Assembly (NCBI GenBank): GCA_965240325.2 | Contig: OZ251245.1 | Span: 744,001 to 808,000 of the forward strand | Length of the DNA stretch: 64,000 bases | Source of the DNA: Rebecca billardiae RCC1528 | Taxonomy: Eukaryota; Protista; Haptophyta | Direction: 5' to 3' | In this document: in pieces, positions 1 to 64,000 of the stretch | Layout of the letters: the number at the start of each line of letters is the position of its first letter | Position numbering within the stretch: position 1 is the stretch's first letter | Made by a program: the position numbers and the translations under genes | Notes under the pieces: model-generated | What the model was told of the DNA's origin: nothing | Seen by the model: only the letters and a program-made list of their open reading frames with translations | Database searches by the model: none

Positions 1-2
1 CT

Positions 3-341
3 GGCGATTTGTATGGCGGCAACCTGTACGGTCGCTCGGCGCAGCGGCGCGAGTCGCTGCAGGCGCTCGCGGCGGCCGCGGCGGCTGCGCGGTGGGGCGA
101 GGGAAATGCCGGCAGGGAGGTGATCTGCCACGCCGTGTGCAAGGGCAAGTACCAGCCCTTCGATCGCGCCGGCAACCAGATGTATGGCTGCTTCCGGCAC
201 AGCGCGATTCGCAAGCGACGAATTGACCGGGCCGGGATGCGCGAGGGTTGGGAGAGCTTCGACCAGTGGGCTGCCGGCGCGGCAGGCTCCTCGCCGAAAG
301 CCCCTGAGCGCACCACAGCCGAGTGCGCGGCGGGTCCTTAG
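3..341 (+). CDS. 3' end of a hypothetical protein, truncated by the window start
   Basis: Open frame from position 3 to TAG at 339-341 with coding-like composition (…CHAVCKGKYQPFDRAGNQMYGCFRH…). No family recognised. Confidence 0.5.
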   Translation, partial: GDLYGGNLYGRSAQRRESLQALAAAAAAARWGEGNAGREVICHAVCKGKYQPFDRAGNQMYGCFRHSAIRKRRIDRAGMREGWESFDQWAAGAAGSSPKAPERTTAECAAGP

Positions 342-695
342 TCGGCCCGAGCCGGCGGCACGCGGCCGGGCTCGCACACGGCGGCACAGCTACAGACATA
401 CGTGCGCGTCCACGTGGCGGCTCCGCATGACCTGAGATTGCATGAAACGGCGCCCAAACGCGCGCACAGGGGCGGCACCTCACCACGAGACCGGCTCCTG
501 TCGCGCGTGGTCGATGCTCTCAGCGACGACTGACTCTGACGCACCGTGACGTGATAGCTTGATATCCGCGCCGATCCAATTCCAGAGTTCTGAGTTATTA
601 TTGGGCATACATACCCGGCTGCGGAGCCGCCTTGACGCAAGGGCCTTGCTTGACGGTCCGGTTCGGCTTGTCTCGCCGTCTCTCGTTCGGGCGGC

Positions 696-2555
696 ATGAT
701 GGCGCCTCCGGCGCCCGTCCGTCCCTTCACGCTGTCCTCGCGCCGCCGTCTACGCCCGAGAGCGTTCATCTCGCACCATCGCGTCGTGCTCTCTGTGCTC
801 GCCTGGCTGCTCGTGTGGCTGCCACTGCTCTGGCTGCGGCTGCCTGCGCAGGCGGCGCGCATGCTCTACGTCACGGCGGTGATGGCCTCGCTCTGGATCC
901 AGCAGCCCGTCCCGCTGGCCGTGACCGCGTTCGTGCCGTTCGTCGCGCTGCCTGTGCTCGGCATCAGCCCCGCGCCGCGCGTGGCTGGCGCGTACATGAC
1001 GGACTCTGGGATGTTCTACCTCGGCGGGCTGATGCTCGCGGCCGCGATCGAGCGCTGCGGCTTGCACCGTCGGCTGGCGCTGCAGGTGCTCGTGAGCTCG
1101 GCGGGCAGCCCGGACACGCTCCTGCTCGGCTTCATGGCGACCACGTTCGCGCTCTCCGCCTTCATGTCGAACACCGCCACGACGGCGCTGCAGCTGCCTC
1201 TCGCGAAGGACGTGCTTCGCCTGATCGGGGACGCGTCGCCGTCGGCCCGCGACGCTGAGCCTGAGGTCGACGCCTTCGCCCGCTCGCTCCTGCTCGCCAT
1301 CGCGTACTCGGCAACGCTCGGCGGCACGACCATGCTCACGGGTACCGGTGCCAACCTCGCGTTCGTCGGCCAGTTCCGCGCGCTCTTTCCGGACGCGCCG
1401 CCGCCGTCGTTTGCGCTCTGGTCGTCGTTCGCGCTGCCTATCTCCGCCACCCTGCTGCTCCTCGCGTGGGCGCTGTTCTCCGCACTGCAGCGGCTGCGCG
1501 CGCGGCGGGGTCGCGCGCACGCGCTGCGGGTCGACGACGCGCCTCTGCGCGCCGAGCTGCGCGAGCTCGGCCCGATCTCCCGCGACGAGCTGGCCGTGGC
1601 GGCCGTGCTCGCGTGCACGCTCGCTCTGTGGTTCACCCGCCACCCGGTCCTTCTCCCCGGCTGGGACATTCTCTTTGAGCCCGAGTGCGTGGCCGACTCC
1701 ACCGTGACAATCGGAGCGCTGCTTGTCCTCTTCGTGGTGCCGGCGAGCGAGCGCGGCGCGCGCGGCGCCGGCGCCGGCGCGGATGGCGGCGCGCCGAGCG
1801 CGCCCGGCGCGGCGGCGGCCGGCCGAGCCCGGCAGACTGCGGCGCCTGGCGGCGGGCAGTGGGCAGCCGAACAGCCGCCACCAGTCGCCGCGCACCGCTC
1901 GCTGCCGCAGCCGGGCAGGCGCCTGCTCGACTGGCCCGCGGCGAGCGCCATCTCATGGGAGCTGGTGCTGCTCCTGGGCGCCGGCTATGCGCTCGCCAAC
2001 GGCTTTGTGGACTCGGGGCTCTCCACTGCGCTGGCGTGCTCGCTGCTGGGCGACTTGGGGCTCGAGTCGGCGCCGCTGCTCGGCCTCGTGCTGCTGTTCG
2101 CTGGCCTGGCGACGCTGTGCACCGAGCTGTGCACGAACACGGTGGTCGCGACGATCATGCTCCCGATCGTCGCCACCGTCGCGCAGACGGTGCAGCTCGA
2201 CCCGCGCCTGCTGATGATGCCGACGACGCTCGCGTGCTCCCTGGCCTTCATGCTGCCCGTCGCCACGGGGCCGAACACGCTCGTCTTCTCGACGGGTCAC
2301 CTACGCGTGCGAGACATGCTCGGGCCGGGCGCGGTGCTCAACGTCGCCGGCACGCTGGCCATCGCCGGCGCCACGCTCACCTACGGCACGGCCCTCCTTG
2401 GCGGCACCACCGAGCCGCATGGCGCGAGCCAGCTGCCGCCGTGGGTGGCCGCGCATCGTCACCCCGCCGGCGCAGGACGGTCAAATAATGACGCGGGGCC
2501 TGGTGGCGGCAGTCTCAGCAATCATCCGCATGCCTGTGCCAGACTCTACTTGTAA
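696..2555 (+). CDS. SLC13/DASS family Na+:dicarboxylate/sulfate symporter
   Basis: 619-aa multi-TM ORF with DASS motifs: VPLAVTA, AAAIERCGLHRRLAL, SAFMSNTATT (SNT), AYSATLGGTTMLTGTGAN, TELCTNT, AFMLPVATGPN. Confidence 0.93.
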   Translation: MMAPPAPVRPFTLSSRRRLRPRAFISHHRVVLSVLAWLLVWLPLLWLRLPAQAARMLYVTAVMASLWIQQPVPLAVTAFVPFVALPVLGISPAPRVAGAYMTDSGMFYLGGLMLAAAIERCGLHRRLALQVLVSSAGSPDTLLLGFMATTFALSAFMSNTATTALQLPLAKDVLRLIGDASPSARDAEPEVDAFARSLLLAIAYSATLGGTTMLTGTGANLAFVGQFRALFPDAPPPSFALWSSFALPISATLLLLAWALFSALQRLRARRGRAHALRVDDAPLRAELRELGPISRDELAVAAVLACTLALWFTRHPVLLPGWDILFEPECVADSTVTIGALLVLFVVPASERGARGAGAGADGGAPSAPGAAAAGRARQTAAPGGGQWAAEQPPPVAAHRSLPQPGRRLLDWPAASAISWELVLLLGAGYALANGFVDSGLSTALACSLLGDLGLESAPLLGLVLLFAGLATLCTELCTNTVVATIMLPIVATVAQTVQLDPRLLMMPTTLACSLAFMLPVATGPNTLVFSTGHLRVRDMLGPGAVLNVAGTLAIAGATLTYGTALLGGTTEPHGASQLPPWVAAHRHPAGAGRSNNDAGPGGGSLSNHPHACARLYL

Positions 2556-2819
2556 CGACCAGGACTCGGGAGGCGTAGCTTTACTGGTAGCTCACCGCCG
2601 GGCGGCATATAATCTCGGCGCCAGTAGCTTTAGCTTACCAGCAGTAGACCTGTACGGTTGACGCGCGCGGCCCCGACACAGGTCTACACAGTGACTCGAC
2701 ACGGTCATCCGATACGGATTACGGTCATCCGAGATGACTGATGCTGCAGCCTGCATGTGTCCAGTTTATTACTATATATAAGCAGAGACGCACGAATACT
2801 GACAGCCTCAGGCAGGCAG

Positions 2820-2942
2820 TACAGTTTACTAAGAATAAGAGACGCACACAGCTCAGGCAGGCGAGATTGACGCCCGCCAACTGTCACCGCCCAGTGAAGC
2901 CGTCACCGATGGTAGCGCCGCCGGGAAAATTCGTTCAGCCGT
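2820..2942 (+). repeat. Dispersed repeat family R1, copy 1 (core AGAATAAGAGACGCACACAGCTCAGGCAGGCGAGA); probable Tc1/mariner-type transposon end
   Basis: Matches 6737-6873 over ~120 bp. 47 bp are identical to 32931-32977, and the core recurs inverted at 43502-43536. Begins TA-CAGT. A degenerate copy lies immediately upstream (~2762-2818). Confidence 0.7.
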
Positions 2943-4725
2943 ATAAGACCCGCGTCGTCCTACCTGTGTCGTTACAGGCAGGGTGGTGGTTGGTTGGGGG
3001 CTGGCCAGGGTAGCGCGGGCTGGAGGCTTCGCCTTCGGCCGCCAGTCTGATCACCCGGAGCCCGTTATAAAGGGGAATGGCGGGCCGTAGGTCCGCCCCT
3101 TGTAGTTGTAGTGCCCGGGAAAAGATAAGAAAAAGAAAAAGAAAAATAAATCGCCTCGCAAAGAAAAGAAAATCGCCTCTCTCACTACCGGGCGCCCTCG
3201 CAGCTCCCACTGGGGACGCTCGGCCGAAAAAGATATGCGCCATGGCGCGGAGCGCATGGGCGGCGCGCGCCAAATCCAACGCCAAGGAGGACATTGTGAG
3301 AGGACTCCCGAACGGTGTTTTCGCCCGATTCGCGTTTGCTGCCCTCGTCGTCTCGCGTGCAGGTCGAACGGGGGCCAAAGTCGACGCGTTTGGAGGTACG
3401 CTCGGCGCGTCGACACGATCGTGCGACCTGGGGCGGTCCTCGCCCGACTTGCACGTTGAGCGCTCGCACGAGCCATAGTATTAAGCGCTGCGCACGACAA
3501 CCACCTCGCGCGATCCACCGTCGCGCGTCGGGCTCGGTGCGGAAAGGCCCTCATCACGAGGTGTCTCGCGGGCGGGAAGCGCCATCGCACGCGACGCACG
3601 ATTTGGCGCGGCCTTCTGAACACCATAACCGGAATCCACACACCGGACTGTCGTGTGCCCCGGTTGGCAAGGTCGGGCGCATGCAAATCCGTTTGCTTCG
3701 ATCGGCGGTGTTCCAGAGCGAGCGATCATCTTTCGCGCTCGCGAGCTCGCGGCCAAAGATCGCTCGGCGCTCCAGGGCCCACGTCCGGCCTGCATGGCGT
3801 CGACGGTGCCACCAATGCGACGGAGGGGCAGCGCAAAGCGGCGTACGACGCGCACCGCACGCACCTCCCGGGTTTGCAGCCGTGGAAGGAACCGCGACCG
3901 CGTCTTGGCGAGTCGGCGGCCCTCGTCGCAGCGCGCTATAACCGATCCCAGACGCGCATCCGCAACTAGAGATGAATGACGCCGAGCGTGCAACATCGTC
4001 GCCCCATCCTCCACCATCGACCATGGCACGTGCGCTTCGGGACGAGGCCGACGTCGTGAAGCCAGTGGCACATGCCGTCATGCGCGGCTGCGCTTCCTGT
4101 GCCTGCTCGAGCAGCTCGTGCCCACCCTCGATCGCGAGTGGCACACGCTCACGCACTGGCACTGCGCGCGCGCGTCAGCACCACCGACAGCTCCTGATAC
4201 CGCCGAACGTGCGCGTGCCGCACGGACCTGTCGCGCGGAGCGGCGAGCGCCGACGAGCGCTTGGACCTGAACGCGCTGTTGCGCAACGTGGCGGCCGTGC
4301 ACGATGCACGCGCAATCACACTGTCAATGAGCTCTCACCAGAGTCATCTGTCGCGTTATTATTCGTCAGTGAGGTAGCTCACCATCATCTGTATAGTGTA
4401 TGTAGTCGCGTTATTTTCGTCCGGCGATCCTGCCCGTCAAACCGCTAAAAGAGTAAAAGACGCGAACCCGCTGGGGAAATATTGATATTGCGACAGCACT
4501 GGCACGGCCCGCCAACCCCCCCGCCCGCCAGGGCAAATAGAATGAGTAGGCAGTAACTATAGCGGCGGTACTACTAGTACGTACTACTGCTACTAGTACC
4601 GGTACGACAACGGCCGGGCGGCGGCAAGTACTGGCCTGCAGGAGTGCTGCAGCCGGACCGTCGGCCCGACAGCGCATTTCGTTTGCGGTGGACGACGACT
4701 CGACGACGAGTCACGACGACGACCG

Positions 4726-6087
4726 ATGCCCGAGCGGCGCGCGGCCGGGCGGCGCGCTGCCGGCATGTCGCTAGCTTGGCTCGTCGCCTGTGCGCCTGCG
4801 CTCATCCGCGACAGCCAAGGCATCGGCCCGACCGAAAGCACGCGCAGCGCCGACGCCACACAGACGCACGCCGCGCCGCCAGCGCTGAACACGACAGCGG
4901 TGGTGACTGGCGCTGAAGTCGCCGCGCTGCGACGGTGCAGCACGCGTGGCTACGACCACCCGTACCTGACGTGCATCATGCCGCGCTCGTCGACGATCAC
5001 GCGCATGTACCGCTTCCTCGGCATCCACGGCCTCCCCCAGGGCCAGCCGGATCCGCGCGGCAGGCCGCCGGCGTTCTTCTTGACGCAGGGCTTCGACTCG
5101 CCCGCGTGTTCCTTCCGCTCGGAGAAGGGGCTGCGGAGCGTCAGGGCGTGCGAGTTTGCAGGCGCGCCCTTCGGCGGGCAGGGGGAGATCGCCCTGCTCG
5201 TCTCGCACCCCTGGGGCGACGTCTTCCAGCACTTCCTCGAGGAGGCGCTGCCGCGCGCTCTCGGCGCGTACAGTCTGCTGCGCGAGGCCGTGCAGGGCGA
5301 GGGCCCGGACCGGGTGCGGCTTTACATCACGCCGGCGACGAGCATGGGCACACGTTGGCAGCGGGAGGCGCTGCAGATGGCGGGGGTGCCTGCCGAGATG
5401 ATCAGCGCGTGGCCCGGGGAGCACGCCTCGGGGGGCTCCGCCCAGGACGGCCGCCAGGGCCGCTCGTTCGAGCAGCTCTGGGTGGTGGACCAGGAGCTTG
5501 CGGTTGCCAGCGTGTGGCGCGCCAACCGCCTGCAGCGGTATGCGTTCGGCGCCCTGCACGCCACCGCTCGGCGCATCTCTGCCGAGCACTTGGGCTCGTC
5601 GAGCACGCCGCGCCGCCTGGTCTACTTCAACCGCGACGATGCGCATGCCGGCAAGCAGCGGCAGATGGTCAACGAGCGCGCGGTCGTCGAGGCGCTCGGC
5701 GCGCTCGGCTTCGAGACGGAGCACAGCTTTGGGCGGTACTCGCTCGCGCAGCGCGCCGTGTTGCTCGGCGAGGCGCGGGTGGTCGTGCACATGTACGGCG
5801 CAGGCATCTGCAACATCCTCTTCGGGCCGTCCGCCCACACGCGCTGGCTGTTCCTGTGCTCGCCATCCTTCTGCCGCCTGCAAGACCACGCCAAGGTCAG
5901 CCTTGCCAGCATCGCGAGACTGAGGCACGCGCCGGAGGTCATGGAGGGCACGCTCCTCGACGCCGCGTCGCCAGACGGCGGCGTGGCGGGTGCCGCCTCC
6001 TCGGCCCTCAACGCAGGGGACAACCGCCCGTTCGTCGTGAACGTTTCACAGATGGTCAGCCGAATCCGGTTGATGCTGGCGGCATGA
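4726..6087 (+). CDS. Glycosyltransferase family 61 (GT61)-like protein
   Basis: Motifs FQHFLEEALPR, YFNR…RQMVNERAVVEALGALGF, SLAQRAVLLGEARVVVHMYGAGICNILF. N-terminal hydrophobic stretch; alternative start at 4765. Confidence 0.8.
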   Translation: MPERRAAGRRAAGMSLAWLVACAPALIRDSQGIGPTESTRSADATQTHAAPPALNTTAVVTGAEVAALRRCSTRGYDHPYLTCIMPRSSTITRMYRFLGIHGLPQGQPDPRGRPPAFFLTQGFDSPACSFRSEKGLRSVRACEFAGAPFGGQGEIALLVSHPWGDVFQHFLEEALPRALGAYSLLREAVQGEGPDRVRLYITPATSMGTRWQREALQMAGVPAEMISAWPGEHASGGSAQDGRQGRSFEQLWVVDQELAVASVWRANRLQRYAFGALHATARRISAEHLGSSSTPRRLVYFNRDDAHAGKQRQMVNERAVVEALGALGFETEHSFGRYSLAQRAVLLGEARVVVHMYGAGICNILFGPSAHTRWLFLCSPSFCRLQDHAKVSLASIARLRHAPEVMEGTLLDAASPDGGVAGAASSALNAGDNRPFVVNVSQMVSRIRLMLAA

Positions 6088-6140
6088 CGGCATCGGCATC
6101 AGGCATCAGCAGCGGCAGATGATGAGTAGTCGTCGTGACG

Positions 6141-6182
<42 letters not shown>
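6141..6182. repeat. (TA)n microsatellite in an AT-rich intergenic patch
   Basis: Directly visible. Further TA-rich tracts at ~6540-6595 and 55873-55986. Confidence 0.95.
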
Positions 6183-6736
6183 GATTATATAATTATATGA
6201 TACGACGAAGACTATGTACCGTGTGATGCCATCAGCAGCGTATAGAAGGCGGTACGTACGTTCGATGACTAGAATTTATTATTAATATTAATAAACATTA
6301 TTATATTGATGGCCCGGTCATCACGTCAGCAGTGACGTCAGACGTGTGACCGCCGCCACTTCATGAATTAGTGCGTATAGGCCAGGAACTCGATCATCGC
6401 GCCGCTGATGACTGCGCGCACACAGTGTGATGAGTCTGATACGCGGTCCGGCCGCGGCGGCGGCGCGGCTGAAGACAGCGCGGCACGGCCGCCGCGGACG
6501 TAGCAGCAGGTCGTAGTACATACGCGCGCATGCATCACAATATAATATATTATATAATAATATAATATATACTATATATATATAGTATATAGTATAGGCG
6601 CGCCTACTACGTCGCAGCTGATTGGCAGCGCGCGAATTCCCGGCCCATCACGCTACTAGTCAAGGACAAGAGAGTAGCTAAGTCAAGAGTCCGGGACGAA
6701 TCCACTCCGGTCTGGAGGCGTGAAGCACGCGCGTAC

Positions 6737-6873
6737 TACAGTGTAACCAGAATAAGAGACGCACACAGCTCAGGCATCACTCATCAGGCGAGATCATTGA
6801 CGCCCGCCAACTGTCACCGCCCATGAAGCCGTCGCCGACGATGGTAGCGCCGTCGGAAAATGCGTTCAGCCGT
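6737..6873 (+). repeat. Dispersed repeat R1, copy 2 (with short insertions)
   Basis: TACAGTGTAACCAGAATAAGAGACGCACACAGCTCAGGCA… aligns to 2820-2942. Confidence 0.7.
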
Positions 6874-7515
6874 CCGCCTGCGAGGCCTTATGGATGAGGG
6901 CTGCGGCCGCCTCGCGGCGCGCCAGCGCCCGAGTCGTCCTCGCCCCACCGTCGTCCACAAAACGTCGTCGTCCGAAGGCTCTCCGACTGCCGATGGGCGC
7001 CGATGCGACAGCACGCCGACAGGATGATGAGGACGATATGTAGTTAGTATGGAATGTGGAGCCCCACTGTCGGTTGGGGAAGGCCCCAGCTCCGAGCGGC
7101 TACCGGCCTGCAAATCTTCACCTGCTACCCCATGCTGACTGACGTACGTGGCCGGCCGCTGCATCCGAGCGCAGGCGCGCCGCCAACTCTCGCTGAGAGT
7201 CTCACGGGCACGGCGGATCACGCGCGCGAGCAATACTGAATACAGGACAGCAGTGATGAAAGCAGCAGTTCGTATGCTGCTGTAACAGTAGCGTCGCACT
7301 CTACTCTGCGCAGTCTATGTCGACGATGATATCTCGGATTTCCGGCGGCGGTCTCTCAGCACTACGACTGATATGATGGGGTGAGTGGGGGGTCCGCACG
7401 ACAGGCCGCCGTGCTAGTATCTAGTGCCTGTATGCGCGCTGCATAGTGCCGCCAACGGCAGTGCGCGCTGATGACGACTACTACGATCTATATATAAGTC
7501 GTCATCGCAGATATA

Positions 7516-10500
7516 TTAACGACGTGGTATGCAACGGGCAGGCGTCAGAGTCAGCAAGCTGTAGCAGCAGATCGAGCAGCAGAGACAAACACCAGGATCA
7601 GCGCTCCTCGCCGTCGTCCCCCCCCTCATAGTCGCCCATCACTCCATCGCCGAGCGGAAGCTCGACGCACCGTGGGACATGCCGGTCTCAGCGGTGAGGC
7701 CGAGAGCGGCCGTGGTCGAAGACAGCGCAAGGCTGATCAGGATGGGCTGCCACGAGGGGCGGGGGAACGCGGTGCGGGCGTGCGCCATCCTAGTCGGCCA
7801 TTAGGCACTGTGTAGATATATATAATGATTAAACTTTTCTGAGGATAGCGCACCAGCAATTTCCCTTGACCGCCATCCGGGCCGAAGTGGCGCAAAATGG
7901 CGGTTGCCCCGTTTGGGCGCCCTTCCGCGCCTTCGAGCGGCTCGTGCGCGTCGGGAAGTGCGCCGAAGCGTATCCGGAGCATGCTCCATCGACGCGTCGC
8001 ACTGCCGGGCCCTCGCATGCGAGCCCATGCCGACGTCTGAGTGCGCCTCGCTGCGCACGGTACAGCTTGACGGTACACGGCACGATTCGGCCGCGAGCAG
8101 CCTCGTGCGCGCGACCGAGCCAGAGGTGGTCGTCGAGAGTAGCACGAGCGGCGGCACACAAGCGGGCCTGGTCGTTGCCGAATATCTGACGCACCAATCG
8201 ACCTCGCCCAGCGCCATCTGCTCGTTTGCGCACGTGTCGGAAAGAATGCGCAGCTGCCTGCAAACGCCGAGCGCGCAGATGAGGCGTGGGCGAGCGAAGG
8301 GGCGGCGAGGGCCGGCGCGTGCGCGCGCGTAAATTCGAGCCTCCCCATACGCATCGAAACACACCGCGCTCGCTCGTCGAGCTGCGCACGGGTATCGGTG
8401 CGCGCGCGCCAACGCGGCGCGCCGTGAACGCGCCCGGCGAATGCACACCTGCTCGCGCGCGCACGCGCACGTGATGGACCGAGGAGGCCGCGCGAGCATG
8501 CGCGATGTGTCTGGATGGAGCGTGTAGGAGGTGTAGGCTGCGCTCCGCACGCGCTCCGCCACCGTGCACCGCGCTGCCCCTCGTCCACGCGATCGCCGCC
8601 GAGCCCAGATTCAAACGCGCGCGAGCGCTCGAGCGCACCTCCGGGCAGCAGTCGCAGCTATCGTGACGAAGGCGTGGCGAGAGGCAGATGTGCATGGCAA
8701 GTATCGTCATGGTGGTGCCCATCACGCGCACACTCTCGCGCATGCTCGCTGCACCACCTCGTCGCGCCCACGTGCAGCGCGCGGGGCGCGCTTCGTGCCC
8801 GGAGCAGCTGCGGAGCGGCTGCCGCGCGCAGTGCGCGCGGCGAGTAGGGCTCAGCCAATGGTCCGAGGGCGAGCCGGCCGAGCGTCGTGCGTGACGCACA
8901 CGGACCTGGTGCAACGCCGCGTACCACTCGCAGCCACCATCGCGCCCGTACCAGCGAGCTGTGGCCGCCGCCGACACCCCAAAGCAGCCCAGCCGTCAGC
9001 GCGCGACAGCCGACGAGCGCGTGACGCGCGCGTGCACCACCGTGATGAGCACGGATGAGCGCGCGCGCCCGTGTCGTAGCTCAGGTGGGGTCCCCCGATC
9101 GCACGCACCACCGCGCTGCCACGCCTTCGACCATCTTGTGTCACCACGCGGGCACACGCCGGGCAGGCGGCGGGGCAGCCCGCTCGGCAAACGGTCAGCG
9201 CGCAGCGAGGATGGAGTCCGGCGAGGGGCGACCGGAGTGTCCGGCGCGACGGAGGTGGTCCACGCCGTGGTCGCCGACGCGTTCCTCACCACCTCCGAGG
9301 CCGTGGTGGCCGCCCGGGAGAAGGAATGCTCCCAGTCGCACCCTTTGCAGTGCTCCTTTGCGCGTGCACGCAACGGCGAGGAGCGGAAGCGTTAGAGGGC
9401 ACTTTTTGTGCAGTTCAGGCGTTCTTTCCCCAAAATGTAGAATGCGCGGAGAAGTGCCCTCTAACGATTTTCGTGTGCAGCCGTGCCGCGCGCGCGAGGA
9501 AGGCCACATGCGGCTCCTTGCACATCTGCTGCAGATCGGCTCGTGCTCGGCGAGCGCGGCGAGGAGGAAGGTGCGCGCTCGCGAGCTGGCGCACCTGGGA
9601 GTCCTCGCGGCCTCCGAGCAGAAAGAGCGCGTCGAGCGCAACGCCGCAGGTCGCACGGTCGCGATCTCGCGAGAGCGGTGGTGCGAGGGCGGGCCTCGCC
9701 ATCGCGCGTTTCTGCGTCCAAACGCGGCCTCCGTAAAATCCGGATGGCGGTCAAGGGATTTTGCTGGTGCGCTATCCTCAGAAAAGTTTACACACTAGTT
9801 CTACGACCTCTACGACCACTTCTTCCTCCCTTCGTGCGCACGCGCTGGCCCTCGCAGAGCCAGTCGGACGCGGCGTGGGTGGCGGCACGAGCGCGGCCAG
9901 CGCGCTCGGCCTGCCTGCCTGCGAGCCTCCATGGATGCGTGCGCGTGGGGCCGGGTTCTGCCACCGTTCATTGCCAACAGCAACTGGGCACGGACCTGCG
10001 ACGAGGCATGCCGCCTTTCCCCACGCGCCCTTCAGGTTGTCCCGGCTCAGCCGGTCGCTTCGGCGGCCGACGGGCCCTCGGCCGGCTCCCCCTTCCCGGG
10101 GACTCGGTGGGGCACCGCCAGGAGTGTCTCGCGGCGGGCGGGCCGAGCGCGCGGGTCGCCAGCTGACCCCGCGACGTTCGATTCGACTGCTCTGCGCTGG
10201 CACGTGCACGCGGAGATCAACCACACGCAGCGGGTCCGGGATAGGCACTGGCACCCTCTTTCTCCAGCCGGCCGCCGGCTGCATCGCCTCGGGGGGCGAT
10301 GCAGCAGGTGGACGCCGCTGCACCCATCTGGCCCTTGGCGCTGGCCTCCTCCGTGCCCTTCGCTCCACCCTAGGTGGAGCAGGGGGTGCGGGGTGTGACG
10401 CGCCCAGGGGCCAGGTTCCCCAGCATCAAGCACTGCATCTGCAGCAGCCCGCCGGCGGGCTGGGCTGCGACATCGACTACCACCTCATCTGCTTCATCGC

Positions 10501-10921
10501 CCAGAGCGCGCTAGGCGGCGCGCTCACTCTCCAAGCCCCTCTTCTGCAGCTGCGCGCCGCTTGGCCGGCGCGCGGCGACGCGTACTACGACCTCATCCTC
10601 ATCCAGGCGCCCACGCGGGCGCACGGGGGCGACAGCCGCGGCTGCCGCTTGCCGGAGCTGCTCGCCGCTAGGTCGGCGGGCGGCGACATCGACTACGACC
10701 TCACCCTCATCCAAGTGCTCCGGAAGGCGCTCGGCCGCGGCGGCATCTGCCGTCGCCGCCGCGTGCCCCAGGCCGAGGCGGTGCTCCATCCCGGCCCCGC
10801 TCCCGTAGGGGGGCAGGGCTGCGGGTGGCGCACTGTCTGACCTGGACGGAAGGCGCGGACGCATTCTATGTGTCTGTTGCACTCTGAGCCTGACGCTTGT
10901 CCGATGCTGCCACGTCGTTAA
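7516..10921. mobile_element. Non-autonomous DNA transposon with imperfect ~28-bp TIRs (CGACGTGG…) and TTAA duplication (piggyBac/Kolobok-type target)
   Basis: Left end TTAA|CGACGTGGTATGCAACGGGCAGGCGTCA at 7516; right end TGACGCTTGTCCGATGCTGCCACGTCG|TTAA ending at 10921. The same two ends are joined in the mini element at 55901-55968. No transposase recognised. Confidence 0.82.
7830..9790. mobile_element. Nested non-autonomous DNA transposon with 51-bp TIRs
   Basis: 7830-7880 (TAAACTTTTCTGAGGATAGCGCACCAGCAATTTCCCTTGACCGCCATCCGG) is the reverse complement of 9740-9790 with 2 mismatches. Flanked by TA (or TTAA/TTAC). Confidence 0.88.
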
Positions 10922-10932
10922 ATATATATAGC

Positions 10933-13900
10933 CACAGTGGCACCGGAAGGGACGATGTTGCGGATAAGCCTTTTCGTCGCCCCGGCGCTCCCCCAGTGGG
11001 AAAAATGATTTTCCGTGGTTTTCACGATGGCTGCCGAACCACCTGGCCTCGGCCGGCGGACGCCTCTCGAACGGACTTCGCTGGCTCGCGCGAAGTCGCC
11101 GTCGACGGTGTGGTGCGAGTCGCGCGACGGCCCGTGCGCGATGAGGAGTGCGCCGCGCGCCGTGCGCGCTTACCACAAGCCCCGCCCCTGCACCTCGCCC
11201 AAATCGCCCGCGCAGAGTGCCACCTCTCTCGACTCGCTCAGGTCACATGCCCGCCTCGGGCACGGACGGGCGTGCTCAAACACGGTGTACGACTTTGGGC
11301 AGGCGGGGCTCGTGAACCTAATAAGTCATTGTCGGGCGCCGCGCGGCGTGGTGGGCGGGATGGGCGTGGTATACACGGATCACGCCGGGCCGACACGGGT
11401 TGCGCTTTTCTCATTGTGTGAGCTGGCCACGATGCCCGGCGGCACGTCCTCGGTCGTGCCCGCTGGCAGCTGCTCCTGCGACCCGCGCGCACAGCTGCGT
11501 GTGATTCATCGCGCGGACACCTGCGCGATCGCGTGTCTGGCGCATGCCTACACCAGTGGGCCTCTCTGCAGGGCCGTTGCGTTCCGGTACGGTCACCCGC
11601 TGGCGCAGCAGGGCCGCTTTTCAGGTGTCGATGGCTCCGATCGGCACGGCGCGAGCGACTCTCCACGACTTTGGGCAGCCCTTGCCGACGAAGCCAATAC
11701 GAGTGTACCTGACCGCGCGCGCGCTGATGATAGCGGGTGTGATGCTGCACGGCGTCGCAGCGGGCTGCCACGCCTGGAGCATCCTGCGGCACGTTCCAAC
11801 CGGATGCGCGCGCTGCGGCATGCGCTCACGTGTGCGCGAGCACGCCCACCACACCTGCCTGCGCGACGCGCGCGCAGGCGATACCGATGCTTCCAGTGGG
11901 CAAGGGGGCGATCGTGTGGACGCGGCAAGATGTCGGTGCCTACGAGCCTCTCGTGGCGCCCACGATACATCCGTTTGGCAGACCGTCGAGCAGCAGTGTG
12001 ATCGCAGCAGGTGCTTTGCGTTTGCTCGGTGACGACGCAGTACGACCGCCAATCTGAGCTCAAGCACTGCTGTGGTCGACGAGCTGCGCGGCGAAGCGTG
12101 CGCGCGAGCCACGCGTGTGCTTGCATTGGCCTGTGACTCAACGACTTCGAGCGGGTGGCTTGGAACGCGCTTTCTGTATCCGCTGCGGCCACGCGCAGGT
12201 CGGCGCATCGCTTCGGGGCGCGAGGAGCTGTGATCTCGACAAACAAGCGAGCTGCCTGCCCACTGCACGCCCGCGCTCGCGCCAACGGCTGCTGCCGCTC
12301 ACCAGCCCGGCCAGTTGGCAGTTCGGGCGGTAAGACCAGCCACTTGCCGCGCGGCCCATCATCGGCCGCCGCCCGTCTCATCAGCACCGCGCGGCCGCTC
12401 CGGTGCCGCGCCCCGGTGCCGGGCCGGTGCCGCGCGGCCCGGATACGTCAGCAGCGCCGGCTCGTCCGATGACTCACCGGCCACCGCTCGACGCCGACTG
12501 ACAGTCGATCATCACTCTACTGCTGGCGCTAGTCTCCGATCAGCAGTCGTCGTCCATCCGCGCTATATCTCATCATCACCGACCGGCCGCCGCGGCCGAT
12601 TCACTCATCGTCTGCTGTCGTCCGCGGCGCGTCAGCACGACTATATATATACTGCTGCGATCGGAGACGCGCGGATTCATCGAGTCATCATCGACGAGTT
12701 CGACGACGGCGACCGTCAGACATCCCGGGAGCGCGCGCGCGGCGCGCAGCCCGATATATGCGCGGATATCGCCGGCGGCCGGCGGCGAGGCCGGCGGCGG
12801 GGCCGCCGCTCGGCCGCGCCACGCGCCCGCGCCGTATATCGTCAGAGTCGTACGACGCGACATATGAGCCCCCAGCACGGCGCGCCGGCCTCGACGACCG
12901 TATGGCGTATGTGATGGGCTGCTCATTGTCTGTTCCACGTCCAGCTGCGCGACTCGTATGATGCGCGCCGGTCGCGGCCCACCCGAACGGCCGCGATGAC
13001 GCTCCGGGCCGGCCGAGCCGTCAGACTCCGAGAGTATAGTCGGTGGCACGGCATCCGCCTGCCGGCGCGCGCGGTATACCCAAATCAGTCTGCCCGGTGC
13101 GACTGCTGCTCCCTCTGCGGCAGTCGCCTGGATCGATCATCGGGGCCGCCGCGCGCCGCCGCCCACGCTGCGCGGCGTGCAGCTGCACTCGCCGCCGCGC
13201 GCCGGGCTCAGCGCCACGCGTCAGCGTTCGCCGCCGATGCCCACGCTGCGTGACGCGCACCTCGCACGGCTGTGGCGGCGCGGGCCGAGCCGCGCACGCG
13301 CACGCTCGCAGCCACCGCCCACGCTCTGCGGCGTGCAGCACTCGGCGCCGCCGCGCGCCGGGCTCGGCGCCGCGCGTCAGCATTCGCCGCCCAAAGGCCT
13401 TGCACACGCGCCCAACCGATGCCGATGTTTGAAGCCGTCCCTAGGGCACCCTCGCCAGCGTCCCATCCCGGCCACGAGCTAGCGTGCCACCGAGCAGCGT
13501 CGCAGCCGCGCGGCGCGCGGCTCGGCTGCCCGCCCGGCCCGGGCGCTGCTGCGAGCTCGCACGCCCATCGCCGCGGGCTCGAGCGGAGCCCTCCGGCACC
13601 GAGGCCTTGCATACACGCCCAGACGATGCCGATGCTTGCAACCATTTCTCTGACGCACTCGCCGGCGGCCGATCGCGGCCGTGAGCCAGCGTGCCACCGG
13701 CACGCTTGACGAGTGGGTCACGGCCATCGACAAGCACCGGTGCCCACTGTTCGGCACGCCGACATCCGTAGACCCAGATGCACTCCAGAAGAGCGACGCT
13801 CGGGGCGTCACGATAGACACATACACCACTGGGACTGATCCCCACCCATCTAGCTCCATCCTGCGCTTGCTAAGCCCTCGGAAGTGGTTGCACGCGCCTT

Positions 13901-14137
13901 GCGTGCAACATGTCGACCGCGAGTCGCGATCGCGCCTTGCGCACGGCGCCCAAGGACGGCTAAGACGGCGACGAAGTGGGTCTGGGCGAGCTTCCTCCGC
14001 ATGCCGGGACCCGTGCGCCTTGCCCCCGCGCACGAGCGCCGGCCGGCGACCGCTCACGTGGCCGTCAGAATTTTTCCGCGGCGGTCGCCGTGCGTGCACG
14101 GGTTATCCGCAATCGCCATCGTTCCGGTGCCACTGTG
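10933..14137. mobile_element. Non-autonomous CMC-type (EnSpm/Mirage-like) element A with CACAGTG termini
   Basis: Perfect 16-bp TIR CACAGTGGCACCGGAA plus a second shared block TTGCGGATAA. GC dinucleotide on both flanks. Internal duplications at ~13150-13700. Confidence 0.8.
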
Positions 14138-14314
14138 GCGCTATACTTATAATACTGCCATCAACTAATACGCGCTGCTTCGCAGCCTGGCTGCCGTGGC
14201 CCGGGCGTCAGCGCGGGCGACCGGGCCGTACGACGCCTTCAGATATAATAAACGACACTCGGATCGGATGTAATTCACTGCTAGCTCCCTACATACACGC
14301 CTACTGATGCCGTA

Positions 14315-16441
14315 CTACTGCGCCAGGCTGCTGCGCCGGCGCGGCACGAGTGGCCGCTCCTCCACGCTCGGCGTGACGCCGCGAGACGCGACGAAAGCCT
14401 CCATGCTGCGAGAGGCGAACGCGCGCCGACCCCCGCGCAGCTTGTTGGCGTTGTGTCGGCCCGAGCCATCAGCGCCGTCGTCGGCGCCCACCGCACCCAG
14501 CGCGGTGGCGCATACGCTCGAAAGCTGGCGGCCACCCGGCCCGTCCGCGCCGGCCGACGCGCAGCCTGGCGATGGCGCCGGCTCGGCGCCGCTCGAGGGC
14601 TCCGCCGCGGAGACGGTGGCGGCCTCCTCCGGCAGCGGCGCGTCGGGTGCGCGCGGCAGCGGCGGCAGCACGCCGTTCGCCAGCAGCGGCATCGACACGC
14701 ACCGCCCGATCGCCCTGTGCCTCTGCGCGCCACCGCGTGACGGGGACGTCGGCGGCGCGCGCGCGCGCGCGCGGTGCGTCACCGCGCGCACGAACAGCTC
14801 GTCCAGAGGCAGAGTGGGCGCGACGCTCCCGCGCTTCCTGGCAGGGTCGAGCTTGGCAAACTGCTCGCGGAGCTGGCGCAGCAGCTCCGCGTCGACGCCG
14901 TACAGCTTGGCGAGCGCGAGCGCGACGAAGCCGTCCTCGGACAGCTCGGCGCCGCTCGCCGCGCCGCCGCCGAGCGGGCGCGCGCCCGCGCCGCCGCTCG
15001 TCTCCGCATCGTCGTCGTCAGCCTGGAGAAGCAGCAGCTGCGCGCGTGCGGCGCGCCGCAGCGTCCACTGCGTGGAGACGAACTGGCCGACGTCGCGGAG
15101 CGAGCGCGCGACCGCGCCTGTGGACAGCGGGATGAAGACGCACGCGGCGGCACGGCCCGGCACCGAGCTCGTCGCGACGTCACCAATCCCTGAGGGGCGG
15201 GTGGCGCGGGGCCGCGCGCGCAGTGAGCGCCGGCCAGCACACAGCACCGACCATTCGCGTGCGCGCGCGCCCCACGCTCGCCACACACACGCACGCACAC
15301 ACACACACCGCGCACGCGCGCGCACGCGCACACCGCAGAGCGACACGGTGGTCGCAGCCCAATAGAAGCCGTCGGCCACGCCCAGCCCCTCGACCAACAC
15401 CGCGATGAGCGTGCCGCTCAGAAGCGCGAGCGCGATCGGCACACTGAGCCGTGCGAGCGCGCGCGCGCAGCCGAGCGGGCCCTCGACGCGCGGCAGCGGG
15501 GCGTGCAGGCCGCGCCGCTTCGTGTTCGCGCGCGCGACGACGGTCGCCGCCGCCGAGCGCAGCGCGGCCGCGCGCTCGCGCACGCTCGGCGACTTTGGCG
15601 GCGTGCCCGCTCGGCTCGTCCGCCTGCTCGGTACGTGGGACTGACGCTCGTGGCCGCCGGGCTTGCGGGTTGGGCCGACGCCCGGCACCTGGAGGAAGTC
15701 GGTGGCGCGCGTCTCGGCGGGGATGCGGAGAGGGGGCGGGCGCGCGCCGCTCGGCGTGCGCAGCGCTGGCGGGGGCAGCGGCTGCGACGGCGCGCCCGGC
15801 GGCGGCGGCGCGCGCGCCGCCGGCGGCGAGCCCGGCGGCGGCGGCGAGGGCGGCGGCGACGTCGGCGCGTCGCCCGGCACCGTCATCGCTCTCGCTTCCA
15901 CGGACACCACGCGCTCCGCGGGCTTGTGCTCGCGCGCGCGCGCCTCCCCCGGCACGCGCACCAGCCCGAGCGCGTTCGTGTGCCACCCCTGCCCGCTCGG
16001 CCTCCGGCGGCCGAGCTGCGACGCGCGCGCGAGCCGACGGGTCGCCGCCTCTTCGGCGACCATCATTGCATGCACGAGCAGCACGAGCGCGTACCCGAGG
16101 CACGCCATGCTGAGGAGCGAGAAGCACGAGGTGACGAGGCGCGAGGTGGGCGTGGTCGGGTGCAGGTCGCCGTACCCCACCGTCGTGAGCAGCGCGACCG
16201 TGAAGTAGATCGTGTCGACCATCGACCAACCCTCGTGCTTGAGATAGAACGTCACCGCTCCGGCAAAGTAGACGAAGAGCGCGAGCGCGGCGCACACCGC
16301 CGCGGCGCACGTGCGGTGCGCTCGGTGCTCGTCGTCATCTGCCAGGTCCTTCGCGGCCGCGACCATCGCGGCCGAGGGCCGTCGGGCGAGGAGCACCGCG
16401 GCCGAGGGCCGGCGCGCGATGGAGACGGGTCGGAGCGGCAT
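14315..16441 (-). CDS. Two-pore (TPK/K2P-type) potassium channel, paralog 1; intron 15333-15190
   Basis: P1 DTIYFTVALLTTVGYGD; P2 DGFYWAATTVSLCG|IGD after removing a GT-AG intron. C-terminal TPK-like EF-hand remnant (LSEDGFV…REQFAKLD). Alternative start at 16366. Confidence 0.88.
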   Translation of the reverse strand: MPLRPVSIARRPSAAVLLARRPSAAMVAAAKDLADDDEHRAHRTCAAAVCAALALFVYFAGAVTFYLKHEGWSMVDTIYFTVALLTTVGYGDLHPTTPTSRLVTSCFSLLSMACLGYALVLLVHAMMVAEEAATRRLARASQLGRRRPSGQGWHTNALGLVRVPGEARAREHKPAERVVSVEARAMTVPGDAPTSPPPSPPPPGSPPAARAPPPPGAPSQPLPPPALRTPSGARPPPLRIPAETRATDFLQVPGVGPTRKPGGHERQSHVPSRRTSRAGTPPKSPSVRERAAALRSAAATVVARANTKRRGLHAPLPRVEGPLGCARALARLSVPIALALLSGTLIAVLVEGLGVADGFYWAATTVSLCGVRVRARARCVCVRACVWRAWGARAREWSVLCAGRRSLRARPRATRPSGIGDVATSSVPGRAAACVFIPLSTGAVARSLRDVGQFVSTQWTLRRAARAQLLLLQADDDDAETSGGAGARPLGGGAASGAELSEDGFVALALAKLYGVDAELLRQLREQFAKLDPARKRGSVAPTLPLDELFVRAVTHRARARAPPTSPSRGGAQRHRAIGRCVSMPLLANGVLPPLPRAPDAPLPEEAATVSAAEPSSGAEPAPSPGCASAGADGPGGRQLSSVCATALGAVGADDGADGSGRHNANKLRGGRRAFASRSMEAFVASRGVTPSVEERPLVPRRRSSLAQ

Positions 16442-17169
16442 CGTGACCTAGGGCGGCTGAGAGGCAGAGCGCGGCCAGGCCGCCCGGCCTCGAGCGGTGT
16501 GGAGCCGTGCGGCTTCGCCCCGCGCCCGCCGCGGCGGCGCCGGACGTCGAGGCGGCGAGCACCGCGAGCACGGGGGTGCTGACGGCGCTCAGGCGGCGTG
16601 CCCGGGCACCTTCGCGTGAACACTTCGTTGATCCCCTGCGCGTTGCCGCCGCCGGCTCATCAATCGAGATCGGATGCCCTGGTTCGGGGGATGCATGATG
16701 AAGCCAAGATGAATACAACATTTCAGGCGCGCGGGCATCGTCGTTTCGTCGGTGGTCAATGAGGATTCGGGCATTCGGCCGTTCGCCGTTCGGCCTTTGA
16801 ATGTGGCGGTATTTTTGTATGCCCATTGCTTGAATGATGATTCGAAACCTTCAATCTGCCCATACAGTACGTCATTGATGGTTCACTACGTATTGTAATG
16901 CTGTATACTCTGTTTACCGACCTCGATAGCTCTCAAGCTCCGAAAAGAACCGATGAATTCAGCGACGAACGATCACCAGCCGAGATCGATCCGCACGGGA
17001 GGCATCGGACTGCGCGCACGAAAGCCCGCTGGCCGCCGCGGCCCCGCGCTCCTCGACGGGCAGCTCGCGCTCGTCGCAAATGCCGCGCGAGGCGTAGGAC
17101 GCAGCCTGCACAGGCCGATCGGCGTCCGCACGCCGGGCTCGCGGACTTGCACGGCCGGGGCCGGCGCTG

Positions 17170-19827
17170 CTACCAGCCCGCCTCGTCGACGTCGTCGTGG
17201 CGGGGCAGCGCGCTCGCCTGCGCGATCGCGACGCCGACGAGCTCGGCGACGCGCTGCGCGTGGGCAGGCGTCTCGCACGCCACGACGCGCTCGCGCTCGC
17301 GCCCTTGCGCGCGCGCCGAGCCGCCGCTCTCGCGCTCGTCGGCCTCGGCGTCCGCCTCGTCGTCGTCCGCGAGCAGCAGGCGCACCTCGCGCCCGCGCGG
17401 CTGCGCGGCCGCGGCGCGCGCGAGCGAGACGCGCCACTTCACCGTCGCGTACCCCGAGCCCGCGGCGCGGCCATGCAGATCGAGAGCGAGCACGTGTCTC
17501 GAGGTGACGACGAGCATCCCGCCCGCCGCGCCGACGAAGAGGTCGTCGTCGAGCGCGCCCTCGCCGAAGCAGCTGCGCGCGGAGAGGCGCGCCTCCTCGA
17601 GCGCCTCGGCCGCGGCCGCGTCCGCCGGCACGAACGGGTGCAGCTCGCCGCGCGGGCCGGGCGCGAGCGGCAGCCGCGGCCGCTCGTGCAGCGCGGCGAG
17701 CGCTCGCTTGTCCTCGGCGGACGCGGTCGCCGACGCGACGCCGCCGGCGAGCGCCGCGGCGAGGTCGACGACGCCGACGGCGGGCTTGATGACGGCGCCC
17801 GCGAGGCCGGAGGCGAGGCCGGCGGCCGCGCCGCCGAGCCCGCCCGTCCGCGCGCCGCGCACCGGGCGGGTGATCACGCCGAGCAGCCCGACGCCCATGC
17901 CTTCGCCCACGCGGCGCGCGCCGTGCAGCACGCCGCGCGCCGCGCCGTGCGGCCCCGCGCCGCGCCGCTCCGCCTGCTCGGCGCGGCGCGCCGCGTACGC
18001 CGGGTCCATCGCGAGCTCGGCCGCGCCGCGCGCGAGCGAGCTCGAGACCGCCGCGGCGGAGCCCGAGACTCCCGAGACCACCTCGCGCGCAAAGGAGATG
18101 CTCCCCTTTGCCACGCCCTCCACAAACTGTCCGGGGCCTGCGATCAGTCCGGTGACGGGCTCGTAGAAGGCGTCCGATGCGCCCTTGGCGAGGTGCTCGA
18201 GCAGGCCGCGCGGGTTGCCGAGGAGCTCGAGCGAGCCGAGCGCGCCGCCCGCCTGACCGAGGAGCACCGCGCCGTAGTGCGCGGCGAGCGCGCTCGCTAG
18301 GAGCTCGGTCGGGCCCCACGCGACGTCGAGACGCACCGGCGCGATCCGCACGGGCGCGCGCGTAAGGTGCAGCGCAGCGGCGGAGACGGAGGACGCCAGC
18401 AGCGCGGCGAGCCTGGCGTGCGGCGAGGTGGCGGCGGCGCCGCCGCCGCCGACGGCGGCGGTGCCGCGCCCGCCGCTCGCGCCGCCGCTCGCGCCGCCGG
18501 CCTCGCCGCCCGCGAGCTCGAGCGCGCGGAGGAGTGAGACTAGACCGGCGGTCGACGAGCGAACGCTCACGCGCACGCGCAGTGGCTGCAGGCTGAGCCA
18601 GCGCACGAATGTGCGGTGCGGCGCGGCGGCGGCGGCGGCGGCGGCGGCGGCGTCAAGGCCCTCCGCCCAGCCGCCACCCTCCTCCTCGTGCGCGGCGGGC
18701 CGGCGCGGCGCCGCCGACGCCGCGTCGGCGGGCGCGCCCGCCGACGCCGCCGCCGCCTCCTCGGCAGCGCCGAGCGCGGCGGCGAGGCCGGCGAGCGCGC
18801 TTGCCACATCCGCGGCGGCGCGCACGAGCCGCGCCGCCGAGCGCGTGTCGCCGGCGAGGTCCATGTCGCACAGCCGCACCGCCGCCGTGTCGAGCACGGC
18901 GGCGGACTCGCTCATCTCCTGCCAGCACGCGCTCGCCTCGAGCGCGACGGGCGCGCCCGGCGCGCGCGCGTGCGATGGCCGCAGCAGCGCGGCAAAAGGC
19001 GCGCGCGGAAGTTGGTTGGTGAGCTCAAGCCAGCCGACGCGCACGCGCGCCGAGCCCGGGCCGCAGAGCACCGACGCGGCCGGCGCGGTCTGCCCGCGCT
19101 CCGCCGGCGTGGCCGCCCACAGCACCTCCAGCTCCGCCACCGTCGCGAGGACCACCTCCCGCCCGCTGTGTACAAGGGAGAGATGGGCGCCAGCCAGCCG
19201 GATGGAAAGCGCCGCCGCCGGCTCTGGCGGCGGCTCGGCGGGCGTGGCCGACGTGGGCGCGGCCGCGCCGCCGCCGCCGCTGCCGCCGCTGCGCGCGGGC
19301 GGCGCGCTCGGGCGCGGCGTGTGCTCGTCGCTCACGACGAGCACACGCACCGGCCCGCGCACCTCGAAGCGGCAGCGTAGCGCAGGCAGCCCGACGCCGG
19401 GCATGACGCGCGCGCTCGCGCCCACGCCGAGACCGCCCGCGCCCGCGTCGGCGGGCAGTAGTGGCGTCGATGCGGCCGCCTCGTCCCACCCGCCCTCCGC
19501 CGCCGCCTCGGCGTCGTCGGCCTCGGCGTGCGCGGCGGCGCGCGGCGCAGGCCTCGCCAGCACGACGAACGCGGACTCGGCGAGCGGCACCGACAGGTCC
19601 TCGGGCAGAAGCGGCACGCTCGCTCCGCGCGCGGCGGGCGTCAGCCGGCGCGCCGCGGACGCGCCGCCGCGCCCGGCGGCGGCGGCGACGAGTGCCGACG
19701 TCGAGCGATTCTCGAGCAGGAGGGGGACGGATGCGGCGCCGTCTGCGGTGGCGCGCAGCGTGACGCGCATCGCCGCGCCGTGCGCGCGCGCCTCCACCGC
19801 CAGCACGCGCTCCCACCGCGCCACCCA

Positions 19828-19880
<53 letters not shown>

Positions 19881-20456
19881 AGCTCGGCGCTCGAACGAGC
19901 GCTCGCACAAAGCGCTCCGCAGCGGCGCTGCCCGCGGCGGCGTGCGGCGGCACGGCGCCCGGCGCAAGCGGGGCGAATGTCGTGTGCTCGCCCTCCGTGC
20001 CCAGCGGCACGGCCGCGCCCCAGCCCGCAGCCAGGGCGTCGGCGTCGGCGCACTCCTCAGCGGCCGCGGCGCCGCCCGCGCCGCGCGCGCCGCGCAACCG
20101 AAGCGCGCGCTCGGCGCCCGCGCCGCGGGCATCGCCGCCGCCGCGGCCGCCGGCGCCCGCCGGCGCGCCGACGCGATGCAGCGGCGCGCGCGCGCGCGGC
20201 GCGAGCCGCACCGCGCCGCCGCGCGCGCCCGGCTCCGCCCAGCCCGCGCCGTCGTCGCGCGCCGCCTCGAGCGCCGCCGCCGTCGTGTTCAGCACGACCA
20301 CTCTCGGAACGAGCGCGATCTCGCGCGTGAAGCCGCGCGTGCCCGGGACGGTGGCGAGCTGGGCGCAGAGCTCGGCGACGCCGCCGCCCGGCTGCGGCAG
20401 GGTGAGCGCGAGGGAGTCGGCCTGCGCCCGGTGCGGAGCGAGCGGGTCCGACCACG

Positions 20457-20488
<32 letters not shown>

Positions 20489-22127
20489 GCGCGCAGCCGC
20501 AGTGCCGCGCGTGGCGCCATTGGCACCAAGCGCGCCGCGCGCGTCGCGGGCGCGCCGCCGGCCGCGCCGCCGGGCGGCGGCGGCGGCGGCGACAGCCGGC
20601 GTCGCGCGCGCCGCCACCTGCGCTCGCGAACCAGCGCCGCCGCCGACTCGCCCGGCGCCCACGGGCCCTCGAAGCCCGGCGCGTAGGCCCAGCAACCGGC
20701 GTCGGTGCGCGGCGCGCGCACCGCGCGCCACGCGCCCTCCCACGCCCAGCCGTCAGGAGGCGGCAGCTGCGACAAGCTATGCGGCGGCGAGTCGTCGGCG
20801 GCGCCGACAGTGTCTCCGGCGCCGGCGGAAGCGGGGGCGGCTGCGTCGGCGGAGACGAGCGCGGCTTGCTCCGCGCCGCCGCCGGCGCGCGCGCGCGGCT
20901 CACGGCCCTCCGCCGCGCCATCGCCGAGCCCGCCACCGCCGCCGCCGAGCTCGCCGCCGCCGCCGCCGGGCCCGCCACCGCCATCGCCGCCGCCGGGCCC
21001 GCCACCGCCGCCGCCGGGCTGCGAGCAGCACGCCCGGCCGCTCTCGTCGCACGGGTCAGTCGGCCTGAGCGAGCGCTCGGCGAAGGGCTCGAACGCATGT
21101 GCGCGCCGCTGACGCTGCACCACATCCGTTGCTCCATGCGTCGGCGGCGACGGCAGCCATGCTGAATCACGCTCGCGCCGCTCGGCGCGCGCGCCGCCGC
21201 CGCCGCCCTCCGAGCGCACCTCGGCCAGCACGTCGCTCAAGTTGCGAAGCCACACGGGGGCGACCAGCGCGAACTCGTGCGCGGGCGCCGCGCCGCCGAG
21301 CGCCGCGCCGCTCAGCACGCGCAGCTCCAACCTGCCGCCGCGCGCGTCCGACAGGACGAGCGCCGCGCTGGCGTCAGCACCCGCGTCCGCGTCGGCCGCG
21401 CCGCCGAGCTGAGGCGGGCGCGCCCTGACCACCGCCTCGTGCGCCGGCGCGGCGGGGCCGCGGTCTCCTCGTCCCAGGCCAGTTGGCTCGGCGCTGGCCG
21501 ATAGCTCCGCGCTGACAGCCAGAGGGCAGTTGGGCGGCACGTGCAAACCCACGCTCTCGGCCGGCTGCAGCAGCGTCGGCGGGAGCGGCGCGGCGCAGGA
21601 CTCGAGGCCGCCCGCGCCGCGCACGCGCACGCGCGCCTCCTGGCAGAGCCGGTTGCTCAGCACCGCGGGCGCGCACAGCTCCGCGGTGCGCGGCGCGCGC
21701 GGCGCGCGCGCGCGTGCGCGCAGCAGCATTGCAAAGTCATGCGCGCGCGGCGTGTGCGCCGCGCCGGCGCCGGCCGGCGCGTCGGCGGCGCGCACGAGGC
21801 GGAGGCGGCCGTTGGGGGCGCGCGGGGTGGCGACGCTGGGCGTCGCGCCGTCCGCGCCCGCGCCGTGCGCGTCGCCGGCGTCGAGCGCAGGCGCCGTGAG
21901 CACGGTGGCGAGGGCGGCGCCCGTGCCCAAGCCGGGCGCGCGGCCACGAGCGCCGCGCGCGCGCACGGAGGCCGCGCCGCCCGCTGGCGGGGGCAGCGCA
22001 AGCTCCGCCTCAGTCGACCAGCCGTACGCGGGCGCGTCGGCCCGGCCCGCATGATCGCGCGCGCCGCCGCCCGGGCTCCCGCGGGCCGTCTCGGGCCCGT
22101 CGCCGTCGTCGCCGGTGGCCGCGGCCG

Positions 22128-22159
<32 letters not shown>

Positions 22160-22585
22160 GCGGCGGCGGCGGCGGGCGCCGGGCGCGCCGCCACCCGCCA
22201 CGGTGCGGCTGGCAGCGCCATCGGCGACGCGGGGAGGGCCAGCCGCGCGCCCGGTCCGAGCACCGCGCGGAGCTCGAGCGAGGCGCCGCCCTCGCGCGCG
22301 GGCTGCGTCGCGCGCACCTCGAGCGCGCGCGCGCACGCGTTGCGCACCGCCCACGCCGAGCGAATCGTCAGCAGCACAAGGGGACCGGCCCAGCTGACTT
22401 CGACCGCCGCGCACGCGGCGCGCCGCCCGTCGCGTGGGTCGCGAAGCGGCAGGGACCAGCTGCCGGCGCGCGAGACGTCGAGCGGGGGCAGCGGCTCCCA
22501 AGCCTCGAGCCACACGTGCACGCGCCGGCCGTCGGCGCCGGCCGCGTCCGCGTCCGCGCCGTCGTCGTCGTCGTCGTCGCTCCAG

Positions 22586-22616
<31 letters not shown>

Positions 22617-25600
22617 CGAAGCCGCCGCCGCCGCCGCTCGCGCGCGCGCCGCGCCGCGCGCCGCCGCCGCCGTCGGCGAGTGACAGCACGCAGCGCTCGC
22701 CCGGCGCGAGCACCTGCCACACGCCGCCCGCCGCGGTGCGGGCGTACAGCCGCGCGCCCGTCTCGTTGGCGAGCGCGTGACTCGGCGCGCGCGCGCGGCG
22801 AACCAGCAGCCCGGCGACCGGCGCGCCGGCCGCGCGCGCGCGCCTTTCCCCTTCGTGCGCCGCGCGGAGCGCCTGCGCTGCGCGGCTGAGGAGGGCGAGG
22901 AGCTCGGCGGACGCGATGAGGTTGAGGCGCGAGGCGGAGCGCAGCTCGACTGCCCAGCGCAGCGCGGCCGACGCCGCGCCGCCGCGCGGCGGCGCGGCCG
23001 GCGCGGTCGACGGAGCGGTCCGTTCGCCCGCCGCCAACTCCGCCGCGCTCCGCGCGCGCTCGCCTACAGCCGGCGGCGCCGCGGCCGGCGCCGCGGCGGC
23101 CAGTGCCGCGCCGCCCTCCGCCCCCTGCACAATCAGCTCGAACGGCCACGGCTCGGCGAGCGGCTCCCACACGGCGAGCGGCGCGTTGTGCGCGCGCACG
23201 CCCGCGCGCGCGGCGAGCGCCGCGGTGAACCGCACCTCCGCGCCGCCCGCGCACCCGTCGGCGGCCGCGTCGGCAGACGCGCCGCCGCCGCCGCCAGAGG
23301 CGCCGCCGCCGCCGCCGCAGCCGCCGCCGCCGCCGCCGCCGCCGCGGCCGCCAGAGGGCGCGGAGCGCAGCGATGCGCTGAGCAGGTCGACGCCGAGCTC
23401 GACGAGTGGCACGGCGCGCGTGGGCGACGAGTCGTCCACGAGGAGCAGACGCGCGCCCGAGGTCATCAGGTCCGCAGAGACGGCGAGCAGCGGCAGCATG
23501 CGCCCCGGCGGCGGCGGCAGGGACGGCGGCGACGGTTGCGCGGGCGACGGCGCATCGGACGGCCGCTCGGCGCCGCCGCCGCCGGAGGGCGCCGCGCCGG
23601 CCGGCGCGGCATCCTCCTCGGCGAGCGCGGCGGCGGCGGAGATCGCGATCTCGGAGAGCACCGAGAGCGTCGTGTACGACAGCCGCGCGCGCAGCTGGCT
23701 CGTCACGTGCGCGTGCACGAGCACACGCGGCACGCGAGGCGCGGACGGCCGCGCGGCCGCGCGCGGCGCGCGCGCGGCGCCCGCGGGGACGACGCCTGTG
23801 GCAGGCTGCTCCGCCGCGGCGGCGTGCGCGCTCTCGGCGAGCGCCGCGGCGGCGCTGGGCGCGGCGCCGTCCGCGCCGAGCCCCTCCTCCGCGCCCTCCG
23901 CCTCGGCCGGGTGCAGCGAGAGACTCGCCTCCATCCCCAGCGGCCGCAGCAGTTGAGCCGCCGGCTCCGGGGAACCAGGGGTAGTACCAGGGCCGTCGCC
24001 CGCCGCGGCCTCAGCCGCCGACGCTCCTTCCGACGCCTCGCCGTCGGCGCCGGCGCGCTCCGCGCTCGCGCGATCCAACCGGTGCGCCTCCGCCGCGGGC
24101 TCCGCCCACAGGTTCGCCCCGACCGAGCCCACGGCGACCCGCGCCGCGGCCTGCCCATCCGCCGCGGCGGAGAGTGCGAGGGAGAAGGCGGCGGCTCGCA
24201 GCACGAGGGTCGCGTGCGCGCCGCCGCCGCCGGCTGCCAACCCCGCGGCCGTCCCGCGCGCCGGCGCTCCGCCGCGCGCGCCACCTGCCTGCACCACGGC
24301 CTCCGCTGCGGGCACCGCGAGCCGCACGCCGCCGAAGAGGAGGTCGAGGTCGAGGCACGCCGCAGCCGCCGCACCCGGCTCGGGCGGCGCGGCCGAGGCG
24401 GCGGGCGCGGCCGCGCTCGCCGCCGCCGACACCGCCAACCCTGCCGGCGCCCGCGCGTCGCGGCGCGCCGACTGCGGTGACAGCGGCGGTGGCGCGGCGG
24501 CGGCGGTGGCCACGTCGAGCGCGGCCGACGCCTCGGCGAGCGCGCCGAGCAGCCGCCGGAGCGGGCCGACACGGAGTGTGCACTCGAGCGCGGGCGCGTG
24601 CACGCACGCGCGCACGCGCGGCGCGGCGCCCGCGAGATCGAGCGAGACGCGCGCCCGGAGCGCGGAGCTCGCCGCCGCCGCCGCCGTCGCGAGCGCGTCA
24701 GTTGCAGAGAGCCGGCGGGAGAGCCGGCGCCCGCCGGCGCGGCCGGCGGCGCTCCGCCGCCCGCGCCGCTCGACGTCGTCGCCCTCCGCGCCCGCCTCCT
24801 CCGCCGCGGCGGGCGCGCGCCCGCCCGCCGCGCCCGAGACGTCGGCGGCGGCCGGCGCCGCCGCGCCGCCGCCCACGAGCTGTGCGGGCGCGCACGTGCG
24901 CGCCAGAATCGACAAAGAGGCCGCGCCGTCGCCGCCCTCGGCCGCGGCGAACGTGACGAACGCCAGCCGCGCGCTCAGCTGCGCGCGGCTCCCGACAAGC
25001 GACGCGTCGAGATCGCAATCTCCCACGCGCACCGTCGACGCCGTGCCGCGGCCGTCCACCAGCGCGAGCTCGGTCGGAGCCAGCCGCAGCGACACGCGCG
25101 CGCGCGCCGACGGCGGCGGCCGCGCGTCTGCGAGCGCGGCCGCGGCCGCGTGCGCGCGCGCCTCTGCCGCGGCGCGCACCGCGGCGAGCGCGTCGTCAGC
25201 AGCCGCGTCGCGCGCGAGCGCGGCGCTCGCGCCGACCACCACCGCCATCAGCGCGCCGAGGCGCGCGGGCGAGATTGCAATCTCGAGGGTCTGTGCGAGT
25301 GGGGCGCCCGCCCCCGCCTCGTGCGCCGCCGGCTCGGCGCCGCCGCCAGGCGCGCCCGCGGCCGCGCCCGCCTCCCGCGCGCGCTCGGCGCCGCGAGGCT
25401 CCGCAGACGCCGCCGCGCCCGCCGCGCCGTCCGCGGCGGCCGGGCACCCCGACAGCGCCGCGTGCAGCTCCAGCTGCGGCAGCCGCGCCGTCGTCGCGAG
25501 CTCGCCCGGCACCGCGCACACGCTGGCGCGCACGCGCACGGCCAGCCCGGACACGAGCGCGGAGTCGGAGGCGGCGGCGGCGTGCGCGCCGTGCGGCTGC

Positions 25601-25816
25601 TGCGCGGCGCCAGGGGCGGTTGCGGCGCGCACGCCCAGCCGCGCGCGCTCGAGGCTGAGCTCAAACGAGTCGAAGAGCACGGACGCCGACGCCGACGCCC
25701 CGGACACCGACGCCGACGCGGCCGCGGCCGCGCCCGCGCCGGCAGCGGGCGGCGCGGCGGGCGGCGCGGCCGCGGCCGCGCGCCGCTCGCGCGCCGCGGC
25801 GCGTGCGCCTGGCCCT

Positions 25817-25847
<31 letters not shown>

Positions 25848-28425
25848 GCGCGAGATCGTCAATCTCGAGATGGTCGATCTCGACGGGCTGTATCTCGGGC
25901 GGTGTGTCGACACTCTGCAGCCGGAGCCAGCCGAGCTCGACGAGCAGCGCGGCGCAGCGCGCGTCGCGCTCATCGGCGGGGACCACGATGGAAGGCGCGC
26001 GCACGCGCGCCGAGAGCACAAGCCTTCCGTGCGCGCGCGCGGCGAGCGCGTCTGCGAGCGCGCGCGCGCGCCACTGCGCCGCCGAGTCGAGCCGCGCGCG
26101 CACGAGGGCGGCCATGGCCTCGTACTCCGCGTCCGGCACGCCGTCGGGCTGCGCAAACGCGGCGAGGGCGGAGGCGAGCGCGGGCGAGGCGACGATGCGC
26201 GTCGGGGCCACGACCGTCAGCCGCACGGAAGCGGCCGCGCGCGACGGGTCCGGCTTGGCGCCGCGCGCCGGCGGCGGGTGCGTCTCAGCCACGAGCTCCC
26301 ACGGCGCGGCGCCGCCCGCCGGCGCTGCTGGGCGCTGCGCAGCCGCCGCGCGGCGGGCGTCTGCGCTGCCACCGCCCGGCGCGCGCCGCCCGCGCCCGCC
26401 CGCCGTGTCGGGCTGCGGCGCCACCCCGCCTCCGCCGCCTGGCGCGCCCGCGGCCGCCTCGGCCGCGCTGGCCACAACCGATCGGAAGCTCGGCGCGACG
26501 CCCGCGCGCAAGTCCTCCAGGTCGAAGCTCTCCATCGCGGCGCGCGCGTGCGACGAGCCGTCCGCGCGCAGCCGCACGGCCGCGACGAGCGTCTGCACGC
26601 GCGCGCGCAGAAGCCGGCCGCCGCCCGGCGCCACGCCCGCACCCACGCTTACAGTCAGCGGCTCGGCTGCACCAAGCGTCAGATCGAGCGCGCCAATCTC
26701 CGCATCGAGGGCGGTGTGCGCGTACTGCGCGGGCGCGCCCGCGCCGCCGCCGCCGTCGGGCACCTCCACGCCCAGCCCCGGAAGGCGCTCGAGCTCGCGG
26801 CGCTGCAAGCGGCGCAGCGCGAGGGCGGGCGGCGCGCCCGCGGCGAGCGCAAGCGCCTGCGCGCGCACCGCGGCTTCCTCGGGTTCGGAGGCGTCGGAGT
26901 CAGAGCCGCCGTCGGTTGAGGCGCCGTCGGCGGCGGCGCCGCCGTCGGCGGAGCCGCCGCCGCCGCCGCCGCCGCCCCACCACCGCGCCAGCCGTGAGCC
27001 CCAGCCCTCGCCCGCGTGCCGCCCGTGCGCCCTCTCGCGCGCGCGCTCGGCGCGGCGCGCCGCCTCCATCGCCGCCTGTCGCCGCCACAGCGCCACATCC
27101 CACGGCGGCAGCTGCCGCCGCTCCAGAGCGTCAAGGCGGCGCGCCTCCGCGGCGGAGAGGGCGGAGGGCCCGCCCGCGCCGTCGGCGCGCGCGCGCAGCC
27201 GCGTGTACTCGAGCCGCAGCGCGCGCCGCGCCGAGACCGAGCCCGCGCTGAAGCCAACCTGCCAGCAGCGCAGCGCAGCGAACGCGCGCGGCGCGGCGCG
27301 CGCGAGAGCCGATTGCCACCACGCGCGGGCGGAGGCGCCGGCGCGCGGGCGCGCGCGCGGGCGCGCGCCCGGCGCGTCGGCGGTGCCCGCGCCGCCGCCC
27401 GCCGCGCCCGACGCCGACGCCGCCTCGCCGCTCAGCCGCGCCGCCGCCTCGAGCACCGTCAGATACTGGGGCCGGCTCAGCCGCACGTGCGCGCTCGGCA
27501 GATGCAGCCGCAGCGCGCGCGCGGGCTCGGCGCGCGCCGCGGCCTTTTGATCCAGGAGCAGCCTTGCCTCGGCGTAGGTTGGCAGCAGCGCCACGTGGCC
27601 GTCGTCGCCGAGCAGCTCGTGCAGCGCGCGCGAGCCCGCGGCGGCGGGCGCGCCGCGCGCGTGCGCCGCGATCCGCGCGCTCGCGCCCGCGCCCGCGCGC
27701 GCCGGCAGCACATATGCACACAGCCCGGCGATGAAAGCACGCTTCCGCTGCAGCGACGGGTCGGCGCCGAACGCGGGCTCCCAGCGCGCGTCCGCCGAGT
27801 GCACGCGCAGCTCGTCGATGACCAGGCCCATCGCCGCCGGCGCCGCCAGCTCGGCGGGCACCGCCGCACTCGGCGCGCGCGTCCCGGCGCCGCTGGATGC
27901 CGCCGCAGCGGCGCGCGCGTGCGTGGCCTCATAGCGCACATGCACGTCACGGACCGAGAGCTCGAGGTTGGCGGCGATCTTGCTCGCGAGCGAAGCGCGC
28001 GAGCCGTCGTCCTCCGGCGCGGCGTCGCCACGTGCCGCGCCGGCGGCGCCGATCTCGGCGAGCAGCTCGGCGGCGCACGCCTCAATCTGCGCCTGCTTGC
28101 GCGCCCACGCCCACGTGTCGCGCGCGGCGTCGTCCCACTCGCTCGCGTCGACGGGCGCGGCGACGACGTGCACGCCCTCGACGACCACGCGGATCGGCTC
28201 GGAGCCGAGGCGCGACCACGGCACGCGCAGCTCGATCCGCGCGACCGCGCCCGCGATCACGTCGACCGGCAGCCCGAGCGCGTACAGCGCCTCGGGGCGG
28301 ATCTCGAGCGTCTTGAGCTCGACGTGGCCCTCCCACACGCCGACGCGGAGCGAGTCGGAGTCGATCCCCTTCACGTACCGGCCCAGCACGCTGTCGAGCA
28401 CCGTCGCGAGCACGCCTTGCAGCAT
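17170..28425 (-). CDS. VPS13: VPS13-family bridge-like lipid transfer protein (~3750 aa)
   Basis: Chorein_N start (MLQGVLATVLDSVLGRYVKGIDSDSLRVGVWEGHVELKTL…RVPWSRLGSEPIRVVVEGV), a WEPLAEPW motif, and a C-terminal ATG2_C-like block (GSLELLGNPRGLL…GASDAFYEP…G…KPAVGVVD). Single uninterrupted ORF. Confidence 0.92.
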
Positions 28426-28679
28426 CAGGCCGGTGGGCTGTGCAGCGGCGGCGGCAGCGGCGGCGGCCGGCCCGGGCGTCGGCCGCTCGGTGGCAGTACT
28501 AGGCCCGAAGTTCCTCTTGTTTCGGCAACCCAAGCCTACACACGTCCTCCGCCACTCCGGGCGGCCCGGACTTTTTTGTTTTGTTCGGGCCAAACAGTTT
28601 CGGCAGCCCGTACGTTTGGTACGATCATCCGATAAGCAGATTCTGCTGAGATTCCGCTGATGCGCTGTGGCTGGCGCCC
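28426..28679. promoter_or_regulatory. Probable bidirectional promoter (VPS13 / K+ channel 2)
   Basis: 254-bp, lower-GC gap between divergent start codons. Confidence 0.5.
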
Positions 28680-29946
28680 ATGAAGCTCGCCGCGGCCGCG
28701 AGCGCCGTCGCCAGGGCGGCGCTGGACGAGGCGCACAAGTGGCACCGGTACGTGGCGGAGCTGGCCGTCTCAGGGCTCCTGCTTGCCCTCTTCATCCTCA
28801 CCGCCGCGCTCTACTACCCGTACGCCGAGGGCTGGAGCGTGCTTGATTCCATCTACTTTTGCCTCGCCGTGCTCACGACGAATGGGTATGGCGATCTGCA
28901 CCCGACCAGCGCGGGGGTGCGCGTGTTCACCGGGCTGTTTGCGCTCTTCGGCATGGTGGCCATCGTCTTTGCGCTCTTCCTCATCACCGACGCGATGATG
29001 CGCGCGGAGGAGGCGGCGGCGCGGCACATTGCGCGCGCGTCGCTGCGCCGGATCCGCCGCGTCGGCGCGCTCGTGCGCGAGCACAGCCGCAGCTCGCACT
29101 CGGCGCGGCGCCGGTCGAGCACGCTCAATGCCGACGTCACGAGTCCAGCAGCCCCGCCCGCCGCCCGCCCCGCGCCCGTCGGCGCCGCGCGCCGCCGCCC
29201 CGCGCCGCTGCTTCACGTCGAGGGTCCGTACGAGGCGGCCTGGCATGTGGCGAGGCTCGCGCTGCCCGTGCCCATAGCGATCGGCATCGGCATGGGCGTG
29301 TTCCAGTACGTGGAGGGGTGGAGCGCGGTCGACGCCTTCTACTGGGCGGTGAGCACCGTGACGGGCACCGGTGCGCGCGCGCACGCGCGCGGTGCACGCG
29401 CGCCGCGCGCCGCGCGCACGCGTGCGCCCGGCCGCGTCTCACCAAGGCGTGTGCACCGCCCCTCCCCGCATCGCAGGCATCGGCGACGTGGCCACGCGCT
29501 CCAAGCTTGGCCGCGCGATGGCGTGCGCGTACATCCCGTGTGCGTTCGGCGCCTCGGCCAAGGTTCTCAAGGACATCGCGCAGTTCGCCACCTCGCAGTG
29601 GATGGTGCGGCGGGTCGCGGACGCGCCGCAGATGCTCGGCCTGGGCGACGCCGCGGCCGCGGTGAGCAGCGGTGTGCACACCTCCGCCCAGGTGGAGGGC
29701 GGGCTGACGGAGGAGGGCTTCGTCGTGCTCGCGCTCACGCGGCTGTACGGCGTCGACCCCGAGGTGGTGCGCATGCTGCGCGACCAGTTCGACGCCCTCG
29801 ACCGCGCGGGCAGTCCGGGCGGCAAGCGGCACGGCGGCGTGCCGCTGGACGAGCTCTTCCTGGTCGCGCAGTCTCACGCCGAGCACGCGGACGGCCCGGA
29901 CGCCGGCGTGGCGCCGCACGCGGCGCCCAGAGAAGTGCGCGCGTAG
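28680..29946 (+). CDS. Two-pore (TPK/K2P-type) potassium channel, paralog 2; intron 29371-29476
   Basis: P1 DSIYFCLAVLTTNGYGD; P2 DAFYWAVSTVTGTG|IGD across a 106-bp GT-AG intron. C-terminus LTEEGFVVLALTRLYGVD…RDQFDALD is homologous to paralog 1. Confidence 0.88.
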
Positions 29947-30240
29947 CCCGCGCCGGCCCGGGCTGCTCCGCGAACTGGTCGTATGTATACGGTATTATGC
30001 TCCGTACGACCAGTTCGGAGCAGCATAATACTACCGCCCTTGGTTATATACCATATGACGGTGGCGGTAGGGTGTGAGCAGCGTAGCGAGCAGGCCGCCA
30101 TGCGAGCTGCGCAGCGGCAGCACTGAGCTTAGGTGCGGATCACGCTGCAAGTGCAGCAGTTCGGTGAACAAGACGCCAGGGCCGGCGCACAGCGGTTATC
30201 GCCCGAGGCTGGTCCGTCGGCCGTCGGGTATTATTCAATC

Positions 30241-32911
30241 CACAGTGCGCTAACCGGCACCGAAAGTTGAATTGGCAGAATCGGCCGATTCCGCGATCAG
30301 GGACGTTTTCGCGGAGGCCGGCCGCCATCGCTGGCGCAGCCATCCGCGCGCGAACACGCGCGCGCAGCGACGCCAGCCGCATGGCGTGCGCCAAGACGGG
30401 GGGCGGCTGAGTTCTGCATCACCTACGCTCGTTCGGGCTCGCGGGTCATGCCTCCCATCGCGGCCGCCTCCGTCCGCCTTTGACCAGAGTGCGCGTGCAG
30501 GTGCGCCAGCAGTCGGCGACATCGCCTCCCGCGCGCCGCGCCACACCGCGGCTGACGGGGGGGTCTAGGAGGGAATCGCAGAAAGTTACGTGGCTGAAAT
30601 TGTTCGGTGTACACGCATCATCAAAGGTAGCACAGCTGCGTTTCGCCGTTGACGAGCTGCACCCCCCCTCAATTCGCGGGCTCTCCGCGCTCGCTTCGCG
30701 AGCAGGAACATCTGAGATCCGCACGCGAACATGCGCGCGCAGAGACGCCAGCCGCATGGCGTGCGCCAAGACGGGGGGCGGCTGAGTTCTGCATCACCTA
30801 CGCTCGTTCGGGCTCGCGGGTCATGCCTCCCATCGCGGCCGCCTCCGTCCGCCTCTGACCGGAGTGCGCGTGCCGGGTGCTCGGCAGCCTGCGCGCGCAC
30901 CTTGCGCGCGCCGCGCCACACGGCGGCTGACAGCGGGGTCTAGGAGGGCATCGCAGAAAGTTACACGGCTGAAATTGTTCGCTGTACGCGCATGACCCAG
31001 TGCATCACAGCTGCGTTCCACCGTTCACGAGCTGCACCCCCTTGCATTCGCGGGCGCGCCGCGGCCGCGCTCGCGCAGGCGCATGGGATCCACGTGTTGG
31101 CTCGATCATCGGGATCAAGCGGGCTGCGCAGGCAGTGGGCTGGCGTACGAGCTCACTACACGCGCAGTGTCAGAATACGCTGCATCAGATGTGCCCCGTC
31201 GGCTGTGCTGCTGAGCATACGGCACACGACGGGCACTCGAGCAGTGTGGCTGGCGATGAGCCCGAGCATCCCAGCTGGCGTGCGAGTGGCTTACTGGGCG
31301 CAGCTGATGCACGAGCACCCTGCGTTGCACACCGAAGGTGCCAGAAGCACGCGTTCTTGCCATCCAGTCGTATCGTCCGGCCCCCATGCGCTCAAGGCGG
31401 GGGAGGAGATCTGCACGCGTACGCGCGCGCTGGAGATTCCCGAGGCCGCGCATCTGGGCGCTCGGGTTGCCTCCACAGGGGCACCTGAGCTTGACTCGAG
31501 GGCTGAGTGGAGCAGGCGACGAAACACGCACGACGAGTGGCCGGCGTGATTGTCTGGGGTCTCCTCGTGACGCGCTTGCACGTTTTCGGCGCATCACCAC
31601 TGTGCTGACTTTGCGGCGGCGCCCTGACCGCGCCCCGAGTGACCGTGTCATCGGCTGACCCGCTGACTGAATGCACCCGGTACGTCCGTACCAGGCGCAG
31701 CTGAGACTCGCGCAGAGTAGCGCGCGGCCTATGGCTATAGCCCGGTCGTAGCTTGCGCGTATAGGAGTAGCAGTTGTCGTCATGCGACCTGCTCGCCTGC
31801 TGCGCTAATAAAATTTGATGACTGGCCGACCGCGGACGAATAAACCGCCTGTATATGCGCACGCAGCACGGGATCGATTACAAATACAGCGACGCGGGCA
31901 GCGTGCCCGCGCGTCGACGGCACGGCCACTGCGGACCCGACGGCCATCAGTCCGAGCTCGCGCGTCGCGTCGGCGGACGGCTGGCTGGCGGATGAGTCGG
32001 CAGGCTTGGGGAGCCCGCGGGCGCGGCACGCCACGCTGATTGCATGCTGCTGTAGTTGCGCATCGCCTCTTCGTAGACGCGCTGCCTCACTCTCAGCTGA
32101 GCTCGGGCCGCCGGGTGCGACGACGGCTGGCGGGAGCCGCTGACAGTGACGTCATGACGACCGACCGCGAACTCCGACCTGGCTGACAGCAGCGCGAGCA
32201 GCGCAGCACGGCGCGGCGCGATGCGATCTGCGGCGCGGCACGCTGCCAGCGCCACTGGCGTGCGAGACCCCGCCCCGTCTCCGCAGCGCCGCGCTCACAT
32301 GTGACCACGACCTGCACAACACGGGCCGTGGTCAGAAAGCCGTCGCGCGCGCGTTCATTTACGCGGCAACTTGGTGCTGAGCGCCAGCCGAGAGGTAGTG
32401 GCGACGACGACAGCCACTCCAGGTCGATGTGCACCTGCGTCTGTGCCCGGGTGCCGCTGGGATGCGATTGAGGATGAGATTGCGGCAGCATGCCCTGATA
32501 TGAGCAGCGGTCAGTTTGGAGAGCGTGAGTCGTGCCAGCACGCGAGAGCAGACGTGCACGTTTCGAGCAGCCGAGCTGGACCATGAAAGTCAGCAATCCA
32601 GCGCGCATGCCGCGCACCCGAAAGAGCCGACCATCTCCGCATGCTCAGAGCAGCCGGCGGCGCGCTCGCAGAGTCGCTTCGGAGTCGCTTTGCGGCCGTC
32701 TCGGCGCGTGTCATGTGGAGCTGCTCTCGAGGCGAAGGAGGAGGAAGGCGTTGATCAGCGCCGCTGAAGACTAGGACTAGGCTCTCTCGCGAGGTCCGCC
32801 GCGCGGTCTACGCCGCCGATCACGGCCTCTTGAGGACGGTCGGCCAGCGCGCGCGTCGACAGCCATCGTGACGCCTCTCATTCAACTTTCGGCCCGTGTT
32901 AGCGCACTGTG
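30241..32911. mobile_element. Non-autonomous CMC-type element B with CACAGTG termini and TC duplication
   Basis: 32-bp bipartite TIR CACAGTGCGCTAAC-N5-CCGAAAGTTGAAT at 30241-30272 and 32880-32911. TC immediately before and after the element. Confidence 0.88.
30342..31091. repeat. Tandem duplication, 2 x ~375 bp, subterminal in element B
   Basis: CGCCAGCCGCATGGCGTGCGCCAAGACGGGGGGCGGCTGAGTTCTGCATC… occurs at 30371 and 30746. Confidence 0.9.
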
Positions 32912-32930
32912 TCACGACCGCGTACCGTGA

Positions 32931-32977
32931 ACAGTTTACTAAGAATAAGAGACGCACACAGCTCAGGCAGGCGAGAT
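32931..32977 (+). repeat. Dispersed repeat R1, copy 3
   Basis: 47 bp identical to 2821-2867. Confidence 0.85.
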
Positions 32978-34796
32978 AGTACGGTTAGCGGCTGAGTAAT
33001 TCCGCAACACGGGCAGTCGGCACCCCTGAATAATTAATAAATGCCTGATCGCCGACGGGCTGACTCGCGCGCGTGACAACTCAGTATCGGGCTATGAAGT
33101 GTCAGTCTTGAAGCGGGGACATATGCTCCACTGCTGTGCCCAAGGGCGAGTGTGCCGCGGCTGGCATGCCCCGAGCTATTCTACTATCAGAACGTCTCGC
33201 CGCGCCGATCGGCGTTCAGCGCTGACGGCACGGCTTGCCCGGGACGCGAGGCAAACGTGGCATTCGCGCCCACAAGGCACAACCGCGCCGGCGCGATTCA
33301 AGCTGCGCTCGTGCCGACCCACACTCAGTGCTTGAGTAGCTCACTGAGTACGTGCTCGCTCTTGTCGATGCGCGCTGGTGTCGTCGGCTCACGACACCAG
33401 CGCGCATCGTGAGCTCGACGCTCTTGTTTCTGAAGTCGTACAATCCCCTCGGTTGGTACAATACCCTGAACGATTCTTTGCGGTCGAACCTTCAAAGTCT
33501 GAGAACCGCAGCGGACGCCGGACTAAATATTCTTTGCGGTTCAGGGTGACTATGAAACAGCGGGGGCCTTGCGGCCTTGTCCCGGTGGGGCTGGTCGAAC
33601 ACAGCGCGTGTAGGACGCGACGGAGAAGCTTCCCAGGGCCAGCAGACCCGACGACGATGGGACGAGTTGGCCGTTCAGCGCTGACTACCCGTACCGGTAT
33701 CAACTATCATCCGGTGGCGCTCCGCACGGCGCGCGCGCGCGGTGCGGTGCCGCGGTTCTGCAAGGCCCATCGAGGCGCACGGCGAGGCGCGCGTCGATGC
33801 AGTCGTCGCTGCGCACGGCCGCTCGGGCACGACGGCACGGCAACGGCACGCACCGCGGATGGCCCACTGGCTGTAGGTGCGGGGCGAGCGGCGCAGGCCG
33901 GCAGGGCACAACTGGCGCGACTGCACGGCGTAGACTCCTGCTAAGCTGTCGCTGAGCACGGCCCGTCGGGCACGACATGGTACGAGCGGCTCGCGTCGGT
34001 GTGCATGTTGTTTCGTGCAGCTCGTGCCGGCGGGCACGCACCTCCGCAATGGCGCCGTGAGCCGCGCGCGGCGCGGGTGACGGCTCGACGGCCGCGCCTG
34101 TTGATGACGAGCCAGCGGGGCGAGTAGTAGTAGTAGTCGGGCACTAGTCGGCGAGCGGGTGGCTTATGGTAGGCTTGTGGTACGAGCTTCTCCATGAGGC
34201 CGTTCGTGCACGTCATCTGATGCGGTCGCGGCTGCTTGATCGCCGCCACGTGCCGCTGGATCTCCGCCAGATCGGCGCAGTTCCTCGCGACGCCGACGAT
34301 GGCATCCGGCGCTGGGTTGGCGGCGGAGGCCCGCGGAGCTGTTCCTCGGTCGCGCACGTGTGTGCGAGTCGAGCCACGCCGGCTGAGCGCCATTCTGCGT
34401 GTCGCGCGCGGCCTTCGCCTCCTGCAGCAGCGCGCTCGTTCGTCATACTCAATCGTGTGTGCCGAGCGCACGCGGCGCGGCGGCGAAAGCACTTGTGGGC
34501 CTTGTGCGTCGCGGTTCTGCTCGACTGGGGAGCGGATGGTCGAGAAAAGCGTCAACAAATAGGTGGGAATCGCAACGACATCCCTGTGGCGCGCGCTCAA
34601 AAAGGTAACGACATGCGTTCTCGATTCCCGAGGCGTGCCTAATCAAAAAACGTTTGAGGCCCCATTCTTCGTATTCCTACTCCGGTATTACTTTCCCCAG
34701 CAGTAGGTGACACACAATTAAAGGGGGTCGGAGCTGGGTCTCCCAGGGCTTTGTCACGAATTAAAATTGTTTAAAGCTGTGTTCACCAGAATTGTA

Positions 34797-35531
34797 TAAC
34801 GACGTGGCAGCATCCGACAAGCGTCAGGCTCAGAGTGCAACAGACACATAGAATGCGTCCGCGCCTTCCGTCCAGGTCAGACAGTGCGCCACCCGCAGCC
34901 CTGCCCCCCTACGGGAGCGGGGCCGGGATGGAGCACCGCCTCGGCCTGGGGCACGCGGCGGCGACGGCAGATGCCGCCGCGGCCGAGCGCCTTCCGGAGC
35001 ACTTGGATGAGGGTGAGGTCGTAGTCGATGTCGCCGCCCGCCGACCTAGCGGCGAGCAGCTCCGGCAAGCGGCAGCCGCGGCTGTCGCCCCCGTGCGCCC
35101 GTGTGGGCGCCTGGATGAGGATGAGGTCGTAGTACGCGTCGCCGCGCGCCGGCCAAGCGGCGCGCAGCTGCAGAAGAGGGGCTCGGAGAGTGAGCGCGCC
35201 GCCTAGCGCGCTCTGGGCGATGAAGCAGATGAGGTGGTAGTCGATGTCGCAGCCCGGCCCGCCGGCGGGCTGCTGCAGATGCAGTGCTTGATGCTGGGGA
35301 ACCTGGCCTCCGGGCGCGTCACACCCCGCACCCCCTGCCCCACCTAGGGTGGAGCGTGGGGCACGGAGGAGGCCAGCGCCAAGGGCCAGATGGGTGCAGC
35401 GGCGTCCACCTGCTGCATCGCCCCCCGAGGCGATGCAGCCGGCGGCCGGCTGGAGAAAGAGGGTGCCAGTGCCTATCCCGGACCCGCTGCGTGTGGTTGA
35501 TCTCCGCGTGCACGTGCCAGCGCAGAGCAGT
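34797..35531 (-). mobile_element. Truncated second copy of the 7516-10921 transposon (one end plus internal sequence, 735 bp in total)
   Basis: Near-identical reverse complement of 10186-10920. Only one TIR is present. Confidence 0.9.
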
Positions 35532-35924
35532 AAGCAGTATAAACAGCGCTCCCAAACCAATCAAGCCTGTTAGGGATCATTATCTAATCACCCTGCACCC
35601 ATCATCCAAGCTTGGGGGAACTTTAACTATATATGGGAACTTTCATGATCAGCAACGCGCGCCTAGATATAATATAAGGATGAAGCTTCGCGATTAACAG
35701 CGGGTTGACGTAACGCGTATCAATCATCAAAAATGTTTCAAAAATGTTACTCATTTGGGTGAACGGCTCAACGCGCACACTGATAATTAGTCGTCTGATA
35801 CTTGGTTCAGGCCATTACGGATCACATGCAAGGGCCGTGGTTCACACAAGGGCCCTTGGTTCACAGGACTTGGTTGGGGTTGCATCATCTCCCGGGGAGC
35901 GCAAGGTCCGCGTGGCCGCCAATC

Positions 35925-38705
35925 ATGCGCCAGCGGCGCGGCTGCTCGCCGCGCGGCGCCGCCGGCCCCTTCGCCGCCCTCCTCCTCCTCCTCGCGGTGT
36001 GCCCCGCCTGCGCCCGCCTCGTCATCGAGGCCGGTCCGCCGCACCTTCTCGGCGCCGAGCTGCTCGCCGCGCCGTTCGCGTTCACGCCCGCCGCGTTCGA
36101 CGTGCGCGCGCGGGTGGTGCTCACGCGCTCGGACGAGTGGGACGACGGGGCGTGCCCGCCCGTGTACGTCGGCCCGCAGTCGCTCGACGGCGCCATTGTC
36201 GTGCGGTATAGACCGTCGATCTCCGACTGCTCGTTCGAGTCGAACGCGCGCGGCGCGGGCGCTGCGGGCGCGGTCGGCTGGCTCATCTACAGCGCCGCGG
36301 CGGCCACGAGCTTCGACCCGTTGCCGGGGTGGCGGTACCACTACTTTTGGCCGGGCGACTCGCGCAGTCTGCCCCACCCGCCCGCCGCCGACATCACACA
36401 GCGCAGCGCGAGTCCGCTCGTCGATGCGCTCCTCGCCGGGCAGGAGGTGCACGCTCGCTTCACGCGCTCGGAGACAATGTGGGCGACGGTGCGCCTCTCG
36501 CCCGCGTGGGTCGTGCGCGACGTGCTGCTCATCGTGCAGTCTCCCGTGCTCATCGAGCTCATTGCCAACCGGCTGCGCGCGTTCTGGCGCGCGGACGGCC
36601 GGCTGTCGCCGGGCATCGCGCAGGCTGTGCTGCTGCTCGAGCTGTGCGCTCAGCTGGTGCGGCTGGTGCTACGGGCGGCGCAATCGGGAGGGCTGCCGTT
36701 CCCGGTGTGGATGCTCCTCACCGTCGCGCACATCTCGATCGGCGTCGTCGCGAGCACGCTCTTCCTGCTCTACTGGGCGCAGGCAGCCTGGCCCTCCGCC
36801 GGAGTCGACGGCGTGCGGTTCGCGTCTCCCACGCTCGCGCACAGCCCGCGCGCGCGCCGCTGGCTGCTTGCGTTCGTCGCAGCCATCGCGCTCCTCGGCA
36901 TGGGCCTGGGCGCGGTCTTCTTCGTGCCGGCGCCGGATGTCCTCATGGTCGTGCAGATCGTCATCACCGGCGTGCTGCTGCCGCTCCTCGTCCTCGTGCT
37001 CTCGCTGCACACGCACCTGCGCGCGCGCAAGGTGCTGCCGTCTCTGCCGCCTGGCGTCGCGCGCAGCCTGACGCGCTCGATGGCGTGCGCCAACGCAGCG
37101 TCTGCGGTCGCGCTGCTCGCGGGCGCGGGTCTGGCGGTCTCGACGGGGCACCCATGGCTCTTCGTCCTCCTGAGCTTCGTCTTCGCAAGCGCGCTCAACG
37201 TGAGCTCCGCCGTGCACGCCTCCACGTTTGCGCCCCTCGGCGTGAAGCTGGTCCCGGGGCCGCTCGAGCGCTGCGCGCGCGCTCTGCTCGCGGCCGCCGC
37301 TCGCCTGTGCTCGTTCGCGTGGCGCGCGGTGCGCCGGCTTTGCCGCTGCGACGCGAACGTGGCCAAGGCGGGCGAGGCCCGCCTCTCGGCCTACAGCGGG
37401 ACCTCCACCGAGCGCACGGAGGCCTCGGCCTCGGCCCAGGGCACGCCGCCGCAGCGGTCGCTCTTCACGACTCGGCCACACAAGATTGTCCCGGCGTCGA
37501 GCCACGCCGGTGCCGCGGCCGTCCAGCAGCCCGAGGCGCCCGTGCTTGAGGAAGAGCGGCCGCACCTGCTCCTGGGCGTGCAGCTGGGCTACGTGCGCAA
37601 GCTGCAGGCCGAGCTCCACGTCTTGCCACACCTCGCCTCCTACCAGGTCGCCGCTCTCGCCAGGCAGCTCTGTGCGTCGCTGCCCGCTCGGCGCATGCTC
37701 GGGTTCAGCGGGCCGGCAGGCCCGTGCTCAGTGGCGGAGATGGTGAGGGATCGGCACACGGCGGACGGCTGCCCGGTGGTGGCGCGCGCCAACCTGTTCG
37801 TCAGCCACGCGCAGCCCTGCAATTTTGACGGGATGCTCTCCGCCGTCGAGCTGTACGCACGCATCCACGACCTGAAGCCCACCGACACCTACCTCTGTGC
37901 GCGCCGCGCCGCGGCGAGATTGCATCTCGCGCACCGCCGGCGTGCGGGCGAGATCGCTTCTCGCGCACTGGCTGGCTCGCGCGTGGCGCGGCGCGGCCTC
38001 GCGCCACGCGGCCTGCTGCTCCTCCTGCGTGACGTTTGCACGGGGCGCGCGTGGCGGGTCCGCCCTGCCTCGGTCTCAAGACTGCTCACAGACAGCGCGC
38101 CCCGCGTGTGCCGCGCGCCGCGCGCTCACGGCGCAGGGATCGATGTGCTGTGCATGCGGCAAGGCATGCCCCGGCAGGAGGTCCGGTACATCGGCGACAT
38201 CGTGCGCGCGACCGGCCGAGTCGTGCTCGTGCTGCAGCCGTGGACGGCGCCCGTCTGCCTCACGCGCGCGTGGTGTCTCTGTACGCCCCGCACGCGCCCG
38301 TGCGCGCGGCCACCGCGGCGCGTGGCGCGTGGCGCGAACACGCGAACACGAGTGCGCGCCCTGACGGTCCGGCGACACACGCGCACTCCCCTGCCGCCCG
38401 CCACCGCAGTCGAGGTGCTCATGGCTGCCATGCAGGAGATGCCCGTCGGCATTGCGCTGCCCACCGCCGAGCTCCGCGCCGTCGCGGCGGCGCTCGCGAG
38501 CGACCCCTCCAGCTTCGACTCTGCGCTCACCAAGTTCGACGTGCGCGCCTCCGTGTCCTCCGTGGAGGAGGACAGGCGGATCATCTTTGGGATGCTCGAG
38601 GACCTCTTCGGCGATGCGGAGGCGGGCGCCGACGAGTTCAACCGGGCGACGCACGCCGCGTTGCGCCAGGCGCTGGCCGGCTTCTCGTGGTCCGCTGCCG
38701 TGTGA
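35925..38705 (+). CDS. Putative receptor: signal peptide + PA domain + 7TM + TIR/HET-like domain (~803 aa; introns 37897-38136 and 38281-38409)
   Basis: Signal FAALLLLLAVCPACA; PA motif LDGAIVVRYR…CSFESNARGAGAAGAVGWLIY…PAADITQRSASPL; seven hydrophobic helices. Splicing restores FVSHA…YL|WIDVLCMRQ…VVLVLQPW…LTRAWCL|FE. Confidence 0.8.
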   Translation: MRQRRGCSPRGAAGPFAALLLLLAVCPACARLVIEAGPPHLLGAELLAAPFAFTPAAFDVRARVVLTRSDEWDDGACPPVYVGPQSLDGAIVVRYRPSISDCSFESNARGAGAAGAVGWLIYSAAAATSFDPLPGWRYHYFWPGDSRSLPHPPAADITQRSASPLVDALLAGQEVHARFTRSETMWATVRLSPAWVVRDVLLIVQSPVLIELIANRLRAFWRADGRLSPGIAQAVLLLELCAQLVRLVLRAAQSGGLPFPVWMLLTVAHISIGVVASTLFLLYWAQAAWPSAGVDGVRFASPTLAHSPRARRWLLAFVAAIALLGMGLGAVFFVPAPDVLMVVQIVITGVLLPLLVLVLSLHTHLRARKVLPSLPPGVARSLTRSMACANAASAVALLAGAGLAVSTGHPWLFVLLSFVFASALNVSSAVHASTFAPLGVKLVPGPLERCARALLAAAARLCSFAWRAVRRLCRCDANVAKAGEARLSAYSGTSTERTEASASAQGTPPQRSLFTTRPHKIVPASSHAGAAAVQQPEAPVLEEERPHLLLGVQLGYVRKLQAELHVLPHLASYQVAALARQLCASLPARRMLGFSGPAGPCSVAEMVRDRHTADGCPVVARANLFVSHAQPCNFDGMLSAVELYARIHDLKPTDTYLCARRAAARLHLAHRRRAGEIASRALAGSRVARRGLAPRGLLLLLRDVCTGRAWRVRPASVSRLLTDSAPRVCRAPRAHGAGIDVLCMRQGMPRQEVRYIGDIVRATGRVVLVLQPWTAPVCLTRAWCLCTPRTRPCARPPRRVARGANTRTRVRALTVRRHTRTPLPPATAVEVLMAAMQEMPVGIALPTAELRAVAAALASDPSSFDSALTKFDVRASVSSVEEDRRIIFGMLEDLFGDAEAGADEFNRATHAALRQALAGFSWSAAV

Positions 38706-39001
38706 TCTCACCGCGGCAATCCCGCTCATCTCATCAGCTCTGACATTGGAGCGGGACTCGGCCCGTCGCCGCGGTCTGGCCTCAGGCTCAGTGCCATCAC
38801 GACTGCTTCATCAGTATGGAAAGGTGATAAATCAGACGACTGACATTGACTGGTGTCGCTTGCTCGTCGTCACGACGCACGGTGTGAGGCGGACTCATCT
38901 GCTCCTCATCATCAGCGGAATCTTCGGTACGTTGGCCGACCAACCCGGCTGCCGAATCTTGATCGACGAAAAAGATCCCGCCTACCGAAGGAGGCACCGC
39001 C

Positions 39002-39877
39002 ATGGCGGCGAAAGCCGCCCCGAACGGCGGAGCGTCGGGCGGACGCGGACGGCGCGCGCAGCAAGCGACGCTCGCAGGGCCTCGTGTCGTCATCGTCGGC
39101 GCAGGCTATGCTGGCCTCGCGCTGGCGCGCGCCCTGCAACTGGCTGGTGTGAGTGCAGTCGTCTACGAGCAGGACGGGCCGCCCAGCCAGATGCCCATCT
39201 ATGGCGAGCTTCGTGTGCCCTCAGCCGAGCGCGTGCTGACAGCGCTAGGCCTCCGACCGGAGTGGGAGGCACTGCGAGCGAATGGGTCGCAGCCGTACTG
39301 CCTGGACTTTCATGGCCTGCGCGACACTCTCGCCTCCAGCCTGCAGCGCGGCAGCTTGCACTGCGAGCGTCGGGTGGTGAGTGTGACGCGCCGAGGCACA
39401 GACAAACTCTGGCTCGAGTTCGCAGACGGCGGCGGCGTGGCCGCGCATCTCGCCGTGGTTGCGAGCGGCATGACTGTGCCGTGCGTCGCGCGAGAGGCCC
39501 TGCCGCAGACGGCGGCAGTGGGCGACGTTCGCTGGGCGCACGGGCGCTGGTGGGACTTTGGCTCAGGGCGTATCCGCTGCGGTGCCAACATGGCGCTGAC
39601 AGATGCCATGGAGCTGAGCGAGATGCTCCGGCGCGGAATCGAGCGTGGCGACGCCCCTCCGCTCGAACTCGGCGCGTTCGCCGCCTCCCGGCGCCGATGG
39701 CCAGATGGCAGCAGGAGGCGACTCACCCAGCCGCGACCGTGCCTGAGCCGCGTGCTCGTCATCCTCGCGGCCGCCACCACCGCCGCCACCGCCGCCACTG
39801 CACTCGCCACGTTCGCCACGAGACCGTCGCTGCCATCGGGCATCCTAGAGGGAGGCCGCACTCTGCACGCGCGATGA
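39002..39877 (+). CDS. Short FAD-dependent monooxygenase-like protein (possibly internally deleted)
   Basis: Rossmann motif VVIVGAGYAGLALARAL…VYEQ, degenerate DG motif (AHLAVVASG), and GD motif (AVGD…GANMALTDAMEL). Confidence 0.7.
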   Translation: MAAKAAPNGGASGGRGRRAQQATLAGPRVVIVGAGYAGLALARALQLAGVSAVVYEQDGPPSQMPIYGELRVPSAERVLTALGLRPEWEALRANGSQPYCLDFHGLRDTLASSLQRGSLHCERRVVSVTRRGTDKLWLEFADGGGVAAHLAVVASGMTVPCVAREALPQTAAVGDVRWAHGRWWDFGSGRIRCGANMALTDAMELSEMLRRGIERGDAPPLELGAFAASRRRWPDGSRRRLTQPRPCLSRVLVILAAATTAATAATALATFATRPSLPSGILEGGRTLHAR

Positions 39878-40028
39878 GTTATTGGTCGCGTTGTCACCAT
39901 TGCGCCGGTGCCGTCTCTGGCTGCCTGTGCTGTGATATCAGACTCAGTTGTTACGTTATTACTCGTTAGTGTGCTTGGGCAACCCGCTGAGGCTTACACG
40001 GCCGTTTCAGTACAATCGTATTTTGCAC

Positions 40029-43000
40029 TGTCAAAGGAATCGCCAATCTACAGTGATTTCCAATTTCCAATCCAACATTTTACTCGCAGTCACACAGTGG
40101 CGGCGCGACCGCTGCGGCGGCGCTCGCACAAAATCCTCCAAAATCAACCTGAACCTCATCCTAAAATACAGCAGGACAGCATGGCTGGCGGCGGCATCTC
40201 GAAGTATTCCAGATGATTCTGAATGAACGCGGAAACATGAGCCGAGCACCACGAACACGTTGTGCTCTCCGCCGCAAATAAGAGCCGAAGCCGTCGACCG
40301 ACCTCGCGACCGTCAAGCCTCGAGACGCGTTCCCTGACATGCTAGCACGGTGCTGGGAGAACTTGGGCAAGGATGGAGACGACGAGAACAGCGGCAAGGA
40401 CGTGAACGGCCATCAGCCCGCCCCAGTTGCTCCCCTCATTGGGTTGAAGCCAGGCGTGGCAGAGCGCGCGGCATTGCCGCGCTGCTCATCGGCGATCGCG
40501 CGCAAGCGCACGCCAGACTACCTCGCCGCTGCCCTGAGGGGCATGCAGGCTGAGAAGAACCGGCAAGGCGAGAAGCTCACGCTTCTCCGCAAGCCCATCT
40601 CCAGCGCCTCCGGGCCTGGCAACATCACTGACCTGAACTCAGGCAGCATCGTGTCGTATGCGCGCAATGCTGCATCGCACGCAAGGCCTCGAGCCGACAT
40701 CAAGGATCACCTTGAGGAGGAGGTTCGCGCACAGCGCGGTGAGGAGGAGCGTTGCCGCTCGCATCCCCCGCCATCGCGCCACTCCATCCGCACGCACGTC
40801 GTTGCGCAGGGGATCTCAACAACTACCGCCCGGGACTCTGCGCCCGCGAGCGCGGTTCAAGAGCGCGCGGCTGAGAGCCCGCAGCTCAAGGAGTGCCTTG
40901 CGGCCTCCGAGTCATCGAACGAGGTCACCGAGCGTTCCGGGGCAGATGTAGCGCTCGACGCTGCTGCCGCTGATGCCGCTCCGACCGTCGAGGCCCTCGA
41001 GCCTGCCAACGCTGCTCGGCGTGCTGGCCTTCTGGCCGCCGCCAATGACAGCGCGGTCGTGACCGCAGTCAGTCTGCAGCCTCGCTCGCACGACTCTGTG
41101 TCTGAGTCTGGCCGATCGAACGATGACATTAACACCGATGAGTGCGACGCAAACGACCTGTATGGTCTGGCAGAGCAAACTATGCTCCAAGATGCTACGA
41201 CACGTGACTCTGTCACAGCGAGCTCAAGCATCAAGTCAGCGGCCGCATTTATTATTGATGCGCCTGACCCAAACAAATACGTTTACCCCAAAATTACCAG
41301 CCTCACGATGGCTTCCGAAGCCGAGCTGCTCGCCACGAGCGACACAAGCAGCCGCGAGATGACCGCCGCAGAGACGGCAGAGTCCTCGTCTGGCACGTAT
41401 CGACTCGCGTCGAACGTAGGAAGCGCATGCGATGCAGGGGGGGCATCATACACCTGCTTGACGGCAAAGCCGCAGCAAAACCAAGTTGGCGAGCGCGACG
41501 CGCGTGCGCATGCATCAGCTGCGTCAGCCATCACAACGCCACACTCTTGCAAGGAAGAGTATTCCGCCGAAGCTGCCGCGGATGCACATGCATCACCGCT
41601 GGACAGAACGAGCGTGAAGAAGCCCAAAGAAGGCACCACAGCCTCGACGAGGGTCACTCCTCGCTCGAAGGTAGAGCGCGAATCGCCACAGAGCGCGCGC
41701 GACACATCGACCAATGCACTTGAGTCGAAGAAACGTGACTGGATAGTCATCGAAGGAGGAGTCACAGACTCTAATCCAACCAAGAAGGAACGTGTGTTCA
41801 TGGCACGCGAATCCTCGGCAGGAGTGGATACACCCGCCACACACAAGCTGACACAGTCGGCTCTGAAATCCAAGCGCGCGGTACACAGCGCGATACGGGA
41901 TGCACTCGCAGAAGTGAGCACCTACTACAAGGGCAAATCCTCAGATGTCACACCTGACATAATGGAGCCCAAGGATAGCAAGCTATCCGGCTTTCAACTC
42001 ATTGCCAAAGACAAATGGGTGAAAGACGCAGCCAAAATCGATCCATACAAGGCTGACAACGCTGACGCCAACAAGATCGGATCGGTCTACGATCGATCTG
42101 CGGCAGCGATATTCAAGCAGCTGAAGGACTCTATTGAGCCTCAGTTATTCGCCTATCTGGAATCGAAGCTGCACATCAGCGATCCGACCAAGAACTACTT
42201 GGATCTGGCGCTGCTGCTACAGATATTTGAGCGCGAGCTCAAGATCACAACTATGTCCGAACTCAGGGATGAATTCCTGAAGTTATACCCGACAAAGGTG
42301 TCGCCCATTGGCGCATCGGACATTATCAAGAAATCCGTCGAGCAAGTCCGCTCATCTCGATATGGGAATCTGGACGATGCTACGATGTTGGTCTTCAAGC
42401 TGTATAACAGCATGCACGACCATCCCCAAGTCTACGAGTCAGTTATCTCGCACTTCGGAGCGCTCACGCCCGAGCAATGTGTGGATAACACTGACCAGAT
42501 AATGGCCCAGATGGAAGATGCCTACAAACGGCACGGCTCAATGAAGCTACTCCATCAGAACAATACCAAGGGGAGAGAGACCGAAAATTATTCCAAGATA
42601 CGCCAAAATGCTGATTATCAGCAAGGCACGCGGCGACGCGGTGACTTTGAGGGCGCCGAAGTCTTCGCCGCTCAGGCCCAAAAGGCTCCAGCCAATGGCG
42701 AGAGCGGGCCGAATAACTCGGACACCGGCAAACGGTGCACTCACTGTGGTCTCAAGAACCATACTGCCCAGCAGTGTTGGAAGCTCCACCCAGAGCTACG
42801 CCCCAAGGCCAACAATTACAACAAAGGCAAAAACAAGGGAGCCAACAAATTTCCCAAGGAGCGTATCCATTTCCTGGATATTCCTGCTCCGGATGCCTAT
42901 GATTAAATATCAAGGCAGGGCATAGCCCAATAACAAGGTCCAAGATCAAGGCCAAAGAGTGAACATATGGTGCAAATAAGCCCAGGACTGACTCGGGTTA

Positions 43001-43482
43001 CCCAAAACCGTCACACGGAAGTCCCAGCACATGACCCGTATCCTGGCATTGGCAACCATTACTGACTCCAATTCACTCATGCACACAGATGCACAAACAA
43101 TACCAAGCCCAAAATCACTCATAATCCAAGCTTAGTCCTCACAGACGAGCGCATATTGGATTGAGGGGGGGTGTCAAAGGAATCGCCAATCTACAGTGAT
43201 TTCCAATTTCCAATCCAACATTTTACTCGCAGTCACACAGTGGCGGCGCGACCGCTGCGGCGGCGCTCGCACAAAATCCTCCAAAATCAACCTGAACCTC
43301 ATCCTAAAATACAGCAGGACAGCATGGCTGGCGGCGGCATCTCGAAGTATTCCAGATGATTCTGAATGAACGCGGAAACATGAGCCGAGCACCACGAACA
43401 CGTTGTGCTCTCCGCCGCAAATAAGAGCCGAAGCCGTCGACCGACCTCGCGACCGTCAAGCCTCGAGACGCGTTCCCTGACA
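40029..43482 (+). mobile_element. Gag-only Ty1/copia-type LTR retrotransposon, copy 1
   Basis: 311-bp LTRs (40029-40339 and 43172-43482, TGTCA…TGACA) with no differences seen. TSD TGCAC. PPT TTGAGGGGGGG before the 3' LTR. No pol. Confidence 0.96.
40339..42906 (+). CDS. gag: Extended Gag protein (855 aa) with CCHC zinc knuckle
   Basis: Copia-type knuckle CTHCGLKNHTAQQCWKLHPELRP, preceded by a helical capsid-like region and a long Ser/Ala/Thr-rich N-terminal extension. Confidence 0.88.
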   Translation: MLARCWENLGKDGDDENSGKDVNGHQPAPVAPLIGLKPGVAERAALPRCSSAIARKRTPDYLAAALRGMQAEKNRQGEKLTLLRKPISSASGPGNITDLNSGSIVSYARNAASHARPRADIKDHLEEEVRAQRGEEERCRSHPPPSRHSIRTHVVAQGISTTTARDSAPASAVQERAAESPQLKECLAASESSNEVTERSGADVALDAAAADAAPTVEALEPANAARRAGLLAAANDSAVVTAVSLQPRSHDSVSESGRSNDDINTDECDANDLYGLAEQTMLQDATTRDSVTASSSIKSAAAFIIDAPDPNKYVYPKITSLTMASEAELLATSDTSSREMTAAETAESSSGTYRLASNVGSACDAGGASYTCLTAKPQQNQVGERDARAHASAASAITTPHSCKEEYSAEAAADAHASPLDRTSVKKPKEGTTASTRVTPRSKVERESPQSARDTSTNALESKKRDWIVIEGGVTDSNPTKKERVFMARESSAGVDTPATHKLTQSALKSKRAVHSAIRDALAEVSTYYKGKSSDVTPDIMEPKDSKLSGFQLIAKDKWVKDAAKIDPYKADNADANKIGSVYDRSAAAIFKQLKDSIEPQLFAYLESKLHISDPTKNYLDLALLLQIFERELKITTMSELRDEFLKLYPTKVSPIGASDIIKKSVEQVRSSRYGNLDDATMLVFKLYNSMHDHPQVYESVISHFGALTPEQCVDNTDQIMAQMEDAYKRHGSMKLLHQNNTKGRETENYSKIRQNADYQQGTRRRGDFEGAEVFAAQAQKAPANGESGPNNSDTGKRCTHCGLKNHTAQQCWKLHPELRPKANNYNKGKNKGANKFPKERIHFLDIPAPDAYD

Positions 43483-43501
43483 TGCACACTTATTGGCGCG
43501 T

Positions 43502-43538
43502 TCTCGCCTGCCTGAGCTGTGTGCGTCTCTTATTCTGG
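43502..43538 (-). repeat. Dispersed repeat R1, copy 4 (inverted), in the spacer between the two LTR elements
   Basis: TCTCGCCTGCCTGAGCTGTGTGCGTCTCTTATTCTGG is the reverse complement of the R1 core. Confidence 0.85.
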
Positions 43539-43605
43539 CCCGCGGTGCAGGGCGGAGCGCGTAGCGTGGAGCCCCGCCGGGGGCCCTCACTACGTTGTCA
43601 AAAAG

Positions 43606-46600
43606 TGTCAGGGAACGCGTCTCGAGGCTTGACGGTCGCGAGGTCGGTCGACGGCTTCGGCTCTTGTTTGCGGTGGTGCACAGCTTGTTTGTGCTGCGCT
43701 CGGCTCATGTTTCGTTCATTTCAGAAGCGCATCTGGAATGCTTCGAGATGTCGCCGCCAGGTCGCCGCCAGCCATGCTGTCCTGCTGTATTTTAGGATGA
43801 GGTTCAGGTTGATTTTGGAGGATTTTGTGCGAGCGCCGCCGCAGCGGTCGCGCCGCCACTGTGTGACTGCGAGTAAAATGTTGGATTGGAAATTGGAAAT
43901 CACTGTAGATTGGCGATTCCTTTGACACCCCCCCTCAATCCAATATGCGCTCGTCTGTGAGGACTAAGCTTGGATTATGAGTGATTTTGGGCTTGGTATT
44001 GTTTGTGCATCTGTGTGCATGAGTGAATTGGAGTCAGTAATGGTTGCCAATGCCAGGATACGGGTCATGTGCTGGGACTTCCGTGTGACGGTTTTGGGTA
44101 ACCCGAGTCAGTCCTGGGCTTATTTGCACCAAATGTAGTTCACTCTTTGGCCTTGATTTTGGACCTTGTTATTGGGTCATGCCCTGCCTTGATAGTCAAT
44201 CATAGGCATCCGGAGCAGGAATATCCAGGAAATGGATACGCTCCTTGGGAAATTTGTTGGCTCCCTTGTTTTTGCCTTTGTTGTAATTGTTGGCCTTGGG
44301 GCGTAGCTCTGGGTGGAGCTTCCAACACTGCTGGGCAGTATGGTTCTTGAGACCACAGTGAGTGCACCGTTTGCCGGTGTCCGAGTTATTCGGCCCGCTC
44401 TCGCCATTGGCTGGAGCCTTTTGGGCCTGAGCGGCGAAGACTTCGGCGCCCTCAAAGTCACCGCGTCGCCGCGTGCCTTGCTGATAATCGGCATTTTGGC
44501 GTATCTTGGAATAATTTTCGGTCTCTCTCCCCTTGGTATTGTTCTGATGGAGTAGCTTCATTGAGCCGTGCCGTTTGTAGGCATCTTCCATCTGGGCCAT
44601 TATCTGGTCAGTGTTATCCACACATTGCTCGGGCGTGAGCGCTCCGAAGTGCGAGATAACTGACTCGTAGACTTGGGGATGGTCGTGCATGCTGTTATAC
44701 AGCTTGAAGACCAACATCGTAGCATCGTCCAGATTCCCATATCGAGATGAGCGGACTTGCTCGACGGATTTCTTGATAATGTCCGATGCGCCAATGGGCG
44801 ACACCTTTGTCGGGTATAACTTCAGGAATTCATCCCTGAGTTCGGACATAGTTGTGATCTTGAGCTCGCGCTCAAATATCTGTAGCAGCAGCGCCAGATC
44901 CAAGTAGTTCTTGGTCGGATCGCTGATGTGCAGCTTCGATTCCAGATAGGCGAATAACTGAGGCTCGATAGAGTCCTTCAGCTGCTTGAATATCGCTGCC
45001 GCAGATCGATCGTAGACCGATCCGATCTTGTTGGCGTCAGCGTTGTCAGCCTTGTATGGATCGATTTTGGCTGCGTCTTTCACCCATTTGTCTTTGGCAA
45101 TGAGTTGAAAGCCGGATAGCTTGCTATCCTTGGGCTCCATTATGTCAGGTGTGACATCTGAGGATTTGCCCTTGTAGTAGGTGCTCACTTCTGCGAGTGC
45201 ATCCCGTATCGCGCTGTGTACCGCGCGCTTGGATTTCAGAGCCGACTGTGTCAGCTTGTGTGTGGCGGGTGTATCCACTCCTGCCGAGGATTCGCGTGCC
45301 ATGAACACACGTTCCTTCTTGGTTGGATTAGAGTCTGTGACTCCTCCTTCGATGACTATCCAGTCACGTTTCTTCGACTCAAGTGCATTGGTCGATGTGT
45401 CGCGCGCGCTCTGTGGCGATTCGCGCTCTACCTTCGAGCGAGGAGTGACCCTCGTCGAGGCTGTGGTGCCTTCTTTGGGCTTCTTCACGCTCGTTCTGTC
45501 CAGCGGTGATGCATGTGCATCCGCGGCAGCTTCGGCGGAATACTCTTCCTTGCAAGAGTGTGGCGTTGTGATGGCTGACGCAGCTGATGCATGCGCACGC
45601 GCGTCGCGCTCGCCAACTTGGTTTTGCTGCGGCTTTGCCGTCAAGCAGGTGTATGATGCCCCCCCTGCATCGTATGCGCTTCCTACGTTCGACGCAAGTC
45701 GATACGTGCCAGACGAGGACTCTGCCGTCTCTGCGGCGGTCATCTCGCGGCTGCTTGTGTCGCTCGTGGCGAGCAGCTCGGCTTCGGAAGCCATCGTGAG
45801 GCTTGTAGTTTTGGGGTAAACGTATTTGTTTGGGTCATCAGGCGCATCAACAATAAATGCGGCCGCTGACTTAATGCTTGAGCTCGCTGTGACAGAGTCA
45901 CGCGTCGTAGCATCTTGGAGCATAGTTTGCTCTGCCAGACCATACGGGTCGTTAGAGTCGCACTCATCGGTGCTAATGTCATCGTTCGATCGGTCAGACT
46001 CAGACACAGTGTCATGCGCGCGAGGCTGCAGACTGACTGCGGCGGTGGCACGACCTGCGCTGTCACAGGCGGCGGCCAGATGGCCAGCACGCGGAGCAGC
46101 GTCGGCAGGCTCGAGGGCCTCGACGGTCAAAGCGGCATCGGCGGCAGCAGCGTCGAGCGCTGCATCTGCCCCGGAACGCTTGGTGACCTCGTTCGATGAC
46201 TCGGAGGCAGCAAGGCACTCCTTGAGCTGCGGGCACTCGGCCTCGCGCTCAGCCGCGCTTGCGGGCGCCAAGTCCCGGGCGGTAGTTGTTGAGATCCCCT
46301 GCGCAACGACGTGCGTGCGGATGGAGTGGCGCGATGGCGGGGGATGCGAGCGGCAACGCTCCTCCTCACCGCGCTGTGCGCGAACCTCCTCCTCAAGGTG
46401 ATCCTTGATTGACTCGGCATGAATCCGGTCAACACGCGGTGCGATCGCACTCGACGCGTGGCTGCCTGAGTACAGGTCAGCGGTGTTGCCAGGCCCGTAA
46501 GCGCTGGAGATGGGCTTGCGGAGAAGCGTGAGCTTCTCGCCTTGCCGGTTCTTCTCAGCCTGCATGCCCCTCAGGGCAGCGGCGAGGTAGTCTGGCGTGC

Positions 46601-47090
46601 GCTTGCGCGCGATCGCCGATGAGCCGCGCGGCATTGCCGCGCGCTCTGCCACGCCTGGCTTCAACCCAATGAGGGGAGCAACTGGGGCGGGCTGATGGCC
46701 GTTCACGTCCTTGCCGCTGTTCTCGTCGTCTCCATCCTTGCCCAAGTTCTCCCAGCACCGTGCTAGCATGTCAGGGAACGCGTCTCGAGGCTTGACGGTC
46801 GCGAGGTCGGTCGACGGCTTCGGCTCTTGTTTGCGGTGGTGCACAGCTTGTTTGTGCTGCGCTCGGCTCATGTTTCGTTCATTTCAGAAGCGCATCTGGA
46901 ATGCTTCGAGATGTCGCCGCCAGGTCGCCGCCAGCCATGCTGTCCTGCTGTATTTTAGGATGAGGTTCAGGTTGATTTTGGAGGATTTTGTGCGAGCGCC
47001 GCCGCAGCGGTCGCGCCGCCACTGTGTGACTGCGAGTAAAATGTTGGATTGGAAATTGGAAATCACTGTAGATTGGCGATTCCTTTGACA
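43606..47090 (-). mobile_element. Gag-only Ty1/copia-type LTR retrotransposon, copy 2 (distinct LTR variant)
   Basis: 322-bp LTRs (43606-43927 and 46769-47090). TSD AAAAG. PPT at ~43928-43938. No pol. Confidence 0.96.
44196..46769 (-). CDS. gag: Extended Gag protein (857 aa; the frame extends into the LTR to an ATG at 46871)
   Basis: C-terminal half appears identical at protein level to copy 1; N-terminal part diverged. Confidence 0.88.
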   Translation of the reverse strand: MLARCWENLGKDGDDENSGKDVNGHQPAPVAPLIGLKPGVAERAAMPRGSSAIARKRTPDYLAAALRGMQAEKNRQGEKLTLLRKPISSAYGPGNTADLYSGSHASSAIAPRVDRIHAESIKDHLEEEVRAQRGEEERCRSHPPPSRHSIRTHVVAQGISTTTARDLAPASAAEREAECPQLKECLAASESSNEVTKRSGADAALDAAAADAALTVEALEPADAAPRAGHLAAACDSAGRATAAVSLQPRAHDTVSESDRSNDDISTDECDSNDPYGLAEQTMLQDATTRDSVTASSSIKSAAAFIVDAPDDPNKYVYPKTTSLTMASEAELLATSDTSSREMTAAETAESSSGTYRLASNVGSAYDAGGASYTCLTAKPQQNQVGERDARAHASAASAITTPHSCKEEYSAEAAADAHASPLDRTSVKKPKEGTTASTRVTPRSKVERESPQSARDTSTNALESKKRDWIVIEGGVTDSNPTKKERVFMARESSAGVDTPATHKLTQSALKSKRAVHSAIRDALAEVSTYYKGKSSDVTPDIMEPKDSKLSGFQLIAKDKWVKDAAKIDPYKADNADANKIGSVYDRSAAAIFKQLKDSIEPQLFAYLESKLHISDPTKNYLDLALLLQIFERELKITTMSELRDEFLKLYPTKVSPIGASDIIKKSVEQVRSSRYGNLDDATMLVFKLYNSMHDHPQVYESVISHFGALTPEQCVDNTDQIMAQMEDAYKRHGSMKLLHQNNTKGRETENYSKIRQNADYQQGTRRRGDFEGAEVFAAQAQKAPANGESGPNNSDTGKRCTHCGLKNHTAQQCWKLHPELRPKANNYNKGKNKGANKFPKERIHFLDIPAPDAYD

Positions 47091-47386
47091 AAAAGATCTT
47101 TTGATCAATAAAGAAAAGGGGATGGGGGACGATTTTGAGGGCTGTTGGAGGGTGCCAGTTTTCGATTTTTCGAGGGGTACGTTGGCCCATAGTGCTCTGC
47201 ATTAGCAACTACGCGCTTGACGAAATAAGCGCGCCCACGCCATTCCGCATAAGTCGATGGACGGACGTGGGATCAGATACCCCGGGGGTGAAACAAGTGA
47301 GTATTTATTTTGTCATTCTTGTATGCTGGAGTACGAGTTTGCCGAGCGACGCTTGATTGTTTTGGGTCGAAAACAGCTATGAGGCC

Positions 47387-47638
47387 AGATTCTTTTGAAT
47401 AGCGCTTGCGAAAAGAAGTTACCCGCCTGTCTCGATGGATGAACCGCCTCATGGTATTGAAAGAGATTCTTTTGAATAGCGCTTTTAAACCAAGTTACCC
47501 ACCTGTCTCGTTGGATGAACCTCCTCATCATATTGAAGAGATTCTTTTGAATAGCGCTATTTAAAGCCAGTTACCCGCTTGCCTCGATGGATGAACCGCC
47601 TTGATAATTGAATAGCGCTTGTCACAACCAAGTTACCC
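47387..47638. repeat. AT-rich minisatellite, ~76-bp unit x ~3.4
   Basis: AGATTCTTTTGAATAGCGCT-N9-11-AGTTACCC…GGATGAACC units start at 47387, 47464 and 47539, with a partial unit at ~47608. Confidence 0.9.
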
Positions 47639-47709
47639 GGCCCCGCCTGTCAGCTGTCTCGTGCTCGCGAGCGGCGCGACGACATCGGGCCATCCGGGCC
47701 CGAGCGAGG

Positions 47710-48285
47710 ATGCCGCCTTCCGAAAGGCGCGCACCGAGTGCGTGCGCGACGGGTGCCGGCCGGCCGCTGGTCTCGACCTATCGCCCTCGGCCCTCCCCGA
47801 GCGCGCCTGCAGGTACCTCCGGACGCGCATTCGGCTTGCTCACTCGATCAGCTCACTCACAGCTGCCGGTCACGCAGCCGCGCGGCGCCGCCCCGCGACC
47901 AGGTCCGCGGCCCAAAGTGTGTGTGCGCGCCGCGCCGGTGCCCTCGCGCCGGTGGCGTGGGCTGGCTGGCCGCTGGTCTCGCCCACGCGCCCCACTCGCC
48001 CCAAGCGCGCAACGCCTGCGGGAAGCGCCGGCACCATACCTACCTAACCTGCGCGTCGACGCCCCGGTCCCGCCGCGGCCCGCGCCTCGATCGATCGTCG
48101 ATCGGACCGCGTGCGTGCGACTCCGTCCGCGCCCGCGCGCAGGGTGGGAGGGGCTGATGCAGGAGCAGATGCAGGACTACCTCGACATTGCACGCGACGA
48201 GGAGGTGCCCAGCGCGCACTTTACGCTGCGCGCATCATCGAGTGGTCGCCCAGCGAGCGCGGCAGCTGGCCACCGGGCCGGCTGA
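47710..48285 (+). CDS. Hypothetical protein
   Basis: ATG-initiated ORF with a coding-like 3' part (GWEGLMQEQMQDYLDIARDEEVP). No family recognised. Confidence 0.35.
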   Translation: MPPSERRAPSACATGAGRPLVSTYRPRPSPSAPAGTSGRAFGLLTRSAHSQLPVTQPRGAAPRPGPRPKVCVRAAPVPSRRWRGLAGRWSRPRAPLAPSAQRLREAPAPYLPNLRVDAPVPPRPAPRSIVDRTACVRLRPRPRAGWEGLMQEQMQDYLDIARDEEVPSAHFTLRASSSGRPASAAAGHRAG

Positions 48286-49380
48286 CGGCGGGCGCAGCTG
48301 CCAGCTGCGGACGCGCAGCGGGCGCGGAGTGGAAGCCGGCGCAGCGGCCGGGCAGCGGCGGCCGGCGCGGCAGCACGCTCGTATACATCGCGGCAGCTAC
48401 CGCCGTCGTGCGGGGAAAGCACACGCTCTCGGCGGCTTCCAAGATGCCGACGGGCCACGGCGTGCACTCCGTGCAGGCTGCGTGCGCGCTGCAGTGGCTG
48501 TGTCGAGCTGCTGCGGCGTGTGCTCGAGGCGCGGCGCTCGCACGGGCTACGCGGGCGCAGCGGGTGCGCGCAGCTGGCGCACGCAGTGCCACGTCCTGCG
48601 GCGCCAGTTTGGCGGCCGTCCGCCCCCCCGAGCTCGAGTTCTGCGCGCTTTGCGACGGCGCGGCCGGCAGCGCCCATCTGCCTGCTTGCTTGGGCACGCC
48701 GCAGCATGTCCGCCGCCGGGCCTGCTGCGCGCGCCGAAGCTGGAGGGCGGAGGAGGGCGCTGGGCTGCTCCTACGGCGTGCTGCAGCCCGGGCAGGCTCT
48801 ACCGCGGCGCGGCGAGGCCGTCGCGCCTGCTCGCCGCCGTCGAGTCGCCCGTGCTGCGTGACCCTCGGCCGCACGTGCTCGCTCGGCGGCACCGCAGCAG
48901 GCGTCCCATACCAGTATACTCGAGCCGCTGTGCGCACCCAAGGCGCGAGCTGCTCGAGCGGGCCAGGTGGGCCCAGGGGGTGCGTGCAGCTGGCACACGC
49001 AGCCCCGGCCCGTGTCATGGGGTGTCGGTTTGACGGTCGCCAGCCCCTGTGGGCTCGAGCGCTGTGCGCTTCACCACGGAGGTGCTGGCAGCGCCCCGCG
49101 GCGCGCAACGGCGGGGCAGCATGGCCGCCGCCGGCGCCGCCGCACATGCCGCCGCTTACGGGCAGTCGAGAGCTTGGGGCAGCACCTACGGCGCATGCTG
49201 CAGCTCGGGGCGGGCTCTGCCAGCCTGCTGTGGCGTGATCGCGCATTTTCCAGACCGTCGACTCGCCCGCGCTGCATAATATTCCATTATTATTCGTTTG
49301 CCGCGCGTGCTCGACGGCGCTCCGCGCTGCTGCTGCCGCTACGGCCGCGCGTTGGACGGACAGCATATGCCGACGGAGGG

Positions 49381-49437
49381 TGCACCGCGGGCCCCTAACT
49401 ACGTTGGTTCTACGGAAGGACCGCGGAACGCGGTCAT
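49381..49437 (+). repeat. Dispersed repeat R2, with an inverted partner at 56110-56177; contains hairpin GACCGCG-GAA-CGCGGTC
   Basis: TGCACCGCGGGCCCCTAACTACGTTGGTTCTACGGAAGGACCGCGGAACGCGGTCAT aligns to the reverse complement of 56110-56177 with small insertions. Confidence 0.75.
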
Positions 49438-50150
49438 TATTAGTAAATTCTGTACGCGAGTCACGACGAAGATCGATGCAGCGCGCCTGACGCGGGCGGC
49501 ATCAGCCGGCGCGCGGCAACGTCGCGGTTGGCCGACCTGGCGCCCGATCTGATTGAGCGCGTGCTCAGCTTCATCACAAGTGCGCGCGACCTCGCAGCCG
49601 CCAACACCGCCACGCGCCTCTTTTAAGACTCTTTCGGGGACCACCACGGGCACCAGTCCGGAGAGCGTGCTACACGCTCGCGCACGCGCTCGCGGGCATG
49701 CGCACATGCTGCCCTCGGCGCTGCCCGCGGGCATGTGCACGTGGACGGAGGAGCTGTTCGCCCGCGAGCGAGTGCTCGAGCTCTCGCGTGCGCACGCGCA
49801 GTCCCTGGGCGTTGGCAGCCTGGGGGATTCGTGTAGCACGAGTGTGTTCCTAAGCACGGACTGATTCAGCAGCGGCTTCAGCAGATTCAGCAGCATCAGC
49901 AGAGTTGTAGTACATCAGCATACTACGACGTATATACATATATATATATAGGATTCTGCTGATCATCGCAACACTGCTGCTGGCTGTCTCAGACTCAGGC
50001 AGCGCCAGCCCGGCGCGGGGCCCGCAGGCCCGCAGGCCCGCAGCCGCCCCACAGCCGCCGCAGCCGCCCGGCCGCGAGTGAGCGCGTAGTCGGCCCGTAA
50101 GTGCCATGCGCGTCACATAATGTTGATGCGCCGGGCACGCGAGGTCAGAG

Positions 50151-50966
50151 TCACCGCCTTTGGCCTCCCGACTTGCCCTCCCCACCGCCACGCTCGCGCC
50201 CTGCGCCGCTGTCACGAGTGCCGTCTGCTGTGGGCCTCGTCGCCTCCTGGAAGGCGGCGGACGCGCGGTAGGCTCTCGCCTGTCGCACGCAGGCGCGCGT
50301 CCGCGCGTCCGGCTCGAGTCCACGCTCCTCCATCAGCCTGAAGCACTCGAGCGCCTCGCCCACGCGGCCGTGCGCGACACACGCGCCAAACCACTTGTTG
50401 CATGCGGCGGCGTCCAGAGCGTGCACCTCCTTCAGATGGGCGAAGACCGCCGCGGCCTGGCGGATGTGCGCGCGGCCGACCAGGGCGGCGAGGAGCAGCG
50501 CGCCCGTTCGCGCCTCAAGCACCGCCGGGCGCACGTGGCGCACCGCGAGGAAGAGCGCGAGCGCGCCCCCAAGCTCGCGCGCGCGCAGCATGGCGCGCAT
50601 GCGCTCGTTCAGCTCGTCCGCGTCGTGCGATTCGACCTCCACGCCCGACCTGAGCTCGAGGTCGTACGCCGCGCGCTTCTCCGGGACGGAGAGCACCGAG
50701 TACGCGGCGGACACCTCGCTGAACGCGTCGCTATCGCTCTCCGCCACGTCCGGGTGCTGCTCCTTTGCGAGCTCGTAGTACCTCGACTTGATCTCGGCCT
50801 CACTCGCCGCTCGGCTCACGCCCAGCACGTCGTAGTGCGTGCGGGCGCCGCCAAGGCGGCTGGCGGGCGTAGTGCAGAGCGCTCTGGCCAGCGGGCGCGC
50901 GACTATTGCCTTGCGGGGGCATGCCAGCGCGGCTGCGCCGCCCGCGCGCCACGCCAGCCGCAACAT
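50151..50966 (-). CDS. Mitochondrion-targeted J-domain protein with C-terminal PPR-like repeats
   Basis: Arg/Ala/Leu-rich presequence; J domain THYDVLGV…HPD…FSEVSAAYSVLS…RAAYD; PPR-like motif ACNKWFGACVAHGRVGEALECFRLMEERGLEPD. Confidence 0.85.
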   Translation of the reverse strand: MLRLAWRAGGAAALACPRKAIVARPLARALCTTPASRLGGARTHYDVLGVSRAASEAEIKSRYYELAKEQHPDVAESDSDAFSEVSAAYSVLSVPEKRAAYDLELRSGVEVESHDADELNERMRAMLRARELGGALALFLAVRHVRPAVLEARTGALLLAALVGRAHIRQAAAVFAHLKEVHALDAAACNKWFGACVAHGRVGEALECFRLMEERGLEPDARTRACVRQARAYRASAAFQEATRPTADGTRDSGAGRERGGGEGKSGGQRR

Positions 50967-51091
50967 CGACCCAGTCTGGAGTCTTTCCCGCGCCGGCGCC
51001 GGACGCCTGCCTCGGCTCTAGTCGGCAGCGCGCTTGCATCGGCGCAAACACCGAGCGATCACTCCATGATGGCGGCCCGGGCAGCACGACG

Positions 51092-51595
51092 ATGAGGCTC
51101 CTCTTCGTGGTGCCCATCCTTGCGATGAGCGCGGCCACTGCAGGCCTCATTGCGTCGTGGCGCGCGTTTGGCGGCGGAGAGTCCGCCAGCGTCCGGCTGC
51201 GCTCGCGGCGGCAAGTCCACCCGTTGCACCTCCTCACCTCTGAGGAGTGCGGCACCGAGGCGCACGCCGACCTGCGTGGCCGCTCGCTCAACTGGGGCCT
51301 GACGGATCGGCAGCCCACGGCGGAGGCGTGCTGCGCGCTCTGCCTGGCGAAGAGCGAGTGCAACAGCTGGGTGTGGTGTGGCCACGACCTCTGCTGGTCC
51401 GCGGACATATGGAACCACAGCCTGGGCGAGTGCTGGCTGAAGGTCCGGGAAGACCCCGACTCGCCGGATTACATCCGGCGCGGCCGCATCAAGGCCGAGT
51501 TCCGCGCGGTGCACAAGACGGCGCCGGAGATGGTCGACTGGACTGCGGGCGTGCTCAGAAGGAGCCGGCGGCGAGCTCTACCGTCGGCCGGGTGA
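51092..51595 (+). CDS. Small secreted or anchored Apple/PAN-domain protein
   Basis: Signal MRLLFVVPILAMSAA; cysteine pattern TAEACCALC…CNSWVWC…C…GECWLK…WTAGV. Confidence 0.75.
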   Translation: MRLLFVVPILAMSAATAGLIASWRAFGGGESASVRLRSRRQVHPLHLLTSEECGTEAHADLRGRSLNWGLTDRQPTAEACCALCLAKSECNSWVWCGHDLCWSADIWNHSLGECWLKVREDPDSPDYIRRGRIKAEFRAVHKTAPEMVDWTAGVLRRSRRRALPSAG

Positions 51596-52023
51596 GTGCC
51601 GGACCCGGCTGGCTGGCGCACGCAGTCCTCCTGCGTCAGACCGTCGTGTTTCCCGGCACGTGACAGTCCCAGACCTGTGACAGCGGTACGCGGGTGGTGC
51701 CGTTGCACGGTGCACGTTTGGCGCGTGCCAGTCCGTGATATGTGGCGGCAGCTAGCGCGGGACGCGTGGAATGTGTGACTCGTTATTGTGAGTTCGTCGC
51801 GATCTCAAAGCTAGGTGCCGCCGAAAAGCCCGGCCGCCGCGGCGCCATCATTTTCAGCCTCCAAACGACGCGCAGCAACGACCGAATTTTGGGAGGGCGC
51901 ACGCGCGCCCGGTGTTTCGTCAGACTGGGCCAGCCGCCGCCGCCGGCCTACCGCCACAGCAGAAAGCGCAAGGGCTGCGGAAGCATTCGAGCGTTTGCTG
52001 CTGCGGGTGCAGGGGCTGGCGGC

Positions 52024-52455
52024 ATGATGATGCCGGTGCGAACGGCCGGCCTTCTCATCTCGGCTGCGGCCACCATGTCGATGCAGCAGCCTCCGAGCGG
52101 CGATACACTGGCCTTCCACACTCTTCGACCGTCACCGAGGAGACTCGGCCGGCGCACTTCGGCGTCGGCATTCGCTCAGCCCGAGCAAGCAGAACCAGGT
52201 GGGGGCAATGTCAGATTGATCAAAATCATCGGAGAGCAGTGTGGCGAAGCCGTCGTGCCTCCGGAGATCGAGCCTTTTGCGAGCCGCTTCGCAGGCCTCC
52301 GGCGCGGCAGCTGCGCGAAAATTGGGTACACCGTGGAGACTTCTCTGAAAGTGATTCGCGCGCCCGTCATCGGCGAAATCAGCGTCCGCCTCTTCACGCA
52401 GGCGGCCGAAGCTGTCGCCGGCGCGGGCGAGGGCGGCACCGACTTTGAGGTGTGA
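52024..52455 (+). CDS. Hypothetical small secreted protein
   Basis: Signal-like N-terminus and a globular two-Cys domain (QCGEAVVP…RRGSCAKIGYT). Confidence 0.55.
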   Translation: MMMPVRTAGLLISAAATMSMQQPPSGDTLAFHTLRPSPRRLGRRTSASAFAQPEQAEPGGGNVRLIKIIGEQCGEAVVPPEIEPFASRFAGLRRGSCAKIGYTVETSLKVIRAPVIGEISVRLFTQAAEAVAGAGEGGTDFEV

Positions 52456-52867
52456 TCGCCCCGTGGCGTATGTCGATGATCCCTCTGGCTCTCCGCAGCT
52501 GATCCGTGCCCGGCAGACCGTTCTCGGTGAGTGATGTCGCGGTCAGTCTGCGCTCTGAGGCTGAGCGCTGCGCTGCGCGTGCTGCCAGTTGGGCGTGGAG
52601 CAGTTCCCCTGAAGGCGATTGCGCTCGCCAGGGGCGGCCGCCGGCAAGCGGCGGCGCAGGGCGTGCTGCCAGCGTCACTACTAAGACTCTGCTAGATACA
52701 GTCGTCTAGACAGTGTCACTGTCACAGCCGGCATACTGACTTATAATAGTGATACTCCCGAGCTCGACTGAAATAGACGAGGGGGTTTGGCCTGCCCAGC
52801 GCCGTCCAATATTGCGAGCGAGGGCCGTCGTCGTCGCCGACGACAAACCGCTTCTTCCGTTCCGACG

Positions 52868-54178
52868 ATGCCGCGCGGTGCGCTCGCGGTCGGGCTGGCG
52901 CTGCTGGCCGGCGGTGCGACGGGTGCGCTGGTGCCCATCCGTCGCGGCGGCCCGGTCCTCTCGCCTCGAGCGGCCGCCGCGCGCCCGGCGCTTTGCAGGT
53001 CCGTGGCCTCGCGCGCGTCGCCGCTTGCCTCAGCGGAGCTCGCGCATCCGCTCGTCGAGCTCGCGTCGGCGATCCCCTCCACGCGTGCGGAGGCGGAGGC
53101 ACTCGCAGGCCCCTTCTTCGGCGCGTCGCTCTTCCCGTACCTCGCCTTCATCTACTTTTTGAACACGGCGGAGGCGAACACGCCTCGCGGCGTCGTCGTC
53201 GGCTTCGCGTACTGCCTCGTGTTCGTGTTCGGCTCGATCCCCGCGGCGATCGGCGCGGAGCTGCTCTTCGGCGTGTCGCTCGCCGACTGCGACTGGTTGC
53301 ACGGTGCCGCCGAGTCGCTGCTCACCGTGACCAACCTGCTCACCGTGCTCGCGCTTCGGGACGCGATCGCCGGCGCGGACGACGCGCCGCCCGGCGAGCG
53401 CCAGCAGCCGTGGGCGCCGTGGGTGCTGCTCGGCGGCGCGATGGGCGCGCTGAGCGCGGTCTCGGCGGCCGTGCCGGCGCTCGCGAGCGCGCCCGTGCAC
53501 GAGCCCTTCCTCGGCGGGCTCGGCGACCTCCCCGCCGGGCTGCTCCCGCTGCCGCACGCCGAGCCCGCCAACGCCCTCTCGGTCCCGTGCTGGTTGATCC
53601 ACACAACCTCGCTCATCGAGTGGCTCGCGGCGATGACGTACGTGTGGAAGTGGGCGGACGTGTCGGGCAACCCGCGGTGGCGCGGGCTCGTCTGGGCGAT
53701 GATCCCGCTGCACTCCTCCGGCCTCTGCGCCGTCACCTACCACGTGCTGTACAACTCGGTGTACGCGCTGCTGCCGCTGCAGGCGGCACTCACGGCCGTC
53801 GGCAACACGTGCTGCGCGTACGCGGCGTGGCGCGTCGCGGCGGAGGGCGGGTGGCGCTTCGAGGGCGCGGTGGCGCGGTGGCGCGATGGCGGCGAGGACG
53901 GCGCGGCCGACACGCCCGCGCCCGCTGGCGCCCCCGCCTCGGCGCAGCCGCGCGCGCTGAGCGAGACCGCACTCGAGGCGGCGCCCTTCATCGCAGAGCT
54001 GTTCGGCTTCTGCCTGCTGGGCTGCTACGTGCTCAAGTATGGCGAGCTCTTCGCGCTGCCCTCGGTGCAGTCGGCCGGGATCGGCAGCGCGTGCGCCGCG
54101 ATCCTCGGGCTCACCACCCTCAACGTGGTCAAATGGGCGCGCCGCTCGGCAGACCCGGAGATCGACGGCTGGCTGTGA
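52868..54178 (+). CDS. Plastid-targeted DUF3593 + DUF2499 (Ycf49-like) membrane protein
   Basis: Bipartite targeting peptide; DUF3593-like SLFPYLAFIYFL…SLADCDWLHGAAESLLT; DUF2499-like ALSVPCWLIHTTSLIEW…WAMIPLHSSGLCAVTYH. Confidence 0.82.
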   Translation: MPRGALAVGLALLAGGATGALVPIRRGGPVLSPRAAAARPALCRSVASRASPLASAELAHPLVELASAIPSTRAEAEALAGPFFGASLFPYLAFIYFLNTAEANTPRGVVVGFAYCLVFVFGSIPAAIGAELLFGVSLADCDWLHGAAESLLTVTNLLTVLALRDAIAGADDAPPGERQQPWAPWVLLGGAMGALSAVSAAVPALASAPVHEPFLGGLGDLPAGLLPLPHAEPANALSVPCWLIHTTSLIEWLAAMTYVWKWADVSGNPRWRGLVWAMIPLHSSGLCAVTYHVLYNSVYALLPLQAALTAVGNTCCAYAAWRVAAEGGWRFEGAVARWRDGGEDGAADTPAPAGAPASAQPRALSETALEAAPFIAELFGFCLLGCYVLKYGELFALPSVQSAGIGSACAAILGLTTLNVVKWARRSADPEIDGWL

Positions 54179-54523
54179 AGTGCACAGGCCGAAGTTCACT
54201 CTCGCTCTGCCTCGGTGCTCCTGAGTCAGAGTGGTGGAGATCGAAGGGTGCGCAGAAGGCTGACGACGACGGTCAGCTTTTATTACTCTCCGCCTAGTCT
54301 CACCGATCTAGAAGTAGTGTACCCCATATCAGATCAGTCGAATCTCTAGCCAAATGAGAGATGCCGAGACATAGGGAACCGAGCCTGAGCTGTTTTGTTC
54401 AGGGCTGATGAGTGGAGAGTCGGAAATGCGTCCTAGACAACCCTAGCGCGGAATTACGCGACTTTCCGACCCCGACACGCGGTGCGCGGCCCACGGGGGG
54501 TGGTTGAAGCTCGGCGCGCGTGG

Positions 54524-55642
54524 ATGTGCGACGCGGACGAGGCGGACGCGGCCGTGCCCGACTTCTGGATCGGTGTGGCCGCGTCGGCCCTGGGCTCGAT
54601 CATCCTCAACCTCGGCCTCAACCTGCAGCGGCTTGCGCAGATGCGCCTCCTCGAGCGGCCGCCGGACGAACGCCGGCCCTACGTGCTCGACCCGCTGTGG
54701 CTGCTGGGCTTCCTCGTCTTCGCCGTGGGCAATGCTGGCGACGCGGTGGGGCTCGCATTCACCCCGCAGTCGGTGATCACGCCGCTCGGCTCCTTTTCCG
54801 TCATCTCCAACCTCTTCTTTGCGCGGCTGCTGCTCGGCGAGAGGATTGGGCTGGCGACGCTCGCCGCGGTCGCGCTCATCGTCGCGGGCGTGGTGACGAT
54901 CGTGGGCACGGCCGACGCGTCGTGCACGCACGAGTCCGTCGACACGCTCCTCCGCCGCTGGCAGCACCGGCCGTTTATCGCCTTCGGCACGCTGCACGTC
55001 TCGCTGCTGCTGCTGACCAACGGCGGCGTCGCGTGGCGCGAGCGGCACATCCACCGCGCGGACGGCACGGTGGGCTCGCTCACGCTGCCGCAGCGGCAGC
55101 AGCTGCGCTTCGCGTACGCGCTGCTCGGCTCGATGTACGCCACGTGGACCGTGCTCCTCACCAAGTCCGCGGGCGAGCTCGTCAAGGCCTCCTTCCGCGG
55201 CGACAACCAGCTCGAGCGCTTCGAGACGTACCTGCTGCTCGCGGGGATCCTCGTGAGCGCGCCCATGCAGATACGGTACCTGAACGCCGGGCTGCGCCAC
55301 TTCGAGGCGCTGTTCATCGTGCCCTCCTTCTACTCCTTCTGGTGCTTCGGCTCCGTCCTCATGGGCGCCCTCTTCTTCGGCGAGTTCGACGAGTACAGGC
55401 CGTGGCAGGTGGGGGTGTTTGCGGTCGGCGTCGTCGCCAACGTGGCAGGTGTCGCGCTGCTGGCGAGGCGCTCGCTCGAGGCGGGGAGCAGCGGGCCGCC
55501 GAAGCCGCAGCTCGAGCTGCCGCCGGCCGCCGTGCCCGCCGACGAGGCGCGGCGCGCGGCGCCCGCCAGCCACTCAAATCGTCACCCGCGCGTGATGCAG
55601 ACGGCGCTCTGGCGATGGACGATGGGCATCAGGCATCAGTAG
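54524..55642 (+). CDS. NIPA-family Mg2+ transporter (DMT fold)
   Basis: GLNLQRLA…PLWLLG…FTPQSVITPLGSFSVISNLFFARLLLGE…QIRYLNAGLRHFEALFIVP…GALFFGEF. Confidence 0.9.
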   Translation: MCDADEADAAVPDFWIGVAASALGSIILNLGLNLQRLAQMRLLERPPDERRPYVLDPLWLLGFLVFAVGNAGDAVGLAFTPQSVITPLGSFSVISNLFFARLLLGERIGLATLAAVALIVAGVVTIVGTADASCTHESVDTLLRRWQHRPFIAFGTLHVSLLLLTNGGVAWRERHIHRADGTVGSLTLPQRQQLRFAYALLGSMYATWTVLLTKSAGELVKASFRGDNQLERFETYLLLAGILVSAPMQIRYLNAGLRHFEALFIVPSFYSFWCFGSVLMGALFFGEFDEYRPWQVGVFAVGVVANVAGVALLARRSLEAGSSGPPKPQLELPPAAVPADEARRAAPASHSNRHPRVMQTALWRWTMGIRHQ

Positions 55643-55900
55643 CGGCGCCGCCGAGCCTCACACTCAATGGCAATAATGCCCGCATTGAGGACGCGGACGA
55701 GGGGCTGCTCATTGACGATGACGAGTCATTGACTGCTAATCTGCTATTGAGGGCTTACCGCTTTACAGCGCTTAGGCAATTAAGCCAATACTAATAACGT
55801 ACGGCTATGCAGTGCTGCCTGATGGCTGATCGGAAAGTTCAGAAAGGACCGTGTTAGGCGCTACGTCGTACTTATATATATATATATATATATTTAATAA

Positions 55901-55968
55901 CGACGTGGCAGCATCGGACAAGCGTCAGACTAATTAACTTTGACGCCTGCCCGTTGCATACCACGTCG
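55901..55968. mobile_element. 68-bp minimal MITE made of both ends of the 7516-10921 family
   Basis: 27-bp end + 13-bp spacer GACTAATTAACTT + 28-bp end. Flanked ATAA/TTAA inside a (TA)n tract. Confidence 0.85.
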
Positions 55969-57110
55969 TTAATATATATATATATACACGACAGTAAAGA
56001 AATCGATTTTCGGCGTTATTACCGTAACCCGTCCGCACTTCCGCCCAGTGGGGATGCGTTGGAATTTTTTTCATGCCCCGTTCGCGGCACTTCGCGCCGC
56101 GATATATATATGACCGCGTTCCGCGGTCCTCGTTTTCCGTAGTCGTAGAACCAACGCAGTTGGGGGCCCGCGGCGCATCAGTGGTAGAGAATGAGACTGA
56201 CGAGTCAGTCAGTCCGAGTCAGAAAGACAGTTCAGCCAGTCTGAGCCGGTGAGAGTCAGACCCGAGTCTCGGACTCGGCTGAGTCGGCGCGACGGTATGG
56301 CAGCGGACCAGCGGTCAGCGGACGGGCCGCGCGGGGAAGCGGGGCGGCGGCGCGCGCACAACTAAGGGCGAGAGGGCGCCGAGAGGCGCTGCGCGCGCGG
56401 CGCGGGCCGGCGCGTGCGGCGCGTGCGGGCGCACCTGCTTCACGGCTTGAGTGAGGAGGTGCTCGCGCTGCGCCATGCGCTCGACGAAGGGACGCTGCGG
56501 TCGCTCAGTGAGTGAGTGACGGCTCAGCCGGCGCGCCGCTCGTGCCGGCAGAGCGAGAGCGCGCGCCACTGCTGCCCGCACGGTCCGAGGACTCAGGGCG
56601 GCGCGGTGCCGCCATCAGCGACAGCAGACACGACATGACGACATATATAATTCTATATTCTGATGATGATGAACGTAGGAAAATTCTGATCAGCAGACAC
56701 AGCAGCCTGTCCGCGCGAGCCAATCGACCAGGCTGCTGGCCTGCCGGCTGCCGGCTGCGCGCGGGGACATCCGCTGACAGTGACGACCTGCTGCACCAGC
56801 AGCCGCAGGGCGGCTGTGACGCGGCACTCGCCTCATGACAGTGCGGCCGTGACGGCGACGTTCACGCCGAGCCGCGACTCGCGAGCTATGCGGCCCGCCC
56901 AGGCCATCCCGGCCCGCCACGAGCGGAGGCCGCGCCCCAGCGTGGGCGCCCATCCCAAGCACGCCGCCCGCCGCGCGCGAGCGCTCGGCCGACACGGCGG
57001 CGCGGCGGTCGAACTCGGAGAGCGCGCCGCGCGCGTGCGCAGGCTCGCGGCTCGCAGCCAGTGGGCCCCGGCGCGGGCGGTGAAGCGAGGGCGGCGCGCG
57101 GCGCGCGCGC

Positions 57111-59198
57111 TCAGAACTCCTCCTCCTCCTCCTCCGCGAGCGACTGCGCCAGCTCCGCCTCCTCGCGCAGCCGCTCCTTCCGCTTGGCCTCCTCCTCCTC
57201 GAAGTCCGACTTGTGCGCGTCAGCCGGGAAGCTCATCGCCTTGACCGCGTCGTTGTGCACGTTCAGGCAGAAGGTAGTGCGCTTGTGGAAGGCGGCCTGC
57301 GGCTCGAGCGTGGAGTAGAGGTCGGAGACGTCCTTCGAGACGAGCACCCCCGCCGCGTGCTCCAGCTCCGCCTCGATCACGCCGTCGCGGATCGCCTTGG
57401 CCACGATCGACTCGACGTCCTCCAGCCTATCGATCTTGAGCTTCTTGCCTACATCCTGCAGCGAGATGCGCGTGTACGCGAGGTTCACGTTGCGCAGGCC
57501 CGCGCGGATGACGGTCTGGCGCAGCCGCACGATGAGCGTGTAGTTCGTGTCGGCGTGGAACGTGCCCGCCTCCGCGTGCATCACCTGCTGGAAGCGCTCC
57601 AGGTCGCCCTTCCGCACCGCCTGCACGATGTGTAGGTAGGGCGTAAGCGGCCGCTCGAGCTGCGGCTGCTGGAAGGTCGTGCGCGCTGGGACCTCGCCCA
57701 TCAGCAGCTGCACGATCGTGGTGAGCTTCGCGACGGCGAGTCTGAAGCCGGCCGCCGCGCGCTGCGGCGCCTGCGCGCCGACGCGGCGCGCGCGCGCGGG
57801 CGGGGTGGGCGGCGCGTCGGCGCGCGCACGCGAGGTCGCGTCGGCGTGGGCACAGCAGAGTGAGAGGGGGCGCCGGCGCGGCGCGGCGCGGCGGCGCGCG
57901 CGCACGCCTCCGCCTCGGCCACGCGCACAGCCGCGCGCGGCGCGGCGCGGCGCGGCGCGCGCGCGCGCCTTCCGCTGCGCCTGCTGCAGGCAGCCGAACG
58001 ACTCCGAGTACTCGAGCTGCACCGCCTTGATGCGCCCCAAGTAATACAAGTAGCGCGCGAGCTGGTTGTTGGGGGCAGACTCCGGCACGGGCGTCTTCGC
58101 CACCAGCTTGTCCGCCTGCGCGCGTTCGCGGGCGTGAGTGTGTGTGTGCGTGCGTGTGTGCACGCGGCGCGGGCGTGGCTGAGCGCGCGGCGGACACGCC
58201 GCGGACTCGCGCGCCCCGCCGCTCTGCGTGCCGGCTCCCACCCCGCCGGCGAGCCGCGCGGTGCGGTGCGGCGCCGGCGCGCGCCGCCGCCGACGACCGC
58301 GCGCCGCGCGCTCGGCACCCCGCCCCTCCCTCCCCGCGCGCGCGCCCAGCGTCGCGCCCGGCGCGGGCGACGGCCGGCGGCCCACGCCCGCCGCGCACGC
58401 CCATGCACGCACGGCCCGCGCGCGGGTAAATGCGGGTACGCGGCGCCGTACCTGGTCATAGAGCGAGTGCGCGATGTAGTTGCGCAGCAGCAGGTTCAGC
58501 AGCACGACCTGCCCCAGGCCGTTGTGGTGGAGGCACGCGGTGCGGTGCGCGGCGAGCAGGGCGGAGCGGATATCCGCCAGCCGCCCCACCAGCTCGTACG
58601 CGCGCGAGTAGTAGAAGTAGAGCTTCGCCGCGACGCCATCGAGCGTGCGCTGGTTCAGCTTGTTGATCCGCGCGATGGCGGCCGACGACATGCGCACCGC
58701 GGCCTCGTTGTCCTTCGCGTCGAGCAGGAGGAGGACGAGCAGGAGCGCGAGGTACGCCTCCGTCTCGGCGCACACGCTCGCGCGCTTCTCGAGCGGCGCG
58801 CGCGCCGGCGTGTCCACGTCCATGCCGCCGTCGGCCGCGGGCGCGCCCGCGGCGCGCGCGGGCGCCGGCCGCTCCGGCACGGTCGCGACGAGCTCGAGCA
58901 TCAGCGGCTTGAGCGGGTGGCCGTTGGGGATGAAGGCACCGATCGCGTCCGCCACGGCAAGCGCGCTCAGCTTCTTCCGGATCGCGCCCAGCTGCCGCAG
59001 CACGCGGCTCTGCGCCTTTGCATCCTTGCTCACGGCCGAGCGCTCGATCAGAGCAATCTGCGCGGGCACGTCGGTGATGAGCGCGTCGTCCTCGGGCGGC
59101 GCGGCGGCGGGCGCGGCGGCCGCCGTGTCCTCGCCCTTCTTGCCCTCGCCCTTGTCCTTCTTCGCCGCCGCGTCGTCGCCTTTCGCGGCCTCACCCAT
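57111..59198 (-). CDS. RPN3: 26S proteasome lid subunit RPN3/PSMD3 (introns 58451-58116 GT-AG and 57968-57771 GC-AG)
   Basis: RTLDGVAAKLYFYYS, LLNLLLRNY…YDQ|ADKLV, NNQLARYLYYLGRIKAVQLEYS, RK|APQ, PCI domain, YSTLEPQAAFHKR…HNDAVKAM. Confidence 0.96.
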   Translation of the reverse strand: MGEAAKGDDAAAKKDKGEGKKGEDTAAAAPAAAPPEDDALITDVPAQIALIERSAVSKDAKAQSRVLRQLGAIRKKLSALAVADAIGAFIPNGHPLKPLMLELVATVPERPAPARAAGAPAADGGMDVDTPARAPLEKRASVCAETEAYLALLLVLLLLDAKDNEAAVRMSSAAIARINKLNQRTLDGVAAKLYFYYSRAYELVGRLADIRSALLAAHRTACLHHNGLGQVVLLNLLLRNYIAHSLYDQVRRRVPAFTRARAVRAWACAAGVGRRPSPAPGATLGARAGREGRGAERAARGRRRRRAPAPHRTARLAGGVGAGTQSGGARESAACPPRAQPRPRRVHTRTHTHTHARERAQADKLVAKTPVPESAPNNQLARYLYYLGRIKAVQLEYSESFGCLQQAQRKARARAAPRRAARGCARGRGGGVRARRRAAPRRRPLSLCCAHADATSRARADAPPTPPARARRVGAQAPQRAAAGFRLAVAKLTTIVQLLMGEVPARTTFQQPQLERPLTPYLHIVQAVRKGDLERFQQVMHAEAGTFHADTNYTLIVRLRQTVIRAGLRNVNLAYTRISLQDVGKKLKIDRLEDVESIVAKAIRDGVIEAELEHAAGVLVSKDVSDLYSTLEPQAAFHKRTTFCLNVHNDAVKAMSFPADAHKSDFEEEEAKRKERLREEAELAQSLAEEEEEEF

Positions 59199-59370
59199 GG
59201 CGGAGGACGCGCTGCGAGCCCGTGCGCGTTCAGAGTTGGCAAGCGGCGATCGAGCCGAAGGCGCGAGCTGGCCGGACACGCCATCGTGAATCAGTGGCCA
59301 AGCCAGCAAGAAGCCCAGCGGCCGCCGCGCCGTGCGTGCGAAGCGTGTGCAGCAGCGCGCGCCAGCCGCC
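59199..59370. promoter_or_regulatory. Compact bidirectional promoter (RPN3 / AP-4 beta)
   Basis: 172 bp between divergent ATGs. Confidence 0.55.
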
Positions 59371-62302
59371 ATGGCGACCGTGTCCATCGAGGTCCGCGCC
59401 GCGCGCGCGCGCCGCGCGCCGGCACGCCCCGCCGCACACGTGCCGTGCGCCTGCCGCCTGGGCTGTGGCGCAGGGCGCTCTGCCCTCGCGCGTGCACGCG
59501 CGCGCGCGCGGCGCGCGCGGCCGGCGCCGACGCGCGCGCGCGCGCTCGCCGCCGGCCCGCGGCGCGCGCAGCACAAGAAGGGCGAGGTGAACGAGCTGAA
59601 GGCGTCGTTGCGTAACCCCGCGGTCGAGCGCGACCCCGAGAAGCGGCGCGAGGTCGTCAAGCGCGTGATCGCGTACATGACGCTCGGGATCGACGTGTCT
59701 CGGCTCTTCATGGAGATGATCATGGCGACCTCGTCGAACGACCTCGTGATCAAGAAGATGGTGTACCTGTACATCTGCAACTACGCGTCGACGAACCCGG
59801 AGCTCTCGCTCCTCGCGATCAACACCTTCCAGAAGGACTGCCGCGACGAGGACCCCATGGTGCGCGGGCTCGCGCTCCGCTCGTTCTGCTCGCTGCGGCT
59901 GCCTAATATCGTGGAGTACCTGCAGAAGCCGATCGAGGACGGGCTGGTGGACCCGTCGGCGTACGTGCGCAAGACGGCGGCGCTGGGCTGCGTCAAGCTG
60001 CACAACCTCGCCCCGCGCCTCGTCGCCGACTCCTCGCTGCCCGCCAAGCTGCGCACCGCGCTGTACGACCGCGACGCGACTGTCGTCGCGAACGCGGTGT
60101 GCGCACTGGAGGAGGTGGAGGGGCGCGAGGGGCCGGTGGAGCGCGCGGTGGTGCACCACCTGCTCAACCGGATGCGCGAGTTCAACGAGTGGGCGCAGGT
60201 CGTCGTCCTCGGCCTCGTCGGGCGCTACGCCCCCGCCGACTCGAACGAGACATTCGACGTGATGAATATTCTCGAGGAGCGGCTTAAGCATTCGAACGCG
60301 GCGGTGGTGCTCGCGACGACCAAGGTGTTCCTCAACCTGACGCAGGACTTCCCGACGGTGCGGCAGCAGGTGTACGCGCGGCTCAGGACGCCGCTCGTCA
60401 CGCTCGTGCACGGCGGCACCGTCGAGCAGGGCTACGCCACCCTGAAGCACATCGCGCTGCTCGTGTCGCGCGCGCCCGCGGTGTTTGCTGAGGAGCACAA
60501 GTCGTTCTTCCTGCGCTTCAACGAGCCGACGTACGTGAAGCTGGTGAAGCTCGACATCCTCACGGCGATCGCGACGGCGCGGAACGTCGCCGAGATCGCC
60601 GAGGAGGTGAGCGAGTACATCACAGACGTCGACGTCGCCGTCTCGCGATCGGCGGTGCGCGTCGTCGGCAAGCTGGGTGCTCTCGTGCCGAGCGCCGCGC
60701 GCTCGGTGGCGGACCAGCTCGTGTCCTTCCTCTCGGTGGGGATCTCGCACGTCTCGGCGGAGGCGGTGGTGGCGATGCACGCGCTGCTGCGCAAGCACCC
60801 CTCGCTCCTCGCGCCCTCCGCCACCGGCGCGCCCTCCTCCCTCGCCTCCGCCATTGGCACGCTCATGCGCTACGCGGATGAGCCGGAGGCCAAGGTGGCC
60901 ATGCTGTGGATGCTGGGCGAGTACGGCGAGCAGATTCCGGAGGCGCCGTACCTGCTCGAGCCGATGATCGACGAGGTGGGCGAGGAGCCGTCCGCGGCGG
61001 TGCGGCTCGAGCTGCTCGCCTCCGCCGTCAAGCTCTTCGTCAAGCGGCCCCCCGAGATGCAGCGCATGCTCGGCCGTCTGCTCGAGGCCGCAACGACGGA
61101 CGTCAGTTACACAGACGTGCACGACCGCGCGATGCTGTACTACAGGCTGCTGCAGTACGACGTGGCGAGCGCGCAGAAGGTGCTCACCACGCACCCGCCC
61201 GCGCCTGAGAGGTTCGTCGAGGACACCGCGTCGGAGTGGCAGGCATGCGCGCGCGCACGCGCGCGGCGCACGCACCGCGCTTGCGCGCACGCGCGCGCGG
61301 CGCCGCCCTGGCGGCGCGCTTGCTGCGCGCGCGAGGCTGGGCCCACACCGCGCCCGTCGGCTCACGCCTGGCGGACGCGCCGGCTGGCGCGTGTCGACGC
61401 GGCGTGCGCGCGCAGGATAGGCTCTTCGAGGAGTTCAACTCGCTCACGGTGATCTACGGCCTCCCCGCCGAGCGCTTCCTCAAGCCGACGCTAAGCGCCA
61501 ACCACGCGGCCCACGAGGAGACGGGCGTGGGGCTGGCGACCGGCGGCGCTGGAGGGGGCGCGCGCGGCGCGGCCAACGGTACGGGTGGCGGCGAGGAGGA
61601 GGAGGAGGAGGAGGGGGAGGAGGAGGAGGAGGAGGAGGAGGACGAGGACGAGGAGGAGGAGGAGGAGGAGGAGGAGGAGGAGGACGAGGCACAGCCGGGC
61701 GGCGCGTCGGCCGGTGCAGCCGTGGCCGCGCCGCCCGGCGCGAGCGGTGGCGGAGGCAGTTTGGTCGATCTGCTGGGAGATCTCGATCTGGGCGGGGGGG
61801 CGCCGCCGCCGCCGCCGCAGCCCGCGGCAGCGCCGCCGCCGCTCGCGCTCTCGCCGGCGGTGAGCCTAGACTCCGCGAGCTTCCAGCAGCAGGTGCGACC
61901 GCCTCCCTCCCCGTGCGCGCGCGCGCCCGCGCAACGCGCCGGGCGCGCGGCTCACGCGCGCGGCCCGCGCCCGGCGCTGACCGCGGCCGCGGCGCGCAGT
62001 GGGGCATGCTGCCAGAAGGGGGCAGCTTCACAATGTCGTTCGCGGGCGCGCCCACGCCGCAGCCGGTGGTCTCGGCGCTCGCCGCGCGGCACGTCATGTG
62101 CATGGCCTTTGGCACCGTCGGGCAGACGCACAAATTCTATTTTTACGCGCACGCGGCCGCGGAGGGCGCCGTCGTGCTCGCCGAGCTGCTGCTCGACCTG
62201 GGCACGCACACGGGGAGGGCGACGCTCAAGAGCGCGGCGCCGGCGGTCATCCCGCGCTTCGGCGACGCGCTGCGCGAGTACGTCAGCGCCGCGGTGCAGT
62301 GA
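59371..62302 (+). CDS. AP4B1: Adaptor protein complex beta subunit, AP-4 beta type (introns 59392-59571, 61243-61415 GC-AG, 61893-61999)
   Basis: VIAYMTLGIDVSRLF…KKMVYLYICNYA…DCRDEDPMVRGLALRSFCSLRLPNIVEYL; DVHDRAMLYYRLL; DRLFEEFNSL; single-subdomain appendage FQQQ|W…MAFG…KFYFYA. Confidence 0.9.
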
Positions 62303-62462
62303 GCCGCGGGCTGGGGGCTGACCGCTCAGGGTTGGCAGCCGCAGAGCTTGGAGCCACCGCGCCGTTTCGTTACTTACGCTACCTGTAAAGATCATAGGCG
62401 CGGCTCTGCCGGCTCACTGGGTTGCTCGGTAACGTATTTGGCGTCCAGCCCACACGGCTTTG

Positions 62463-64000
62463 ATGGGGGCGGGCTGCTCGGCCGCGAAGCGGCCGCCCAC
62501 CGCGGTGGTGGCATCTGCGGACGAGGGCCATCCGGAAGCGGCGGAGGGCAAGGGCACCGACGACAGACCACCCCAACAGCCGACCGCACCGGCGAGCACC
62601 GGCGCCGCGCAGGCTCCCGCCGAGCCGGGCGCGAGTGCGAGCGCGTCGGCCGACGCGCCACCGGCGCAGGCGCGCCCGGCCGCCGCGGCGGCCGGGCCGG
62701 CAGCATCGGCGTCTGGCCCGCCGATCGCGGCGGCGAGGGCATCGCCAGAGCAGGCGCCCTCGCCCTCGCCCAAGAAGGCGTCCTTCAAGGAGGAGGTGCT
62801 CGCCGAGCTCGCGCAGCCGGCGCCCGCGAGGGGCGGGGACGGCGACAGCGGTCGCGGCGCCGGCGGCTCGCGCGCGAGCACGCCGACGCGGCGCAATCAG
62901 TCGGGGATGCGGGCGGACGACAACATGCAGGCGGTGTACGACGTGGTGAGCGCCACCGCCGCCTCCGCCGCCGAGGCCTCCAAGGTGCTCGGCGAGGCGA
63001 TGAGCTCCTCCCTGTACCGCGTGGTCGAGCACGTCGCGGGCCGGCTGACGCGCGTGACTGTGCTCCAGCTCAAGATGCTGCTGGGGAAGGCGCTGTCGCA
63101 GGACGTGTCGATGCACGCGGCGATGACGCCGCACGAGGTCTCGGTGTGCATCCAGGAGCTCGGCCTGCGCGGCGAGAGCTTCCTCCTCTCCGAGGTGCTC
63201 GGCCGGCACCACGGGCAGCTCGTGACGCGCCAGTCGCTGCTCGCCGGTTTGGTCGGTGTCGCAGTGGGCAGCTATGAGGACAAGGTGGCGACGCTGTTCA
63301 TCATCTTCGACGAGTCGAACGACGGGCGGCTGCAGCAGGCGGAGGTGCGCAACCTCTTCTTCGCGTGCTTCGCCTTCAAGCAGCCCGAGGCGTGGACCGA
63401 GGGCTCCGGACTCGAGCCGCAGCAGCTCGCTGACGAGTGCCTTTCCGTGCTCGGCGACTCGGAGGCGGAGCGCGCGCACGGCGTGAGTCTGTACGAGTTC
63501 TTCGACTTCTGCAAGGCGTACGAGCACAAGCTCGCGCCGCTTCTCACGCTCGGCAGCCCCGCCGCCGCGTCCTCCGCCTCCGGCAGGCGCTGGGGCGGCC
63601 TCCACTCGCCGTTCCATTCCAACTCGCCCACGCGCTCGCCCACGCGCCGCGGCTCGCCCGAGAATAGTAATCATGCGGCGAATAATCACAACTCGTCGTC
63701 GAGGTCGTTTGGGGAGCACGCGCTCGCGGCCGGCGCGGCGGGGGCGTCGCCGCGCCGCGCGAAGACGGGCGGCGGCGCGCCGACGGCGGCGGCGTCGGCG
63801 GCTTCGCCGAAGGACGGCGCGAGCCCGTCGCGCGCGCTCAAGGCAACGTCACTCAGCACCGGCCCGCCTCCCGGGCAGTCGCGGCAGCGGACCGGCGCGC
63901 GCGCGCCTCTGGACCCGCTCGAGGGCGGCACGAGTGGCGGCAGCGGCGGCGGTGGTGGTGGTGCGGCGGTGCCGAGTCGCTCGACCATCGCCGGGATGGG
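62463..64000 (+). CDS. N-myristoylated EF-hand protein (calcineurin B/NCS-like core), 3'-truncated by the window end
   Basis: Starts MGAGCSAAK; contains GSYEDKVATLFIIFDESNDGRLQQAEV and GVSLYEFFDF. The frame stays open to the window end, so it is absent from the ORF track. Confidence 0.75.
   Translation, partial: MGAGCSAAKRPPTAVVASADEGHPEAAEGKGTDDRPPQQPTAPASTGAAQAPAEPGASASASADAPPAQARPAAAAAGPAASASGPPIAAARASPEQAPSPSPKKASFKEEVLAELAQPAPARGGDGDSGRGAGGSRASTPTRRNQSGMRADDNMQAVYDVVSATAASAAEASKVLGEAMSSSLYRVVEHVAGRLTRVTVLQLKMLLGKALSQDVSMHAAMTPHEVSVCIQELGLRGESFLLSEVLGRHHGQLVTRQSLLAGLVGVAVGSYEDKVATLFIIFDESNDGRLQQAEVRNLFFACFAFKQPEAWTEGSGLEPQQLADECLSVLGDSEAERAHGVSLYEFFDFCKAYEHKLAPLLTLGSPAAASSASGRRWGGLHSPFHSNSPTRSPTRRGSPENSNHAANNHNSSSRSFGEHALAAGAAGASPRRAKTGGGAPTAAASAASPKDGASPSRALKATSLSTGPPPGQSRQRTGARAPLDPLEGGTSGGSGGGGGGAAVPSRSTIAGM

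Follow-up and report, generated by a model that had tools for sequence, protein, structure and literature searches.

A candidate one-component receptor joining a PA-like ectodomain, a seven-helix bundle and a TIR-like tail in the haptophyte Rebecca billardiae

Described sensors with TIR-type or other C-terminal output domains

Toll-like receptors combine an LRR ectodomain, a single membrane-spanning helix and a cytosolic TIR domain in one chain, and they form a family expanded by duplication. In the enzymatic TIRs (SARM1, RPP1, RUN1, AbTir and SpbK), the domain is an output module carried by sensor domains, and a WxxxE motif, which lies in helix C of SARM1 (W638) and AbTir (W204), has a role in the TIR NADases. 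The fungal HET domain is regarded as a remote relative of TIR and is sufficient for cell death. Its consensus comprises the blocks ALSYxWG, WIDxxCIxQ and RGWxxQE. Another domain, DUF4062 (NIR or TeTIR, PF13271), is placed directly upstream of a NACHT ATPase. Finally, oomycetes and other protists possess GPCR-bigrams, multi-copy families in which an N-terminal seven-helix receptor is followed by a putative catalytic domain at the C-terminus. Five types have been described: GPCR-PIPK, GPCR-INPP, GPCR-AC, GPCR-PDE and GPCR-TKL.

We analyzed a locus of Rebecca billardiae within a window of 64,000 nucleotides, the whole stretch of DNA under study. We estimate at roughly 55% the probability that it is a functional three-exon gene encoding an 803-aa one-component receptor with a ligand-switched TIR-like tail. 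Like the Toll-like receptors, the predicted protein unites a sensor outside the cell, a membrane-spanning part and a TIR-type domain in the cytosol within a single chain, and it belongs to a family expanded by duplication. In contrast to them, its sensor would consist of a PA domain and a seven-helix bundle with a GPCR fold, and there is no sequence relationship beyond the superfamily of the tail. The arrangement of an N-terminal seven-helix receptor, a C-terminal putative catalytic domain and a multi-copy protist family recalls the GPCR-bigrams, but none of the five described types has a TIR-like tail, the word TIR is absent from the paper on them, and their receptors lack a PA ectodomain. 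The sequence-only reading of this locus knew of no described example of the architecture, and our literature searches likewise found no description of a PA-7TM-TIR-like protein.

Gene structure, selection and gene family

All the elements that the sequence-only reading had listed for the locus were present where it had placed them (Table 1). The reading frame starts with an ATG at 35925 and ends with a TGA at 38703–38705, and removing the two introns yields exactly the segments YLWIDVLCMRQ and LTRAWCLFEV that the reading had quoted.

Table 1. Features of the receptor locus (positions in the window; aa, residues of the spliced product)
Feature	Position	Strand	Description
Whole gene	35925..38705	+	3 exons and 2 introns; 803-aa product
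Exon 1	35925..37896	+	aa 1–657 and base 1 of the W658 codon
Intron 1	37897..38136	+	240 nt, GTGCGC...GCGCAG, phase 1; donor GT at 37897
Exon 2	38137..38280	+	144 nt; codes (W)IDVLCMRQ...LTRAWCL(F)
Intron 2	38281..38409	+	129 nt, GTACGC...CCGCAG, phase 1
Exon 3	38410..38705	+	(F)EVLMAA... to SWSAAV, then TGA
Signal peptide	35925..36017	+	aa 1–31; hydrophobic core aa 15–31, end ...PACA/RL; from hydropathy
PA-like ectodomain	36018..36494	+	aa 32–190; conserved cysteines C77 and C102
Seven-helix membrane bundle	36501..37226	+	aa 193–434; GPCR-like fold
Cytosolic 'helix 8' after TM7	37260..37331	+	aa 446–469; preceded by a conserved GPL motif
Variable Ser/Ala/Pro/Arg-rich linker	37332..37550	+	aa 470–542
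Extended TIR-like domain	37551..38702	+	aa 543–803, ~260 aa; split by both introns
WxxxE motif	38265..38414	+	R701-x-W703-C-L-F-E707; split by intron 2

Both introns of this copy are in frame and free of stops, so that the locus can also be read as a 926-aa ORF. This leaves the alternative that no splicing occurs and that the product is the read-through protein, or that the C-terminal region belongs to a gene of its own. We consider it extremely improbable, as the introns of close paralogs do not share these properties: homologues of intron 1 were 210, 240 and 398 nt long, the 240-nt one containing an in-frame stop and the 398-nt one having a length not divisible by three, and those of intron 2 measured 120, 119 and 136 nt, two of the three breaking the frame. 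Despite these stops and frameshifts, the GT/AG boundaries were retained and exon 2 was exactly 144 nt long in all close paralogs (L002, L003 and L005). Exon 2 also matched as a separate 144-nt piece in many distant paralogs, which aligned to the read-through frame at its exon parts only. The intronless paralog L013 lacks both introns and carries an uninterrupted domain, and the N- and C-terminal parts lie in one frame both in L013 and in proteins of other organisms. Since the domain of L013 is uninterrupted, and since exon 2 keeps its 144 nt in paralogs whose intron lengths disrupt the frame, we conclude from these comparisons that the two GT-AG introns are real. The 926-aa protein was rejected as a product because the paralog intron lengths show that read-through is not conserved. 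Applying the identical splice model to L002, L003 and L005 gave intact products of 803, 799 and 805 aa. Exon 1 aligned contiguously with 17 paralogs over aa 28–456, and the spliced protein matched a profile of 21 paralogous tail domains end to end in one stretch (244 bits, E = 8e-77).

Relative to L005, dN/dS was 0.36 in the tail and 0.52 in the PA domain, and we therefore consider the gene to be under constraint. The ratio was higher, 0.8–1.15 in the seven-helix block and the tail, when L002 and L003 were used for comparison. Values near 1 in the seven-helix block against these two closest paralogs could reflect relaxed constraint rather than diversification. They are also what a young duplicate drifting toward a pseudogene would produce in an otherwise functional family, and one paralog, L004, apparently lacks exons 2 and 3. 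That this copy is such a duplicate is nevertheless very unlikely in our view: its frame and splice sites are intact, every conserved residue is present and the ratios against L005 are low. Moreover, dS may be underestimated at a genomic GC content of about 70%, which would inflate the ratios.

We identified at least 45 PA-7TM loci in this genome, of which at least 41 possess the TIR-like tail. The tail domain itself was found at approximately 80 loci, where it is also fused to TPR arrays or to a cNMP-binding protein, or stands alone. The genome is very GC-rich (~70% GC). An exhaustive search with the tail domain yielded 10,583 cluster representatives (E-values down to 1e-92), which define a protist family whose members are mostly fused to TPRs. 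These fusions, involving TPR_10 and TPR_12, were observed in oomycetes, haptophytes and a chytrid, in line with the earlier expectation that, in protists, this subtype usually occurs in soluble, TPR-fused proteins. The unannotated TIR-like-TPR proteins of oomycetes, haptophytes, chlorophytes and chytrids belong to the same domain family (TM-score 0.81–0.85 over all 261 residues). They are soluble, however, and carry the domain N-terminally, ahead of TPR arrays, whereas here a membrane receptor has it as its C-terminal tail. Searching other sources for PA-7TM proteins with the same tail recovered the complete architecture in two of them. The nearest clusters of the atlas were from haptophytes.

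Ectodomain and seven-helix bundle

The hydrophobic segment read as a signal peptide was confirmed by hydropathy; in the AlphaFold model this region has low pLDDT and precedes the folded ectodomain. The assignment of a PA domain held for the fold and fell slightly short for the sequence profile. Pfam PA (PF02225) matched aa 73–127 with E-values of 3.6e-4 to 7.6e-4 and 20–21 bits, just under its gathering cut-off of 23.9, and it matched 4 of 18 paralogs at E ≤ 0.01. Using Foldseek, the ectodomain model was matched to an aminopeptidase (2ek8; E = 4e-4, probability 1.00), to the PA domain of VSR1 (7f2i; TM-score 0.67) and to the ectodomains of ZNRF3/RNF43 (TM-score ~0.6), and its neighbours in the atlas are annotated as PF02225. 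C77 and C102 are retained in 17 of the 18 paralogs. The modelled ectodomain thus adopts a PA fold, and the signal peptide puts this disulfide-bearing domain on the extracellular or a lumenal side. VSR1 and ZNRF3/RNF43 similarly present the fold as a lumenal or extracellular ligand-binding module beside the membrane, but they are single-pass proteins in which it is partnered by EGF or RING domains.

The seven helices that had been located at about 36500–37240 were recovered both as hydrophobic segments and as seven AlphaFold helices (pLDDT 84, pTM 0.81 for the model). By VIA-align, the bundle matched GPCRs of classes A, C and F, among them class A receptors, Smoothened, Frizzled and GABA-B, as well as LYCHOS, with Z-scores of 16–19 over 223–257 residues (rmsd ~4 Å). 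These scores exceed the value of about 13 below which the tool advises caution for helical bundles. The predicted inner loops and the tail together contain 18 lysines and arginines, the outer loops a single one. This bias and the odd number of helices support an N-out/C-in topology of the model, with which the signal peptide and the ectodomain cysteines agree, and the tail is accordingly predicted to be cytosolic, as the sequence-only reading had proposed. The flexible linker that follows helix 8 matched neither the A1 nor the A2 paralog profile and showed the lowest identity to paralogs, with its frame maintained. Across the receptor part, paralogs vary most in the outer loops and in TM4–7, and the cytosolic face is best kept (ICL1 and the segment after TM7). 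In these alignments, the combination of a variable outer face and a conserved cytosolic face fits a family in which many specificities feed one output.

It is possible to view the protein as a conventional G-protein-coupled receptor or an endomembrane sorting receptor, whose PA domain binds cargo as in VSRs and whose tail regulates only trafficking or desensitization. The closest matches of the PA fold (VSR1 and ZNRF3/RNF43) and the presence of LYCHOS, a lysosomal seven-helix protein, among the bundle matches are compatible with this explanation. A search of the genome for G-alpha gave one locus that narrowly exceeds the cut-off once adjacent pieces are added together, but the matches were weak pieces confined to the GTPase core. 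None of the class A microswitches (DRY, CWxP and NPxxY) was found among the columns conserved across paralogs. In addition, a strongly conserved domain of 260 aa that is reused on TPR sensors resembles an output module more than a sorting signal. We therefore regard a sorting or conventional G-protein-coupled role as unlikely.

The TIR-like tail and its possible output

The tail consists of a helical N-terminal extension that begins with HLLLGV, followed by a core that extends from ANLFVSH (aa 622–628) to the C-terminus. The motifs F-x-S-H, W-x-D...R-Q, D-P-W and R-x-W-C-L-x-E are near-invariant in the family. Among 21 aligned paralog domains, the glutamate of the last motif is present in 100% and the arginine, tryptophan and cysteine in at least 90%. 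The consensus of the wider family reads FVSHAW / W.D.FS.NQH / LTRaWCL.E. We used the tail of L013, whose model has a pLDDT of 93.6, to represent the domain. In a structural alignment, the best 44 matches of the tail were all TIR domains (Z 5.5–7.5), led by SARM1 (Z 7.5 over 120 aa), with the TIRs of plant RPPT, RPP1 and RUN1 next (Z 7.0–7.2). A maximum of Z 7.5 lies in the range that the tool rates as middling and denotes moderate similarity. An independent, wider structural search also returned mostly TIR domains at the top, interleaved with other TIR-fold proteins such as nucleoside deoxyribosyltransferases and ThsB. Unrelated folds entered only under about Z 4.8. The expected parallel-sheet fold of the TIR/flavodoxin type was matched, at moderate Z-scores.

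The enzymatic TIRs are the best and almost the sole structural match of the tail (Z 6–7.5 over 110–137 residues), and the order of elements is the same: strand A with hydrophobic-x-S-H/Y, strand B with W/F-x-D, strand C, and a helix C with WxxxE, which in the tail also lies in the helix following strand C. The best PDB match of the family profile was a bacterial TIR (3h16, E = 0.14), in which FVSHA and WLD fall on IFISHAW and WYD. Profile-profile alignments with the TIR_2 domains of the same genome, made with hhalign, had probabilities of 19–29%. The one at 29%, with a profile of 178 family sequences, covers strands A to D and sets the invariant glutamate of the family in the column of the invariant glutamate of TIR_2, an equivalence that depends on where the motif lies and on a weak profile match and not on a residue-level superposition.

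At the level of HMMs, in contrast, membership in Pfam TIR, TIR_2, HET or DUF4062 was rejected. The TIR models PF01582 and PF13676 matched neither L013 at E ≤ 10 nor any of the 21 paralog domains at E ≤ 1. Across the genome, PF13676 was detected in 24 places, none of them a tail locus, and at least 10 canonical TIR_2 domains are encoded elsewhere. The HET model (PF06985) had no match at the tail loci or in the 21 domains (best genome-wide E-value 0.17, elsewhere), and DUF4062 matched 0 of the 21 domains at E ≤ 1. No PADLOC model matched the tail, and a PDB search with the single sequence gave only rows at chance level. Language-model look-alikes reached scores of 0.75–0.76 at best, under the useful range; one lead among them was a haptophyte cluster of HNOB proteins. 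The tail also differs from enzymatic TIRs in its helical N-terminal extension of about 70 aa and its extra C-terminal helices. Taken together, the modelled tail has a TIR-like fold and a WxxxE motif with an invariant glutamate without being a TIR member by HMM. The identification as TIR or HET made from sequence thus held for the TIR-like fold and the motif, and failed for membership in any of these Pfam families.

Look-alikes of the three HET blocks follow one another in the tail as they do in HET, namely F-V-S-H-A-(W), W-I-D-x-x-C-x-x-Q and R-x-W-C-L-x-E, a likeness to the general HET consensus rather than a comparison of profiles. Both are large families with variable copy numbers, but the tail family is protist-wide and occurs on TPR arrays or PA-7TM receptors, whereas HET is fungal and occurs on NACHT-WD40 proteins. 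Whereas DUF4062 directly precedes a NACHT ATPase, no NTPase separates the domain of the tail family from the TPR array or the seven-helix bundle.

If the protein is a ligand-switched receptor, the PA domain or the seven-helix bundle would bind a ligand, and the resulting shift in receptor conformation or clustering would bring TIR-like tails together. By analogy with Toll-like receptors, SARM1 and plant TNLs, the tails might be switched on by proximity. A prediction of a two-copy tail complex scored 0.00 and, having no controls, has no bearing either way on self-association. Active tails could then cleave NAD+ or a related nucleotide through the WxxxE glutamate, or recruit the many soluble proteins of this genome with the same domain, with defence, a stress response or cell death as the possible output.

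A non-catalytic tail is a possibility that we consider rather unlikely. The TIR domain of Toll-like receptors recruits MyD88, and the tail could by the same model be an adaptor whose sole function is homotypic contact with the approximately 35 other proteins of the genome that carry the domain, be it TPR-fused, fused to a cNMP-binding protein or alone. Its presence in many soluble architectures is typical of homotypic adaptor networks, and the adaptor TIRs MyD88, MAL, TRIF and TRAM are among its structural matches. However, an invariant glutamate with a near-invariant tryptophan four residues before it is what enzymatic TIRs need, and a pure scaffold would have less reason to keep both.

Returning to the receptor with a ligand-switched tail, a more specific proposal can be made only tentatively. 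In haptophyte-type algae, the locus may represent an undescribed class of one-component receptors for immunity or the recognition of non-self, in which a diversifying PA/7TM sensor directly switches on a catalytically active, TIR-like NADase tail, producing a nucleotide signal or killing the cell upon a cue from a virus, a bacterium, a grazer or a foreign conspecific. If true, these proteins would be the GPCR-fold equivalent of Toll-like receptors and would add a sixth type to the GPCR-bigrams.

The tail belongs to a large protist domain family, with more than 10,000 cluster representatives, that has no name in current domain databases and is concealed by automatic annotation as "hypothetical protein" or, often in the case of the TIR-like-TPR proteins, as "kinesin light chain". 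Bacteria, plants and animals all commonly rely on TIR-type domains in innate immunity, yet next to nothing is known of how marine algae sense pathogens. The joining of a TIR-like output domain and a GPCR-fold sensor in one predicted chain makes the detection of non-self by algae testable.

Gene model and genomic setting

The receptor gene lies in DNA of ~70% G+C and was predicted, by the sequence-only reading, to contain two GT-AG introns within its C-terminal domain. Both are present as described (see table). In the window copy they are in frame and free of stop codons, so that an alternative read-through frame of 926 aa is possible and the splice model wanted independent support. Used as query in a six-frame search of the organism's 72-Mb genome (41 contigs), the read-through frame returned 74 matching pieces. 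Matches in distant paralogs were confined to the exon parts of the query, and exon 2 recurred among paralogs as a hit of its own, exactly 144 nt long. Some paralogs have all three exon pieces contiguous, and the intronless locus L013 encodes a PA domain, a 7TM bundle and the sequence ...ANLFVSHSQ...FVWLDVMSIRQ...DPWDKPVCLTRVWCLFEL... in one unbroken frame. GT and AG are retained in the window copy and in its paralogs L002, L003 and L005; exon 2 is 144 nt in all four copies, while intron 1 of the three paralogs measures 210, 240 (with an in-frame stop) and 398 nt and intron 2 measures 120, 119 and 136 nt, respectively. The window splice model gives intact products of 803, 799 and 805 aa for these paralogs. 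A profile of 21 paralog domains matched the spliced 803-aa product as a single continuous alignment, at aa 543-801 (244 bits, E 8e-77). The paralog exon and intron lengths and the uninterrupted L013 frame argue for the predicted introns. The close paralog L004 (G000:C15:2187521-2192842), whose N-terminal half is 84% identical, has no recognisable exon 2 or 3 after intron 1, and is possibly truncated or pseudogenised.

Features of the window and tandem TIR_2 loci of the genome
Feature	Position	Strand	Evidence or remark
VPS13-like frame, 3807 aa	17173-28593	-	VPS13_N at N-terminus, E 2.6e-34; fills 80-83% G+C stretch
Gene resembling a K+ channel	28680-30074	+	Ion_trans_2 pore domain, E 6.6e-18
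Receptor open frame	35802 to TGA 38703-38705; first ATG 35925	+	Open-frame reading
Intron 1, 240 nt	37897-38136	+	GTGCGC...GCGCAG, phase 1; excision joins YL to WIDVLCMRQ
Intron 2, 129 nt	38281-38409	+	GTACGC...CCGCAG, phase 1; excision joins WCL to FEV
FAD_binding_3 / Rossmann-type monooxygenase-like frame	39002-39874	+	Starts ~300 nt past receptor stop codon
Long frame, 855 aa	40339-42906	+	Lower-GC stretch just downstream of receptor
Long frame, 891 aa	44196-46871	-	Lower-GC stretch; orientation opposite to 855-aa frame
Tandem TIR_2 locus	G000:C5:1949398-1950210	-	Pfam TIR_2
Tandem TIR_2 locus	G000:C13:1545244-1546164	+	Pfam TIR_2

Among the neighbouring genes, the 3807-aa frame, of extreme composition, resembles by its VPS13_N match a gene for a giant lipid-transfer protein of the VPS13 type. 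We saw no sign of a functional link between the monooxygenase-like frame and the receptor.

Ectodomain and membrane bundle

Hydropathy indicated a segment resembling a signal peptide (aa 15-31) and, further on, seven hydrophobic segments (aa 194-432). The AlphaFold model of the N-terminal half, based on 18 paralogs (pLDDT 84, pTM 0.81), folds aa 32-190 into an alpha/beta domain and aa 193-434 into seven long helices, with a further helix at aa 446-469. By Foldseek, the ectodomain fold resembles PA domains (aminopeptidase, E 4e-4; plant VSR1, TM 0.67 by target; ZNRF3/RNF43), and the Pfam PA model matched aa 73-127 just below its cut-off. The bundle aligned with class A, C and F GPCRs of known structure and with LYCHOS (Z 16-19, 223-257 residues aligned); class A microswitch motifs were absent from the conserved columns of the paralog alignment. 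Of the features first read from the DNA, hydropathy recovers the signal peptide, Foldseek the PA domain, and hydropathy and AlphaFold the seven helices. The same PA-7TM shape was found in an Endomyxa atlas cluster (TM 0.69 over 414 residues). The predicted inner loops and the tail together hold 18 lysines and arginines, the outer loops 1, and two ectodomain cysteines are retained in 17 of the 18 paralogs. This distribution and these cysteines indicate a topology with the N-terminus outside and the tail in the cytosol, the orientation originally proposed and consistent with seven helices.

Relative to L002 and L003, dN/dS was ~1.15 for the 7TM block, 0.5-0.6 for the PA domain and 0.8-0.9 for the tail; among these closest paralogs it is the membrane core, rather than the ectodomain, that changes fastest. 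The corresponding values relative to L005 were 0.81, 0.52 and 0.36. Conservation across distant paralogs is highest in the cytosolic ICL1 (F.RADGG) and in the segment following TM7, and lowest in the outer loops and TM4-7. This pattern of substitution fits variable sensing combined with a common inner face. Alternatively, relaxed constraint or GC-biased dS might lie behind these ratios.

Fold and family of the tail

The tail was not recognised by any Pfam, PADLOC or PDB sequence model, and neither the HET nor the TIR_2 model matched at receptor-family loci. Elsewhere in the genome, at least ten genuine, canonical TIR_2 domains exceed the Pfam cut-off, and two loci carry two of them in tandem in one frame. 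For the modelled tail domain of L013 (pLDDT 93.6, pTM 0.91), the best Foldseek rows were TIR domains, although none reached E 1e-3. An independent alignment against all representatives placed SARM1, RPP1, SpbK, MyD88, IL-18Rbeta, RPS4 and MAL at the top (Z 6-6.9), followed by nucleoside deoxyribosyltransferases, ThsB and SEFIR. In a second-look structural alignment, TIR domains filled the first 44 rows (SARM1: Z 7.5, 120 residues, rmsd 4.0 A). The Z scores of the model are moderate, and their support lies in the uniformity of the match list. Against PDB sequences, the best match of the tail-family profile was the bacterial TIR 3h16 (E 0.14). Aligned by hhalign with this genome's TIR_2 domains, a 21-sequence tail profile gave a probability of 19% and a 178-sequence profile 29%, the latter spanning strand A to strand D and pairing the Glu of the family with the one invariant in TIR_2.

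Across the 21-domain alignment, the Trp residues of WxD and DPW and the Glu of WCLxE never vary; conservation of at least 90% is seen for F and H in FxSH and for R, W and C in RxWC. The tail Trp and Glu, spaced four residues in the helix after strand C, correspond to the WxxxE motif, both residues of which SARM1 and AbTir need for catalysis. We conclude that the tail has motif blocks resembling those of HET and is not a TIR, HET or DUF4062 member by HMM; its modelled structure very probably belongs to the TIR superfamily. The initial TIR/HET assignment is thus supported by the structural matches and WxxxE, with look-alikes of the HET blocks visible in the alignment, but not by the TIR and HET HMMs.

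Distribution and possible role

At E<=1e-3, an exhaustive HMM search with the tail family yielded 10,583 cluster representatives, of which 1,128 also passed E<=1e-30. In the atlas, the whole 261-residue unit occurs in oomycete, haptophyte and chlorophyte proteins (TM 0.81-0.85), mostly with TPR_10/TPR_12 arrays that Pfam scans confirm, in agreement with the earlier statement that this subtype is usually soluble and TPR-fused in protists; one member, from a chytrid, bears the automatic name "kinesin light chain 3". The genome studied here has ~80 loci of the domain overall, and it occurs outside the receptors too: ahead of TPR arrays, as part of a cNMP-binding protein, or as a stand-alone unit. 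At L038 (G000:C19:601500-608500), frame 2382-7001 (+) has a tail-type domain N-terminally and a cyclic-nucleotide-binding domain in the same frame (E 1.5e-16), a putative third sensor context. At least 45 PA-7TM loci were counted, at least 41 with a tail downstream on the same strand; the gene in the window is an intact member of this family. The PA-7TM half is also present in 26 of the best 150 tail-family representatives, including P0028 and P0030, cluster representatives from other samples with 29-38% identity to anything in this genome. Their divergence and origin indicate that the PA-7TM-tail architecture is not private to this genome.

In line with the sequence-only reading, full-text literature searches returned no paper in which a TIR/HET-like tail is joined to a 7TM or PA receptor. 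Published work treats HET as a distant relative of TIR, its activity as yet unproven. DUF4062 (NIR, TeTIR), recently reported as new TIR-like NADase families, differs in its position before NACHT ATPases, and GPCR-bigrams, 7TM receptors fused to a catalytic tail, comprise five described types, with TIR in none.

TLRs, SARM1 and plant TNLs offer an analogy for the mechanism: rearrangement or clustering driven by a ligand would switch the tail on, and the activated tail would either cleave NAD+ or a related nucleotide or draw in soluble paralogs. Catalysis by the tail is a tentative proposal on this analogy, and an immune or non-self role, perhaps slightly better placed, also falls short of even odds. 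The comparisons do show the domain order, topology, fold classes and conserved motifs of the receptor. They confirm the original observation of the gene and back its interpretation for the architecture, to which we assign a probability of about 0.9: a new receptor chassis carrying a TIR-type output.
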